Of a stretch of 64,000 nucleotides of DNA, positions 1 through 64,000 are shown piece by piece. A program made the translations under genes and the position numbers. The DNA comes from Scenedesmus sp. PABB004 (lineage: Eukaryota), in contig JABVCE010000009.1 of the NCBI GenBank assembly GCA_014905635.1, positions 1,054,001 through 1,118,000 of the forward strand, given 5' to 3'. Numbering within the stretch: position 1 is the first letter of the stretch; each line of letters begins with the position of its first letter. The notes under the pieces are model-generated. The model saw only the letters and a list, made by a program, of their open reading frames with translations. It was not told where the DNA came from and made no database searches.

Positions 1-87
1 CATCGCGCCCGAGATGTCATGGGCGAAGTCCACCTCCACGCCGCTGTAGCGGGCGTCCCCAAAGTCGGTGCGCTTGCCCAGCGGCAT
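1..87 (-). CDS. Partial coding exon running off the window start, unknown product
   Basis: Minus frame MPLGKRTDFGDARYSGVEVDFAHDISGAM from an ATG at 87 with coding-like codon usage; too short to identify. Confidence 0.4.
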   Translation of the reverse strand, partial: MPLGKRTDFGDARYSGVEVDFAHDISGAM

Positions 88-566
88 GGCGGCCTGCTGC
101 CGCGGCACGCGGCCGGTGCGCAGCGCCTGCGCGAGCGCGCGGCGGCCGGCGTCGGCTGCGGCGGCCGTGCCGCGGCGCAGCCGGGCAGGCACGGCCGCGG
201 CGGCGCCTGCGCTGGGAGCGGCGGCCGGCGCTGTCACTGATAGCGAGGCGGCCGACCACCGCCGCAGCAGCTCACCCCCGAAGTGCCGGCGGTGGCGCCG
301 TCTGCTGCTGCGCTGCGCTGATGCCGCGGCGAGCCCGGCAGCGCGTGGGCGCGAAGACCGAGGGATTGAGAGCTCGGGCCGTCGACGGGCGGCCAGGGCG
401 TGAGGGTGGCGCAGGGCTTTGCGGCGGCGGCGTCGCTGATGTGCCCCGGCTCCGCCGCCGCCGCCGGCCACACCCCTCCACGCCTGCCGCGACGTCACGC
501 TCACGCCGTGAGCTGTCAGAGCCGCCAGCTCCTCGGCAGCACCAGCAGCAGGGGCGGCGGGCGAAA

Positions 567-1316
567 ATGCTGCGCCAGCCAGCAGCGCGCCTGCTCGCGC
601 GCTGCCTCAGCCTGCAGCCCATCAGCAGCGGCGCGCCGGCGGCAGCGGGCCAGGTCGTGGCAGCAGCGGCAGCAGCGGCTGCCGCGACGCAGGCGCAGGC
701 AGCGGCCGCGCCAGCGCGGGCGCAGCAGCAGCAGCGCCGAGCGCTGTCGAGCAGCAGCGATTGGCAGGCCGAGGTGCTGGCGCGGGTGGCGGCGCCTGGC
801 GGCCCGCCAGCGCGCTAGGTGACCCGCGCGCGCCGATGCCTGCGCCGCTCATCGCCGCGCTCCGCCCGCCCCCGCCCGCCCGCTGCGCGCTGCGCTGCTG
901 CTCTGCCGCCGCTGCTCTGCCGCCGCCGCCCGCCCTGCCGCCAGGTGGACCTCATCAACGAGAAGTTTGCCGAGGCGCGGGAGGAGATTGAGATGGCGCG
1001 CGACGACGCCGAGACTGTCTACTTCAACGAGAGCGCAGGCGCGGCCTGGCCGGCGACGCCCTGCGCCGCTGGCGGGGCCGGCTCACCCACGCCGCACAGC
1101 CGGCGGCCACAGAATCATCGCGCGCCGCACCACAATCACCGCGCGCGCCGCACCGCAGAGCTGGCGCGTAACGTCGTGGGCGAGGTGCTCGAGCGCTGGG
1201 GCGGCCTGCTCGCGTCCCTGCCGGACGAGGAGGCGGCGAAGCTGCAGCGCAGTATGGGGCTCAAGATCGAGCAGCTCAAGGCCGAGCTCAAGGAGCTGGA
1301 CGAGCTGCACGCGTGA
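567..1316 (+). CDS. Embryogenesis-like small coiled-coil protein with probable mitochondrial presequence (3 exons)
   Basis: N-terminus MLRQPAARLLARCLSL...; exons VDLINEKFAEAREEIEMARDDAETVYFNESA and ELARNVV...LQRSMGLKIEQLKAELKELDELHA resemble plant embryogenesis-like proteins as I recall them; introns ~786-943 and 1039-1158 (GC-AG). Confidence 0.75.
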
Positions 1317-1596
1317 CGCGTCGGCGTCGGCGTCGGCGGCGCGACCGCGGCGCGGGTTCAGGGCTGGTGGTGATCGGTGCAGCGCGTGCGGCGCAGCCGT
1401 CGCCCTGGAAAGCAGCTGTGTGTATCGCAATCAGCTCTCCGCATCCCGCACGCTCTCTATTGCTCCGCAGCGACAGCCGCGCGCCGGCGACATCTGCTGC
1501 GCCGCCGCTGCTGCCGCCACCGCACGCGCGCCGCGAACCAGCGCGCGGCTTTGCGCAGATGTTCATACAATAGCCGTGCGTTTCTCGGACCTCGCC

Positions 1597-3907
1597 ATGG
1601 CCCTCGAGAAGGGCCATTCGGGGCAGCAGCAGTGGCCCGCGCCCCGGGGCGCGCCCTCCTGGACGGCGCTGCTGCTCCTGGTGTCGCTGGTGGCGGCCGT
1701 GGTGGTCACGGTCAGCGTGGGCGCGCACGTCATGCGGCCGCGCGACTGCGCCGGCGCCGGCGGCGCGCTCAGCGGCGCGGGCAGCAGCAGCGCGGCGCTC
1801 GGGCGCCGCGCGGGCGTGGCGCTGCAGCTGCAGCAGCGCGGCGCCGCCGCCGCCAACGACACGGGCTACGTGGGGCTCAAGGAGCACCCCGCGTGCGCCT
1901 TCTTCCGCTCCGGCAACGTGCACGTCGGCGACGAGCACCACTGGTGCGTGGGCGGGCCCCCGCGCGCCCCAGCGCGGGCGCGCGGGCGCGGGCGTGGCGC
2001 TGCGGCCCCGCGCCCCGCGCCGCGACCGCCGCCGTTGGCAGCGCCAGGCCGCGCGCCGGCGCGCCGCCGCGGCCGCCGCTCACCCGCCGCCGCCGCGGCC
2101 GCGCAGGGGCCCGTACGACCTGTGCGACATGGACGTCCCGGGGCGGTGGCTCGCGCGGGCGCGCGCCAACTGCTACTCCTGCATGGAGCCGGGCCTCAAC
2201 GTCTGCGCGCACCCGCCGACGATGCTGTACCATCAGTACCTCGAGCGCCTGCACCCGACCGAGTGGGCGGCCAACCTGCTGTCGATACGCGCGTTCCTGA
2301 TGACGCAGGACCTGCGCGTGTCGCGCATGCTGCTGTGGGTGCCCGACCCCGCCGCGGTGTACGACAACCGCACGGCCGCGTTCTTCGACGCGTGGTCCGA
2401 CTACGTCACGCTGCAGCGCTTTGACTACGACGCCGAGGTCGCGGGCACGCTCTGGGACGGCGACGCGTTCTTCGGCAACGGCACCAAGGCGCGTGGTGGC
2501 GGGGCATGGCGGGCGTGTGGGGTGTGTGGGGTGTGGGAGCTGTGGCGTGTGAGCGTGGAGAGGGTGTGTGGATGTGTGCGTGGGGCGGGCGGCGCGGCGC
2601 GCGCCGCGAGGCCAGCCGCGCCCGCCTGCGCGCTCCCAAAGGCCCGCCGCCCCACACGTCTGCGGCCGCGCGCCGCGCGGGCGTGGTCGCGCCGCCCCGC
2701 GCGCAGGTGAAGGAGCACATGCCGCACGCGGGCAGCTATAGCGACGTCGTGCGCATCCTGCTGCTGCACAAGTACGGCGGCTTCTGGATGGACAACGACG
2801 CGGTGCTTTATAATGACGTCAGCCACCTCCTGCTCACGGGGTACCAGTTCGTCATGCGGTGAGGGGGGTGGTGAGGGGGGAGGGAGGAGGAGAGAAAGAG
2901 GAGGGAGGGGCAGAGGGGCGAGCGGGGGGCGGCGCCGGCGTCGCGGCCGGCGGCCGCACGGGCGCGGCCCGCCTCCCTCTCTCTCTCTCCCTCCCTCTCT
3001 CTCTCTCTCCCTCCCTCCCTCTCTCTCACTCTCTCTCTCCCTCTCTCTCTCTCCCTCTCTCTCTCTCTCCCTCTCTCTCTCTCCCTCTCCCTCGCTCACA
3101 CACGTGCACGCACGCGCACCCACCCCTCAACCACCCCCACCCGCCGCCCTGCCAAGGTGGATGAACCTCCACATCATGCGCTACGCCGCGGGCAGCGCGC
3201 TCAGCGTGCGCGCGATGGAGCTCGCGCGCAGCATGCCGATCGACCACCCGCGGTTTAAAGAAGAGATCATCGAGAAGCGCTGCAAGCCGCACGGCTACTA
3301 CCAGCTCGTGCCCGCGAGCTACGGCTTCACCGACGTCTTCAACGGCTGCCTCCACCGCCTGCTGCTCCGCTTCAACAACACCGGCCCCCCGGGCGCGGTG
3401 CTCTACGACCTGCCGCTCGGCTGGTGGGACCACGACTGGAAGGGCTGCTTCAAAAGCCGCGAGGCGATCAACGACACGCACTGGTTTGACGTCGCGTCGT
3501 CGTACCTCGCCATGCACAACCGCTACCCGGGAGACCTAAACCTCGGCCCCGCCGACCCGCCGAGCCCGCTGCGGCGCGTGATCAAAATCATCACCGACTT
3601 TGCCGCGCGCTGCGACCGCCCCGCGTGTGTGCCGCTCGGCGGCACGCCGCTCGTCGCGTACGACGGCATCAACGACACCCCGCCCGCGCGCACGCGCCGC
3701 GCCCGCCGCACCCGCGCGCTCGCCGGCGCGGCCGGCCGCGGCGGCGGCGGCGATGTGGACGGCGGCGGCGGGGACGGGGAGGACGGCGGGGACGGGGTGG
3801 ACGGCGGCGGGGCGCGCGGGGCCGCGCCGGGGCGGCGGCGGCGGCAGGCCGAGGTCGCGGCCGCGGCAGCGCGCGTGAGGCGGCGGCTGGCAGAGGCGGG
3901 CGTGTGA
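1597..3907 (+). CDS. Glycosyltransferase family 32-like (DxD sugar-binding) type II membrane protein
   Basis: N-terminal TM segment (LLLLVSLVAAVVVTVSVG); SDVVRILLLHKYGGFWMDND is the GT32 signature; introns near 1944-2106, 2489-2706, 2858-3156. Confidence 0.85.
2975..3092. repeat. (CT)n/CCCT microsatellite in intron
   Basis: Direct reading. Confidence 0.9.
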
Positions 3908-4331
3908 GCGCGGGCGCGGGCGGGGGTGGGGCAAACCGACAAACTCTGGCAGGGCGGGGACGAGCGCGTGCGAGCGAGCCGTGCGAGCGGGCCGGCGACG
4001 GCGCTGGGGTCTGGGGTCGACGCGCGCACGCGAGCGAGAGCGGTTTCAGTCGGCGTCGTGCGCCGCCGCGCAATAATGCGTGCGCCGGTCAATGCTCAGC
4101 AGAGTTGTGTCTAGAGAGCCCGGGCCGCCTGCAGCAGAACATCCCCACTCGCGAGCCCGCTCCGGTCCCCCCAGCGGCGCCCCGCCGCGGCGCCGTCCCC
4201 CGCCCGCCGCCGCAGGCGAGCTCAGCCACGCTGCAGCTGCCCCCCCCCCCCCCTCCTGCACCCCTCCTGCGCGGCCGCCCCCTCTGCGCGGGCCTCACAC
4301 CGGCCCGGGCGTGCCCCACGGCGCCGCCGCC

Positions 4332-6569
4332 TCACACCGGCTTGGTCGGCCCGCGCACGCGCACGACGAGCTTCTCGCCCTCGCGCCGCGTGAGCCGCGC
4401 CTCGGCGGCGAGGCGCTCGTTCACGCCGATGAGGTCGTTGAATTCACCAAACGCGGTCAGGCTGCCCAGCGACTCCCGCGTGCTGCCCGCGCTCGCCAGC
4501 GTGCCGTACGTCGTCTGCAGCGCCCTGCGCGGCGCGGCGCGGCGCGGCGCGGGGGGCGTTGAGAAGGGGAGCGAGAGAGAGAGAGGGAGGGAGAGGGGGA
4601 GAGAGAGCCGCCGCCGCCGCCGCCGCCGCCGCCCCCCCCCCCCCCCCCCCCCCCCAACACCGCCGCGGCGCACTTGGTCGCCGCGTAGATGCCTGAGAGC
4701 GGGTAGGTGATGATGTGGAACCCCAGGTCGGCCGCCTCGGCGGGCGTGAGCAGCGGCGTCATGCCGCCCTCGAGGTTGCTCAGCAGCCGCAGGCCCTTCA
4801 CCTGCGCGGCGGCGGCGGCCGCGCGGCGGCGGCGCGTGACGGCGCCGCTGCCGCTCGTCGCGCACGGCGCTGGCCGCGCGTGCGCCCTGCCCGCGCACTG
4901 CGCGCTGCCCGCTGCGGCTCGGCCCGCGCCCCTCCCCGCGGCCGCGGCCGCCGCGCCTTCTGGCCGATGATGGCCAGCTCCTGCTTGCTGATGGGCGCCT
5001 CCACGTACAGCGCGTCCGCGCCCGCGTCGGCGTAGAGGTTGGCGCGCGTGATCGCGTCCTGCCGCGGGCATGCGCAGCGGCGGCGGCGGCGGCGGCGGTG
5101 CGAGCGGCAGCGGCGGCGGCGGCGCGCGCTCGGCCCCTCTCGGCCGCCGCGGCACGGCGCGGGCGCGCCGGCGGTCGGCGCGGCGCTGCTGCGGCCCTCC
5201 CGACGGCTGGCCCCCGCCACCGCCGCGCCCAGGCACCCACACGCCCCAGCGTCACAGCGCCCGCCGCGCACCTCCAGGCCGTACTTGGCGTTGACGCCGC
5301 GCGCGTCGGTGCGCGCGACGAGGAAAAAGTCGGCGTCTCCGATCGCCTCGCGCGCCGCCGACACCTGGCGCCACGGGCGGCGAACGCGCCGCGGCGGTGG
5401 GCGCGCGGCGCCGCCGGCTGGCGGCGGGCCGGCTGCGCCCCGGGACGCGTGCCGCGCCGCGCCGCGCCGCGCGCGTGTGCCGTGCGAGCGCTCCGTGTGA
5501 GCGCCGTGTGTCTCCCGCCGCCGCCGCACCTTGCCCGCAAACTCCTCCATGCTGATGACCTCCTTGTTGCGCATGTGGCCCGCCTTCTTGGGCCAGACCT
5601 GGCCAGACGCGGGAGGGACGCGCGTGGGCAGGCGGGCGGGCGGTGGCTCGGGGGCTCGAGGGCGGGCGCGGCGGCGGGCCAGGCCCGAGTGCACGCACGC
5701 GGGGGGCGCGGCGCGGCCGCCTGGCTGAGCCCCGGCCTCAGCCCAGCGCCCCCGCGCAGCACGGCGCCCCAGCACGCCGCGCGCCCGCCCACCTGGTCCT
5801 CCAGGAAGCAGCCCTTGGCCCCGACGCTGATGAGCTGCCGCACGGTGCGCTGCACGTTGAGCACGTTGCCGCCCCCTGCGCGGGCAGGGAGAGAGGAGGC
5901 GGCCGGCGCGGCGGTCGCGCGCGCTGCCGCCCGCTGCCGCCAGCTGCCGGCCCAACCCGTGCGCATCGCCGCCGCGCCCGCGCAGTGCTGCTGCTGCCGG
6001 CGGCGCACCCGTGTCGGCGTCGACGAGCACGGGCACGCCCGGCACCGCGGTCACGATCTGCCCCGCCTTGCGTGCCATCTCGGGCGGCGTCAGCAGGCCC
6101 AGGTCGGGCTCGCCCAGCAGCGTGGCCGACACCTGCGGGCCGCGGCAGCGGGCGGCGGTCGGCCGCGGCAGAGGCGGGCCGCCGGCCGCTGCTGCTGCCG
6201 GCCGGCGCCGGCGCCGCCGCTGCGCACCGCGTATCCGCTGACGAACGCCGCCTTGTGGCCCGCGCCCGCCAGGACCTTGGCCGAGAGCGCGTCGTAGCAG
6301 CCTGCGCCGCGCGCGCGTCAGCGGCGGCAGCAGCGCGCTGCGCTGGCAGCGGCGGCGGCGCCCGCGCGGCGCGCACCCGGGACCATGAGGATGCCGGCCT
6401 CCTCGATGAGGCGGTGGATGGTGGTGCGGCCGGTCGCTGTGGCCTGGCCGTTGCCGCCCCCCGCGCCCGCGCGCACGGCAAGGCGCGTCTGCTGCATCCG
6501 CGGGCGCGTAACGCCAGCGCGGCCCGCAACGCCCGCGCGGCCCGACCCGGAAGCTCCCGACAGCGCCAT
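4332..6569 (-). CDS. Isocitrate lyase/PEP mutase superfamily enzyme (2-methylisocitrate lyase / carboxyPEP mutase-like), probably plastid-targeted
   Basis: Spliced motifs PG-CYDALSAK, FVSGY, GEPDLGLLT, VLVDADTGGG, FLEDQ-WPKKAGH, LVARTDAR, ADALYVEAP; many short introns. Confidence 0.9.
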
Positions 6570-6941
6570 CGTGACGACGCGAGCGTCACTGGGTCAGTGC
6601 GGGCCTCAGGGCTGGTCGAGAGGCAGCACGGCTCGCGCCGCGGCGCTGCGCGACCACCGATGCGCAGGGGCGAGACTGAGCGACGGCAGTGTTCGGAGCG
6701 CCGGCAGGCGGGGGAAGGCGCCCGAGCGTCAGGCCTCCTCGTGTTGGCCAGGCCCTGCGCGGCCCAGCGCGCTCGATCGAGGTCCTTCGCTGGACGCCCC
6801 AGCGCCTCCAGCCGTCCGTGAACGCCGCGGCACCGCCTGCCTGCTCAACCGCTGCTGCCGCTGCCGCTGCCGCTGCTGCCGCCGCTGCGCGCGCGCACGC
6901 GCCTCCCCAACCCCGGGCAGCTTCGTGCCGCCGGCGGCGCC

Positions 6942-7908
6942 ATGACGACGGCCAAGGTGCGAGCTCGCCGCGGCGACAACGTGGCGCGCAGAGAGAGATC
7001 TCCCGCCGCGCGCCCGCCGCTGTCGACGCTGTCGACGCCGCCCCGCGCCGCGCCGCAGGTCCAGATCAGCGTCAGCCTCCTAGAAAAGCTCGCCGGCATA
7101 CGCAAGGAGCCGGCCCGCGGGCCGCACGCGGGACAGCATCGGGCGCCGCCGGGGTGCGGCGGCAGCGCCGCCGCAGCAGCAGCCTGCCGCCGCCGCGCCG
7201 CTTGCCCCCCCTCCCCCACCCCCCATGCCGCCGCCGCCCGGGGACCGCGCCCACCCGTGCCGCCGCTGCCGCCTCCGCCGCCGCGCGGCCCGCGCAGGCT
7301 GCAGCAGCTCGCGTTCGGGCCGCCGCTGCTGGGCCACCCGCCGCACCACCACGGCGGCGGCGGGCCGGGCGGCGGCGGCGCCGCCGACGGCAGCGCGCTG
7401 CGCGCGTCGCTGGCGCAGAGCCAGCGCGTGGGCGCGCTGCTGCTCAAGGCGGAGGCCGAGGAGCTGGCGGCGGTGCAGGCGCGCGCGCAGGAGCTGGTCA
7501 ACGCCTACAGGTACGGCGCGCGCGCGGGCTCGGACGAGCAGCGCCGCCGCCGCCGCCGCCGCCGCCGCTGCCGCCGCCGCGCCGCCGCCGATCGCCCCCC
7601 CCCCCCCCCCCCCCCCCGCCCGCCCTGGACGCCCCGCGGCGCAGCACGACGACGCAGCCGGCGCTGTCGTGCGGCGCGGAGCGGCAGGCCGTGCTGGATT
7701 GCTACGCCCAGCAGCCGGGGGTGCGCGCCGCCGCGCCCGCGCCCGCGCCGCCCGCCCGCGCCGGCCCCGCGCCCGCGCGCCGAGCTGCGCCGAGCCGCGC
7801 CGCGCACGCACCGCCGCGCCGCCGCCGCAGGGCGCGCTGCAGTGCGCGGCGCTGGTCGACGCGTACGCGGCGTGCGCGCGCGGCGCGGCCGGGCGGCTCA
7901 TGAGCTGA
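6942..7908 (+). CDS. Twin CX9C (CHCH) protein, Mic19/CHCHD3-like
   Basis: MTTAK|VQISVSLLEKL N-terminus, coiled coil, C-terminal CGAERQAVLDC and CAALVDAYAAC (two CX9C motifs). Confidence 0.7.
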
Positions 7909-8175
7909 CGGCGGCACTGCGCGGCCGGGCGGCGGCTTGTGGTGCGCGGTGGTTGGTTGCAACCACCTGACCCGCCAGCGACGGGCCCGCGCCCGCCCTC
8001 TCCTCCCGCAGTCGACAACGGCAACAGCAGCAGCACCCCACATCTCCCGTTTCTGCAGCCCGCACCACAGCCCCCGGCCTCACGACCAACCGCAGCCCCA
8101 GCCGCCGCACGCGCGCTCGCGCGTGTCGGGGCGCGTCGCAGCGCCCCAGCGCGGCCCCGCACGTGCCCCCTACCA

Positions 8176-8310
<135 letters not shown>

Positions 8311-8316
8311 GCCCCC

Positions 8317-9058
8317 TCACGCATAGTCCTCCTCCGTCTCTGGCTGCGCGTCGGGCGGCGGCGCCTCCCACGTGCCGGGCACGCTCTCCGCGCCGCCCGC
8401 GCGCGCCGCGTCGGCCTTGGCCTCCGCGTCGGCCGCGCACGCCGCCGCCGCGCCCGTCTGCGCCAGCAGCGCGCCAAACTGGCCCGCGTCGGTCGCGGCG
8501 GCGATGTAGGCAAAGCCCGGGTTGTCCCGCGCCGCCGCCTGCGGGCACCGCGGGCGCGCGGGCGCGCGGGCGGGAGTGAGGCGGGCGGGAGTGAGGCGGG
8601 CGGGAGTCGGGAGCGCGGCCAGCCCGGCCGCCGGCCGCCTGCCGCGCCCCGCCCGCGCGCGCCGCACCGCCAGGTCGGCGCCCTGCTCCGCGAGCAGCGC
8701 GCTGAGCAGCTCCGCGTAGCGCGCCTGCCCGTCGTCGGCCGGCCTGCGCGGCAGCGCGGGCGGCGCGCTCGGCGCTGCGCGCCGCTCGGCGCTGCGGGGC
8801 GCACCCGCCGCTGCCAGTGCCAGCTGCGCGGCGGGAGACGCCGCGTGACTCCCGCGGCCACGCACGTGCCGTCGGCGACCAGCGTCACGAGCAGCTCGTT
8901 GAGCTTGGCCATGGCCTCCGGCGGCAGCACCACCTGCGGCGGCACGCAGGCACGCGGCGGCGCGTGCTCGGCGCGGCGTCGCGCGCGCAGCAGCGCTCGC
9001 CGGCGCTCGAGCTCGCGCGCCGGACCTTGGTGGTGAAGTCGTCGAAGAAGTCGCCCAT
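8317..9058 (-). CDS. Small hypothetical protein (4 exons)
   Basis: MGDFFDDFTTK|VVLPPEAMAKLNELLVTLVADG|..RYAELLSALL..|..PETEEDYA* with GT..CAG introns. Confidence 0.65.
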
Positions 9059-9532
9059 GGTGCACGCGCCGCGCGCTCGCGGCGCCGCTGCTGTTGCCGC
9101 CGCCGCCGCACCCGCCGCCGCCGCCGCGCCGGCCGCTGGTGCCTCCCGCCGGTGACTTCTGCGTGCTCGCTCCTCGCCGCGGCGGGCGGGGGCGACGAGG
9201 CTCTGGCGCGTGGCAGCAGCAGCAGCAGCAGCAGCAGCGGGGCAGCAGCAGCACCAACGCACGGCTGCTTGGCTCGCGTCGTCTGGAGCGCGTGCGACGA
9301 GGGAGGAGCAGGCGCGCGTTTGGTGGCCCGACCGCCCGGCTGCCGCTCCAGCCACCGCTCCCAGCTTCACGGCGCCGGCCGGCTCACACAGACACGCCGG
9401 CCTCCCACGTCGCGCATCCACGCCACCTCGCCGCGCACTGGGCCGCGCAGCGCACCCGCAGGCCGGTCTGCCAATCACGGGCATGCGGAGCCAGGCCGGC
9501 CACAGGATTGGCTGGGCGGGCTGATCGACGGC

Positions 9533-11883
9533 ATGGCGCCGGCGCTGGCGCGCTGGCGTGGCGCGCAGGCGCCGGCGCGGCCGGGCGGTGGCCCGCCGAG
9601 CGCCCGCCAGGCGCGCGGCGCGGCGCCCAGGCCGCCGCGGCAAGGCCGGGCGCACGCCTGCCTCGCGCAGGTGCGGCCGCGCCCGGCCGCGCGCGCGCTG
9701 CGCGCCCCCTGCGCGGCCGCGCCCGCAGCTCTGTGTGGCCACAGCAGCGCGCCGCCGCCGCCGCCGGGGGGGGCCGCCGCCGCCCACGCGCCGCCCTCCA
9801 CGCCCCGCAGGCCACCCATGCCGCGCCTGGTGGGGCGCAGCAGGCGCCGCCGGACGGCGCGCAGCAGCCGGAGGGCGCCGGCAGCGCCGCGGGCCCAGCG
9901 GCGCCGGGCGGCGGCGGAGGCGACGGGCCGCCGGGCATGGTCGCGCTGATGGAGGCGTGGGGCCAGCTCGCGACGCGCCTGCAGGCCCCCGCCGGCCGCC
10001 CGGGAGCTGCCGGCGGCGGCGGCGCGCGCGGCGCGGCGGGCAGCGACGACGACGACGACGACGCTGTGTCTCAGCTCATCCTGTCGGCGCTCAAGCTCGC
10101 GGTGCGCAGCCTCTCGCGCGTGCCCGGCGGCGCCGCGGCGCCGCGGTCGCGGCCCGCGGTGCAGCGCTCGCTCGCGCTCGCGGCGGCGCTCGCCGAGCTC
10201 TACGCCGCGGGGCTGCCGCTCGACGCGGCGTCGATCGCCGCCGGCATCGTCGCCGACGCGGTCGACGCGGGCGCGCTCCACGCCCGCACCGTCGCGGCCA
10301 AGCTCGGCGCCGAGGTCGCGGGGCTCGTGCACGACGTGCTGTCGGTGCGCCACGCGCCCGAGCGCGCAGAGACGCTCGACGACGCGAGCAGCAGGTGCGT
10401 GCGGGGGCGGGCGCGCGCGCGGGCACCTCACCTCTGGCGGCCGCCGACCCCGCCCGCGGCGCCCGCGGGGCCTCACCGCCGCCGCGTCGCCGCCGCCGCC
10501 GCCGTCTCTGCGCGCGCCGCAGCGCGCTGCGCGGCTGGCTCCTCACGGCCTACGACGTGCGCGCGTGCGCGATCGAAGTCGTGTGGCGCTGGCTCGCGCT
10601 CGCTACGCCGCCGGGCGACGCCGCGGCGCAGCAGCTGCTCGCGCTCGAGGCCCTGACCGTGTACAGCCCGCTGGGGCACGCGCTGGGCCTGGGCGTGTGC
10701 GCGACCGCGCTCGAGGACGCCGCCTTCAAGGCACGCGCCGCGGCGGGGCGGCTCGTGGGGCGCGGGCGCGCGGGGCGCGGGCGGCGGGGCACAGGGCGGC
10801 GGGGCACAGGGCGGCTGGGCGTGGCGGCGGCGGCGGCGGCACGCGCTCACCCGCCGCTCCGCGCGGCTGTGCCCGCCGCCCGCGCCGCGCCGCGCCGCAG
10901 GTGCTGTTCCCCAGCTCCTACGCGAGCACCGCGCGCCAAGTGCTGCCGCTGTCAGGCGCTGCGGCGTCGCTGCTGTCGCGCTGCGAGGCCGCGCTGCGCG
11001 ACGCCGCGGCGCGCGACGGCGCCTTCGTGGCGCTCTCGGGCGGCCTGCAGCTGCTGAGCCGCACCAAGAGCCTCTACAGCATCATGCGCAAGCTCCTGCG
11101 CCTGCAGGACCCCGCCGCCGGCAGCCGGCGGCTGGGGCAGATGTTTGACCTGCTCGGAATGCGCGCGGTCGTGCTGCCGCGCCCCGACCTGCCGCCGGAG
11201 GCGGCGGAGCAGGCGGCGGTCGCGGCGTGTTACCGGCTGCAGGTGAGCGCACGCGGCGCGGCGCTGCGTGCCGTGCGGGCGGGCGCGCGCCACGTGCGCC
11301 TGGGCGCCCGCCGGCGCCGCGGCGCCGCGGCGCCGACGCCCCCGCCGCGCCCGCGCCGCGCAGGAGCTCGCGCACGAGCGCTGGCCGGCGGCGGCCGGGC
11401 GCAGCAAGGACTACATCGCGTCGCCCAAGCCCAACGGCTACCAGAGCCTGCACTCCACGCTCTGCCTGCAGCAGCAGCCAGGCGACGGCGGCGGCTTCGG
11501 CAGCAGCAGCAGCAGCAGCAGCAGCGGGAGCAGCAGCAGCAGCGGGAACGGCGGCGGCGGCGGCGGCGGCAGCCCGGTGCTGTCGTACCTGGAGCTGCAG
11601 GTGCGCACCGCGGCGATGCACGCAGCCGCCGAGGGCGGCGACGCGGCGCACGCAGGCTACAAGGGCCGCCTGGAGCGGCGGCAGGTGCGCCACCTGCAGG
11701 CCTGGACCACGCAGCTGCAGCGGCGGCTCGCGGCGCCGCAGCAGCAGCTGCTGCTGTCGCTGCCACACGCCGTGGCCGACGGCGACGGCGCCAGCCCGCC
11801 GGCGCTGCAGCCGAGCTTTGCCGTCTTTGCGACCAGCAGCAGCGACAGCGACGCCGAGGGCGGCGACGGCGGGCCGCTGTCGC

Positions 11884-11921
<38 letters not shown>

Positions 11922-14900
11922 GGTGGCGCCAGTGGCGTCGCGGTGCAGGCGCAGGCGCATCAGCAGCTGCAGCAGCAGTTGCGGCAGGAGCAGCAGGAGC
12001 AGCAGGAGCACCGGCAGCCCGCGCCCGCCGTCGCGCCGGCGGCGGAGCACCAGCCGGCCGCGGCGGCGGCGGCCGCAGCGTCGCTGTTCCACCACCTGGA
12101 CCTCGACGGCGACGGCCTGCTGAGCCTTTACGAGCTCACCGAGCTGCTCGGCGAGCTCGGCGAGCTCGCGCCGCCGCCGCCGCCGCCGGCCGGCGCGGGG
12201 CCCGCGTCCGCGAGCGCGGCGGCGCTCGCGCTCGGCGCCGGGCGCGGCGGCGCCGCCGCGGGCGCGGGGCGTGGCGCGCACGCGCAGCAGCTGCTGGAGG
12301 CGCTGGACACGGACGGCGACGGCCTGGTGAGCATGGCGGAGTTTCTCGCCTTCTACATGTCGCACACGGGCGGCGAGGGCGGGAGCGGGAGCGAGGCGAG
12401 CAGCGAGACGGGCGACGCCGGCGTCGGCGGCGCGCTGGGCAGCCGCGACAGCGTGGGCAGCAGCACGTCGCTGGACCAGGCGTCGGCCGCCGGCAGCGGC
12501 GGCGCCGCGCCCCGCGCGGGGCAAGTGTGCCGCGTGTCCATGCACGCGCCGCCGGGCGCCGGCGGCGGCCGCGCCGGCCCCGTGCGGCAGCGCCCGCCGG
12601 GCGTGCCCACGGCCGGCCCCGCGGGCGGCGCGCGCGCGGCGCGGGGTAGCTCCTGCAGGTGCAGGGCGAGCCACGCGCAGGCGTCCGCGAGCGCCGCCGG
12701 CAGCACCGTCATCGCTGCGTCCGGCCCGGCGCCTGCCGGCAGTGATGCCGCGGCGCAGGCGGAGCAGCTCGGCGGCAGCAGCAGCGGCAGCAGCAGCGGC
12801 AGCAGCGAGGCGCAGCCCGGCCGCTGGCGGCGGCAGCAGCAGCCGGTGCCGCTGCTGCGGCCCGCGCAGCAGCGCACGGGGGCCGAGCAGCCCGACGGCG
12901 CCGGCAGCGACGCGGCGGCGCCGTCGCCGGCGCCGTCGCCGCCGCCGTCGCTGGCCGGCAGCCCCGGCGGCACGCTCGGCGACGAGGGCGAGCCCTCGCC
13001 GGGCAGCTACTACCAGCAGCAGCAGCAGCAGCTCGAGCTCGAGCTGAGCTTTGAGGAGGAGGACATGCAGCACCAGCGCTGGCTGCGCGCGCAGCAGCGC
13101 CAGCTGCCCAGCCTGCTGCAGGACGCCGCGGCGGGGCGGTCGCCCTGCTACGTGCTCGTCCCGCTGCCGGCGCGGCCCGACGGCGGGCGCGGCCCGCCGC
13201 CGGGCATGTCGGACCGGCTCGGGCAGCCGCTGCCGGCGCTGGAGGTGCCGGTGCTGGGGCCGCTGCTGCTGACCAACGCACCCCAGGTCTTCCGCTCCGC
13301 CGACGTCGTGCTCGACGCGCCGGGGCACGACCGGCTCGCGGTCACGCTGGAGCTGGTCAAGCCGACCGGCGCGGACGAGGCGGTGCTGACGGCGCGCAAC
13401 CTCAGCCGCGTCGCGCGCGGGCGCTTTGCGGCGGCGTGCGTCGGCCTCAACGGCGCGCCCGGCGCGCTCGAGCCGCACCGCGCCGCGGTGCCGCTCGCGC
13501 ACGGCGATGTGCTGCAGCTCGGCGAGAGCGGGCTCGCGCTCGAGGTGCGCCGCCTGGCGCGCCCCGCGACGGCGCCGGGCGCGGTCGCGCTGTCGCGCTA
13601 CTGCGGCGCCTACGCGAGCAGCGCGCTCGGGCTGGACCTGCCCGTCGGCGGCGCGCTCGCGGAGCTGCAGGCGGCCGAGGCGGGCGGCGCGCCGTGGAAC
13701 GCGGCGGCCGCGGACGCGGTCGAGGCGGAGCTGCGCGAGGTGTCGCGCCTCGTGCGCAGCAACGCGCGCGGCGCCGAGGTGCAGCTCGCCGCGCTCGCGG
13801 CGGCGCACCCGGGCGCGCCGGGGCCCTGGTTCGTGTGGGCGCAGCTCGCGGCCAGCAGTCGGCGGCACTGGATGGCGCGCGAGCTCTTCCGCGCCGCCGC
13901 GGTGTGCCAGCAGCGCCAGCTCGAGGCCGCCGCGCGCGCCGAGGCCGACGGCGCCGGCCCCGGCACCGCCGCCGCGCTGCTCGAGGTCGCCGCGCCGGAC
14001 GACGCGGGCGAGGCGGCGGCGGCGGCGGCGGCGCTGGCGCCGCCGCCGCAGCCCGAGCAGCAGCCCGCGGCCGCGGCCGCCGCGCTCGGCGCGCCGGCGG
14101 GCTGGGGCGCGCCGCCTGGCAGCGGCGGCGGCGCGCGCGCCGGCGCGCGGCGCCGCGGCGCGGAGCCGTCGCGCCCGCGCAGCGCCGCGTTCCGCCTGAG
14201 CAGCCGCCTGGTGCAGGTGCTGCGCGTGTGGGGGCGGTCTGACTGGGACCAGTCGCTGTTCGGCCCCGCGCGCCGGCTGTGGCGGCTCGCCGCGAACGAG
14301 GCGTTCCGGTGGCCCTACGACCTCGCGGCCGAGGGCGGCGGCGCGGTGCTGCACGCGTGGGCGACGGCCGAGTTTGAGCGCGACAACGTGCTCAACGCGC
14401 GCGTCGTCGTCGGCGAGGCGCTGCGCAAGTGCCCCAACGACGCAGCGGTGCGGCGGCGGCCCAGGGGGAAAAGCTGTTGCACGCAGCGGGGCGTCGCGCC
14501 GCGTCGCGCCGCGTCGCGCGCGTCGCGCGCCGCCCCGCATCACGCCCCGCCGCCGCCGCCACCGCGCGCCGCCGCGCCGCGCCGCAGGTCGCGGTGCTCG
14601 CGGGCAGCATCGAGGCGTCGGCGGGCGAGACGGGCGCGGCGCGCGCGCTCTTTGTGCGCGCGTACGGCCTGAACAAGGCCGACAAGCGCCTCTATATGTA
14701 CTGGCCGCGCCTCGAGGCGGAGGCGGGGCAGGGCGAGCGCGCGCGGCTGCTCTTCCAGGCGGGCCTGTCGCTGCACCCGAGCAACACCAAGATCCTCAAC
14801 CTCTACGCCTGCTTCGAGGAGCGCGCGGGCAACCTGGAGCGCGCGCGCGAGCTCCACGCGCGCGCGCTCGGCATCGACGCGGCCAGCGCGACGTCGATGC

Positions 14901-15701
14901 ACAACCGCGTGTCGTGGGCCGACCTCGAGGCGCGCGCCGGCGACGCCGACGCGGCGCGCGCGCTGCTGGCCGAGGGGCTCGACGCGCACCCGGACTTCCC
15001 CGCCGCGCTGCTGCTGCTCGCGCGCCTCGAGCGCCAGGCGGGGCGGCTCGACCTCGCCGAGGCGCTCGCGCGCCGCGTGCAAAAGGTGCGCCCGCACCCT
15101 GCGCCGCGCCGTGCGCCGCGCCGTGCGCTGAGCCGCGCGCGCGGCCGCCGGCCGCCCCGCGCGCGCGCGCGCCGTCCTTGACCCCCGCCCCGCCGCGCCG
15201 CGCCGCGGTCCGCGCCAGACGAGCCACGCCTTTTCGACCGCGGCGATGAAGGAGCTCGCGGCGGTCTACGCGGCGCGCGGCGACGCGGCGCTGGCGGCCA
15301 ACCTCGGGCGCCACGTCGCGGCGGCGGAGCGCGTGTCGGCGCTCAAGCAGGCCGGCAAGCTGCACGGCAACGAGGCGTGGGCGCAGTTCTTCCGCGGCGC
15401 CGCGGCGCCGGAGGCGCGAGAGCTCATCGGCGCGGCGCACCGCCGCAAGGCCGCGCTCGGCCTGCTGCGGCCGCCGCGCGGCGGCGGCGGCGGCGGCGCG
15501 AGCGGCGGCGGCGACGCGCCGCCGCCGCCGGGCGGCGCGCAGCAGCGTATGCGGCGGCGGGCGCAGCAGCCGCAGCCGCCCGGCGGCGTGCCGGCGGGCG
15601 CGCCGCTGGACCTGAGCGCCCTGGTGGAGGAGTTTGACTTCCCCGCTGCTGCGGCCGCGGCCGTGGGCGGCGGCGGCGGCGCCGACGACGCGGCGCCATG
15701 A
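9533..15701 (+). CDS. RSH: RelA/SpoT homolog ((p)ppGpp synthase) with degenerate HD domain, 2 EF-hands, FHA-like domain and HAT/TPR repeats
   Basis: Synthase motifs RTKSLYSIMRK, FDLLGMR, KDYIASPKPNGYQSLH, ELQVRTAAMH..AAHAGYK; EF loops DLDGDGLLSLYE and DTDGDGLVSMAE; LAHGDVLQLG; repeats such as WAQLAASSRRHWMARELF and WPRLEAEAGQGERARLLF; start codon uncertain. Confidence 0.85.
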
Positions 15702-16046
15702 GCGCGCGCGGGGGCAGGGGTGCATCGGTCAGGCAGGCAGCTGCAGGAGGGCGAGAGCAGCGGGCGAGCGCGGGCGGGCGAGCGAGCGCGCGGCGGCAGA
15801 AGACGCAGGGTAATCACCGCCTGCGCGCGCGGCTGCCAGTTTCAACCGACACAGTCCAAAAGGTTCAGTAGGTTCGATATGCCGGCGCAGCAGATCATGT
15901 GAGCCCCCGCTGAGATGACGAGTGTCGCTCAACCGGCCGCCGCGGCGGAACGAACAGTTCAGGTGCCGCCCCGCCCATGAAGGGAGCCTCATCAGCCAAT
16001 GTCAGCCAGACATTGGCGTCAATACAACTTGATCACAGAGGCGCGT

Positions 16047-19000
16047 CTAAAACTGCGTGCCGCCGCCTGCGGCCGCGTCCCGGGCCTCGTCGCCGCCGGC
16101 CGGCGGCGCCGCCCCGTGGCTCTCGGCCGCCACAGCCTGCTGCTCCTCCCAGGCGCGCCGCTGCTGGGCCATGAGCAGCGCCAGGTCCGGCAGCTGCGCC
16201 GTCGCGCAGCCCACGAGCCCCGACGCTGGCGCCACGCACTGCGACTTGGCGCCCTGCGCGCAGCGCGTCGTCGGCGGCGGCCGCGCGTGTGCGGCCGGGG
16301 GCGCTGCGCGGCGCGGCGACGCGGCTGCCGCGAGCAGGCCCGCGCCGCGTGCCCCCCCCCCCCCCGGGCACGCACCCGCGCGGCAGGCGGCGCCGCCGGC
16401 GTGTGGTCGAGGCGGGCCGCCCAGGCGGCCGGCAGGACCGAGACCACCTCCACGTTGGCGTCGACGCCTTTGAGACGGAAGCTCCCCACCCGGTGCACCG
16501 CCACCGCGACCGCCACGCGGCCGAGCTGCCCGCCCGCGGCGAGGCCCGCGCTCGCCACGCTCGCGCCGCCCGCGCTGGACGCGGGCCCGCTGCCGCCCGC
16601 GGTGGCCGCCGCCGCGGCTGCGGCAAGGCGCGGCCCCAGCGGCACGGCCTCGTCGAGCGCCGCCGCCTGCTGCGCGGCCTGCGCGGCGCGCGGCGCGGCG
16701 GGCGGCGCTCGGCCGGGGCGGCGCGCGCTGCGGCCGCGGCCGCCAGGGCACCCGCGGCCGCCTGGGGCATGTGCGGCGCGGCGCACCTGCTGGCGCACCG
16801 CCCTGTACTTGATGAGTGTCACGCTGGCGGCCTGCTGGCCCTTGCCGCCGTCGGCGCCGCCGCAGCCGCCGGGCGCCGCGCCCACTGGGGCGATGCGGAA
16901 GCACTCGGCCATCACGCCCGGCGGCGCTGGGCCAGCCGCGGGCTCGCTCGCGGGGGATCCCGCATGCTGTAGCTGCGGCGCGGCGAGGCGGGCGGCGGAC
17001 GGCGCGCCAGAGAGGCTGCCGCGCAGGCTGGAGGTGAACGCGTCCCACGCGCCGCCGTCGGCGGGCCTGGTCGCCGAGGCCGGGCCGGCCGGCGGCCGCG
17101 CGCGCTCGGCGCCGCTGTGGCTGCCGGCGCCAAAGTGCTGCGGCCAGGCGGCGCCGCCGCCGCCGCCGCCGCCGCTGCCGCTCAGGCTGGCGTCGCCGCG
17201 GCGCGACTGCCGGCTCGCCCTGACGCGCGCCAGCGACTCCAGCGTGGCCTGGCCGCCGGCGAGGCTGACGCCCTCCGTCGTCCCGCCGCCGCCGCTGCGC
17301 GAGGCACCGAGCCGCAGCGCCGCCGCGTGAGGCGCCCAGCCGCGGCGCCCCGGGCGCTCGTGCGCTGGCTCGTCCACAATAACGCTCAGCGCCGGCCGCA
17401 GTCGCAGCCGCGACGGCCCCGCCGCCAGCGCTGCGCCCCGGGGGCCGGGCGCACCAGGCTGCGCGGCCGCCGGCGGCGGCTCGCCGCTGCTCGCGCCCGG
17501 CGCTGGCAGCGGCGCGGGGCTGGCAGCGTCGGCGCCGGCGGACGCCCTGGCAGCCAGCGCTTCAGCGAGCGTCAGGTCGCCTGAAAGGCCGGCTGACAGC
17601 AGGAAGGGGCACCCTGCCGCGTCTGACGACGGCGCCGGGCAGCAAGGCAGCTGGGAGGCGGGGCTCTCTGCGCCACCAGAGCTGTGCGCAAGCGGCGGCA
17701 GCACAGCCGCCGTCGCCGCCTGCAGCGCAAAGGCAGGGCGCGGCAGCAGGTGCGCGAGGTGCGCGCCGGCGCCGCCGCTGTCGCTGGCAGCGCCAGGCCA
17801 GGCCACCGGCGTGATCACAACCTGCAGCGCCGCCTCGAGCTCGCTGCCAGCTGCCGCCGCGTGGGCCCCGCACGGCTGGCCCGCACGGCGGCCGGGCGAG
17901 GGCGGCGCCAGCTCCTCCCAGGGATGAGCCGCGCGGTCGCGCGGCCGCGCCGAGGCCAGGCCCCACCGCGGCGTCGCCAGCAGGGAGCCCGGGCCGGCGC
18001 AGCCGTCAGCCAGCTCCGCCGTGCCGCGCCGGGTCGACCGCCCCCCGCCACGCGGCAGGCTGGCCAGCAGGCCGTCGCGGGCCCCGGGGCGAGGCGACGC
18101 CAGCGCCGCGCCGCCGCTCGCCGCCGGCGGTGGCGGCGCCTTGCCACCCGCGCCACCCGTCGCCGCCGCAGCCGCCACCGTCGCTGCTTTGGCGGCCTCC
18201 AGCTCGCGCCACTCTGCCAGCACCGACTGCATGATGCCGTGCTCAACCAGCACCTGCGCCGTGGGCGGGGCGTGCGCGCTCGCGGCGGCCGAGGCTCCCC
18301 GCGCCCACGCCACACGGTCTCGCGGCCGCCGCGCACCTGGCCGCCCTGCGCCGCGCCCATGAGGCGCGCGGCGCGGTTGGCGGGCGGGCCGAGGAAGTCG
18401 GCGCGGCCGCTCGTGCCGTGCGGCAGCACGCGGTCCATGGGCCCGTCCCAGATGCCCACGCGCGCCCGCAGGCCGCGGAAGACGTGGCCAGGCGCGTAGA
18501 AGACACCAGACGTGCCCGCGGCCCCAGGCGCGGCGGGCGGCGCGGGGACGGCGGCCGTGGCCGGCAGCGCGTCCAGCTCCGCCGGCCACGGCGCGTGCAG
18601 CAGCGCGGCCTGCAGGGCGAGCGCCCACTCGACGGCCGCGCGGGGGGTGTGAAACGCAGCCATGACCTGGCCATCCACCTCCTTGCTCTCGTACCCGTCC
18701 GCAGCGAGCAGGCACTCGCGCACGACGCCCGTGAACAGCGCCCGGCAGGCGCGGGCCGCCTGCGCCGCGACGCGCGGCGGCGGGGCGCTCGCCCGCAGCA
18801 AGCGCGGGGCGTGCGGGGCGCGGCGCGCGCGTGCGGCGCACCTCGGGCCCCAGCGCCTCAGCAACCTGCTTGAGCCCCGCGGGCGCGACAAACGCGAGCG
18901 CCACGGACGGCCTCGGCGGCGGCGGCAGCCCCGCGGCGCCGAGCAGGCTCCGCATCGCCGGGAAGAGCAGCGACGCAGCGCCTGGCGGCGGCGTCGCGGC

Positions 19001-20108
19001 GGCGCCGGCGGCGGCAGCAACGGGCGCTCAGCGGTGGGCGCGGCGCCGCCGGCTCTGGCCCCGGCAGCTGGGCCAGCCGCGGTCGCCACCCACCCGGCGC
19101 GTCCAGGAAGCCGGGGAGCAGCTGCTGCAGCAGCGCGTCCTCCCCTGTGCACGCGGCCAGCGGCCAGTCAAACAGCAGCATGCGCGGCGCGAGGCGCTCC
19201 GACTGAACCTGCACCAGGTGCAGCAGGCCGCCGCCCGCGGCCGCCGCCGCCGCCGCTGCGACTGCCGCCGCGTCCCCGGCACCCGTGGCGGCGTGCTCCG
19301 GCGCGGCGTCCGGCCGCCACTGATAAAACCCGAGGTCCAGCAGCACGGCGGACCGCCCACCGCCGTCGCCGCCATCGCCACTGCCCGCATCGTCGCCCCA
19401 GACGGCGCTGCTGTGCCGCCGCGTGCCCCAGGCGCTGCTGGGGCGGCCGCCGTCGTCCCACGCGCGGCTGGCGCCGCTGGCTTGCACTTGGTCGCCACCG
19501 CGCTGCATGACCCGACCGCCGCTCGACGCAAGGCGCCCGATGTCTGCGGCGCGTGCGGCACCGGCGGCGCGTGAGCTAGGGCGCAGCGCGCAACTGGCGC
19601 GCAGTCAGCTCAGCGCCTGGCCGCCCGCGCACAGCCAGCTCGCGCACAGTTGAGCATCCGCGACACGCTGCGCCGGCGACCAGCGGGCGCGCCGCGCGCA
19701 CTGGCGCTGGACCAGGCGCTGCTGCCCTGGCGGCCGAGGCTGGTAGCGCTGTGGGCCGAGAGGCTGCGCTCTGCAGCCTCGCTCAGCGGCCCGCCGCGCG
19801 CAGGCTGGGGCTGCTGAACGCACGTCGGCGAGCCGCCGCCGCTGCCGCCGCCGCCACTGACCGGCGACCCCAGCGCCCCCGGCCACCCGCGGTCGCTGCC
19901 GGGGCTGCCAGCCCCCTCCGCCTCCGACGCGCCGCGGCGCCCGGCGGCGCCGGCCTGCGCGGCCGCGTGCTGGCGCGTGAGCGACGCGCGCTGCGCCGCC
20001 AGTGCAGCCAGGCTGGCCGGGTGCGCCGCGCCGCCGGTGCCGATGGCGAACGAGATGCCGCCCACGCCGGTGGAGCGCGGCAGCAGGTGGGAGACGATGG
20101 CGCTGCCA

Positions 20109-20139
<31 letters not shown>

Positions 20140-22087
20140 GCCGCGGCGGCGCGCCCCGGCTGTCGCTGCGGAGCTGCAGGGGTGCCAGCTGCTGCTCGTG
20201 GTGCCAGAGGCCGCCCAGCATGCCTGCAACGGCCTCGACACTGCGCCGCGCGAAGCTGCCGCCGACGTTGGCCGCCAGCGGCGACCAGGGGGCCTCGCCC
20301 GGCCCGCCGCCGGACGCGGTCAGGTCGGCCGCCAAGCCCTCGCTGCGCTGCGCGCCCCCGGCGCCGCCGGCGGGCATCGGCCCCTGGCTGCAGAAGACAC
20401 GGTTCCACCGCTGGAAGGTCTTGGGCCCCAGCAGGATCTGGCCGCCCGCGGCGATGCCGGCAAGATCGTCAGCCAGCGCGTACTCCTGTGGCCGGCGGCC
20501 GCGGCGGCCGGGGCGGCAGGCAGAGGTCCGCGGCGGCCCGCTTGGCTTCGCGGACCGCACCGCGCCCTGGGCTGCAGGCGCGCGCTGCGCGGCCGGGCGC
20601 CTGGCCGGCCGGGCGGGCGCCCAGCACGGGCCGCGCCGCGCCCGGCTGGGGCCGCCGCGGCACACATAGGCGCGTGTACACGCGCCTCGCCGCGATACTC
20701 CACCAGGTCGTGCAGGTCGTGGACAAAGACGTCGTCGGGCACGCCTGCGCGCGCACGCACGCGCACGCACACACCGGCGGCGGCGCGGCGCGCGCTCGCG
20801 GCGGTGCCACGGCCCCAGGGGCGCGGGGGGTGTGGGGGCCGGGTCCCGCTGCCGCCGCCCCACCGGTGTTGATGCCCATGCGCACGCGCAGGCCGGCCAT
20901 GACCAGCGGGCCCTGCTCGCGTAGGCCGGCGCCGGCGCCGCCGCCGGCGATCGACGCCGCGCACGCCGCGCCGAGCCGCGCCGGCGCCGCGAGCGGGTGC
21001 TCCAGCAGCCGAGGCGGCCAGGGCACCTCCAGCAGCTGCTCCTGCGCCTGCGCCGCGCCGCGGGCGGGTGGCGCCGGCGCGCGCCGGGCCGCCGGCGGTC
21101 GGCGCGCGCCGACCGCCGCGCGCGCGCGCGCGCGGGGCCGGCGATCGAGCCGCTGCCGGCCATGCAGCTGTATGGCCGGCTGCCGCGGGCGGGCGGCGCA
21201 CCTGGATGCAGTATGCGACCGCGTCGAGCGCGTCGTGGAAGGCCAGCGTGAACGAGTCGCCGTCGGTGCGGACCTCGTGCCCGCCGTGCGCGCCGAGCAG
21301 CCCGCGCAGCACCGCGTTGTGCGCCTCCACCGCCGCGCCCATCACGCCCGCGTCCCACTCCCACAGCAGCTGCGCGCGCGCGCGCAAAGAAACAAACGGC
21401 GCGGCGCGGCGGCGGCTCGTGCGCAGCGGCTCGGCGGCAGCCTGGGTGCGGCGGCAGCCCCCAGCCCTGAGCGCCGCACCCACCGTGCTGCCCTCGACGT
21501 CGGTGACCACCTGCGCCAGCGTGCGCGCGTGGGCGATGGGCGGGCGCGCCACGGCGTGCTGCGCCCAGGCCTGCGGCGTCGCGCGCGCGCGCCCGCACGC
21601 GCACCCACGTGACCATGGCGTCCGAGGCCGTGACCACGCTGCGGCCCCGCGCCAGGGCGATGGACGGCGTGCCGGGGAAGCGGCTGCGCTTGGCCGCCAG
21701 GCTCAGCTCGCCGGCGGCCGCGCCGGCGGCGCCGGCGTCCCGGGCCGTGCGACGCCGGCCGCGCGCGCGCCCGAGCAGGCGGCGCCAGGCACCGCTGCGC
21801 CGCACGCAGAGCGCCAGGCCGACCAGTGCCCACGGCGCCACGCCGGGGATCACCGCCGCCAGCACGAGCTCGCGCCGCCGCGCGGCCGCGGGCCAGGGGC
21901 TGAGCAGCGCGGCGCGCGCGTCAGCGGTCAAAGCGGGGGCGCCGTCTGCGCCCAACGCGCCGCTGCCGCCGCCGCGCTGCCCCTGCGCTCCGGCCCGCGC
22001 CGCTCCGCAGGCCAGCATCCAGCCCAGCACCAGCAGGCAGGCGCGCGCCGGCGAGCGCGGGCCGCGCCGCCGGCCCGCCGCAGCCAT
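16047..22087 (-). CDS. Class III nucleotidyl (probably adenylyl) cyclase with two cyclase domains and an N-terminal TM segment
   Basis: Domain 1 VVTDVEGST..EVRTDGDSFTLAF..LRVRMGINTG; domain 2 GYESKEVDG..LRARVGIWDG..RADFLGPPANRAARL..GGQV. Confidence 0.88.
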
Positions 22088-22333
22088 GCCGCTGATGATG
22101 CCTGGCGCGGCTCACGGCCACTGGCCGGGGCGATGCCGATCAGCACGCTGCCGGGGAGGGCTCATCAGGCAGCGGCGGCAAGCGCGGTGAGCCCTTGCGC
22201 CGCCGCTCGCGGCGCCGCTCAGGCCTGCGGCGTGCAGCGGCGTCTCGGTCGCACACGCACCATTTCCTGCATGCTGCATCGCCCGAGCGCGCCGGAGCGC
22301 CACCACGCCGCACGCAGCGACCGCAGCGGCACG

Positions 22334-24382
22334 ATGCTGCTGCAGGACTTCGCCGCCGCCCGCACGCAGCTTGGCGCGCAGCGCCTGCAGCGCCGGCGCT
22401 CCACCGCCGTCCGGGCAAGCAGCAGCAGCAGCAGCGCGCACAGGTTCGGGCGCGCAGCGTGCCGGCTGGCCGCGGCGGCGGCGCCGAGAGCAGCAGTGCC
22501 TCACATTGCCTGCGCCTGCCAGTGCTCATGCCTGCCGCCGCTGGCTGCCGCCACGCAGCCCGCAGGAGCGGCCGGCCGTCGCGGTGGCGGACGGGCGGCT
22601 TCCCCTGCCGGCGCAGCTGGAGCAGTTTGCCAACCCGGGCAAGTACGCGGCGCGCGTGCTGCGCGGCGGAGAGGCCGACCCCGCCGCCGCCGCCGCCACG
22701 TACGCGTGGGGGCGCATGGGCCTGCCGCCCGCGGACGCGTTGTTTGTCGCCGATCCGGAGGCGGCGCGGGCGTGGACGAAGCATGAGTGGGCGGCTGGAG
22801 TGCGGACGCAGTGGCCGCCCACCTTCCAGGCGCTGCTGGGGGAAACGAGCGTCAGCATGCTGCAGCCCGCCGACGCCGAGCTCCACGCCCGGCTGCGCCA
22901 GGTCATGGCTCCGTTCTTCACGGCTGAGGCGGTGGCGCGCGCGATGCCAGCGATCCAGGCGACCACGGAGGCCCACCTCGCGCGCTGGGCGCAGGGCGGC
23001 GCGGCGGCGGGCAGCGCGGCGCACGCCGGCGGCGGCGTGACTGCATACGCGGCGGCGCGCCTGCTCACGTTCGACATCTTGGCCAACGCGGCGCTGCGGC
23101 TCGGCATGGACGGCGAGGAGGTTGAGAAGTTCAGCGCGGTGCGCCTGCCACCGGGGGCGCGCGGATCGGCGGGCGCTCCGGCGCGGCAGCGGCGGTGCTC
23201 AGCGGCGGCGCCCGCGCGCTGCGCAGGTGTTTCGCACCTGGGTTGACGGCTTCATGCCGCCGGCCATCGACCTGCCCATCTTTCCCTTTGGCCGCGGCAT
23301 GGCGGCGCGGTGCGGCGCGCGCCTGCACAGCGCGCGGCCCGCGCGGCCCGTCGCAGCGGCAGCCGCGCGCGCTCACGCCGCCCCGCCCGCGCCCGCGCCC
23401 GCGCTGCCGCAGCAAGCAGCTGGAGGCGCGCGTGCGCCAGGCGCTGGGCAGCGCCGTGCTGCCGCGCGACTGCCTGCTCGCGCGGCTGGCGGCCGAGTTT
23501 GGCGCGGACAGCAACGTCGCGGTGGACAACACCATCAACCTGCTCTTTGCCGGGTGAGGGCGGCCTGCAGGCGGCGCGGGGCGCCTGCCGCTGGCTGGCG
23601 CGCGGGGCAGGCGCGGCGTGCGGTGGGCCGCCGCCGTCCCCGGCGCGGCGCGCAGGCCGCGGCCGCTCCGGTCACCGGGGCTGCTGAGCGCCGCGCGGCC
23701 GCGCCCGCCGCCGTGCTCCGCCCCTAGGCACGACACCACGAGCAGCGCCATCACTCACCTCATCTGGCAGCTCGAGCGCCACCCACACGTCGTCGACAGG
23801 GTGCGCCGCCCGCGCGCGCCGTCTCGCGCCCGCGACCTCGCGCCGACCCCCGCATCGTCGCCGCCCCCGCCCGCGCCGCCGCAGCTGCGCGCCGAGCACG
23901 CCGCCGCGGTCGCGGCGCACGGCGAGGCGCTCACGCCCGAGGCGCTCGCCGCGCTGCCCTACTCCGCCGCGGTCGCGCGCGAGACGCTGCGCACCGCGCA
24001 GGTCGTCTCGCTCGTCCCCCGCACCGCGACGCGGGAGCTGCCCGCGCACGGCGGCGGCCCGGCCGTGCCGGCGGGCTGCCCCTTTATCGTTGCGCTGGCC
24101 GCGATGAGCGCCGCCGACCCCGCGCTCCGCGGCGACCCCGGCGCGTTCGAGCCGGAGCGCTGGCTCGACGCCGAGCTCGCCCGCAGCGCCGCGCAGATGC
24201 CTTTCGGTCACGGGACGCACTACTGCGTCGGCAGCCAGCTCGCGCTGGCGGAGCTCGCCGCCGTGATTGCGAGCCTGGCCCGGCGGTGGCGCGTCGACGC
24301 CGACGTCGAGGGCCTCACCTGGTCGGCCTTCCCCATCCTGCGGCCCAGCAACGGCCTGCCGCTGCGGCTCACGCCACTGTGA
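22334..24382 (+). CDS. Cytochrome P450
   Basis: I-helix LLFAG|HDTT, K-helix ETLR, FEPERW, heme motif PFGHGTHYCVG. Confidence 0.93.
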
Positions 24383-24681
24383 GTGACGGCTGTGAGTGAC
24401 GCGAGCGGCGTCTGCGGCGGCGAGCGCGGCCGAGGGAGCGGGCGGCGACTGAGCGGGCGGCGCGACGCGCGGCGTGGCGCGAAGGCGGTGGTGAGCCGTG
24501 GTTTGCCGCGCGCGCGCCGTGCAGAGTTGCGAGCCGCAGCTTGCTGCGTTGGCGAGGCAACCGTTGAGGAGGCAACTGAGCGCGCCGCCAGCGAGAGCGG
24601 CAGCAGCGCCGGCGCTCGCGGCGGCGGCCGGCGCGGCGGCAGGCGGCCAGTACGCCTGTCGAGTGCAGCGGAGCGCCCAGC

Positions 24682-26309
24682 ATGCTCGTGCGCCTGGAGC
24701 CGGGCCGGCGCGGGCTCGCGAGCGCGCGGGGGGGCTCGCGGCCTGGTGGGCATCGGCCGCGCCGCCTGGCCTGTGCCGCCAGCCAGCAGCTGGAGCGCCC
24801 CTCGCATCGAACAACGGGTGGCAGCGATGCCGGTGGCGCGCCGGCGCAGCAGCACAGGTGAGAGCGGCGCGGCGGCGAGGGGGCGGCAGCAGCGGGCGCC
24901 GCTGCCGCCGCCGCCCTGCTCGAGGAGACGGCGCCGCGCCCGCCCCGCCCACGTCCCGACCCCGATGCGCCCGATGCGCCCGCAGCGCCTACGCGCCGGC
25001 GCGCGACCAGGCGGTGGCGCCGCAGCCGCGGCGGCCGGGGCTGCTGTCGCGCCCGGAGCGCGCGGCCGGCAGCGGCGGCGGGGGGCAGCAGCCGGCGGCC
25101 GCGCCGGCGCGCGCGCGCCGGCGCGTGCTCCTGGACGATGCCGACGCGCGCATGGCGGCGTTCGACGCGCTCGAGGTGGCGACCACGGTGCCGCACGGCG
25201 TGCGCCGCCCGGAGGCCGCGACGTCGTTCAACGCGGGGCCTGGGCAGGTCCGCAGCGTCCTGGCGGCCAACCTCCGCGCGCTGCGCATCCAGCGGCCTAC
25301 GCCGCTGCAGGGGTGAGCCGGCGCGCCGGCGCGCCGGCGCGGGGGCGCAAGGGGGGCGCGGGAGTAGGGGGCGCGGCGGCGCGCGCAGGCAGCAGCGCGG
25401 CGCCCCGCGCCAGACCTCCACCGCCGCCGCCGCCGCCGCTGCCGCCGGCGCCGGCGCAGGCACATGATCCCAGCCATCCGGGCGGGGTACGACGTGCTGG
25501 CGGCGGGGCCGCCGGGCGCGGGCACGTCCACGGGCGCGCTGCTGGCCGCGGTCGCGCAGCTGCTGCGCACGCCGCGCAGCGTGCCGCGCGGCCGCGCGAT
25601 GCCGCTGTGCTTGGTGCTCTGCCCCAGCCGCGAGCTCGCGGGGCAGCTGGGCGCCGCGGCCGCCGCGCTCGCGGCGCGCACACAGCTCAGCGTGCGCACG
25701 GCGACCGGCGGCGCGCCTATCGCGCAGCAGGTGCGGCGTGCGTGGGCTCATCGCGTGCCGGCGCGCCGGCGCGGCGTCGGCTGGCCACGCGCTTGACGCC
25801 CGCGCGCCGTGCGCCGCCGCAGAAGATGGAGCTGCGGCGCGGCGCCGACCTGCTGATTGCGACGCCCGGGCGGCTGCTGGACCTCCTGGCCGCCAAGGCG
25901 GTCAGCTTGGCTCGGCTGAAGCACCTGGTGCGCGCACAGCAGCGCCTACGCGCCGCGCCGCGGCGCACCCACCGCCGCCACCGCAGCCACGCGCGCCGCG
26001 CGCGGCATGGGGCCACCGCGCTGACGCGGCACCCGCCCGCCCGCCCGCCCGCCCGCAGGTGCTGGAGGAGGTAGATGAGCTGACGGGGCCGCAGCTGCTG
26101 CCCGCGACGCGCCAGCTGCTGCACCACCACAGCCTGCCGCCGCCCGCGCAGCGCCAGACGGTCGCGCTGGCGAGCGCCGCGCTGCACCAGGCGCAGCTGT
26201 TCGCGGCGGCGGCGGACGTGCTGCAGCCGGGCGCGCTGGCCGTGCGCGCCGCCTGGCCGCTGCCGCAGGCGCAGCAGGGCGCGGCGCCGGGCGGGGCAGC
26301 GGGCGGGCG

Positions 26310-26347
<38 letters not shown>

Positions 26348-27279
26348 TGGAGCAGCAGCTCTCAGAGCAGCGGGTGCAGGGCGAGCAGCAGCCGCTGCCG
26401 TTTGGCGCCGCGCCGCTCGCGGCGCTGCTGGCCGACCCGCGCGCGGCGCTCGCGGCCGCGGCGGCCGCCGCCGCGTCGGCCATCCCGCCGAGCGTCGCGC
26501 AGCGCTTTGTCGGCGTCGCGCCGCAGCTGAAGCCGCGCGCGCTGCTCCGCCTGCTCGCCGGCGGCGCCGGCGCTGGCGGCGGCGGGGGGCTGTCGCTCGT
26601 CTTCACCAACTCCCACACCGCCGCGGACGAGGTCTGGGCGGCGCTCGACGCCGCGGGCGTCGCGGCGGGCGTGCTGCACCACGCGCGCAGCCAGGCGCAG
26701 CGCGACGAGGCGCTGCAGTGCTTCCGCTACGGCGTGACGCCGGTGCTCGTCGCGTCGGGCGCCGCCGCGCGCGGGCTCGACCTGCCGGACGTCGCGGCCG
26801 TCATCAGCTACGACGCGCCGCTGAGCGTGGCCGACTACGCGCGGCGTCTCGGGCGCGCGGGCCGCGGGGGGCGCCCCGGCGCGGCGACGACGCTGCTCAC
26901 GCCCGGCGACGCCGCGGCGGCGGCGGGGCTCGCCGCCGTGCTGCGCGCCGGCGGCGGCGCGCCGCCGGACTGGCTCGCCGCGCTCGCTGAGGGCGGCGGC
27001 GGCGGCGGCAGTGGCGGCGGCAGCGGCGGGCCGGCGCCCGGCGGCGGCGAGGCGCCCGCCGGCGGGCGCGTGCGGCGCGGCGGCGGCGGCGAGGCGCCCG
27101 GCGGCGCCGCGCTCTTCAGCGTGGTCGGCGGCCGGCGGCGGCCGCGCCTGGGCGGCTACATGGAGCGCCGGGCGGCGGCGGAGCCGGAGCCGGAGCAGGC
27201 GGCGGCGGCGCAGGAGCCGGCCGAGGGGGCGGCGGAGGCGCAGGCCGAGGGGGCACCGCGGGAGCCGGGCGCCGCGTGA
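24682..27279 (+). CDS. DEAD-box RNA helicase-like protein with degenerate catalytic motifs
   Basis: Q motif PTPLQ, PSRELA, TPGRLLD, ARGLDLPDV, RLGRAGR; motif I reads GAGTS and motif II reads EEVD. Confidence 0.85.
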
Positions 27280-27289
27280 CGGGGCGGCG

Positions 27290-27624
27290 GCGCCGCCGCG
27301 GCAACAGTCCCCGCACCGCCTCCCCGGCGGCCGCCCACACCTCGACACGCGCGAAGAGCTCGTGCAGCACCGCCGTCGGCATCGCGCAACTGCCCGGGCC
27401 CGTCTCTCGCAGCGCGGCCGCGCCGCGGCCTGCGGCGGCCTGCGGGACGCGGGCGCGGCATGTTTGCGGTTGACGGGGCCCGCCGGCGGCCCCCGGCGGC
27501 GCCGGGGCGCGCTGCCGTTCCGGGCGCAGCGGCGCCGGGGCGCCACGGCCGGCGCTGCGCGCCCGCGGCGCGCCCGCGGCGGCCTCAGGTGCGCTCGGGG
27601 CGGCCGGGCGGGCGGTGGGCGGCC
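27290..27624 (+). repeat. 335-bp direct repeat, copy 1 (matches 30151-30485)
   Basis: Identical by eye at an offset of 2861 bp. Confidence 0.92.
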
Positions 27625-27878
27625 TGTGGGTTGAGCTCGGACGGAGCGCCGCCGGGCAGTCGGGGCGTGGAAGCGGCGGCGCAGCGCCGCCGCGGCGCCG
27701 GGGCGCCCCTCTGCTCGCGGCGGCCCTGCACGCGCGCTCATTGGTGCCGGGCTTCTCGCGTTGACGAAAACAGCGCCGCACGCAGCGTCGCTCGCTCGCC
27801 CCAACTGCGCGCTCATCTAGCAGCACCAGCAGCGGCGCAACCCGGCCCCCGCGCGTCGCGACCGACGCGCACGTGGCC

Positions 27879-29213
27879 ATGGCGCCCATGGCGGCCTGCC
27901 GCCGGCCAGCAGCGGCCGCGCGGCCGTGCAGCGCGCGCACGACGCTGCGCGTCTTCGCTGTCGCGGCCGTGAGGCGCAGCGCCAAGGTGCGTCGTCCCGT
28001 ACGTCACGCGCGCATGCCCTCGGAGGCCGCGCGGCAGCCAATGCCGGCCCAGCGCGCCCCGGCCGCCCGCATGCGCACCCGCGCCAGCGCCAGCGAGCCG
28101 TGCCGGCGGCCGTCAATTGCGCGCGACGCCGGACGCGCACGCCGCTCCGGGCCGGGGGCGCACGCGCGTGGCGCGCCCGGCCGCGCCGCCGCTGCTCACG
28201 GGCCGCCGCTGCTGCGCGCGCGCGCAGGCGGTCGTGGTGGAGCCGCGCGAGGGCGGCGTGCTGCAGCTGCAGCCGGTGCAGCCGCAGGTGCCGCTGCCCG
28301 GCGCGCCGACGAGCAGCGCGGCTGCCGAGGAGGAGCGGCTGCGCCTGGCGAAGCGCATCGCGCTGGAGCCGCCGCCGCGCCTCGACGACGACGCCGCGCC
28401 GCCGGCAGACGAGGTGGTGGCGGACGAGCAGCAAGCTGCCACGACGGCGCCGCCCGAGGCGGAGCCGCCCGCAGCGGCGGCGGCCGCCGACCCCCTGCCG
28501 GTGCGCGCCTGGCCCGGCGCCTGCCGCCGCGAGCAGCGAGCGAGCGCGCGCGCGCGCGCCAGCCCCCTCACCCGCCGCCGCCCGCCCGCGCGCGCCAGGC
28601 GGTGGACGCGGCGCTGGTGGTCATGGACTGGGCGCGCCTCCCCGACGGCAGCGAGCCGGCGCACTTTGTGATGCCCGACCCGCTCACCCTGCCGTGCGAG
28701 GGCGACGCGTGGGGCGACGCGCGCGCGGCCGCCGCGGCCTGGGCGGCGGCCGCGGCGCCCCCAGCGCACCGCGACCCCGAGCTGCCCACGCCCCTCGCGA
28801 GCGAGGACGGCGGCGACGCGGCGGCGGAGGGCGCGGGCGAGGGCGCCGGCGGCGCGGCGGGCGACGCCGCAGAGGGCGACGCGCCGGCGCCGCCCGCCGA
28901 CGCGGCGGCGGCGGCGGCGCCCGGCGCGGTGGCCGTCACGTTCCGCGTGCGCGCCAGCGCCGCGTGGGGCGAGCGCGTGTGGCTCGTGGGCGACGCGCCG
29001 GCGCTGGGCAGCTGGGACACGAGCCGCGCGCTGCGGCTGCGCTGGTCGGAGGGCGACGTGTGGCGCGCGACGGCCGAGTTTCAGGCGGGCGCGGCGCTGC
29101 GCTACAAGGCGGTGCTGCAGCGCGGCGATGGGACCTGGAAGTGGCAGTCGGGCCCCGACTTTGAGCTGCGCGTCAAGCCGGGCGTGGCGCCGGCGCAGCA
29201 CGAGTTCAAGTGA
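27879..29213 (+). CDS. CBM20 starch-binding domain protein with transit-peptide-like N-terminus
   Basis: VTFRVRASAAWGERVWLVGDAPALGSWDTSRALRLRWSEGDVW..YKAV..WQSGPD. Confidence 0.88.
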   Translation: MAPMAACRRPAAAARPCSARTTLRVFAVAAVRRSAKVRRPVRHARMPSEAARQPMPAQRAPAARMRTRASASEPCRRPSIARDAGRARRSGPGAHARGAPGRAAAAHGPPLLRARAGGRGGAARGRRAAAAAGAAAGAAARRADEQRGCRGGAAAPGEAHRAGAAAAPRRRRRAAGRRGGGGRAASCHDGAARGGAARSGGGRRPPAGARLARRLPPRAASERARARQPPHPPPPARARQAVDAALVVMDWARLPDGSEPAHFVMPDPLTLPCEGDAWGDARAAAAAWAAAAAPPAHRDPELPTPLASEDGGDAAAEGAGEGAGGAAGDAAEGDAPAPPADAAAAAAPGAVAVTFRVRASAAWGERVWLVGDAPALGSWDTSRALRLRWSEGDVWRATAEFQAGAALRYKAVLQRGDGTWKWQSGPDFELRVKPGVAPAQHEFK

Positions 29214-30150
29214 GCCCCGCAACGCGGCGTGCAGCGGCGAACGAGAAGACGGGGCGCGCGCGCTGGGGCGGCACTGCGGCGGCACAAACGATTGGCCGGC
29301 GGGGCGGAGGGGGCACGGGGGCTTGCAGGAGGCGGCGGCAGCGGCAGGGGGGCGGCTGTGTCCTGCGCAGCGAGCACGCTCCAGCGGGCAGGGGTGGAGG
29401 GGTTGGAAGACCGCCCCTGGCGGCGCGGCTGCAGCGGCGCCTGCCGCGCGCCCAGCCGGGGGCGCCGCCAGGGCGCGGAGGGGTGGGGGGAGTCGCCGCG
29501 ACGGCGCGTGCCCCGGCCCCGGCGCAGAGCGCAGGGCGGGCACTCGTGTGCAGCTGTCTGGGCGCGCCCTCATGCAGGGCGCGCCGCCGCCGCCGCAACC
29601 GCTGCCGGCGCGCCACCCTGGTGCGCGCGCCCGGCGGCCGGCGGCCCATTCGTTTTGATTGCCCACTGCACACGCTCTTGCGCAGGCACACCAACAGCGC
29701 CCCCGCGGCCTGCAGTGCCTCGCGGCTCCCTAGCTAGCTCTTACGCGCCTCGAGCGCACGCCCCGACCAGCCTGGGCTGACGCGCTCGCCGGCGCCCGCG
29801 CGCGCGCGGGCGCGCCGGCGGCGCTTGTACGTGTATCGCGCGCTCGCTGGGGCCAACGCACGTGTGTCACTGTGTCACTGTGCTGCTGTGTTGTTGTGTG
29901 GTCGCGCCAGCAGGCGGCGGCCGCGCGCGCCGAGGCAGGCGCGCGCAGCCGCTCTGCCACCGGCTCTTCGTGTTGGTGTGACGGCGGTGTTTGCAGGGGC
30001 GGCGGCGGATCCGGCCACGGTGTGGCGTGTGTCCTGCGGTGTGCGGCCTGCGTGGCGGTAAGGGCACGGCCGTGATCGGCGCCCGCCGGCGGCTGAGCCG
30101 CCGCGCTTGGACCCTTCTGCTGCCTGACTTCTCCCTCACCCCATCGCCCC

Positions 30151-30485
30151 GCGCCGCCGCGGCAACAGTCCCCGCACCGCCTCCCCGGCGGCCGCCCACA
30201 CCTCGACACGCGCGAAGAGCTCGTGCAGCACCGCCGTCGGCATCGCGCAACTGCCCGGGCCCGTCTCTCGCAGCGCGGCCGCGCCGCGGCCTGCGGCGGC
30301 CTGCGGGACGCGGGCGCGGCATGTTTGCGGTTGACGGGGCCCGCCGGCGGCCCCCGGCGGCGCCGGGGCGCGCTGCCGTTCCGGGCGCAGCGGCGCCGGG
30401 GCGCCACGGCCGGCGCTGCGCGCCCGCGGCGCGCCCGCGGCGGCCTCAGGTGCGCTCGGGGCGGCCGGGCGGGCGGTGGGCGGCC
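30151..30485 (+). repeat. 335-bp direct repeat, copy 2 (upstream region, exon 1 and donor site of the second CBM20 gene)
   Basis: Contains ATG 30321 and donor CAG|GTGCGC. Confidence 0.92.
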
Positions 30486-32345
30486 GGAGGGCGCGCTGCT
30501 GCGCGCGAGCAGGTGGCGGCTAGGTCTTGACCGCGGCCGCCGCCCGCCCCCGCCGCAGGCGGCGCGCGGCAGCCCCGCCGTCCGCTTCACCAGCGAGAAG
30601 GCCGCCAGCCGCCTTGCGGAGGAGGCACAGCAGCAGCAGGCGCAGCAGCCGGAGCCGTCGTACACGGTCGTGCAGCCCACCACCGCGCCGGCGCCGCGGC
30701 GCGGCGCCGGCGCCGCCCCGGATGAGGCCGCCGACAAGGAGGTTAGGTGCGTGGCCGCGCGGGCGCTGCGACAGCGGCTGCCGCGCCCCGGGGTGGCGTC
30801 CTCGGGGGGGGGGGGGGGGGGCGACCGCGCCGCGCCGCCCGCCGCGCGCGCGCGCAGGGAGCTGCTGCGCCGCAACGCGGCGACAGAGACGCTCATCCAG
30901 GTCCGCGCCGTGCGCATCGAGGCGCTCCGCGCCGCCCTCGCGGCACGCGACCTCACAGCGCCGGGCATGGGCGGCGCGGAGCCGATGGCCGAGGCGAGCC
31001 TCGACGCGCAGCTGCCCGAGCGCCTCGTGTGCGACCGCACCGGCACCAGGTGCGCGCGCGCCCTGGCCGGCCGCGCGCAGAGCTCTGCGCGCGGGGCCGC
31101 CCGCCGCGCCGCGCCGCCGTCCCGCGCCGCCGTCCCACGCCGCCGCCCGCCGCCCGGACGCAGCGGCGCGTGCGCCGACTTTCGGGGCGCCGCGCTGCGC
31201 AGCCTCAACGCGTCACTGGTGGCGCTCAGCCGCGCGCAAAACGTGCAGATCCTGGCCATGGAGGCGGCGCTCGGCGCGGCCGGCGCGCCGCTGCCGCGCC
31301 GCACGCTCTCGAGCGCGAGCGCCAGCCTCAGCGGCAGCGTCAGCGGCCTCGCGTCGGGCTCGATGGGCGCGGACGGCAGCCAGGGCAGCGGCCGCGGCGG
31401 CGGCGGCCCGTTGCCACGCAGCCTGCGCAGCGGCGCGAGCCACCGCCCGCAGCAGACGCGGCCGCACACGCTGCGCTGCGCGTTTGGCGTGCGCTGCGTG
31501 ACGCGGCCAGGCGAGAACGTGCTGCTCGTGGGCAGCCACCCGGGCCTGGGCGGCTGGGACATCGACCACGCGCTGCCACTGACGTGGACGGACGGCCACG
31601 TCTGGCGCGGCGAGGTGAGCTGCACGTCCAGCGACTACTACAGCTATCACCTCATCGCCTTCAAGGTGCGCGCGACAGCCGGCGGCGTCGCCGGCATTGC
31701 CGGCCCGGCGGCCGGGCCGCCTGGCGGGCGGGCGCGCCCCGGGGCGCGGAGCGCCGCCGGCCGCCGCCGCCGACCGCCGCCGACGCCCCCGCGCGCGCGC
31801 AGGCGGTGCTGCAGCGCCGCGACGGCCGGCTCGAGTGGCAGGCGGGGCGCGAGCGCGAGGTGCTGCTGGGCTCGACGTGCGGGCACCACGTCAGGCCCTG
31901 CGCCACGGAGCTGGACTTTGCCGGCGGGTGCGCGGCCGAGGGGCGCCCGTGCGCCTGCGGCCACCCGCCCGCCCGCTCCGCCCACCGCCGCGCCGCCCAC
32001 CGCCGCGCCGCCCACCGCCGCGCCGCCCACTGCCGCGCCGCCCACCGCCGCGCCGCCCACCGCCGCGCCCGCCGCGCCGCCGCGCCGCGCAGGGCGGAGC
32101 CGAGCGCGCTGCCGCTGAACTACGGCGAGGCGTGCGGGTGCTTGTACGACACGCTGTACGACGTGGACGTGCCAGAGATGTACGGCCGCCGCCGCGCGGC
32201 GGCAGAGGTCGACGCCGCTGTGGCTCGCCTGCGCGACGAGCTGCAGCGCGCCGGCGCCGCGCGCCCGCGCGGCGTGGCCGCCGTGGCGGCCGAGGCTGCG
32301 GCGCCGCTGGCGGGCGTGTTTGCGCGCATCATGGCGTCGCGCTGA
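30321..32345 (+). CDS. Second CBM20 starch-binding domain protein
   Basis: FGVRCVTRPGENVLLVGSHPGLGGWDIDHALPLTWTDGHVW..FK|AVLQRRDGRLEWQAG; several introns. Confidence 0.82.
31980..32068. repeat. 15-bp minisatellite (CCCACCGCCGCGCCG) x about 6, probably intronic
   Basis: Direct reading. Confidence 0.85.
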
Positions 32346-33711
32346 GCCACGCACGGCGCGCGTCGGGCGTGACGCGCGGAGGTTCGGACGGAGCGCTCGC
32401 GCCGCGCCGCGCCGCGCGCGCTGGCCCGGGGCCTGGGCCTGCTGCCGAGAGCTTGCTGCTGGCCTGGGATGCCGCGGCGCGCGCCGCGCAAGGCAGAACC
32501 AAGCGTGGGCGAGCGGCCAGGCGCAGCGGCCAGGCGCGGCCGCCGCATTGTGCGGCCGCGCTGGCGAGCACGCTTGCCGCCATTGCGCGTTGGCGGGGAG
32601 GGGGGGGGCACGCACATGGCTGCGTGCCTGCGTCCGTGCTCTCGCGCGTGCGCTTGACCGCGCGGCGCAACGCGTGGCGGCGGGCGGCGTGCGGCTGTTG
32701 TTGTGTGCGTGCGTTCATGCGGCCAGGCACGCCCCCCAAACCGATTCATGAGCAGCGCAGGGGGGCGGTGCTGGCGCGGGGCAGGTGCGCAGCAGGTGCG
32801 CGCGGGGGCGCGGGTGCAGCCACCCGCGCCGTGCGCCCATTAGGCGCAGCAGCTGCGGGCGGGCGGGCGGGGGCTGGGCCCTGGGCGGCGCAGGCGGCCG
32901 CTGGGGTGCGTGCATTCCACGCCAGGGGCATTGGCGGCACGGACGCGGGGGCGGCGAACGGCGAACGCGAACGGCGGCCAGCGCCAGCGCGCACACGGCT
33001 GCCCGGCAGAGCAACGCGGCGGCCCCAGCGCGCGGACACGCCGCCGGGAGGCAGCGCCTCGGGGGGCGGGCCCCGAGGGTGAACCCTATCTGCGATCTGG
33101 GTGCTGCGACCAGCTTCCTTGCACCCGGACCTTTTATTTGAATGCGCGGCGCGCCCGGCGCCCGGCGGCGGGGTCTGCGAGACGACCCACACCGCGCCGG
33201 GCGCGCCGCGCGCTGTACACCACGCCACCGCAGCGACTGCCAGCTATTGTGCTGTCTGCCTCTCTTTTTGCCTTTGCCTTTCGACGAACAACGCACGCGC
33301 GCGCGGAGGGCGGGCGGCGCCGCCGGCGGCTGTGTCGGACCGATGCGCGCGCGCGCGACGCGCCGGCGGCCGGCCCGTCTCGCGCAGCGGCTGGAGCTCC
33401 CCTGTATTTCACCGCCGCCCGGCGGGCGGCGGTGGCGGTTTTGACGGAGCGGAACGGGCGGCCCCGAGCGCGCCCCGGCGTAAAAAACCCCTCGATCGAC
33501 GCCGCGCGCAGTCAGCGCGGAACGGGATCTGCCGCGTGATGCGGTGCCCTGCCGGCCGCAGCCCGCCCGCCCCCGCGACGTGCAAGCGGCGCTCGTGCCA
33601 CCTCCTGCGCGGACCCGCAGTTGATCAGCATAGATCAGCAGGTCACCAGGGCCGGAGCAGCGGCGGCGAACGCTCCAGCTTCGCGCCCCGCTCCGAGACG
33701 CTTCCGGAGCG

Positions 33712-34379
33712 ATGTGGGAGCGCCTGTGTCGGGCGCTCAGGTGCGTGGAGAGCGCGACGCAGGCGCGCCCGAGCTCTGCGCACTCCCGCCGCTGCCGCTG
33801 CCGCCGCTGCCGCTGCGCAGGCGCCTGCTCGCGTGCGGCGCCGGCGGCGCGGATGGCCCTGCCAAGCCCGGCCTCGTCGCTGACTGCGAGGTCAAGGTGC
33901 GCGCCACGCAAGGGCGAGCAAGGGCGAGCTGCACGCTGCCGGCCAGCGCGCGACGGCGCCCCGCCCCGCGCGGACGCGCGCAGGTGGTGGTGGCGGCGGC
34001 GCGCGGCGGGGGGGCCCAGGTGCCGCCCGAGGTCTTCACGCGCCGATACGGCACGGTGGTGCCGCACGACGTCACGGCGCGCGAGGCGGTGTGCCTGACC
34101 TCGAGCGTGGCGGTGCTGGGCGACGCGCGGCAGTCGGGCGGCGACTCGTGCATCACCGGCGACGTGTTTGTCGCGGGCGACGTCGACGTGGCGGGCAGCC
34201 CGTGCGTGACAGGCAGCGTGGTCGTGCTGGGCAGCGCGCGCGTCAAGGGCCAGGTGTGCGTGACGGGCGACCTCTTTGTGGGCCGGGACCTCGCGGTCGT
34301 GGGCAGGCTTCACGTCGGCGGCCGGCTCTGCGTGTGGGGGTCCAAGGACGTGCAGCCCGGCGCGCCGGTGGAGGGCTAG
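33712..34379 (+). CDS. Small protein with Val/Gly-rich six-residue beta-helix repeats (bactofilin-like)
   Basis: MWERLCRALR|RLLACG..EVK|VVV..ITGDVFVAGDVDVAGSPCVTGSVVVLGSARVKGQVCVTGDLFVGRDLAVVGRLHVGGRLCVWG. Confidence 0.65.
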
Positions 34380-34580
34380 GCACCGGCGGCGCTGGCAGTG
34401 GGGGGGAGGTGGTGTTGGTGGGCGGCCGAGCACGCGAGTTTGCGGCAGGCACCGCGGCCTGGCGCGAGCAACCGGACTGTCGCGGCCCTGGCGCACACAG
34501 GAAACCTCTCAGTTGGTTGTCCTGGCAGCTGCGACCGCACGCGCCGCACGCACGCCAGCACCCCGCGGCCGCCGCCGGCG

Positions 34581-37468
34581 CTACGGCGCGCCGCCGCTGC
34601 CGCTGCCACCGCCGCCGCCGCCCGCCGCGTCGCTGCCGCCGACGCGGGTGATGCGGCCGTCCACCGTGGGCGCGACCACAAACCTGCCGCTGACCGGGTG
34701 CCGCACGCAGTTGCCCGTGGCTATCAGGTCCGTCGCGCGGTCGCGGCCCTGCGGGCAACGCGGGTCGGCGCCGGCGCTGGCGCGCCGCCGGCCGGCCGCG
34801 GGCCGGAAGCCAAACCCCGGGCCTTGCGCAGCCCCTCACCGAGTTCTTGCGCGCCTGCGCCCAGCGCTTGGCGAACGCCCCGACTCGGGCCGTGGGGTCC
34901 AGCAGGTTCAACACCTGCCGGCGCAGCAGGCGGGGCTGCGGCGGGCGCGCGCGCAGCGCCGCGGGCGCGCCACGGGGCCCTCGCGCCGCGTCGCCGCGCC
35001 ACGCCGTGTCGCGCAGCGCACCTCGAGCATGCGCGCGTAGTTCCGCAGCACCGTGGGCAGCTGCGGCGCGACCTCGGCGTCGAGCAGCACGCGCGAGCCC
35101 TGCGCCGGCGGGCGCAGGCGCGCGCCTCGGCCCTCGCGCCGCCGGCGCGGCGCGCCCTGCAGCGGCGCGCGCCGCGGGGCGCACCAGCAGCACGTCGAAG
35201 CCGTCCTTGCCCTCGGCCAGGAAGGCCTTCGTCGCGAGCGCGTAGCGCGCGCCGGGGTCGAGCGGCGCGCGCTCGCTGCCGACCGTCACGCTGCCGGGCA
35301 GCACGCGCGCGCCGGGCGGGCGCGACGGGTCATACGAAAAGCGAACGCCGCTGACCTGGGAACGCGGCAGGGGCGGCGGCGGGAGCCTGGAGCCTGGGCG
35401 CGCGCGCGGCAGCCGCGCCGCGCGGCGCGGAGCGCGGGGCGCGGCGCGGGGCGCGGACCTGCGGGAAGCGGCCCTCGCGCTTGGGCCACGCCGACACGCC
35501 GTTCTCCAGCGCCGCCAGCAGCTGCGCGCCCGTGACCTGCAGGCGGCGGGCCGCCAGGCAGGCGGGAGGCGGCTGGCGTCGCTCGCGGGCCGCCGCCGCG
35601 CAGCCGGCGCGCCCGCCGCGCAAGCCCCGTGCATGCCGCCGTGCCCAGCGCGCCGGGCGCACCTCGAGCACCACACTATCATCCATCATAGGCAGCACCG
35701 CCAGCAGGTCGCGCAGCGTGAAGGGCCCCGCCGGGTGCACCACGTCCGACCTGCGCGGCGCGGCGCGGCGCGCGCGTCTCGCTGCCGGCGCCGCCCCCGC
35801 CGGCGGCGCCCGGCGCGGCCCGTCCCGCCGCGGCGCCGCGGCGCCGCGCCTGAAGGTCCCGGAGTTGAGTATGCAGACGTCGGCGGAGCAGGCGCGGCGC
35901 AGGACGTCACAGAAGAGGGACCCCAGGTTGCTCTCGGCGCTCCGCACGGCGTCAAAGCGCCCGTCGAGGGGCGTGAGGGACACGGCCAGCACCTCGTCCA
36001 GGCGGCCGCCCAGCGCGGCGGCGTGGTCCGCGACGTGCGCCGCGACGGCGGCGTCCTCGGGGTCCGCCCCCCGCACCTCGTGCGTGCGCCAGCTGAAGCG
36101 CGGCCGTGACTGTGATGGTAGCGTGACCGTGACGTGCGTGAACTGCCGAAAGTCGGTGCCGGACTTGACCAGCAGGTTGCCGTGAGGCTGTACCAGCTCG
36201 ACCTGCGCGCGGTGCGGGCGGCGGGGGCCGCGTGTCGTGGCGCGCCGGCGCCCGTGCGTGCACACGTTGCATGCGCCACGCGCGCCGAGCGGTGCCCCCC
36301 CCCCCCCCCCCCTCCCCTGCCGCCGCGCCCGCGCGGCGCGGCGCGCCTGCACGTGGTGGTCGTGCCCGCCCAGCACCGCGTCGATCTCGGGCGCCGCCGC
36401 CGCGAGCGCGAGGTCGTTGGGCACGCGCATGTGCGTGAGCGCGAGCACCACCTCCGCGCCCGCCGCCTGCGCGCGGGGCGGCGCGGCGCCGTGCGTGCGC
36501 GTGCGCGCGCCGCGCGCGTGCGCGGCGGGCCCGCGCCCCGCGCCCCCGTGCCCCGAGCCCGCGCGCGGCGCGGCCCCGGCGCACCCGCAGCTCGCGCGCG
36601 GCGCGGCGGCCCTCTTCGATGAAGGGCAGCACGGTCAGCTCCTCGGGCTCGAGGCAGCTCAGGCACTTGGCCCACTCGGCCTCCGCCAGCCCCACGAGGC
36701 CGACGCGCACGCCGGCGTGGTCCAGCAGCAGCGTGCGCCGCGCGCCGCCGAGCGGCTCGCCTGGCGGCGTGGCGCGGCGCGTCGTTGCGGCGGCGCTCGT
36801 GCCCCTGCTGCGCTGCGCCGCGGCAGCGTTGCTGCGCACCCGTCTGCCTGTCCAGCACGTTGGCCAGCAGCCACGGGAAGCTGCACTCCGCTGCGAGGGA
36901 CCTGCGGCGCGGCCAGGCGGCGGCGGCGCGCGCGTTCGCCGCGCTGCAAGCTGTCGCGGCGTGCGTGCGGCGGCGCGGGCCGGCCACTAATCTATCTCCT
37001 CTGTCTCCACGCACACAAAGTTGTCCAGTCCGTAGTCGAGGTCATGGTTGCCCAGGCACGCCGCCGCGACGCCCGCCGCGTTGAGCACGGCCGGCATGTG
37101 CTTGCCCAGCCTGCGGGCGGCGGCGCGGCGGCGCGAGGCGTGGCCGCTGCCGGCGCCCGGCGCGGCGCGGCGCGGCGCCCCGCCTGTGCCTTACGTCTGG
37201 ATCGAGAGCATGCTGGGCGCGAACGCGTCGCCGCTGAACAGCACGAGCGGCGGGCTGGGCAGCGACCCGCGCAGCGCGTTGACCTGCGGGCCGCGCGCAC
37301 GGGGCGGCGTCACCCGCCGCGCTGCCGGCGCCGGCGCCGCCGCGCGTCGCGTGGCCGCGCCTTGGCGACGAACCGCGCCGCGCCGCCTATGGGCTCCTGC
37401 GCCCCTGCCTCAATGTTGTACACGTCATTGAAGTGGATCACCTCCAGCCGCCGGTCGGGCGCCGCCAT
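34581..37468 (-). CDS. 5'-nucleotidase / apyrase family (metallophosphoesterase plus 5'-nucleotidase C-terminal domain)
   Basis: IHFNDVY, LFSGD, LGNHDLDYG, LTHMR, LGGHDH, ESNLG, LNSGTFR, LENGVS..GRFPQVSG. Confidence 0.93.
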
Positions 37469-37902
37469 ACGGCTGCCAGCGCTCGCCGCGGCGGCGGCAC
37501 CGGCGGCGCGCGAGCAGCGGCGCGTGAAGCCGCGGCGGGCGCGAGCAGCGGCGCGTGAAGCCGCGGCGGGCGGCGCTGCGCCCAGAGATGCTCTGAAGAC
37601 GTGTGGTGGCAGCAGGGCCTGAACGGGCACAAAAGGCCCGGTCAGTCGGTAGAACCGCGGCGGTTCGGCGGCGCAGCGCCGGTGCACCGCCCGCCCGCCG
37701 CGCCCGCGCCGCCACTCGCGCCCGCCCGCCACGATCAGCACGGCGCCGTCACCACCGCATCTCTGCCTGCGGTGCCCCTGACGCACTGCTGTCGCGCGCT
37801 GCAGCGCCGCCGCCGCGTGGGCGCCGGCCGCTCCACCCCGATGTGATGCCCTGACGCCCGGGGCGGCCCGCCCCGCGCTGCCCCTGGGGCTCTGGCAGCG
37901 CC

Positions 37903-39018
37903 ATGGCAGACGCCGGCGTCAGCCTGGGGCACTTTGTGTCGGCGGACGCGCCGGCGGCGCGGGCGCGGCTCGAGCTGCTGCCCGCGCTGCCGCTCGCCGT
38001 GCCCCGGCTGCTGCTCTTCGGCCCGCAGCGCACCGGCAAGACGACGCTGCTGTTCCAGCTGGCCTTCCGGCTCGCCGCCGCGGGCGACGGCCGCGCCGTG
38101 GCGCTGCTGGCCGACCGCGCGCGCCTCGACGCGGCGCCGCCGCTGCTGCCGGCGGGCGTGGAGCGCGGGCACGCCGCGTTTGAGCGCGTCCAGCTCAAGT
38201 GCGTGCACGCTGCGCGGTGTGCGCGCGCGCACTGCCGCGGACCGCGGCCCACGCCCGCCCCGCCGCGCAGGTACGTGTCAGACCTGTCAGGCCTGCGCGC
38301 GTATGGCGCCTGCCTGCACCTGCTGCCCGAGCCGCCCGCGGCCATCCTGGTCGACGAGCTCTCCGGCCTCCTGCAAGCCAGCAGGTGGGCACCCGCGCGC
38401 CGCGGCGCCGCACGCCCGGCGCCGGCGGCGCGCCCGGCCAGCCGTTCAGAAGCCGTGCGCCGCCAGGCTGCAGGACAAGCGCGCGCGCGACGCTGAGCTG
38501 ACCAAGGCGCTGGCGTTCCTCATTGATGGGCTGGAGCAGCTGCAGTGCGGCGCTGCTGCGCACGCGCGGCGCGGCGGACGCGGCGGCGGCGGATGCGGCC
38601 GTTGCCGCGCGCGCCGAGCGCCGCGCGCCGCGCGCCGCGCCGTGCGCAGGGCGCGGCGGGGCGCCGCGGTGCTGCTGGTCGTCGCGGACACGTGCGGCGA
38701 GGAGGGGCCGGCCAACCTGTACCTGCTGCAGCGCTGGTTCCCGCTGATGCTCTCGGTCACGGGTGCGCGGCACACTGCCACAGCACGCGCGGCTGCGGCG
38801 CCCGCGCGTCGGCCGCCACGCGCGACCGCCGCGCCCCGCCGCTCTGCCCGCCGCGCTGCCCGCTGCGCGCCGCAGCGAGCGGCGCGGGCGCGTCGCGGCT
38901 CATGACGCTCGCGGTGGCGCCGCCCTGCCGCGCGGGGGTGCCTGCGGCGGTCGCGCGCGCGGCGGTGCACTACAGCCTCACCGCGGCGGCGCTGCACGTC
39001 CAGTCGGTTGCGCTGTGA
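37903..39018 (+). CDS. SWSAP1: RAD51-paralog-like ATPase, SWSAP1-like (Shu complex)
   Basis: Short RecA-fold protein with LLLFGPQRTGKTTLLFQLA (Walker A), RVQLKY and PPAAILVDEL (Walker B). Confidence 0.72.
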
Positions 39019-39262
39019 CCCGGCGGCGCAACGCAGTCACCAGCGGGCCTCGGTGGTTGTTCGGTGACTCAACCCCAGGGTCAGGGGTTCAATCGTTGCG
39101 GCTGCACGTGTGCGCCGCCGCCGCCAGAACCGAGGCCAGAACCGAGGCCACTTTCACCCGCCCGCACACCGGCGGCTCCGCACCGCGGCGCCCGGTGCTC
39201 GCGAGCAGCGCCGCCGCCCGCCGCGCCGCCCGGTGCCGAGCAGCGCCGCTGCGCCTGCGTGG

Positions 39263-39624
39263 ATGCACCACGCGCAGGCGGGGCGCGTCCTGCTGGCGAG
39301 CGCGACGCTGGCCTTTGCCTACGCCAGCGCCTGGCTGCTGCTCACGGTGCGGCGCCCGTGCCGGCGGCCAGGGGGGGCCGGCGGCGCGTTCGCCGGCGCT
39401 GCGGGCGCATGGACGTGCGCTAAGCCGGTCCCGCGGCGCCGCAGCCCTTCATCGACGAGGGCCAGCCCGTGCTGCGCCTCTTTCCTGCGCCGTCGGCCCT
39501 CTACCTGCCGCTGGCGGCCTGCCTGGTGGCCGGCGTGGCGGCCTGCCTGGCGCACGCGGGCTGGCTCACGCTGACGGAGGCGCCGGCGGGGGCGCAGGCC
39601 GACGTCGACGCGAAGGCGCGCTGA
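39263..39624 (+). CDS. DPM2: Dolichol-phosphate mannosyltransferase regulatory subunit 2
   Basis: Two-TM protein: GRVLLASATLAFAYASAWLLLT|PFIDEGQPVLRLFPAPSALYLPLAACLVAG; one intron ~39347-39444. Confidence 0.8.
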
Positions 39625-39648
39625 GGTCGGCCGCAGCGCGCGGCGGCG

Positions 39649-42600
39649 ATGGCGGCAGCCTGGCGCGCGGACGACTGGCAGGCGCAGCTGGAGGAGGCGC
39701 TCGCGCTGGCCAGCATCTTTGGCGACGACTTCAGGTGGGCGGCGGCCGCTGTCTGCGCGCCAGCAGCGGGGCCGCGAGCGCCGGGGACGTGGGCGCCAAC
39801 CAGCGGGCCCGGCCGGCCCACGCCCCTGCCGCTGCTGCCCGCAGGGTGCTGCACATCCCCGGGCAGCAGCTGGCCAGCAGCGACGGCAGCGATGGTGGCT
39901 GCTGGCCGGGCGCGGAGCAGCTCGAGGCGCTGCTGGGCAGCGCGCCGCCAGCCGCCGGCGCGGGCCTGTTGACGTGCGAGGCGACCGTGCACGTGGAGCT
40001 GCCCGCCGGCACGCTGCAGCTGCTGCTTGATGTGCAGGGAGCCGCGCAGGGCGGCGGCGGGAGCGGGGGCGACGCCCCGCACGCTGAGGGCGCCGTGCCG
40101 TTTGGCCCGCCCGTGCGCTACCTGCCGCCGGTCTGCGTGGTGCTCGAGCTGCCGCCCGCATACCCGAGCGACGCCGCCGCGACGCCGCGCGTGCGCTTCG
40201 CGGCCTGCGCGTGGCTGGCAGCGCCGGCGCAGGCCGCGCTGTGCGCGCAGCTGCAGTCGCTGTGGGAGGAGCAGGGCCCGGGGCCCATCTGCTTCAGCTA
40301 CCTGCAGCACATCAAGGGCGGCGCGCTGCCCGCGCTGGGCATCGTGACGCAGCTGGTGCTGACGGGCGGGCAGCAGCAGGAGCAGGAGCTGCAGCAGCAG
40401 CAGCAGCAGGAGCAGCAGCAGCTGCAGGAGCAGCAGCAACAGGAGCAGCAGGCGCCGGTGCTGGCGCGGCCTGCACTGGCAGGCAACGACGGCACCAGCA
40501 GCGCTGCGGCGGCCCAGCAGCCGCAGGTCGCTGTGCGCCTGCGGCTGCTGAGCCGCGACGGCGGCAGCAAGGGCCCGTCGCTGGACGCCGCGCCCTTTGA
40601 TCCGCCCGCTGGGGCAGGCCGGGCGCGCAAGCAGCCCAAGCGTCCGCAGTTCAAGCAGGAGTGGAGGCCGAAGCAGCAGCAGCAAGAGCAGCAGCAGCAG
40701 CAGCGGGAGCCGGAGCAGCAGCAGCGGGAGCAGCAGCAGCGGGAGCAGAGACAGCCGGAGCAGCCGGCGCAGCAGCAAGCGGAGGAGCAGCAGCAGCCGG
40801 GTCGGGCGCCGGCCGGCGCCGGCCAGGGCGACGGCGCATCGGCTGCGGAGCGGCTTGCGGTGCAAATCCTGCGGCACAGTGCGGCGCGTGAGGCTGAGGC
40901 GTTCAACGCCGGCACCTGGACCTGCACGATCTGCTTCGAGCAGGTCCCGGGCACCGCGTGCCTCCGGCCGCCGTGCGGGCACCACTACTGCACCGCCTGC
41001 CTGCAGGCGCACGCGGCGGCGCAGATTGAGCTCGGCACGCACGACGTCATCGCCTGCCCCGAGCCTTCCTGCCGCGCGCCGCTGCCGAGCTACGCCGTGC
41101 GCGAGCTGCTGGGCGAGGAGGGCTTCGCCAAGTGCGTGCGGCCTCCGCAGGCGGCGCCGGCGCCGGGCGCCGCGCGCGCGCGCCACTCACCACGCGCTGC
41201 TCACCGTGCGCCGCTCACCGTGCGCGCGCCGCGCCTCGGCGCCGCAGGTGGGAGGCGCAGGTGGAGCGGCGCGCGCTGGACCGCATGCCGGACGTCGCGT
41301 ACTGCCCGCGCTGCGAGGCGGTGTGCTTTGAGGACTCGGAGCACATGGCCCAGTGCGGCAGCTGCCTGTACGTCTTCTGCACGCTCTGCTGCGACTCCTG
41401 GCACCCCGGCACCGAGTGCCTCGACCCCATCGAGGTGCGGCGCCGCACGCGCAGTCGCGGCCGAGGCTTGCAGGAAGCGCGCGCGCGCGCAGTCGCGGCC
41501 GCGGCTTGCAGGAAGCGCGCGCGCGCGCCGCCCGCCCGCCGCCGCGGCCGAGCGCCGCACGCGCCGCCCGCTGCCCGCGCGCCCGCGCGCCGCGGCGCAG
41601 CGGCTGCGCGTCCTGGAGCGCCGGCGCGGCGCCACGGCGCCGGGCGACCGCGCGGCGCAGCTGGACTTGGTCAACCAGGTGCGCCACGGGGGTGGGGGCG
41701 CGGGGGCGCGGGGGTGCGCGGGGGCGCTGGGGAGGGACCCATCGCCCACCGCCCACGCGCCCGCGCCCGTGCCCGCCCCGTTCTCTGAACCCCACCGCTG
41801 TCCCGCCCCGCCCTGCAGGCGATGACGCTCAAATTCCTGTCTGGCGCGAGCAAGCGCTGCGGCGCGTGCGGCGTGGCCACGATGAAGAGCGAGGGATGCA
41901 ACAAGATGCACTGCAGGTGGACTCCGCGCGCGCGGCTCGCGCGGCCGCGCCGCCGCCGACCGCCCGCCGCGCACGCGCGTGCCGCGCCCCGCGCGCCCAC
42001 GCCCCCGCCGCCCCCGCCGCCCGCCGCCGCCCGCCCGCGCGCGCGGACTGCAGTTACTGCGGCGCATCGTGGTGCTGGGTGTGCCTGCAGGTGAAGCGCG
42101 GCGGCGGCGGCGGCGGCGGTGGCGGCGCAGCGACCGGGCGGCTGGCAGCGCGCGCGCCGACCGCCGCCGCCGCCGCGGCCTGCCGCTGCCGCTGCTGCGC
42201 CTCTGCGGCGCAGGTCATTGACAACGGCTACGACCACTACAAGGCCGAGGGCGAGGGCCCCGGGCGGCGCTGCCCGATGTTCGACCCCCAGGAGATTGCG
42301 CGCTGGAACGCGATGTGGGGCGGCCCGGGCGAGCGCGCACGCGAGGTGGAGATGGGCCAGGCGCTCATGCGGGTGAGCGGCCAGCAGGCTGCGGCGCGGC
42401 CGCCGGGCGGCGCGGCGCGGCGGCGGAACGCCTGATGGTCTGCCGAAATGCTGTCGAGTGCGCACCCTCGCCGCCGCCGCCGCCGCGCCCGGCTCGCGCC
42501 GCCGCGCAGGTGCGGCTGCAGCAGGCGCCCGCCGGCGGCGTGCGGCTCTGCCGCTGCCCCGTGTGCGGGCAGGAGAACTTGCGGGACGGTCGCAACAACC

Positions 42601-42819
42601 TCATGCGGTGAGCAGCAGGGGCCCGCCCGCCCGCCCGGCCGCGCGCGAGCCGCCGCCGCCACGCGCAGCCACGGCCGCGCGCGACGCGCCCCGCCCTGCC
42701 CGCCCCGCAGGTGCTGGTCCTGCAAGTCCCACTTCTGCTACTCCTGCCGCGCATGGCTGCGCGCCAAGGTCGGCGCGCACTTTGCTGGCCGGGGCGCCTG
42801 CCGGCAGCACTCGGACTGA
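39649..42819 (+). CDS. RBR E3 ubiquitin ligase, RNF14-like (RWD-RING1-IBR-RING2 plus extra C-terminal zinc finger)
   Basis: QLEEALALASIF, LPPAYPS (RWD); CTICFE..CGHHYC..CPEPSC; YCPRC..CGSC..FCTLC..WH; KRCGAC..KSEGCNKMHC..CWVC; CPVCGQ..NNLMRCWSCKSHFCYSC. Confidence 0.92.
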
Positions 42820-42992
42820 GCGGGCGAGCGGCTGGGTTTGAGCGCAAAGCCCTGCCGCGTTTGAACGGACGGCGTCGGCGCCGCAACGCGCGCCTGGCCC
42901 GACCGGTCGCTCACACCCCGATACCCACGCAGCGGGGGCGTACCACCACCAGCATCGAGCGCGCCGCGGGTGCGGATAGCAGCGGCGGCGCG

Positions 42993-45900
42993 ATGTTTGC
43001 CGCACCGCGCGCAGCCAAGGCCAGCAGCGCGCGCCGGCTGGGGTCGGGCATGGCGCTACCACCAGAAGACGGCTCCACCGCGCCGCCCCAGCAGGCGCCG
43101 GCGACGCAGCAGGCGCCGCGGCAGGAGGGCAGCAGCGGAGCCACGCGGCCCGTCCCGCGCCCGGCGGCCGCCGCATCGGCGCCAGCCGCCCGCCCCAGCA
43201 AGGCGCAGGCGCTGGCGGCCTTCCAGAGCGCGGTGGAGGGCGCGTCGCGGGCGCGGCTGGCGGCGGCGCCCGACCCGGCCCCGCCGCCGCGTGCGCCGCC
43301 GCCGCCGCCGCCGGACGGCCCCGCGCGCCCGCTGTCGCCGGCCCCTGTGCCGGCGGCCGGCGCGCCCGCCGCCGCAGCGGGGCAGGCGCTGCCGCGCGCG
43401 GCGTGCGCGCTCGCGCGGCTGGCGGCGGCGCTGGAGGGCCGGGGCCACACCTACCTCTATCAGCTCGACCCGCCCCTACAGGCCGCGCGCGACGCGCTGG
43501 CCGCGCTGGCGGCGCGGCTCGCGCCGTGCGGCGGCGGCGGCGACCCGGCGGCGGCGCTGGACGAGCTGGCGCCGCACGGCGCCGGGGGCGGCGGCGCCGG
43601 CGCAGCGCTCGGCGTGTGCGCCGCGGCGTGGGAGGCGAGCGCGCTACTGCTGGAGCGCCACTACGCCGCGGAGCCGGCCAACACCGAGGAGCAGGCGGGC
43701 GCGCTGTTCGCGCCGGCGCGGGTGGTGTGGGGAGCGGCGGACGCCACGCAGCCAGACGGGCCGGCGGAGCTGAGCGCGCAGCTGCTGGAGTGCCTGTCCG
43801 GCCTGGCGAAGGCGCGTGCCGCGCCCGGGCGCGCGGCGCAGCTGCGTGCTGAGTGCGCTGTGCGGGCGCCGCTGACCCTTGCGCGCGCGGCGCCGCAGGT
43901 GGGCGGCCGCTGGCAGGCGGTGGGCAGCGTCGAGGCGGCGCAGTGGTGCCACCTGCAGCTGCGCAAGCACCTGCCGGCCGTGGCGGGTGCAGCGGCGGAC
44001 GCGAGCCGCCCGCTGCCGGCGCGCCAGGGGCTGCAGCAGCTGCAGCTCCAGATCTTGCAGGCCAGCGTCTGCGCCGCGGCGCAGCAGGGCCACCAGGCGC
44101 GCGAGCGCGCGCGCGGGGCGGCGCGCGGTTTGCTTGCGCCGCGGCGGGCAGGCACACTCGGCTGCCTTCGCAAGCTCTGCCGCGACCATGCGCGCCCGCA
44201 GGCGCTGTGGGCCAACCTGTCCGCCATGCTGCAGCAGCTGCTGCGCAGCAGCAGCCTGGAGCAGGAGGAGGGCCTGGGCGCGTGCCTCTCCCTCGCGGGC
44301 GCGCTCGCGGAGCAGGCGGCCGCGCTCGGCGGCGCCGGCGCCGGCAGGCCCGCGGCAGCGCGCCCGCCGGCGTCGGTCGGCGCGGTCTGGCTGCTTGAGC
44401 TGTCCTGCAAGCTGCTGGAGCAGGCGCGCGAGCGTGCAGAGCAGCTGGCGGGGCCGCCCGGCGGCGCCGACCGCGCCGACGGCGCCGGCGCGGGCAGCCA
44501 ACACGCGCGCCCGGCACTCGTGCAGCACGTCGTGGCGGTGCAGCAGCAGGTGCTGCTGCAGCTGGGGCAGGCCCGCCTCGCCGCAGGTCAGCCCGGCAAG
44601 GCGCTGGACGCCGCCGCGGCGCTGCAGGGCCTCGCGGCGGGCCCCGTGCCGGGGCTTGTGCAGCTGTCCTGCCAGGTGCGCCGCGCCGCGCGCCCGTGCC
44701 GCGTGCCAGCTGCCGGCGCTGCCTGGCGCCCACGCGCAGCCCCCGCGCGCAGTCGCTGCTGGCGCAGGGCAAGCTCGCGCCGGCGTCGGCGCAGCTGTGT
44801 GCGTGGCTGCGCCAGGGCGGGCAGGCGCCGGACGAGGCGTGCGCGGCGGTGGACGCGTTCCTGTCCGCGCTGCACGCGGCCGCTGGGCCGGGCGGCGACG
44901 AGGCGGCGGTCGCGGACGTCGCCGCGGCGGCGGCGGAGCGCGTGCGCGGCGACGCGTCGGTCGCCGTCACGGTGGCGATGGCGCTGCTCGCGAGCGAGGT
45001 GGGGCGCCGCACCCGCCGGCCGCGCGCTGCGCCGCACGCGTGGCCGGCGACGCGGCTGCGGGCGGCACGCGACAGCCGAGTCCGCCGCCGCCGCCACCGC
45101 CGCCGACGTGCGCGCAGGGCGGCGGCGGGCAGCACGTGGTGGGGCTGGAGCAGGTTGCGCTGCGGCTGCTGGGCGCCGAGGAGGTCTCACAGGCGGTGCT
45201 GGCCCGGCCCGACGACGCCGCGCGCTGCCACGCGCTGCTGCACGCGCGCGGCGCCGCACACTACGCCGCGGGCCGGCCGCGCGCGGCGGCGGCGGTGCTC
45301 ACGCCGGCCGTGTTTTTTGCGACGAGCCTCGCTGCGGGCCGCTCCGCGCGCCTGCTGGCCATGGCGCTGGCGCGCGCGGGCGAGCCGGGAAGGGCGCTGG
45401 AGTATGTGAGCCTTGCCGAGCAGCAGGACGGCCGCGCGAGCGCGCTGGGCTGCCTCGTACGCCTGCACGCGGCGCTGCTGCAGGCGCGCGACGGCACGGA
45501 GCACGGCGGCGGCGCGGGCGCAGGCGAGTGCGAGGCGCCGGCGGCGGGCCTGGCGGCGTGCGGGGACGCCGGCGGCGAGGCGGTGCAGGTGGGCTGCCGC
45601 CGGCGCCTCCGCCGCACGCGCGGCGTGCTGCCGCGCAGCGAGCTGCCATCATGCCTGGCGCGCCGCCTGTGCTGCCGCACCCACCCTTCCCTCCTCCCGC
45701 TGCGCAGGCCGGCCTCTGCCTCTGCATGCATGCGGGCGCCGCCGGCGCGGCCTGGCGCCTGGTCAAGGCCTGGGGCGACCGCGCCGGAGAGCTGCCCGGC
45801 GGGTCCAGGGCCCAGGCGGAGCGGCGCGTGCAGGCGCTGCGAATCATGGCCCGCCTGCACCGCGAGGGCCAGGGCGGCGCGGAGCGCGCGGCGCAGCTGG

Positions 45901-47527
45901 CAGACATGTGCGGCCTGCTCAGCGCGTGCGCGCAGCACGCCCTCGGCTGCGGCGGCGCAGCGGTGCCCGGCGCGGCGGGCCCCTGCCTGCCGCTTGCGCA
46001 GCGGATGTGGCTGGCGGACGCGGGCCTGCGGCTGGGGCGCAGCGCAGCGCAGGCGGGGCTGGGCGAGCCCGCGGCGGCGGCCCTCGAAGCGGCGGCGGCC
46101 TGCTGCGACGACCTGCTGGCGGGCGTGGACGGCGAGGGGGCGCCGCAGCTGGCGCCCGCCGCGGCGGCCGGCGCGTGCCTGCGCCACGCGGCCGCCGCAG
46201 CGGGGGCCGGTGCCCTGCTGCTCCGCGCGCACGCGCGCGGCGACGCGGCTGCGCTGCCGCGTGCCGGGCAGCTGCTGGCAGGCGGCCGCGCCGCGCTGCA
46301 GCGGCTGGAGGCGCTGCCGGCGGCCGGCGGCGGCGGCCTGGCGGCCACCGGAGCGGGGCGGCCGCAGGGCGCCGCCGCCGCCGCAGCCCCCGCGGTGGGG
46401 CTGCAGCACGCGCTGCTGCAGCTCAGCTTTGTGGCGGCCTGCCGCGGGCAGCGGGACGACGAGGCCAAGCGGTGGCTGCAGGAGCTGGCGCTGCACCCCG
46501 CCACGCTGCCCGAGCACCTGCGCGCTGCCGCGCGCGAGTGCGTGGTGGCGCCCGACGCCGGCGCGTGGCGCGGCGGCGACGGCGTGGCCACGCTCGCGGC
46601 CGGCCACGCGCTCCGCCTCGGCGCCGGCGGCGCCGGCGCGCCGCCCGACGCGGCGGCGGTGGCGGACGCCGCGCTGCGCCTGCTCGCGCTGACACGGTCG
46701 CACGCCGTCGCGACCAGGGCTTGCGCCAAGGTGGCGGAGGTGCTCGGCGCGATGCGCGCCGCGGCGCCCCGGGCGGCTCGTTCCCGGCGCAGCCGCTGCG
46801 GTGGCTGGTCGCGACGTGCTGGAACGCTGCGGTCGCGCTGCGCGTCGCGGAGCCGGCGCTGGCACGCAAGTACCTGCGCTGCGCAGACGCGCTCGTGGCG
46901 TTCCAGGCGCCCGAGCGCCGCGGCGGCGGCGGCGCCGCCGCCGCCGGGCAGCAGCAGCGGCACTGGCTGCTGGGCTCGCGGCACCACCGCGCCCTGCACG
47001 CCGCGCTGGCGGCGGCGCCGGCTGCGGGCGAGGGTGCCCCCCGCGCCAGGGACGCCGCGCCCGGCTCGCTGGACGACGGCGGCGAGCCCGCGGCGGGCCA
47101 GCAGGAGCGCGCGGCAAGCCAGGAGGAGCAGGCGGGCACGGGCGGCGGCGGCGCGGCCGCTGCCGGCAGCCTGCTGCTGGCGTCGCAGGCAGCGGGCGGT
47201 CCAGCCCAGGCAGCGGCGGCGGCTGCGGCCGTCGACGGCGGCGTCGAGCGCGGCGGCGGCGCAGGCTCGACGGGCGCGAGCGAGGGCGCACGGCCGGAGC
47301 AGCCCGCGGCGACACAGGCGGCGGGGCACGCTGCCGCGGGCGGGGTGTGCGCCGACGCGCGGGGCGCCGCGGGGGGGCTGGCGAGCCCTGCGCCGGCCGC
47401 GACCACCCCGGCGGGCAGCGCTGGCGGGAGCTGCGCCAGCGGCGACGGCGACAGCTGGTGCCTCGGCGCGCCGAGCCAGGGCGGCGCGCTGCGGCTGGTG
47501 CTGTCGCAGGGGGGCTCCAGCGGCTGA
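42993..47527 (+). CDS. ZIP4: TPR-like meiotic crossover protein ZIP4/SPO22/TEX11-like
   Basis: CHALLHARGAAHY..RSARLLAMALARAGEPGRALEYVSLAEQQD and C-terminal FPAQPLRWLVATCWNAAVALR resemble conserved ZIP4/TEX11 blocks as I recall them; many introns. Confidence 0.65.
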
Positions 47528-48199
47528 GCGCGGCGGCGTGTGTTGAATGGTCTGCCCTGGCCTGGCGGCGTGCGCGCAGCGCGGCCGACTGCAGAGCGCG
47601 CGGCGGCGGGGCGCGGTGCGGTGGCGCGCCGCCGCTGGGGCCGCTCCACCCGTGGAGATCTGCCGCACGGCGGCTGCGCGGCGAAGCTGGCACGCGCCTC
47701 GCGACGCGCCGGCGCGCTGCTGCTGAACCTGCCGCCGGGCCCCTGTTACTCCCTGCCGCGCGCCTGGCCGCCCCCACGCTCAGATCGCACCTCCCGCCCC
47801 ACCCCCGCCCACGCCTACGCTCATGCACCGCCCACGCGCAGCCGGCAGCGCCGCCGCGCGCCGCGCCTCGCCCGCCGTGGCAGGCAGGCGCGCCGCGCGC
47901 GGGCGCGGCCGCGCCCCCGGGGCCGCCCCCGCCTGCCCAGGGGGCGGGCGAGCGGCCGCGCGCCCCCGCCGCCGCGCGCGGCCCGCGGCAGCAGCAGCAC
48001 GCCGCGCCGCCGCCGCCGCTGCTGTGGCCGCTGAGTGCGTGTCGCCGTCGCCGTCGTGGCGGACGCGCCGCCCTTGCCCGAGCAGCGCCGGCATCTGCCG
48101 CTGCATCGTGCACGCGGGCAAAGCGCGCGCCGCGCCGTGCGCCGCGCTGCGCAGCCCTCGCGCGCGCGCTCGCATCACCGCCTTGCCGCAGCCGCACCG

Positions 48200-51100
48200 C
48201 TGTGCGCGGGGCTGCCGCGGTGCAGCGGGAAGAAGAGCACCTGCCTCTTTGCCCCGCTCCACCGCGGCGGCGCCGCGCCCGGCACGGCCCTGCGCAGGGC
48301 ATGCAGTCGCACCGCGCGCCACAGGGTGAGCTTCAAGCCGCGCCGTCGGCACACGTCGCCTGCGGGCCTGCAGCTCACCCTGCGGAGTGTTGTGCCTGCA
48401 GCCGCGCGCGCGGGCCGCGCCGGCGGCGCGGCGGCCGGCCATCTGACCAGACCGACGCGCGCGCGCGCGCGCGCGCGCGCGCGCCCCAGCTCGCGCAGCA
48501 CCGCGGCGCGGGGCGGGATGGGGGGCGCGCGCGCGCGGCTCGCACGCGCCGCGTCCCGCGCGCCCCGCCCACACCCCCGCCCCGCCCCCGCCCACGACCA
48601 ACCCTTTGCGCAGCGCCGTGAGCGTGAGCGCGGGCGCGGTGAAGCCGCCCCCGCTGCCCAGGTGTATGTAGCTCGGACCCTGCGCACGGGGCCTTCCTAC
48701 CGCACCTGGCGAGCGGCGGCGGCTTCGCGGCGCGCGCGCTCGCGCTGGCGGTGCTTGCGCCTGGAGACTCCGCCTCCAAGCTTACCACCGCCGCTGCATC
48801 GCGCACTCGGGCAAAGGTGCGGCGCGCCGCGCCCCGCCGCTGCCGCCCCAGCCCCAGCCGCCGCCGCAAAGCGCGGCCGCGAAGCGCGCGCCCCACCTTG
48901 TGCTTGTTGACAGGCGTCAACAAGTGCAAGGTGGGGCGTGGCAGCAGCGGCGCAGGGGCGGGGCGGGGGGGGGGGGGGGCAGGGCGCGGCGGCCGGCCAT
49001 CTGACCAGACCGGGGCGGGGCACGCGCGCCCGCCTGGGATCACGCTGGGATCACGCTGTTGGGGTCACGCTGCTCCTCCTCAGGGGACAGCGTGCGCGGC
49101 TGGCCCCGGGGGTGTCATCAGACGCTGTCGCCCGGTCGTCGTGACCGCGTCGGACATTCCCAGGGCCAGCTGCGTCCGCTGCTCACGGTGCTGACCTCGG
49201 CGTGTGCTCACGACGTTGCGCACGCAGCCCGGGGCGGCACCACCGACTTGGCAGCCGCGCGCGTGCTGCGCGCGTGCTGCGTGCTGTGCGCGTGCTGGGT
49301 GCTGCGCGTGTGCATGCTGCGTGCTGCGTGCTGCGCCGCAGAAGCTGCAGCCACGCCGAACTGGAGGCCCGCCACCTCGCTCTTGGGCTGTATGCGCAGC
49401 ATGAGTTGCGCGTGGAGCTGAAGAGCGAGGTGGCTGGCCTCCCGCTCGGCGCTGGCGGCCGGCTGCAGCCGCGATGATGCGTTGTAGCTCCCCGAGCAAA
49501 GGCAGCAACACCGCCATCATCGTGCGCGAGCGCCCGGGCGGCATCGACGTGGCGTCGCCGGGGGTGCCTCGCGTGCCGCTCGCGGCGGGCACCCGCTGGC
49601 GCTCGCGCACCGTCCGGCCGCCCACCCGCTGCGGGTGGCGGCGCCCACGTCCGTCACTCTCGGCAAGGTCGAAGCTGGGTTGGCCGGCATCAGCTACGCG
49701 CCGCGCGCCGGCCAGCCCAGCTTCAACCTGGCCGGGTGGCATGACGGCTGTCCACGTAGAGCGCGGCGGTGGCGCCCACGGACCGGTCACGGGCGTCAGG
49801 TCAAAGCTGACCGGCCCGCGGTGCGCCGCGGTCGCGCGCGGCGGTCGCGCGCCCGCGCGCCCGCCCCGCCGTCCTCGCGCGCCCGCGCGCGCCGATCGAG
49901 CGCGGCGGCACGCCCCTGGCGTGCATCGCCCACTCGGGCAAGGTGCGCGGCGGCCGCGCGGGCGGGCGGGACGCGCGCGCGCCGCGCACTCGCGCGCTCG
50001 CTGTGCCGCGCGCGCCGCCGCGCACTCGCACGCGCCCCGCCCCGCCCCGCCCCGCGCCCCGGCCCCCCGTGCCGCAGCTGCGCCCCGCCGGCCACCGTGC
50101 CACCACTGTGAGGGCCGCGATGGGCTGGAGGCTGCTGAGCTGGGCGCGCAAACACACTACACACACACCGCCATCCTCGTGCGGCTGTTTGCGGTGGCGC
50201 TCGCACCTGCTGAGCTCAGCTGAGCTCAGCTGAGCTCAGCCGCACGGAGTCACGCCCCCGACGCAGTCGAGCCACGCCGGGCTAGAGCACGGTCCTCGTG
50301 AGCTTGAGCCCGGGGCCGAGCTTGAGCCCGGCGTGGCTGGTCGGCGGCGGGGACGCAGCCGCGGCGACGCGCCGCACGGCCCTCCTCCCCTCCCCGCCGC
50401 CCTCGGGGGCCGGGCGCTGGGCGGCGTCGCCGCCGAGCCGCTGAGCGAGGTGAAGAGCAGGGCACCGGGGGCGGTGGCTGCTGTTCACCTGTCTCAGCGG
50501 CTTGGTGGTGGTGGCGACTTGGCTCAGCCCGTGCGGCGGCACCGCCGCGCCGCAGCGCACGGTGGAGAGCCTGGCGGCGGGCGGGGACAGCGCCTTGACC
50601 AAGAAGCGTTCCTGGTGACGGCCCCGATCACGCGCGGCGCCAGGCTGCTCAGCGCCGCGGCGCTGGTGCGCGTGCTGCACACAACGTCGCCAGCGCCCAG
50701 GACTCCTCGTGAGCGTGCTCGCGGCGTCGGCGGCGTGGCAGGAGCGCGAGGAGGTGCGGGCGCGCGCGGCGCGTGCGCTGGGAGCGCCGGCCGGCGCCGC
50801 GCGCGCGCGCCCACGGGCCTGCGCCCGCCGCCCGCGGGCCCACCGCCCGCGCCGATCGCGCCGATCGCGCCCGCGCGCCCGCGCGCGCGCGGCGCGCGCC
50901 CACCGTTGCCGGCCGCGCGGCCAAGCATAGCCGCTGGCTGGCGGCGTGTGCCGCGAGGTCCACGTCGTAGGCTGGGGTGTTGACGACGTGGGCCTGCGCC
51001 CCGAGCCTACGACGTGGGCCTGGCCGCGCACGCCGCCAGCGGCGCGCCCACCGCGGCCAGCTCGACCTCGCGCGGCCCGCGCCCCTCGCGCCTGCAGACC

Positions 51101-52912
51101 CTTTCAACGCGGCCGCCGGCGCGCGCGCGCCTGCGTCGTTGCCCGCGCCGGCGGGCTGGAAAGGTCGGTGGCCCAACGCCGCCGACCTTCCCCAGCCCGC
51201 CGGCGCCTCCCTCGCTCAGCGACAAGGCGAGCCTGCCCTTCGCCAACGTCGCGTGCCCGGCCATTGCCACGGCCAACAGCGCGGGTGCGGCGCGGAGAGC
51301 GGCGCGCGCGGGCGCGCCGCGGGCCGCGCGCAGTGCGCGCCGCTGCACCCGCGGGCGGCGCGCTCACCCTGCCCCACCCCGCCCCCACCCCTCCACCCCC
51401 TGGTCGAGGCCGCCATGCACGACCGGACGGGCTGCGGCGGCACCCCGAGCTCACGCGCCTCATGCGCAGCTGCACCTGCGCCGCGGGGACGCGCAGCACG
51501 GCGCGATCGTCGGCGCCGGTGTAGTCGGTCGCCAGGCGCTGCAGGACGAGCTCGTAGGTCTTGTCCTTGATTCCACCCAGCGCGAGCGTGGTGGCGCCAG
51601 GATAACACCTACGAGCTCGTCCTGGAGCGCCTGGCGACGTCCTGCATCGGCGACGACCGCGCCGTGCTGCGCGTCCCAGGGCGGCTCTTCCCGGGGTCTC
51701 GAGCAGGCCGAGCTCGACGAGAGCCGTTGCACGATGCTCTCGTCAAGCTCGGCCTGCCCGCGACGCTGCACCAGAGGTTCGTGCGCGCGCTGCATGCTGC
51801 GCCCGCGCGTGTGCGAGCGTGCGTGCGCGTGCTGCGTGTTGCGGGAGCGCGCGCGCGCCCACCCCCGTGCGCCCCCCTCCCCCTCCCGCCCGCGTCCCCC
51901 GCGTCCCTCGCGCCCGCAGACCCCTTCAACGCGGCCGCCGGCACCCCTGGGCGGCGCGCTCACCCTCGCCCACCCCCCCCCCCCCCCCCCCCCCCCCGCC
52001 CATGGCCAAGGCGTGCGTGAGGCGCGTCCGCGTGTCGTCGATCGAGATATCTGTGGCTGCCAGGCCCGTCCTGAAGCTGCACCGACATCCCGATCGACGA
52101 CAAGCTGACGCGCCTCATGATCACGCACGCCGTTGCCATGGGCGACGCGCAGCTGCTGTTCACCACCACGCTCGCGCTGGGCGGCCTCAAGGAGAACAGC
52201 TATCGATCACCGTCGGCGCCGTCATAGTCGGTCGTCTTGCGCTGCAGGTGCAGCTCATCGACTGTGACAGCGCCGACGACCGCGCCGTGCTGCGTGTGCC
52301 TGCGGTGCAGGTGCAGCTGCGCCTCACCGTGCACAGCAAGCAGCTCGCGCGCGGGATGGAGAAGTGCGTGGCGCGCGCGCCGCGCGGCGAGACGTTCACG
52401 CGCGCCCACGAGCTGCCTGCGGTGCGCGGCCGCCCGCGCGCCGCGCGGCCGCCGCCTGCTGCTCTGAGCGCAAGCGGCGCGCCGCACACCCCGCCACCTC
52501 CCCCTTCACCCGCCACCGCGCCCACCACCGCCCCCGCCCTCCTGCGCCGCCAGGACGCGCCTGCGCGACCCCCTGCGGGGACGGCTTCCACGCGGGCGGG
52601 CGGGCACACACCAGCGCAAGCGGGGCGGCACGACCGACGTCGAGATCGGCGGCCGCGTGCGCGTGCGCATGCTGCGCCTCAGGTGCGTGCGCGCGCTGCA
52701 TGCCGCGTGTTGCGGGAGCGCGCGCGCGCGTGCTGCGCGCTGCGTGTTGCGGGAGCCCGCGCGCGCCCACCCCAGCCCCCGCCCCCGCCCCCGCCGCCGC
52801 CCCCAAACCCCTAGGCTGACCACCGTGGCGGAGAGCGCGGCGAGGTGCGCGTGTCGTAGTTGATCGACGCGTGCGCGTCCCCCTCCTACGACCCGCGCAC
52901 CACGCCGCTGCT
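48200..52912 (+). ncRNA. Putative multi-hairpin (hpRNA / small-RNA precursor) array built from scrambled gene fragments
   Basis: About 18 imperfect inverted repeats (13-70 bp arms) separated by intron-like GC-rich stretches; arms from ~49340 onward are homologous to exons of 52.9-55.9 kb or to each other; no long sensible ORF. RNA function is inferred. Confidence 0.55.
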
Positions 52913-55902
52913 GCCGCTCGTCAAGGGCCCCAACTGCTTCAACGGCCTCCTGCTCCCGCGCAAGGGCGTGGGCATGGAGCAGCTGCCGGTGCGCACGGCC
53001 CGCGCGCCCGCGCCCGCGCCGGCGCCCCCGCTCCTCGCCGACTGCAGCGCCCAGCCCCCCGAGGGCGGCCGCCGCTCTGATCGGCGCCCCGCCGCGCCGC
53101 CCCGCTGGCTGCGACGCCCTCACCGCGCCCCTCGCCGCGCCCGCCCCGCGCCGCGCCTCTGCGCGCAGGCGCTGCTGCGCCTCTGCTTCGCGAGCGAGAC
53201 GGCGGGCCTCCTGCTCGGCGTGGCGGCCGCCTTCACCCGCGGCCAGCACAGCAACAGCGCGATCCTCGTCCGCGAGCGGCCTGGCGGCTTTGACGTTCTG
53301 CTGGGCGTTGCCGAGGGCGCAGGGCGCGCCGCCGGCCGGCCCCGCGTCGCGCTGATCCACCACGCGGCGGCGCACCAGGTGCAGGGCCGCGAGGCCAGCA
53401 ACGCGCCGCGCGCCGCCCCGCCCGCGTTTGACCTGCCCGAGGCCGAGGCGGAGGACGTGGACGTGGCCACCCGCACCGCGCTCGACGAGTTTGTCGTCGA
53501 CGTGTGCCAGCTGCGGAGGACCAGCGGTGCGCGCGCGCGCGCGCGCCACGCGGGGACGGCATGGGCGGGCTGCCCGAGCGCGCGCGCATGCTCGAGCGTG
53601 CGCGCTCGCCCCGACGCCCGCCCCGCGCCCGCCGCCCGCCGCGCTCCCCTCCCCTCCCACCAGGCCGCAAGCCCGTGCTCAAGCCGGCGGGCCGGTTTGC
53701 CGTCGCGCTCGCCTCCCACCCGTCGCCCTACGCGCTCCGCGTCACCACGGCGCGCTGGCCCGGGCTGGAGACGGCGGCAGTGCTCGGGCCGGCCATGTTT
53801 GCGCAGGCCTGCGTGAGCAGCCAGCTGCTCCGCGCCGTGTCGCGCGCGGGCCTGGTCCCCGGCCCCATGCAGCTGGGCACGCGCGCCGGCCTCGCGGTGC
53901 GCGCGGCGCGGCGCGCGGCGCGCGGCACGCTGCGCCCGCCCGCCCTGCACCACCAGGCCCAGCCGCCGCCCGCCCCCCGCCGCCCGCCTCCCTCCCACTC
54001 CCGCCTGCCCGCCACCCAGGGCGTGAGCGCGATGGTGGAGGACCTGCGGCAGGCGCTGGGCGACGGCCCCGGCCGCGGGCCGGTGCTGCTCGCGTCGACC
54101 ATGGAGGACGTCGGCAAGTACGAGGTGGGGCGCGGCGCGCTGCGCGGCGGCGCTGGGGCGGCGCCGGCACGGCGGCGGCGGCGGCGGCGGCTGCGAGGGC
54201 GGCGGCGGTGGCGGCCTCGTGGCCGCGCGCTGCCCGCGCGCGCCCAACGCGGCGCCGCGCTCACGCGCTCGCACACGCCCGCCCGCCCCGCGCGCCTGCG
54301 CCCACGCCGCTGCAGCGCGCCGTCGTGCGCGCCGCCGGAAACGGCGACGCGTACAAGAGCTGGCTGGCGCACGTGCTGAGCGTGCCGTGGGTGCTGGTCG
54401 TGGAGGACGTCACGGACGTGACGGCGCCCAGCCCGGGCACCACGCACCAGCTCCCCGCCGCGCTCGCGCCCTGGGCCATGGCCGGCGCCGCCAACACGCC
54501 GCTCGACAAGCTCACCGCCGGCCGCCGCTTCCTCATCAAGGGCCTCGTCCCGTGGGGCGCGCGCCTGCTGAGCGTCGCGCTGCTGGTGCACGTGCCCGCC
54601 GTCAAGGGCGCCGCCCCGCCGCACATCCGCAACGAGGGAGGGAGGGCAGTCGTGGCGCGCGCCGCGCTCGCGCCGACCAACCGCGCCGGCCGACCGCGCC
54701 GCGCCGCGCCGCGCCGCGCGCAGGTCGCCGCCGTCGACGGCCACGCGGCGGCGCCCTACGACGTCGACCTGGCCGCGCACATCGCGAGCGGCGCGCCCGC
54801 CGAGGCGGCGCTGCTCGGCCTCGCGCCGCCCGGCGCCGCCGCGGTCGTGCCGCTCGCCGAGGCGCTCAAGGCGGCGGTCGACGCCGAGGCGGCCAGCGAC
54901 GCGGCGGCCGGCGAGGCGCTGCGCGCCGCGACGGCCGCCGAGGCGGCGGGGGGCGCGGCGGCCGCCCAGGCGGTGCGCGAGGCGGCGCGCGCCGCGGCGG
55001 CGGCGGCGGAGGCGGAGCTGGAGGAGCAGCAGGAGCGGCGCCTCGCCGGCCTCGGCCCGGCCCCCTGGGTGGCGCTCGCCCCCGGCGGCGTCCGCGCCTA
55101 CGCGGCGTGCCCGCTGAGCGGCGCGCTGCTGTCGCCGCCCGACACGGTCGGCGGCGTGCACTGCGGCGTGAGGACGGGGTGGGCCGGCCCCGCCCTCGCG
55201 CCCTGCGCCGTGCCCGACTCGGCGCGGTGGCGCGGCGCGTGCGGCGCCTGGCTGGCGCCCGCCGCGGGCGGCGGCGCGGCCGAGGTGCTCATGCCCGTCG
55301 CGTCGCCGTCGCTGCGCCTGCAGCCGCCGGGCGAGCCCGAGCCCGACGGCGCCGCGGCGGCGCGGCTGCGCGCGTTCGCGCCGCGCGCGTCCGCCGCGGC
55401 GCTCGCGGTCGAGCTGCAGCGCACGCGCGGCCGCGGCGGCGAGGGCGCGCTGAGCTTCCGCTTCGCCAAGATCGGCGACGGCGGCGCGAAGCGCCTGAGC
55501 AGGGGTTGGTACGTTGACGCGGCGCGCGGCATGGCGGCCGTCGCAGCCGGCGGCGCGCCCGCCGGCGCGGCCGAGGCGGCGCCCGCGGCCGGCGCGGCCG
55601 GCGCGGCCGGCGCGGGCACGAGCGCGGCCGCGGCCGCGGCGCCGCCGCAGCCCGCGCCGGGCGCGAGCGGCGCGGGCACGAGCGCGGCCGCGGCCGCGGC
55701 CGGCGCGGCCACACCGCCGCCGCCGCCCGTGACGCGGCAGCGCACCAACACGCCCGGCGACAGCGTGGCCACGCGCACCGCGGCGGGCGAGCCGTCGCCG
55801 CGCAGCGCGCACGAGGCCGGCGTCCGCGGCGGCGCCGGCGACGGGCGCGGCGGTGGGCGCGGCGGCGCGGCGCCGCGCGCGCTGTTCCCCGGCCGGCGCT
55901 AG
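52886..55902 (+). CDS. Unknown multi-exon protein, 3' part intact; 5' part apparently converted into hairpins (possibly a pseudogene)
   Basis: Exons ..GMEQLP|ALLRLCFASETAGLLLG..|GRKPVLKP..|GVSAMVEDL..|RAVVRAAG..|VAAVDGH..LFPGRR* with introns ending in CAG; no recognisable domain; start unclear. Confidence 0.55.
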
Positions 55903-57092
55903 GCCGGGCGGCCGAGGGGCCGAGCGAGGCGCCGCGCGGCGCGCGGCGAGGCGCGAGGGAGAGGCGAGGGGACCAGGCTGAGGGCTGAGGGCGCGGTCGG
56001 GCGGGAGCAAGAGCAAGGGCGGGCGGGAGCAAGGGCGGCGGCGGGCCCGCGCGAGGCACGGCGCGGCACGGCGCGCGTGGCGGCCCCGGCGCCTTGGCGT
56101 GCGGAGGCGTGCGAGGGGAGTGCGGCCGGGCGGGCGGGCGGGCGGGCGGGCCGGGGCCAGCTCAGGAGGCTGCGGCGGCGCGCGTGGAGCGCGGGGCGGC
56201 GGCGCGAAGCGCCGCGGGCACGGGCATGGGCAACGGGAGGGCCGGCGATGGCGGCGCGTGCGTTCCGAGGCGAGCTCGGCAATGGCCGCGCGCGATGCGG
56301 CGCCGTGCCCACAGCCCCGTGCCGCCCCGCCTCGCCGCGCGGCGCCGCCCCTGAACCTGCAGGCCCAGCTGGGCCGCGCCCCTGACCGGGCCGGGGCAGC
56401 GGGGAGCCCGGCGGCGGCCGCGGCCGCCCGCGCCTGTGGCGGACGTCGGTGACCCTGCAGCGGGGCCGCGGCGGCCCGCGCCGGCCGGCGCGCCCGCGGC
56501 CGCCCTGCCGGCGTCGCGCTCGCAATGTTCGTCGCGGACCGTGCGCGGCGCGGCGCGGCCGCCCGCGCCCCCAGCCGCGCGGCCGGCCGCGGCTCGGGCA
56601 GGCATGGCGCGGCCCCGACGCCGCCCGCGGGCGCGCTGCCGCGGCGCGCGGCGCGAACGCGACGTCACCGCACGCTGCGCTTACTGGGCGTGCGACGGCG
56701 CGCGGGAGCCGCGCGGGGCGGCGCCGGGCGGCCGCGCGCGGGCGGCGGCGCCGCGGCGCCGTTCGCGGCCGCGCTGTTGAAGGTCCTGGGTTGTCTGGTC
56801 TGCTTGCAGGCCAGCCCGCTACAGCAGCAGCGCCCTCGCGCGCCCACGCGTGCGCGCGTGCGCTGCCTGAGCTGTTTCGGCAAGAGTTTCACTGCAAGAG
56901 CCGGGGGCTCAGAACTCCCGTGGAGTACACACCACCGTGAGCGGAAGGGTGAACAGGAGAAGTTCCCAGCCTGCCGCGTGCCCTATAAAGGCTCCGCGCG
57001 CCACCGGCGCTTGTAACGAAGCACTCTGCCGCACCCAATCAGCGCTCTCGCGATCACAACACCCGCCTTGAGCGAGAGCCTTCCGGCGCGGC

Positions 57093-57170
57093 GCGGGACA
57101 CCGTCCTTAAGGGGCGCGGGACCAATGGGCGCGAGCGTGTGGTGTAACTATCTTTATCTTTATCTTTTAT
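57093..57170 (+). mobile_element. Family B non-LTR retroelement 3' stub with (TATCTT)n tail
   Basis: gggacaccgtccttaaggggcgcgggaccaatgggcgcgagc..tgtaa followed by ctatctttatctttatcttt; same as other B copies; no TSD seen. Confidence 0.8.
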
Positions 57171-57174
57171 CCCC

Positions 57175-57519
57175 AGAGAAGAAGAGAAGAAGGGCAACTG
57201 GGTTCCCCAAGAAGAAGAAGGGCGTTACCAGGGGTGAACAAGCGCCTACGGCGCAAACACGGACCCCCAGAAGAAGGGCGTTACCAGGGGTGAACAAGCG
57301 CCTACGGCGCAAACACGGACCCCCAGAAGAAGGGCGTTACCAGGGGTAAACACGGACCCCCAATGAAAGAAGAAGGGCGTTACCAGGGGTGAACAAGCGC
57401 CTACGGCGCAAACACGGACCCCATCACTTTGGTATAGTCAGTCACTCACGCGCAGCTGCCGCCCATGGCCACGCTCACGCCCAAAAGCGTCACCTGCACA
57501 CACTCACGGACCCCCAATG
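57175..57519 (-). mobile_element. Tandem stack of very short 5'-truncated 3' ends of L1-like family A with (TCT)n tails
   Basis: Repeated ...cccctggtaacgcccttcttct units separated by (catt)gggggtccgtg; matches the 3' end of the long copy. Confidence 0.82.
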
Positions 57520-58187
57520 AGAGAGAAGGGCGTTACCAGGGGTGAACAAGCGCCTACGGCGCAAACACGGACCCCATCACTTTGGTATAGTCAGTCACTC
57601 ACGCGCAGCTGCCGCCCGTGGCCACGCTCACGCCCAAAAGCGTCACCTGCACACACTCAGTGCTGTCTCCGCGCACACACCTTGACCGATCGCTCGCTGC
57701 TGGGCAGTAGCAGTATTTCAGTGTCGGCGGCAGCCGGTGACCGCGGGTCGCGCGTGCCCGCGAGCGCGCAACCCGCGCGCGCGGGAGTGCTGGGAGAATG
57801 CCACCATCCTCATCGCCGAATAACAACCAAGCCACTCCCCGCGACGCGGGGAGTGCACCAAGCCAGAAAGGGCTGGCCCGTCAGGTCGGGCGTACGGGCA
57901 GCGCGGGGCACGTAAGCGGTCGCCGCAAAGTCGGCCAGCGCCTCCCAAAACGCACTCACCGCCGCCCGCCTGACTATGTCTCGGGCCACGTCAAAGGGCA
58001 AGGCACGCTCCCGCACTTGCAGGAAAATCCAGGCCACGCGCCGGCCGCGTTCGCACGCGTGAATTGCAGCGATGCAGACCATGTCCCAGACCATCTGGGA
58101 CAGCTGCTCCCGCGGCTGGCACCCCAGCCAGATGTGCCTGCAGTGCAAGCGCGCGCCGTCCGGCCACCAGTCAAAAGCAACCAGCTG

Positions 58188-58382
58188 GCGCGGCGAGTCG
58201 GTGTGCAGCACTGGAGCAGGCTCGGCGTTATTTGCTTGGTGACCTGCTGCAGGATCAGCTTGCTGTTCACTCTGTGGCAGATTATGTGATGGACATCTGG
58301 AAGATGCGGGACACCGTCCTTAAGGGGCGCGGGACCAATGGGCGCGAGCCTGTGGTGTAACTATCTTTATCTTTATCTTTTT
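58188..58382 (+). mobile_element. Family B (RTEX-like) 5'-truncated insertion, TSD AGCTG
   Basis: Encodes CAALEQARRYLL..IWKMRDTVLKGRGTNGREPVV*, then (TATCTT)n; TSD at 58183-58187 and 58383-58387. Confidence 0.85.
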
Positions 58383-59133
58383 AGCTGCTTCTCGATCTCA
58401 CCCCACACCTCGCCTGCCACCGGGCACCGCCAGAAATGGTGCGCCTCGCTCGGGTGCAGCGCGCCGCCCAGTCCGGACGCCTCCGCTGGCTCCGGCGCCT
58501 CCGGCGGCCCTGGGCAGCAGTAGACACAATAGTCCACCATGCCCGGCCCCGGCTGCATGCGGCTGGCAGTCGGAAAGGCCTGCAGCGTGAGCCGCCATGC
58601 CGCCTCCTTGTACGTGTTGGGCACCTTGAGCTGCCACCAGCGCGCCAGGGCTTGGCACACCGTGGCGTGGCGCGTGCGCATCGCAAGCTCATCACCCCCA
58701 ATGTGCGGCAAACCATCAAACTCAGAAACCGTCAGACAGTGGCGGTGGTGGCGGGCATGCAGCTCCGCGCGCGCCGGCAGCGCCTGCAGCCGCGTGGCCA
58801 GCGCCACCGTGAGCTGCCCCAGCCGTACCCCCGGCCGGCAACCAGGCTGCACCGGCCGACCCACAAGCGGCCAGCCCAGGCCAACCGCAATCGCCGCACG
58901 CGCCGCCGCCAACGCTGCTGGCTGCACCGGCGCCGGGGCGCTCACGGGCTGGCCCGCGCGCGCCGCCGCCGCCAGCCGAGCTCGCGCCGCCGCCACCCAG
59001 GATGGCGGCAGCCTGTCAACCAGCGCACGCACGTCATCGAGTGCACGCTGCCTACCTGCATGGTAACACTGCCGGGAAGCCAGGCATGGCACCCAGACTG
59101 CAGCCAGGTAATTCATGTGTTCCGCCAACCCAA

Positions 59134-59377
59134 CGGCGTGTGCTGCGTGTGCGCCTGGGCAGGCTTGCCGCGGTTGGTGTGTGGTGCCCCTGCTGGTGGC
59201 GGCCTGCCCCACGTCGTTTGCGTGAGATGAGGCGGGGTTTGCGCTGGTTTTCCCCCGCTGCCCCTGTGGCCCGGTAGGGCCTGCGCGGCGTGGCTGCACG
59301 GTCAAGAGGACCAGCTACCGTCCTTAAGGGGCGCGGGCCCGATGTGCGCGAGCATACGGGGTAAATGACCTTGACCT
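59134..59377 (+). mobile_element. Family C 5'-truncated retroelement with (TGACCT)n tail, TSD AACCCAA
   Basis: TSD at 59127-59133 and 59378-59384; near-identical to the 3' part of 61938-62706. Confidence 0.87.
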
Positions 59378-59523
59378 AACCCAAGGCCCCAACGAGGCGG
59401 AGTCAACCGATCCGATTCAAGAACGGCCAGCAGCGTGACCGCCTGGCCCACCGTCTGCAGGCAGGGCAGCCCGCGCAAGCCCGGGGCCGCCACACATTCC
59501 AAGCCCACTGCCACATCACGCAC

Positions 59524-59703
59524 TGACCCCGGGGCTTAGGGCCTTGCGGCCTGTGCCCGGCGCTGTAGCAGTGAAGGGGTGGTTTTCTGACGGTTTTCCC
59601 ACGGCGCGTGCGCACCAAGCGTGCCGCCCAAGAACGCATTCGTTCTTGCCCTGCCCCGAGTCGGGAATCCCGACTGAGCCTGCGTGTAACAACAACAACA
59701 ACA
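59524..59703 (+). mobile_element. Family D short retroelement insertion with TGTAA and (AAC)n tail, TSD ACGCAC
   Basis: TSD at 59518-59523 and 59704-59709; removing it rejoins host frame PGEECVR|DVAVGL. Confidence 0.82.
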
Positions 59704-60984
59704 ACGCACACACTCCTCCCCCGGCTGGGCCGGCCAGCGCCACTGCTGCCGCACCGTGAGCAGCGGGTTGCCCCACAGGGGGGCATCCCAGCTGTGGGCC
59801 CGCCAGTCATACTCGCCCGGCCCCAGCCACTCCAGCGGCGGCAGCGCGCGCAGCCCGAGCGCGAACGAGCGCAGGGGCTGCGGCAGCCGCTGGCGCCCGC
59901 TGTCAAAAAGAAGGCGTTTGTCGCACAACATCAATCCCCACACCGTGTCCCCGCACGCGCCCGCATCGGGGCGCACGCGATCTGCCCACACGCGCCAAAG
60001 CTCCCCACACGCCGCCGCCCAGGGCACTGCACCCGCGGCCCCCTGCCCCGTGATGAGCTCCGCGCCCTCCATCGCCCAGCGCGCATGCAGGTGTTCGCGC
60101 ACCGGCAGCAGCCCCATGCCTCCCTCCCTCGGATGCGCAGCCATGCATGCCTTGGGGATGCCGGGCGGGCGGCGCAGGTCGCCCTCGGGGTCCAACCCTG
60201 CGTCCACCAGCCCTCCGCACCACTTTAGGATGTCAGTGAGATGCTGCTCAGTCAAGCCACCCCCAAACTGGCCCGCGTAGAGCACCGTGGCCAGCGCGTA
60301 CGCGTTGGCCGCAAAGGCGCGGCCAAACGACGACATGCGCGGGAGCATCGACACACGCCGCAGCGCGCGCCGCACGTGTGTCATACGCGTCTCCCAATCA
60401 GCGTCGCTGCCGCCCCGACCGTCAAACACCATCCCCAACGCTGCAGCAGTGTGCACGACGGGCATGCCGTGCACCGCATGGGGCTGGCCGCCGCTCCCCG
60501 CCGCCGCCGCCTGCAGCCCAATGGGCAGCAGCTTGGTTTTGGTGAGGTTGAGGCGCTGCCCCGACGCCGCTGCAAAGTCATTCATGCACCCGCAAAAGTG
60601 GGGGACGCCCTGCAGCGAGGTGATGAACGGCTCCGCGTCATCCGCGTACTGCGCCGCCACCACCTGGGTGCCCGCTGCAGCCAGCCCCACCCCACACGCA
60701 CGGAGGTGGCACAGGAGCGCCTGCCCCACAAACAGGTACAGCAAGGGCGCCAGCGGGCAGCCCTGCCTCACGCCCGCCTGACACGCATACAGAGACGACG
60801 AAAATCCATTGACGCACGCGCACGTGCGCGTGTTGGTCAACAACACCGACATCCAGCCCAGGAATCCTGACCCCACCCCAAGCTGCTCCGCTACCGCCAG
60901 CAAGAAACCCCTGTCCACGGTGTCGTAGGCCTTGCTTAAATCAGTGAAAATCGCGACCGCCCCCCGTCCCTCTGCCCGCAGCAA

Positions 60985-61432
60985 AGATAAAGATAAAGAT
61001 AAAGATAGTTACACCACAGGCTCGCGCCCATTGGTCCCGCGCCCCTTAAGGACGGTGTCCCGCATCTTCCAGATGTCCATCACATAATCTGCCACAGAGT
61101 GAACAGCAAGCTGATCCTGTAGCAGGTCACCAAGCAGATAACGCCGAGCCTGCTCCAGTGCTGCACACCGACTCGCCGCGCCGGTAACGGCAGCCCGAGG
61201 GGCCGCCGCACCAGCAGAGACGCTGCTGACGCTGACCGCCGCGCTGACATCATCAGCCCGAGGGGCCGCCGTATCAGCCGTGACGCCGCTATCGCTGATG
61301 CTGACCGCCGCGCCTGCGTCAGCAGCCCGAGGGGCCGCCGCGCTAGCCACGACGCCGGGGTCGCTGACGCTGCCGCTGCCGCCGCCGCCAGCTCCAGCCT
61401 CCAGCTCCTGGCTGCCGCTAGCCGCCATCCCG
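60985..61432 (-). mobile_element. Family B (RTEX-like) 5'-truncated insertion, TSD GCAGCAA
   Basis: TSD at 60978-60984 and 61433-61439; splits host RT at ALPALL|RAEGRG. Confidence 0.87.
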
Positions 61433-61937
61433 GCAGCAATGCCGGGAGGGCCTGCAGCAGCCTGATGCTGTCCCGAATCTGTCGCCCGCGCAGGAACGCG
61501 CTCTGACTGGTGTCGATGACTGAGTCCGCCACGCTGAGCAGGCGCGAGGCCAGCACCTTGGCCAGGATCCGGTAGTCATAGTTGAGCAGTTGGATCGGTC
61601 TGTACGCCCCTGGGTCCGCACCGTCGCCCCCAGGCTTGAGGATGGGAATGGCGACACCGTCGAGGAACGACGGCGGCACCGCCCCCGCCCGCCCGATGGC
61701 CGAGTACAGCGCTGCCAGCAGCGGGCTGAACTGCGCGCGGTACGCGCGGAACAGCTCGCCCGGCAGGCCGTCCAGCCCCGGCGCCTTACCCGGCGCCGTC
61801 GCCGCAATCGCCGCCAGCACCTCCGCGCCGGTGACGGTGGGCGCGCCCAGGCTCGCCGCCTGCTGAGGCTCGAGCCGCTGCGAGTGCTGCTGCACCGCCT
61901 GCAGCACCACTTGGCGCGCCGCCGGCGTGACCGCGGG

Positions 61938-62706
61938 GGCTGCGCATCACAGGCGGCGGTGGGGCGGCAGCAGCGCGGCCGGCGGCGCCGGACGGAGAGG
62001 GCGTCCCCGGCGTGCGTAGAGGTGCACGCCGAGCCGTGGCGTGCTGCTGCTGCGTGACCTTCGTTTGGTGCTGAGCTGGGCGCGGCTGGCTCGGGGCGCG
62101 GCGCGCGCGTGGGTGTGGGCGGCGGTGGGGGGAGCGTGGGCGGGCTTGCGGCAGGCTTTTTGGTGGTGGGCGGTGCGTGCGGCTGGCCTTTTGGCCGAGC
62201 CGCCCGCGGGTCCTGGAGGGGGCTGGAGCTGGTGGGCGTTGGCCGGCGCGGGGCGGCGGTCGCCGCGGACCACGGCCCCGCGCGCGACGCCCAGCCGGCG
62301 CACGCCGGCCCCGCAGTGTTGAGTCCACAGAGTCTCCACTAGCCGCCCTGCACGGCCTACACGCGTCTACCGGTCATCCTTCCCCAAGCTCCTAACATTC
62401 GGTGCACCACGTCGCAGGGGGCGCGACTCTGCGAGTGACGGCCGGCGGGGCGCGGCGCGGCGCGGCGTGTGCTGCGTGTGCGCCTGGGCGGGCTTGCCGC
62501 GGTTGGTGTGTGGTGCCCCTGCTGGCGGCGGCCTGCCCCACGTCGTTTGCGTGAGATGAGGCGGGGTTTGCGCTGGTTTCCCCCCGCTGCCCCTGTGGCC
62601 CGGTAGGGCCTGCGCGGCGTGGCTGCACGGTCAAGAGGACCAGCTACCGTCCTTAAGGGGCGCGGGCCCGATGTGCGCGAGCATACGGGGTAAATGACCT
62701 TGACCT
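61938..62706 (+). mobile_element. Family C longest copy with (TGACCT)n tail, TSD TGACCGCGGG
   Basis: TSD at 61928-61937 and 62707-62716. Confidence 0.87.
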
Positions 62707-63029
62707 TGACCGCGGGCTGCGCCGTGATGCCAGCGTAGTGGCGGCCCATGATGCGCGCGAGGCAGACGCCCCTACGCACGACGTGCCCCGAGCCAGGGGC
62801 CCGCAGGCCCCCGACAAACGTGGCGCCCTTGGGCTGCCGCATCACGCTGCTCATGGCCCTGCCCGGCCGCTCGCCGCCGTGCACCCAGCGCTGCCGCCTG
62901 CGCTGCCGCTGCTCGCGCTCGCTCTGGGCGTCCAGCGCAGCGAGGGCGCCGCGCGCCGCCACCACTGCCGCCAGCGCCGCCGGCAGGGCGTGCTGGGCGC
63001 AGCCCTCCGCCACCAAGTTGGCCGCGGTG

Positions 63030-63201
63030 GTCAAGGTCAAGGTCATTTACCCCGTATGCTCGCGCACATCGGGCCCGCGCCCCTTAAGGACGGTAGCTGG
63101 TCCTCTTGACCGTGCAGCCACGCCGCGCAGGCCCTACCGGGCCACAGGGGCAGCGGGGGAAAACCAGCGCAAACCCCGCCTCATCTCACGCAAACGACGT
63201 T
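63030..63201 (-). mobile_element. Family C 5'-truncated insertion, TSD GCGGTG
   Basis: TSD at 63024-63029 and 63202-63207. Confidence 0.85.
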
Positions 63202-63469
63202 GCGGTGAGCGCTGCCACTGCCGCCGCGCGCGCCGCCGCGCGCGACTGGTGCGCCCGCCGCTGCGCCGCCAGCCTATTGAGTTCCCCCACCTTGGCAATG
63301 AGTTGCTGCTTGAATGTCGGCCACCAGCCCAACACCGCCGCGTCGCCCGCGGGGGCGTGCTGCGCGTGCAGCCAGTCGCGCAGGGCGCGCTGACACACGG
63401 CGTCGCCTTGGAAGGAGAGGCGCAGGCGCTTGAGCCCCGGGCCCAGCGCGTCGCGCCCCCGCGGCAGTA

Positions 63470-63534
63470 AAAAGATAAAGATAAAGATAGTTACACCACA
63501 GGCTCGCGCCCATTGGTCCCGCGCCCCTTAAGGA
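63470..63534 (-). mobile_element. Family B 65-bp 3' stub, TSD CAGTA
   Basis: TSD at 63465-63469 and 63535-63539. Confidence 0.85.
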
Positions 63535-63915
63535 CAGTAGCAAGGCTACGACCGCGGTGTGGTCGCTGACCGCGCCCAGCCGGTCTGCGTGCCAGCACGA
63601 CGCCAGCTGCGGGGCGACGCCCGCCGACAAATGTATCCTGTCCAGCTGCCTCGCGGCTGGGGCAACGCCCGCCGACAAATGTATCCTGTCCAGCTGCCTC
63701 GCGGCTGGACAGGATACATTTGTCGGCGGGCGTCCAGCTGCCTCGCGGCTGGACAGGATACATTTGTCGGCGGGCGTCCAGCTGCCTCGCGGCTGGACAG
63801 GATACATTTGTCGGCGGGCGTCGCCCCGCAGCTGGCGTCGTGCTGGCACGCACGGACCCGAGAAGGGCGTTACCAGGGACGCACGGACCCCCAATGCAAA
63901 ACATCTTGACGACCG

Positions 63916-63988
63916 CGACCGCGGTGGGGATCGAACCCACGACCCTCGCCTCCGGAAAGCGATGCTCTATCCACTGAGCCACGCGGCC
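63916..63988 (-). tRNA. tRNA-Arg(CCG)
   Basis: 73-nt cloverleaf: acceptor GGCCGCG/CGCGGTC, D arm GCTCAGTGGATAGAGC, anticodon arm TCGCT-TTCCGGA-GGCGA, T arm GTGGG-TTCGATC-CCCAC; TTTT terminator at 63898-63901. Confidence 0.96.
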
Positions 63989-64000
63989 CGTCCATTGGTA

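Follow-up and report, generated by a model that had tools for sequence, protein, structure and literature searches.

The stretch between positions 48200 and 52912 of the window (the whole 64-kb stretch of DNA that was analysed) is crowded with stem-loops, many of them with arms that resemble the gene directly downstream, and the question it raises is whether these hairpins belong to a small-RNA locus, as the initial annotation suggested, or record another process. The reading preferred here, to which a probability of about 0.55 may be given, is that template-switch mutations accumulated at a local hot spot within pseudogenised copies of this gene, with the hairpins as a mutational scar.

The cluster itself is genuine and lies well above chance. 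An ungapped inverted-repeat scan of the 64-kb window (score at least 16, loop at most 80) detects 23 hairpins, 15 of which lie in 48200-52912; in 40 block-wise dinucleotide shuffles of this stretch, the count averages 0.075 and never exceeds 1. The remaining 4.7-kb tiles of the window hold 0-2 hairpins each, eight in total over the other 59 kb or so, much of it intron or intergenic; the concentration in 7% of the window length corresponds to a binomial p of 3e-12. With a stricter scan, requiring at least five A/T per arm, 12 of the 13 window hairpins lie inside 48-53 kb. The real and clustered nature of the stem-loops, claimed earlier from inspection, is thus borne out. Eighteen individual hairpins had been listed, and these were folded with ViennaRNA against 100 dinucleotide shuffles each: 14 gave z from -5.2 to -17.1, and four were weak (48658-48709, 49126-49239, 49522-49610 and 50545-50670). 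Two of the weak folds, 48658-48709 and 50545-50670, are still genuine inverted repeats; 49126-49239 (z -0.3) and 49522-49610 (z -2.6) are unsupported. In all, 16 inverted repeats make up the array, and their loops measure 3-38 nt.

Ten hairpins could be assigned and oriented, one arm carrying a coding block of the gene in sense and the other arm carrying that block in antisense, and the usual layout is the reverse complement of the block followed by the block itself. The sense and antisense versions of KSEVAGL, PSFNL/PSFDL, FLVKAL/FLVTAP and YDVDLAAH, noticed previously, were recovered on both strands in their places. Six hairpins (48199-48283, 48322-48382, 48612-48755, 50253-50355, 51145-51206 and 51696-51764) have no source block above a shuffled-arm null (95% level, 18 bits).

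The source gene (51.9-55.9 kb) is strongly codon-biased and has an Ala-rich tail. No Pfam family or homologue was detected in searches with it, and it is an orphan, lineage-specific gene. Its parts and the hairpins at its 5' side are as follows.

52884-55902, plus strand: hairpin-free gene body, with a codon signature of GC3 0.94-1.0 and GC2 about 0.5
52884-52988, 53169-53525, 53666-53890, 54020-54124, 54319-54639 and 54724-55899, plus strand: exon blocks of the gene body
51898-52773, plus strand: unit U2, the gene's own 5' part, with exon blocks e52084, e52266 and e52615 and GC3 of 0.93-1.0
51997-52144, plus strand: hairpin with 59-nt arms, 88% complementary, z -12.6
52211-52278, plus strand: hairpin with an inverted spacer, z -6.7
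52834-52912, plus strand: hairpin at the start of e52884, z -7.4 (52837-52908 self-inverted, 78%)

In the gene body past 52912, the inverted-repeat scans returned only low-complexity hairpins, at about 55.5 kb. Unit U2 bears two hairpins. In the one at 51997-52144, exon e52084 is preceded by its own first part in antisense (51998-52051, minus strand, E 1.4e-4). At 52211-52278, a segment occurs in antisense alone, and its distal part is then repeated in sense orientation, corresponding to the four-point order 1-3-4-2 (see below), and by frame reading this hairpin interrupts the ancestral exon with an in-frame stop. In the hairpin at 52834-52912, the antisense arm lies upstream of exon e52884.

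Upstream of the gene body, the region 48.0-52.9 kb is built of partial genomic copies of the adjacent gene, degenerate and arranged head to tail, at least three in number. The most distant of them is a fragmentary copy at 48.0-49.1 kb.

48045-48123, plus strand: exon-end-like block, CIVHAGK followed by gtgcg (direct repeats 25/27 and 19/20, tblastx)
48199-48283, plus strand: hairpin with 39-nt arms, 79% complementary, z -8.8
48322-48382, plus strand: hairpin with 26-nt arms, 85% complementary, z -5.2
48612-48755, plus strand: inverted repeat, 53-nt arms (81% complementary) separated by 38 nt
48887-48940, plus strand: hairpin, 25-bp stem closed by a 4-nt loop, as already described in the initial annotation, z -11.4, antisense arm left
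49155-49190: antisense fragment of e52266, 26/36 identical, followed at 49230-49249 by a sense fragment of e52615, 18/20

The CIVHAGK block occurs in three copies, the others being located at 48790-48816 and 49922-49941; judged by eye, it probably corresponds to the 3' end of exon e53169. The weak fold at 48658-48709 (z -3.0) is the inner part of the inverted repeat 48612-48755. Both arms of 48887-48940 extend from the 3' end of exon e54020 across the 5' splice site into the intron by about 10 bases (arm scores 25 and 23 bits; null maximum 20), and an intron piece at 48425-48454 is repeated at 48983-49012 with 30/30 identity.

Copy A (49.15-51.09 kb) carries the following hairpins.

49344-49469, plus strand: hairpin at the start of an e53169-like exon, z -10.3, arms 31 and 34 bits
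49661-49734, plus strand: hairpin of the PSFDL/PSFNL block, 28-nt arms, 89% complementary, z -7.8
50253-50355, plus strand: hairpin with 43-nt arms, 79% complementary, z -7.5 for 50270-50338
50426-50518, plus strand: hairpin from the middle of e54319 (aa 45-65), z -8.6; 50390-50442 matches 54451-54503 on the plus strand
50545-50670, plus strand: weak hairpin of the FLVKAL/FLVTAP block of e54319, z -2.3, antisense arm left
50930-51043, plus strand: hairpin of the YDVDLAAH block of e54724, 41-nt arms, 88% complementary, z -8.9, antisense arm left, arms 30 and 34 bits

When copy A is aligned with the gene, the antisense arms appear as inserted or replacing sequence immediately before the sense block, which is retained. 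At 49344-49469 the antisense arm occupies what is the 3' end of an intron in the gene, with the apex at the position of the 3' splice site, and at 49661-49734 it is a mid-exon insertion. The weak hairpin 50545-50670 is a 38-55-nt repeat of 74-75%, both arms of which match the FLIKGL block (E 0.011 on the minus strand and 0.002 on the plus strand). Among the oriented hairpins, 50426-50518 alone has its sense arm on the left. By eye, 50253-50355 is similar to the start of e53666 (PVLKPAG), although it falls below the shuffled-arm null.

The third copy, unit U1 (51.08-51.87 kb), is a tandem duplicate of U2.

51076-51865, plus strand: unit U1, eight segments collinear with or inverted relative to U2, 82-95% identity
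51145-51206, plus strand: hairpin, an insertion in U1 relative to U2, 28-nt arms, 93% complementary, z -10.3
51486-51677, plus strand: largest hairpin, 79-nt arms, 89% complementary, z -17.1
51696-51764, plus strand: hairpin at the e52615-equivalent position of U1, 29-nt arms, 90% complementary, z -8.9

In 51486-51677, the ancestral 5' exon appears in sense in the right arm and, as one uninterrupted antisense copy, in the left arm. One hairpin is common to both units in the same orientation (51506-51545 versus 52209-52248, 33/40), and others are private to U1 or U2 alone. The placement of 51696-51764, with its block assigned by eye, is supported by the match of 51775-51801 to 52681-52707.

The initial annotation had regarded the array as a spliced transcript converted exon by exon into hairpins. 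This is not borne out, since intron-like spacers are kept, the array is collinear with the genomic gene, the tandem duplicates (U1 and U2, and the repeated piece at 48425-48454) include parts of introns, and several hairpins lie in the middle of exons; the splice site and intron bases within 48887-48940, as well as the shared intron pieces, indicate that the source was genomic. The order of blocks was said to follow the exons of the gene, which is correct within 49.3-51.1 kb, but the whole stretch consists of several partial copies, and the order is broken by the e54020 fragment at 48.9 kb and by the copies of 5' exons at 51.1-52.8 kb. The array is decayed rather than coding: copy A has three frame changes within about 300 nt, plus stops, and segments with the plus-strand coding signature are absent between about 47.0 and 52.07 kb. 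Within the 64-kb window, the hairpins do not look like a MITE or transposon family: 47-53 kb has no significant copy in the rest of it, the one match being of low complexity, and the assignable arms come from the adjacent gene.

Template switching probably accounts for the formation of such an array. In the four-point model of Loytynoja & Goldman 2017 (PMC5453318), copying proceeds to point 1, then from 2 to 3 with the complement, and continues from 4; a new inverted repeat arises if the segment 2-3 overlaps the flank, and types 1-4-3-2 and 1-3-4-2 account for 31% and 23% of human-chimpanzee events. A whole hairpin can form in one template-switch step, according to PMC10710096. In the array, the orphan gene was duplicated in tandem, giving the fragmentary copy, copy A and U1 before the gene's own damaged U2, and some 16 short pieces of these copies, 20-80 nt per arm, now lie next to their own reverse complement. 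The model predicts this product when a nascent strand switches and returns during replication or repair (types 1-4-3-2 and 1-3-4-2): the upstream sequence, the reverse complement of block X and then X itself, in some cases with the spacer inverted. The substrate was genomic DNA rather than spliced RNA. Repeats that are already present, inverted or in tandem, may stall forks and thereby provoke more switches, so that a hot spot might be maintained by feedback in unconstrained, repeat-rich DNA. The arms then drifted apart to the present level, and the hairpins would serve no function.

With the gene taken as a proxy of the ancestor, although it is a paralogue, one switch-and-return fits 49344-49469, 49661-49734 and 52211-52278, the other hairpins being too diverged or having no reference. 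The antisense arm is on the left in nine of the ten oriented hairpins (p = 0.02), in keeping with a process coupled to a single direction of synthesis. The arms are about 85% identical, with homogeneous identities (chi-square p = 0.54) similar to the 82-95% between U1 and U2. Several points speak against template switching: at about 15% divergence, individual switch points are not provable; the hairpins do not form the scattered, rare background that random events would give; arms of up to about 80 nt exceed the events described in the accessible parts of the cited works; and the six hairpins listed above are tied to no source block. The density of the cluster is extreme for random mutation, and so some local cause or selection would seem to be needed.

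An hpRNA- or miRNA-like locus would add a small-RNA function to the template-switch origin, which would still hold: a plus-strand transcript, either separate or forming the leader of the pre-mRNA of the gene, would fold into stems cut by a Dicer-like enzyme, and the small RNAs would regulate either the source gene or unseen paralogues, whether in trans or, through cleavage of the precursor, in cis. The cluster density calls for an explanation, many stems are long and stable enough for Dicer (25 bp at 48887-48940, about 80 bp at 51486-51677), and all copies lie on the gene's strand, directly upstream and running into its 5' part. Chlamydomonas miRNAs are reported to come mostly from introns and UTRs of coding RNAs (PMC4817775), and gene-derived hpRNAs of Drosophila simulans are reported to silence young selfish genes (PMC10317233, PMC10292708). 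The arms lean the other way. Their columns comprise 570 matches, 26 plus-strand wobbles, 16 minus-strand wobbles, 59 transversions and 17 gaps. The G-U-compatible changes noticed earlier on the plus strand do exist beside true mismatches, but their mild excess is not significant (p = 0.16), nor is the greater stability of the plus strand in 12 of 18 hairpins (p = 0.24), and the transversions, 59 of the 101 mismatches, break the pairing on both strands. A compensatory pattern was looked for in the hairpin shared by U1 and U2, and none was seen there. No 21-mer of the array matches the exons of the adjacent gene with 0-1 mismatch; 14 antisense 21-mers do so with 2 mismatches, five of them not of low complexity, and 94 with 3, most matches at 2-3 mismatches being of low complexity. 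In four of five hairpins the sense arm is nearer to the gene than the antisense arm, which is opposite to selection of a guide for its target, and the only match at the gathering threshold in an Rfam search of the window is a tRNA (63916-63988). The arms show no detectable selection, either for pairing with each other or for complementarity to the gene, and drift of this kind makes a mutational scar the most likely status of the hairpins. The computed evidence leans against a small-RNA or silencing function, and such a locus is considered unlikely.

A single catastrophic MMBIR or break-induced-replication event, in which a poorly processive polymerase, by repeatedly switching strands back and forth, made both the hairpins and the partial tandem copies at once, is an equally improbable account. 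The homogeneous arm identities, similar to that of U1 and U2, the uniform polarity, the confinement of all events to one 5-kb stretch and the out-of-order mosaic (e54020 at 48.9 kb, antisense e52266 at 49.16 kb) are in its favour. Over the same columns, however, copy A is 54-76% identical to the gene and arm to arm 67-87%, so that at least the duplication of A is older than its hairpins, and the coexistence of one shared hairpin with private ones points to more than one round. Fold-back inverted joins are a familiar class of artefact, and strand-displacing polymerases or long-read library preparation could have generated such chimeras during amplification or assembly. This is very unlikely here: the arms differ by substitutions (101 mismatch against 17 gap columns), unlike fresh copies, the same hairpin stands in two diverged tandem units, the codon-position GC structure is kept in the arms, and the window contains no N. 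The least credible explanation is a functional coding gene with internal repeats, whose antisense arms are spliced out as introns. Two antisense arms do lie just before an exon start and end in CAG, possibly a shifted 3' splice site (49393-49398 and 52859-52860), and the closeness of the sense arms to the gene agrees with it, but the mid-exon insertions give frameshifts and stops, the plus-strand coding signal is missing between 47.0 and 52.07 kb, and by eye no frame-keeping GT...AG pair removing 52212-52257 was found, the candidates spanning only 27-43 nt.

Plant MIR genes have an origin by inverted duplication. The array resembles them, and the hpRNAs of D. simulans (PMC10317233, PMC10292708), in its gene-derived arms and in a founder gene that is young and lineage-specific; it differs from hpRNA loci, which in the known cases are one long, near-perfect inverted repeat of the target, in having many short, separate hairpins with 54-76% identity to the gene. 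Stem-loops in the non-coding parts of a coding transcript, as in the Chlamydomonas miRNA precursors (Valli et al. 2016, PMC4817775), would be the natural class of substrate here if the organism is a GC-rich alga. The rearrangements termed FoSTeS and MMBIR, and inverted triplications, share with it iterative switches that leave duplicated and inverted segments in one region, although those events are on a kilobase to megabase scale (e.g. PMC11293582, PMC10766183) and the segments here measure 20-130 nt. Template-switch mutations (Loytynoja & Goldman 2017, PMC5453318; Monttinen et al. 2023, PMC10710096; Monttinen & Loytynoja 2022, PMC8794818) likewise replace or precede a block with the reverse complement of adjoining sequence, creating an inverted repeat whose spacer is inverted in some cases; the whole stem may form in one event, and the source lies within tens of bases. 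The events described there are scattered over the genome, whereas the array has about 16 in 4.7 kb, with arms reaching about 80 nt and nearly uniform polarity, and only in decaying copies of one gene. If the template-switch reading holds, the array is a replication scar of unusual density. The window also contains a CRSH-like gene with RelA/SpoT and EF-hand parts, which we take to be compatible with a plant or an alga.

The gene-derived stem-loops at 48200-52912 form a real cluster, and one that is extreme in statistical terms. Scanning the full 64 kb for ungapped inverted repeats returned 23 hairpins, 15 of them in 48-53 kb (within 48200-52912; binomial p = 3e-12), whereas 40 block-wise dinucleotide shuffles of the array region gave a mean of 0.075 and a maximum of 1, and the other 4.7-kb tiles of the window hold 0-2 hairpins each. 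The density of the array thus exceeds both the shuffled controls and the remainder of the window, and a chance origin of the hairpins is ruled out by the shuffles. When at least five A/T per arm were required in the same scan, 12 of 13 hairpins fell in the array. A dispersed repeat or MITE was also rejected, the array having no copies elsewhere in the window, as was a second, minus-strand gene built of the antisense arms, which are short and joined by no open frame.

Eighteen hairpin intervals had been proposed in the initial annotation, and each was folded against 100 dinucleotide shuffles. Fourteen have z between -5.2 and -17.1, and the weak folds are 48658-48709 (z -3.0), 49126-49239 (-0.3), 49522-49610 (-2.6) and 50545-50670 (-2.3). 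The first of these is the core of a larger repeat (48612-48755, 53-nt arms, 81%) and the last is a diverged repeat in which one coding block is matched by both arms, so that sixteen intervals stand; for 49126-49239 and 49522-49610 hairpin status was unsupported against these shuffles.

The adjacent gene from which the assignable arms derive has exon blocks, named here by their start positions (e53169, e54020 etc.), with a strong codon signature on the plus strand at 52884-55899 (GC3 0.94-1.0, GC2 about 0.5), separated by introns of 86-89% G+C with gt...ag ends; further exon blocks at 52084-52206, 52266-52424 and 52615-52683 carry the same signature. Candidate start codons (ATG) of the gene are at 52353 and 52974. 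No Pfam family was found for eight of its exon peptides, and word-indexed searches found no relatives of e53169 among longer proteins or of residues 1-175 of the C-terminal ORF among near-length proteins. HMMER comparison of e53169 with 1.84 billion representatives gave two matches (E 1.9e-7 and 3.7e-4), long repeat proteins aligned in several stretches, which were judged from their sequences to be spurious and rejected as homologues. A search of the ESM Atlas gave no usable match, and metagenome contigs gave 433 pattern matches but no tblastn relative, nor did any contig match a 29-nt block exactly. By the Pfam, word-indexed, HMMER, Atlas and metagenome searches made, the gene is an orphan. 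Nothing observed points to the selfish nature that had been suggested for it.

Blocks of the array were mapped to this gene by peptide-level and composition-weighted DNA comparisons, the weighted scoring replacing permissive blastn and tblastn, in which GC-rich low-complexity matches dominated. They show copies of the gene's blocks in the array, and the proposal that the stem-loops are made from its fragments is supported. The main blocks, including those of a degenerate gene copy at 49.15-51.09 kb (copy A), are as follows.

Blocks and repeats mapped in and upstream of copy A
48097-48123 (matching 48790-48816) and 48795-48814 (matching 49922-49941): two further copies of one exon-end block, upstream of copy A
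48425-48454 and 48983-49012: exactly repeated 30-mer
49155-49250: copy A, antisense e52266 fragment and sense e52615 fragment
49304-49740: copy A, counterpart of e53169
50390-50700: copy A, counterpart of e54319
50937-51090: copy A, counterpart of the start of e54724

Copy A is collinear with the gene throughout, at 54-76% identity, and a hairpin derived from the end of e54020 lies upstream of it, in 48.0-49.1 kb. Downstream of copy A, two units, U1 (51076-51865) and U2 (51898-52773), are tandem duplicates with eight common segments at 82-95% identity, intron-like pieces included, with U2 forming the gene's own 5' part. Partial copies of the gene, progressively degraded and placed head to tail, therefore make up the 48.0-52.8 kb stretch. 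Outside 48-56 kb, tblastn gave no convincing further copy in the window, only low-complexity alignments (12/30 matches).

Several other features were observed in this stretch. The identical 30-mer sits in intron-like spacers of two otherwise diverged sub-units, suggesting either recent conversion or an element under constraint. In the interval that separates its e53169-like block from its e54319-like block, copy A contains a perfect 32-nt palindromic tandem repeat (50209-50240; about 3 copies of the 10-nt unit GCTGAGCTCA). Two homopolymer runs in the array spacers, one of about 30 C (51968-51999) and one of about 14 G (48968-48981), are possible fork-stalling or error-prone sites.

Ten hairpins could be oriented (48887, 49344, 49661, 50426, 50545, 50930, 51486, 51997, 52211 and 52834), six had no source block assigned under composition-weighted scoring, and by-eye assignments of 48322, 50253 and 51696 were left out of the count. 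In nine of the ten, the exception being 50426-50518, the antisense copy lies on the left and the sense block, with its collinear continuation, on the right (two-sided p = 0.02). When copy A is aligned with the gene, the antisense arm of 49344-49469 takes the place of the intron 3' end, with the splice-site position at the apex, and that of 49661-49734 interrupts the exon as an insertion. Within U2, part of the ancestral exon (about 52212-52257) is present in antisense only; a sense copy of the distal portion of this segment comes next, and the outcome is an inverted repeat with inverted spacer plus a stop codon in frame. In U1, the largest hairpin has as its left arm an uninterrupted antisense copy of some 130 nt of the same ancestral exon. 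The worst-pairing stretch of its right arm (51620-51645) resembles the reverse complement of part of e54020 (54093-54116; 26 bits, where shuffled arms reach at most 20, with one 21-mer at 3 mismatches); either a patch copied from a template 2.4 kb away or chance may account for it.

The hairpin at 48887-48940 bears on the nature of the template, since each of its arms carries the last e54020 codons together with the 5' splice site and some 10 bases of intron; what was copied was therefore genomic sequence in its unspliced state. The intron bases contradict the initial proposal that a spliced transcript was converted exon by exon, and they rule out a retrocopy of a spliced mRNA.

On the four-point template-switching model, copying proceeds from L to point 1, then from 2 to 3 on the complement, and resumes at 4; an inverted repeat is newly formed when 2->3 overlaps the flank (PMC5453318). 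Among the high-confidence human-chimp events reported there, type 1-4-3-2 accounts for 31% and type 1-3-4-2, with inverted spacer, for 23% (PMC5453318), and events of this kind are reported to give rise in one step to entire hairpins and to some of the new miRNA genes of primates (PMC10710096). The array hairpins have the form that this model produces, a flank followed by the reverse complement of a block and then by the block and its continuation, so each may be read as one switch-and-return event on the nascent strand. To judge from their nearly uniform polarity, the events probably affected strands synthesised in one direction. We consider a template-switch hot spot in pseudogenised tandem copies of the orphan gene, extending into the gene's own 5' part, to be the best reading (probability roughly 0.55). 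Hairpins generated by template switching and gene-derived inverted repeats are already known; the density, the uniform polarity and the confinement to decaying copies of one gene are new here.

With regard to timing, the hairpins are homogeneous in arm identity (85% when pooled; p = 0.54 by chi-square), at a level resembling the U1-U2 identity, the divergence of copy A from the gene exceeds that between copy A's own arms, and one hairpin is common to U1 and U2 in the same orientation (33/40), the others being private to single units. This evidence suggests that an older duplication was followed by several rounds of events (at least two), clustered in time; a single catastrophic replication event seems improbable. 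The clustering in this place might arise if tandem and inverted repeats under no constraint cause forks to stall and trigger more switching, a self-reinforcing hot spot, while purifying selection would keep the functional gene body clean. An artefact is very improbable, as the differences between arms are mostly substitutions (101 mismatch against 17 gap columns), the same hairpin occurs in two diverged tandem units (U1 and U2) and codon-position structure is kept in the arms. A spliced functional gene is the alternative that we rate lowest, slightly below artefact: copy A as it stands is non-coding, blocks homologous to one exon occupying three frames within about 300 nt, with stops, and no plus-strand segment with the coding signature was found between about 47.0 and 52.07 kb.

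A hairpin-RNA function could have been built on the template-switch origin, and this would be the interesting outcome. The decaying tandem duplicates of the young orphan gene would then form a putative multi-hairpin leader, co-transcribed with the surviving copy and processed by a Dicer-like enzyme, and would act as a polycistronic small-RNA or cis-cleavage module in control of the gene or unseen paralogues. Such a battery of multiple hairpins would differ from known hpRNA and proto-MIR loci, which are single long inverted repeats. The plus strand is the more stable fold in 12/18 hairpins (p = 0.24), and arm mismatches are wobble-compatible in 26 cases on the plus strand versus 16 on the minus strand; this difference is not significant (p = 0.16), however, and 59 mismatches are transversions. 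No 21-mer of the array lies within 0-1 mismatch of the gene's exons; antisense 21-mers number 14 at 2 mismatches and 94 at 3, mostly low-complexity, and the only 2-mismatch ones outside low complexity are at 49350-49353 (against gene 53201-53204) and at 52511, in a C-rich spacer. Sense arms are nearer the gene than antisense arms in four of five three-way alignments, the direction opposite to guide-target selection, although the sample is small (p = 0.38). No Rfam match was found inside the array. These results are compatible with a transcript that is diced, with seed targeting of the miRNA kind and with targets in other parts of the genome. We regard this function, too, as improbable.

If the array is purely mutational, it would be among the densest local records of template-switch events, would show how fast unconstrained duplicates in a very GC-rich genome become stem-loops, the proposed raw material of new miRNA genes, and would identify a place where replication is fragile as well. 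Diced stems, in contrast, would reveal a new path by which a gene duplicate becomes a multi-hairpin regulator of an orphan gene, with a battery of hairpins derived from a gene observed as it first arises. Under either reading, exon-like blocks on both strands of the array should not be annotated as two genes.

The window as a whole has a G+C content of about 80%, contains no N and carries genes with introns; the Pfam domains found outside the array are ordinary eukaryotic ones. The features identified around the array are listed below.

Neighbouring features in the window
10144-10425, plus strand: HD_4 domain (Pfam)
11247-14669, plus strand: ORF with RelA/SpoT and EF-hands (Pfam)
about 24.1 kb: P450 (Pfam)
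about 26.6 kb: helicase C-terminal domain (Pfam)
40.2-41.5 kb: RWD and IBR domains (Pfam)
about 58.4-62 kb (58376-61946), minus strand: non-LTR-retrotransposon-like, reverse-transcriptase element

The HD_4, RelA/SpoT and EF-hand architecture at 10144-14669 is that of the Ca-activated RelA/SpoT homologues of plants and algae. The retrotransposon-like element, which begins about 2.5 kb downstream of the orphan gene, has RVT_1 in the minus-strand ORFs 59539-61008 (E 2e-14) and 61083-61946 (E 3e-7) and a weak zf-RVT match in 58376-59314, and its G+C content of 63-71% is below that of the remainder of the window. The only Rfam match in the window is a tRNA gene on the minus strand (63916-63988, 61.6 bits). 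About 90 nt from it lies a strong inverted repeat (63659-63827; 52-nt arms, 46/52 complementary, 65-nt spacer), the sole A/T-containing hairpin that the scan found outside the array, which could be a SINE- or MITE-like element.

Follow-up and report, generated by a model that had tools for sequence, protein, structure and literature searches.

An accretion array of L1-type LINE 3′ ends beside a tRNA-Arg(CCG) gene in Scenedesmus sp. PABB004

The 64,000-nt stretch of Scenedesmus sp. PABB004 DNA analyzed here (the window) contains a real and well-resolved accretion array of an L1-type green-algal LINE, designated family A, next to a tRNA-Arg(CCG) gene. On the minus strand, the tRNA trailer precedes six family A 3′ ends (CCTGGTAACGCCC(TTC)n), all in the same orientation, plus one diverged unit (Table 1). 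The array junctions are consistent with repeated target-primed insertion in which the element rebuilt its own target as a duplication, and judged by its layout the array looks like a known kind of behavior, the Zepp habit of green-algal L1 elements of piling onto their own copies. We put the probability at about one in two that such accretion took place in one 14-bp stretch, starting 20 nt 3′ of the tRNA gene, through no fewer than five separate events of target-primed reverse transcription. The link to the tRNA gene is, as it stands, a single coincidence.

The shared junction and the array units

The minus-strand tRNA-Arg with a TTTT named in the preliminary description proved to be a real gene. 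ARAGORN placed a minus-strand tRNA-Arg(ccg) at 63915-63988, and the RF00005 match, which was the sole Rfam hit within the window, was full length (1-71) with 61.6 bits versus a gathering score of 29. On this strand the gene is followed by the trailer CGGTCGTCAAGATGTTTTGC, whose T4 would serve as the terminator according to established Pol III biology, and then by the 14-mer ATTGGGGGTCCGTG. The LINE junctions fall 20-34 nt beyond the tRNA end, 2 nt after the TTTT, and are oriented like the tRNA gene; the junction previously placed ~34 nt past the tRNA 3′ end corresponds to the far end of the 14-mer, the first junction being at 20 nt.

The 14-mer occurs three times versus 0.01 expected, and none of 100 shuffles reached three copies, so that the recurrence noticed earlier is indeed far above chance; GGGTCCGTG was found eight times (0.70 expected) and CCTGGTAACGCCCTTCT six times (0.01 expected). 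Two of the eight GGGTCCGTG sites, at 57413 and 57566, belong to the 3′ UTR of the 140-bp copy and that of the large copy, respectively. The supposed separator of the two 45-bp units is continuous with element sequence (GGGGTCCGTGTTTGCGCC) without a break. The suggestion that the target resembles the 3′ UTR of the element was borne out, since the terminal 10 nt of the 14-mer are identical to the 3′ UTR stretch GGGGTCCGTG present at both of these internal positions; by our own estimate, a 10-mer would match a 290-nt UTR by chance with a probability of ~1e-3. At its far end, the array carries GGGG only and lacks the full 14-mer; therefore, GTCCGTG was absent from the original flank.

Table 1. Features of the tRNA-proximal array, in order along the minus strand (coordinates within the window)
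Feature	Coordinates	Strand	Basis
tRNA-Arg(CCG) gene	63916..63988	-	ARAGORN; Rfam RF00005
tRNA 3′ trailer, 20 nt, with T4 at +15 to +18	63896..63915	-	Read from sequence
14-mer ATTGGGGGTCCGTG, first copy (reused target / target-site duplication)	63882..63895	-	Exact-copy count
A1, 22-bp family A 3′ end (CGT + CCCTGGTAACGCCC + TTCTC)	63860..63881	-	Motif counts, reading
GGGTCCGTG, right duplication of A1 and left junction of the large copy	63851..63859	-	Motif count
Inverted duplication at the A2 5′ end, with 44/48-bp tandem repeats	63701..63852	-	Arms, TRF, tblastn
A2, large family A copy	57520..63700	-	Pfam RVT_1 on two pieces; tblastn maps
B4, nested 70-bp family B 3′ end, (CTTTAT)n-type tail, duplication ~5 bp	63465..63534	-	Self-BLAST
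C3, nested 178-bp family C 3′ end, (TGACCT)n tail, duplication CACCGC	63024..63201	-	Self-BLAST
C2, nested family C fragment, ~750 bp	61962..62711	+	Self-BLAST; ORF2 map
B3, nested 455-bp family B fragment, duplication TTGCTGC	60978..61432	-	Self-BLAST, TRF
D, nested 186-bp LINE 3′ end, tail GTGTAAC(AAC)n, duplication ACGCAC	59518..59703	+	Contig joints; reading
C1, nested 251-bp family C 3′ end, duplication AACCCAA	59127..59377	+	Self-BLAST
B2, nested 200-bp family B 3′ end, duplication AGCTG	58183..58382	+	Self-BLAST
14-mer ATTGGGGGTCCGTG, second copy	57505..57518	-	Exact-copy count
A3, 140-bp family A 3′ end, tail TTCTTCTTTC	57365..57504	-	Reading; TRF
14-mer ATTGGGGGTCCGTG, third copy	57351..57364	-	Exact-copy count
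A4, 26-bp family A 3′ end (TTTACCCCTGGTAACGCCC + TTCTTCT)	57325..57350	-	Reading
A5, GGGGGTCCGTG (57314-57324) + 45-bp 3′ end (57269-57313) + GGGGGTCCGTG of the next unit (57258-57268)	57258..57324	-	Reading; motif counts; TRF
A6, second 45-bp 3′ end, longer tail (TTCTTCTTCTT)	57209..57257	-	Reading; TRF
Diverged unit GGGG-AACCCAGTTGCCC-TTCTTCTCTTCTTCTCT-GGGG	57171..57208	-	Reading
B1, ~80-bp family B 3′ end	57089..57170	+	Self-BLAST

The family A 3′ end consists of TGGTAACGCCC followed by a (TTC)n tail. The 5′ truncation differs per unit (22, ~4,200 net, 140, 26, 45, and 45 nt), as do the tails (TTCTC, TTCTCTCTC, TTCTTCTTTC, TTCTTCT, TTCTTCT, and TTCTTCTTCTT), and the units are bracketed by identical direct repeats of 14, 11, or 9 nt. 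On the strength of these truncations, tails, and repeats, multiple independent 5′-truncated insertions at one site with target-site duplications, as first proposed, are the best reading of the array, and the unit sizes given at that time (22 bp, ~6.3 kb, 140, 26, 45, 45, and one diverged) were correctly read. A1 is bracketed on both sides by the 9-bp duplication GGGTCCGTG, the right-hand copy of which shares its final bases with an inverted arm reaching 63852. A2 is flanked by GGGTCCGTG on the left and the 14-mer on the right, and A3 by the 14-mer on both sides (TRF period 153, 2.0 copies, 98%). A4 together with the preceding 14-mer equals the 56-bp unit minus a 19-nt inner hairpin, while A5 is continuous element 3′ UTR sequence throughout (TRF period 56, 2.5 copies, 98%) and has the same sequence as A6 except for the tail length. 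The diverged unit is either the oldest insertion or native flank; a weak 26-letter match to it was found in a different context in one X8 contig. B1 abuts the family A array tail-to-tail in the opposite orientation.

The large copy, its nested inserts, and its relatives

The A2 copy was mapped by tblastn with P0002, P0003, P0007, P0011, and the ORF2 of L001, the closest full-length relative. Its 5′ cut falls at approximately residue 406-410 of the L001 ORF2 reference, inside the end of the endonuclease domain, and it retains only the SDH end of the endonuclease, followed by the RT, the putative zf-RVT region, the 3′ UTR (57520-57812), and the tail TTCTCTCTC. The copy originally described as ~6.3 kb is a composite, in which only ~4.2 kb are family A and the remainder consists of seven nested fragments of three other LINE families. 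Since independent metagenome contigs join precisely across six of these seven, the nested inserts are discrete insertions: the joints are 63464>63535 for B4 (missing from X1 and X3 contigs), 63023>63202 for C3 (X7), 60977>61433 for B3 (X3), 59517>59704 for D (X1, X3, and X8), 59126>59378 for C1 (X1 and X3), and 58182>58383 for B2 (X1, X3, and X7). The left limit of C2 was set from a gap in the ORF2 map, and an X1 contig spans 62064-62711 unbroken. B3, which contains 69-bp tandem repeats, sits inside the RT between motifs 2 and 3. Within the window, three of the four family B copies, all three family C copies, and the single D copy lie inside A2, away from the tRNA.

At the 5′ end of A2, two inverted arms of 75 nt (63586-63660 and 63778-63852) are 93% complementary, TRF detected periods of 48 and 44, and tblastn recovered the endonuclease C-terminal peptide of A2 once more within the inverted duplication, encoded on the plus strand (63760-63852). 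Inverted 5′ ends are familiar from L1 as products of 5′ inversion by twin priming and of snap-back, and A2 likewise begins with an inverted stretch of its own sequence. However, classical twin priming inverts an upstream segment without duplicating it, whereas the inverted arm of A2 duplicates the adjacent sequence, giving a palindrome with 44/48-bp repeats.

The assignment to L1-type LINEs was supported by the full-length relative and by RVT_1 matches that exceed the Pfam cut-off on each A2 ORF piece (E = 3.3e-07 and 2e-14). The best PDB sequence match was human L1 ORF2p (E = 3e-10). The endonuclease remnant comprises the last ~40 residues (...RLGAVSDHTAVV) and aligns with L001 ORF2 410-479 (E = 2.5e-08); the complete domain was visible in L001 only. 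The zf-RVT match was below the cut-off (E = 0.0063, 17.6 versus 27.5 bits), with CVYCC...HHFWRCP visible in the translation. L001, which has 54% identity to the RT ORF, contains ORF1 and a 1611-aa ORF2 with Exo_endo_phos, RVT_1, and zf-RVT; it matches human L1 ORF2p collinearly (E = 2e-40), including the endonuclease, for which the Exo_endo_phos score was below the cut-off (E = 2.8e-04, 21.2 versus 24.5 bits). The named matches were proteins of Chlorella, Parachlorella, Nannochloris, Volvox, Chlamydomonas, and Tetrabaena. The family A 3′-end pattern had no match in the metagenome, genome, and viral contig collections.

Tandem arrays were present in 4 of the 15 related loci showing the ORF2 C-terminus (L001, L005, L006, and L012), with a 5′-truncated same-strand copy after the tail of the first copy. 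The contigs of these four carried no tRNA, the upstream sequence being short on L001 and L006. Among 38 related loci, none had a tRNA beside a LINE end as in the array, and only L024 had a tRNA at all, 570 bp from the LINE 5′ end on the opposite strand. One of the 37 related loci scanned with Rfam, L006, had a 5S rRNA gene, with 3′-end arrays within ~240 bp on either side. Proximity to a Pol III gene was not common among the relatives (tRNA 1/38; 5S 1/37).

Origin of the array

In the accretion reading, an early short insertion would have joined the flank ...GCATTGGGG to the GGGGTCCGTG of the element via GGGG microhomology, thereby creating the 14-mer. For later insertions, the bottom strand may have been nicked at any of three points spanning 5 nt (GC^ATT^GG^GGG) and the top strand after GTCCGTG, so that each insertion would have regenerated the site as its own target-site duplication, open to the next. 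Microhomology between the site and the 3′ UTR may also underlie the recurrent 45-nt truncation. Self-targeting of the Zepp kind, initially raised only as an alternative, provides the better fit, given that the end of the 14-mer is the element's own 3′ UTR sequence and that relatives form tandem arrays without a tRNA. The tRNA gene is then a neighbor that at most gave the founding insertion somewhere accessible to land without harm.

Several observations weigh against accretion of this kind. The three full 14-mer events and A1 all occurred at the tRNA-proximal junction, and the equivalent internal sites GATGGGGTCCGTG at 57413 and 57566 received no insertion. If the sites were equal, the odds of always choosing the leftmost would be roughly 1 in 15 by our own estimate, which hints at an influence of the upstream context on the tRNA side. 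Family B is represented at the same spot by B1 in the opposite orientation, and the L006 arrays flank another Pol III gene. These points, together with the position and orientation of the junctions just past the terminator, would favor true Pol III-gene targeting, in which family A, perhaps with family B, is anchored at the transcription or termination complex of the tRNA gene, inserts immediately after the terminator, and homes repeatedly to this tRNA gene. TRE3 elements, located 14-305 bp downstream of tRNA genes (PMC5006619), provide a precedent. The view of the tRNA or Pol III gene as the target was nevertheless not supported: it concerns a single tRNA locus, none of the 38 related loci shows the geometry, the contigs of the four array-bearing relatives carry no tRNA, and the B, C, and D copies of the window lie mostly elsewhere. 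The ~187 kb of related loci contain two Pol III genes, which does not clearly exceed the approximate background density of such genes. We regard targeting of the TRE3 type as unlikely, and it is doubtful that in this ~80% GC chlorophycean alga the Pol III termination zone is a homing target of family A, and possibly of family B, which is unrelated, with integration 20-34 nt past the tRNA end and rebuilding of the site each time. Were it so, a LINE group outside Amoebozoa would have arrived independently at tRNA (and perhaps 5S) genes as safe havens, and Zepp-like arrays would then be a by-product of site regeneration.

The TRF periods of 56 and 153 bp and the near identity of A5 and A6 could also be explained if only one or two units were real insertions and the 3′ end then multiplied locally by tandem duplication, replication slippage, or unequal crossing-over. 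This is improbable, because it would require a breakpoint exactly at the tail/14-mer boundary every time and would have to accommodate four distinct 5′ truncation points, irregular and differing tails, and A1, which lies 6.3 kb away beyond the large copy with its own 9-bp duplication. For the 45-bp units A5 and A6 taken by themselves, local duplication could replace separate events. We consider it very improbable that the tRNA gene is the passenger of a chimeric retrocopy, acquired when the reverse transcriptase left family A RNA for a nascent pre-tRNA-Arg with UUUU at its end, in the manner of human U6-L1 chimeras. The tRNA does lie directly 5′ of the LINE units in the same orientation, and the trailer TTTT is just 2-5 nt before element-like sequence. 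However, the ATT between the trailer and GGGG was duplicated with the 14-mer and was therefore genomic DNA by the time of the later insertions, the tRNA has the score of a normal gene, and the remainder of the array would be left unexplained; for the corresponding duplication search, the window holds 12 nt of flank upstream of the tRNA. An assembly artefact, to which a palindrome and many repeats 98-100% identical to one another might predispose, is similarly hard to credit in a 1.3 Mb contig with an aperiodic structure, clean duplications at every junction, and nested joints confirmed by independent contigs.

Comparison with known elements and significance

Like Zepp of Coccomyxa subellipsoidea C-169 and ZeppL-1_cRei of Chlamydomonas, described in PMC8226300 and PMC3446292, family A is a green-algal L1-type LINE whose new copies appear to land at resident ones. 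In Zepp clusters (PMC8226300), nested insertion targeting existing copies leads to tandem arrays, mostly of 3′ ends because 5′ truncation is frequent. Family A has the same tandem co-oriented 3′-end array, the likeness being one of array pattern. However, Zepp clusters measure 1.5-42 kb, are found once on each chromosome, and are presumed centromeric, whereas the family A array comprises seven units beside a tRNA gene and carries a (TTC)n tail. Zepp itself is poly(A)-tailed.

Dictyostelium TRE3 elements are LINEs with endonuclease, RT, and zinc finger downstream of tRNA genes, which family A resembles with its RT, endonuclease remnant, and putative zinc finger beside a tRNA gene. The definition of TRE3 targeting, however, draws on tens of independent loci in each family, while family A is known at one locus, with a closer junction (20-34 nt) and relatives without tRNA association. 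Target preference within the L1 group is also found in the sequence-specific LINEs of the Tx1 clade, described from animals, with Koshi in (TTC)n, Kibi in (TC)n, and Keno in U2 snRNA genes (PMC4494074). Koshi shares the (TTC)n motif, but family A units are not inside (TTC)n, since GGGG or ATTGGGGG always stands between a tail and the next unit. Microsatellite targeting of the Koshi type was rejected, as the 5′ flanks are the tRNA trailer, which has no TTC repeat, or GGGG / ATTGGGGGTCCGTG.

This locus is an unusually legible record of the reuse of one site by an algal L1 element, in which all junctions, duplications, and truncations can be read. The junction record shows how an insertion can rebuild its own target, and so supplies a concrete mechanism by which Zepp-type clusters, the centromere markers of some green algae, can arise. 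A tRNA link, if it proved general, would give the green lineage a convergent example of targeting to Pol III genes.

The tandem array beside tRNA-Arg(CCG)

The array of LINE family A was re-read on the minus strand, unit by unit, from tRNA-Arg(CCG) through the 3′ ends A1 to A6 (see table). In the window, the 14-mer direct repeat between the units was counted 3 times where 0.01 were expected; the count was 8 for the 9-mer GGGTCCGTG (0.70 expected) and 6 for the 17-nt family A end (0.01 expected). The preliminary description proved accurate. Self-comparison and homologue mapping found no family A in the rest of the window, and the exact 23-nt pattern of its 3′ end had no match in the metagenome, genome, and viral contig collections. 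The tRNA-Arg(CCG), the sole Rfam match within the window, is a real gene. The tRNA-Gly(acc) call of ARAGORN had no Rfam tRNA match at that place and was taken as a probable false positive in very GC-rich DNA. The GC content of the window is ~80%, falling to 68–72% over the LINE island, so the GC content of the transposable elements is well below that of the host genome.

Positions of the array units and associated features (window coordinates unless a related locus, L, is named)
Feature	Position	Strand	Sequence or remark
tRNA-Arg(CCG)	63915-63988 (ARAGORN); 63916-63988 (Rfam)	minus	61.6 bits (Rfam)
Trailer	first after tRNA-Arg	minus	CGGTCGTCAAGATGTTTTGC
14-mer, first copy	after trailer	minus	ATTGGGGGTCCGTG
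A1	after first 14-mer	minus	22 bp; CGTCCCTGGTAACGCCCTTCTC
9-mer	A1/A2 boundary	minus	GGGTCCGTG
A2	after 9-mer	minus	6.3 kb span; 3′ end ...CCCTGGTAACGCCCTTCTCTCTC
A2 ORF2 backbone	63663 down to 57813	minus
A2 inverted arms	63586-63660 / 63778-63852		75 nt, 93% complementary
Duplicate of A2 start	63760-63852	plus	codes for same peptide as A2 start
14-mer, second copy	A2/A3 boundary	minus	identical to first
A3	after second 14-mer	minus	140-bp 3′ end
14-mer, third copy	A3/A4 boundary	minus	identical to first
A4	after third 14-mer	minus	26-bp 3′ end
A5, A6	after A4	minus	2x (GGGGGTCCGTG + 45-bp 3′ end)
Diverged unit	after A6	minus	GGGGAACCCAGTTGCCC(TTC)n-like
Array end	after diverged unit		GGGG, then tail of family B fragment in opposite orientation
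Internal sites of GATGGGGTCCGTGTTTGCG	57413, 57566
B1-B4, C1-C3, D	57089-63534		eight fragments
Tandem repeats in B3	61190-61376		69 bp, 2.8 copies, 76%
P0001 gene model	57813-63046		677 aa
3′ hairpin	57524-57585	minus
3′ hairpin, relatives	L001:6565-6626; L038:5180-5240
Tail CTCTTCTTTTG	L001:6620-6650; L038:5230-5300		then A-rich run
Tail of L032	L032:7310-7335		(CCCTAA)n-like
5S rRNA gene	L006:7713-7831		110 bits
tRNA-Gly(acc) call	49785-49879		95 nt (ARAGORN)
LINE island	56000-64000

Four different truncation points were found among the family A units, and their tails were irregular and unlike one another, a pattern that fits separate retrotransposition events. The sequence GGGTCCGTG lies on either side of A1 and the 14-mer on either side of A3. 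A2 is bordered by GGGTCCGTG on the left and by the 14-mer on the right, as expected if the left duplication of A2 was itself the site into which A1 inserted afterwards. All junctions fit target-primed reverse transcription, with the bottom strand nicked at any of three points in a 5-nt stretch (GC^ATT^GG^GGG; +20, +23, and +25, counted from the end of the tRNA) and the top strand nicked after GTCCGTG (+34).

Two features of the array alter how it is read. First, the 14-mer closes with 10 nt identical to the 3′ UTR of family A itself (GATGGGGTCCGTGTTTGCG), and the "separator" of the 45-bp units is continuous with element sequence; second, the distal end of the array carries GGGG alone, without the 14-mer. 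A4 and the 14-mer ahead of it together equal the 56-nt unit once its inner hairpin of 19 nt is taken away. In what may be the simplest history, microhomology would have joined ...GCATTGGGG to the GGGGTCCGTG of an early short copy, and the hybrid 14-mer from this joint would have served as target and duplication for later events, being regenerated by each. The empty site at tRNA-Arg would be expected to read ...GATGTTTTGCATTGGGG, with non-A sequence immediately after it.

Repeated insertion at one site, as the preliminary description had proposed, is the best reading of the junctions, truncation points, and tails, and we place the probability of at least four independent insertion events at roughly 0.8. 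Template switching within a single event was rejected as the main cause, since it needs the 14-mer in the RNA template, yet the 3′-most units lack it. An origin of the array by local duplication of the 3′ end is improbable, and a chimeric retrocopy of tRNA and LINE, like an artefact of assembly, is very improbable indeed.

The large copy A2 and its nested inserts

Mapping with homologues and with the intact 1611-residue ORF2 of L001, the closest full-length relative, resolved A2 as a single ORF2 backbone. Two of its minus-strand ORF pieces carried RVT_1, and zf-RVT remained below threshold (Pfam). Since the backbone starts only at about residue 406–410 of 1611, where the endonuclease is about to end (...RLGAVSDH), A2 lacks both ORF1 and a functional endonuclease. 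An inverted duplicate of its first ~150 nt sits ahead of them, and tandem repeats of 44 and 48 bp lie between the arms. Seven nested fragments interrupt the backbone; they belong to three further LINE families, with the tails (CTTTAT)n (B), (TGACCT)n (C), and (AAC)n (D). The 6.3 kb originally attributed to this copy therefore stands as a span, of which ~4.2 kb is net family A and the rest nested inserts. The annotated protein P0001, named LINE-1 ORF2 of Scenedesmus sp. PABB004, was 100% identical to the RT ORF query; its gene model treats nested C2 and B3 as introns, loses RT motifs, and is an artefact that arose from annotating a dead element.

Contigs of four independent freshwater-metagenome runs were aligned to the window at 90% likeness. 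They matched family A at ≥99% identity and crossed six of the seven nested inserts with exact joints, each with 5–7 shared bases; therefore, the inserts are genuine nested insertions with short duplications. Contig cover was nil over 57253-57503 and thin over tRNA-Arg. Contig depth, which does not equal copy number, hints at a low copy number for family A and a high one for B and C. The loose ends and the joints with one short side (30-letter excerpts) comprised a flank in run X7 (CCCCGCAGACC...), 57238>57717 in X3 (side 22), and 57195>60986 in X8 (side 26). By our reconstruction, the X3 joint may represent an A end of 20 nt lying within a 3′ UTR that resembles that of A.

The eight B, C, and D fragments are packed in 7 kb, with none in the remaining 57 kb. 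Mutual identity is 98–100% among the B copies and among the C copies. In families A to D and their relatives, the 3′ terminus is TGTAAC or TGTAAA plus a microsatellite tail particular to each family, the tails seen being (CTTTAT)n, (TGACCT)n, (AAC)n, (TTC)n, (TAAG)n, (ACAA)n, and (CA)n. The tail of L032 resembles a telomere repeat. In L001 and L038, copies of one family in different contigs, a similar AAAGGTGT.A.TAG motif lies past the A-rich run at unequal distances from the tail, and this region may represent either a target common to both or a piece of the tail.

Related loci and reuse of the site

The related loci numbered 38, namely 37 metagenome contigs (181.5 kb in total) and one more. 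In 4 of the 15 loci with the ORF2 C-terminus on the contig, the tail of the first copy was followed by a 5′-truncated, same-strand copy of the same 3′ region (L001; L005, twice; L006, twice, with short inverted ends; L012). ARAGORN found no tRNA on these four contigs, and thus tandem accretion is a trait of this LINE group. L010, whose 25-nt repeat stops short of a tail, was left out of the count.

The determinant of reuse is most likely, at about even odds, the resident copy with its regenerated duplication, as in Zepp. That the tRNA gene is what family A aims at is a live rival, although unsupported and rather unlikely. In its favor, the tRNA-proximal junction was reused and the two internal look-alike sites were not (rough odds of 1 in 15 if the sites are equal), the family B fragment B1 abuts this point tail-to-tail, and Rfam detected one 5S rRNA gene among 37 related loci, in L006, with LINE-end arrays within ~240 bp on both sides. 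In this relative, which is 43% identical, the 5S gene is preceded at ~240 bp by tandem units with short inverted ends, and a further unit begins ~230 bp past it. The indirect tests were mostly against it: ARAGORN detected only one tRNA across the 38 loci, in L024, 570 bp from the truncated 5′ end of the LINE and on the opposite strand; three of four B copies, all three C copies, and the single D copy in the window sit inside A2, away from the tRNA; and the four relatives with tandem 3′ ends are free of tRNA genes on their contigs.

The predicted 3′ structure of family A pairs GGGGU with ACCCC around a GCGCC-GUA-GGCGC hairpin, 25–30 nt before the tail. Relatives with 54% protein identity share this hairpin with family A, whereas the enclosing stem differs in sequence (GGGGU/ACCCC versus GGUCU/AGACC in the relatives). 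The family A 3′ end folded no better than shuffled sequences (z = 0.14). The hairpin may be a recognition element for the RT.

Comparison with known elements

L001 carries, besides ORF1, an ORF2 with a putative endonuclease, an RT, and zf-RVT; this ORF2 is collinear with human L1 ORF2p (E = 2e-40; R2, ~1e-12), and by sequence the family A group is L1-type. TRE3 elements are described as lying 14–305 bp downstream of tRNA genes, with tens of copies per family, and are defined by many independent loci (PMC5006619), a feature that the relatives of family A lack. Koshi is reported to target (TTC)n (PMC4494074); in contrast, the family A units have no (TTC)n on their 5′ side, and such targeting was rejected. 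A full-text literature search turned up no account of a green-algal LINE that targets tRNA genes, which is not proof of absence.

Zepp clusters, 26 of which span 1.5–42 kb in the account of Blanc et al. (PMC3446292), are described by Craig et al. (PMC8226300) as forming when nested insertion targets existing copies, giving tandem arrays of mostly 3′ ends. The present array works in the same way as that description, a likeness of array behavior. The locus is most probably a further case of the known Zepp-type accretion behavior.
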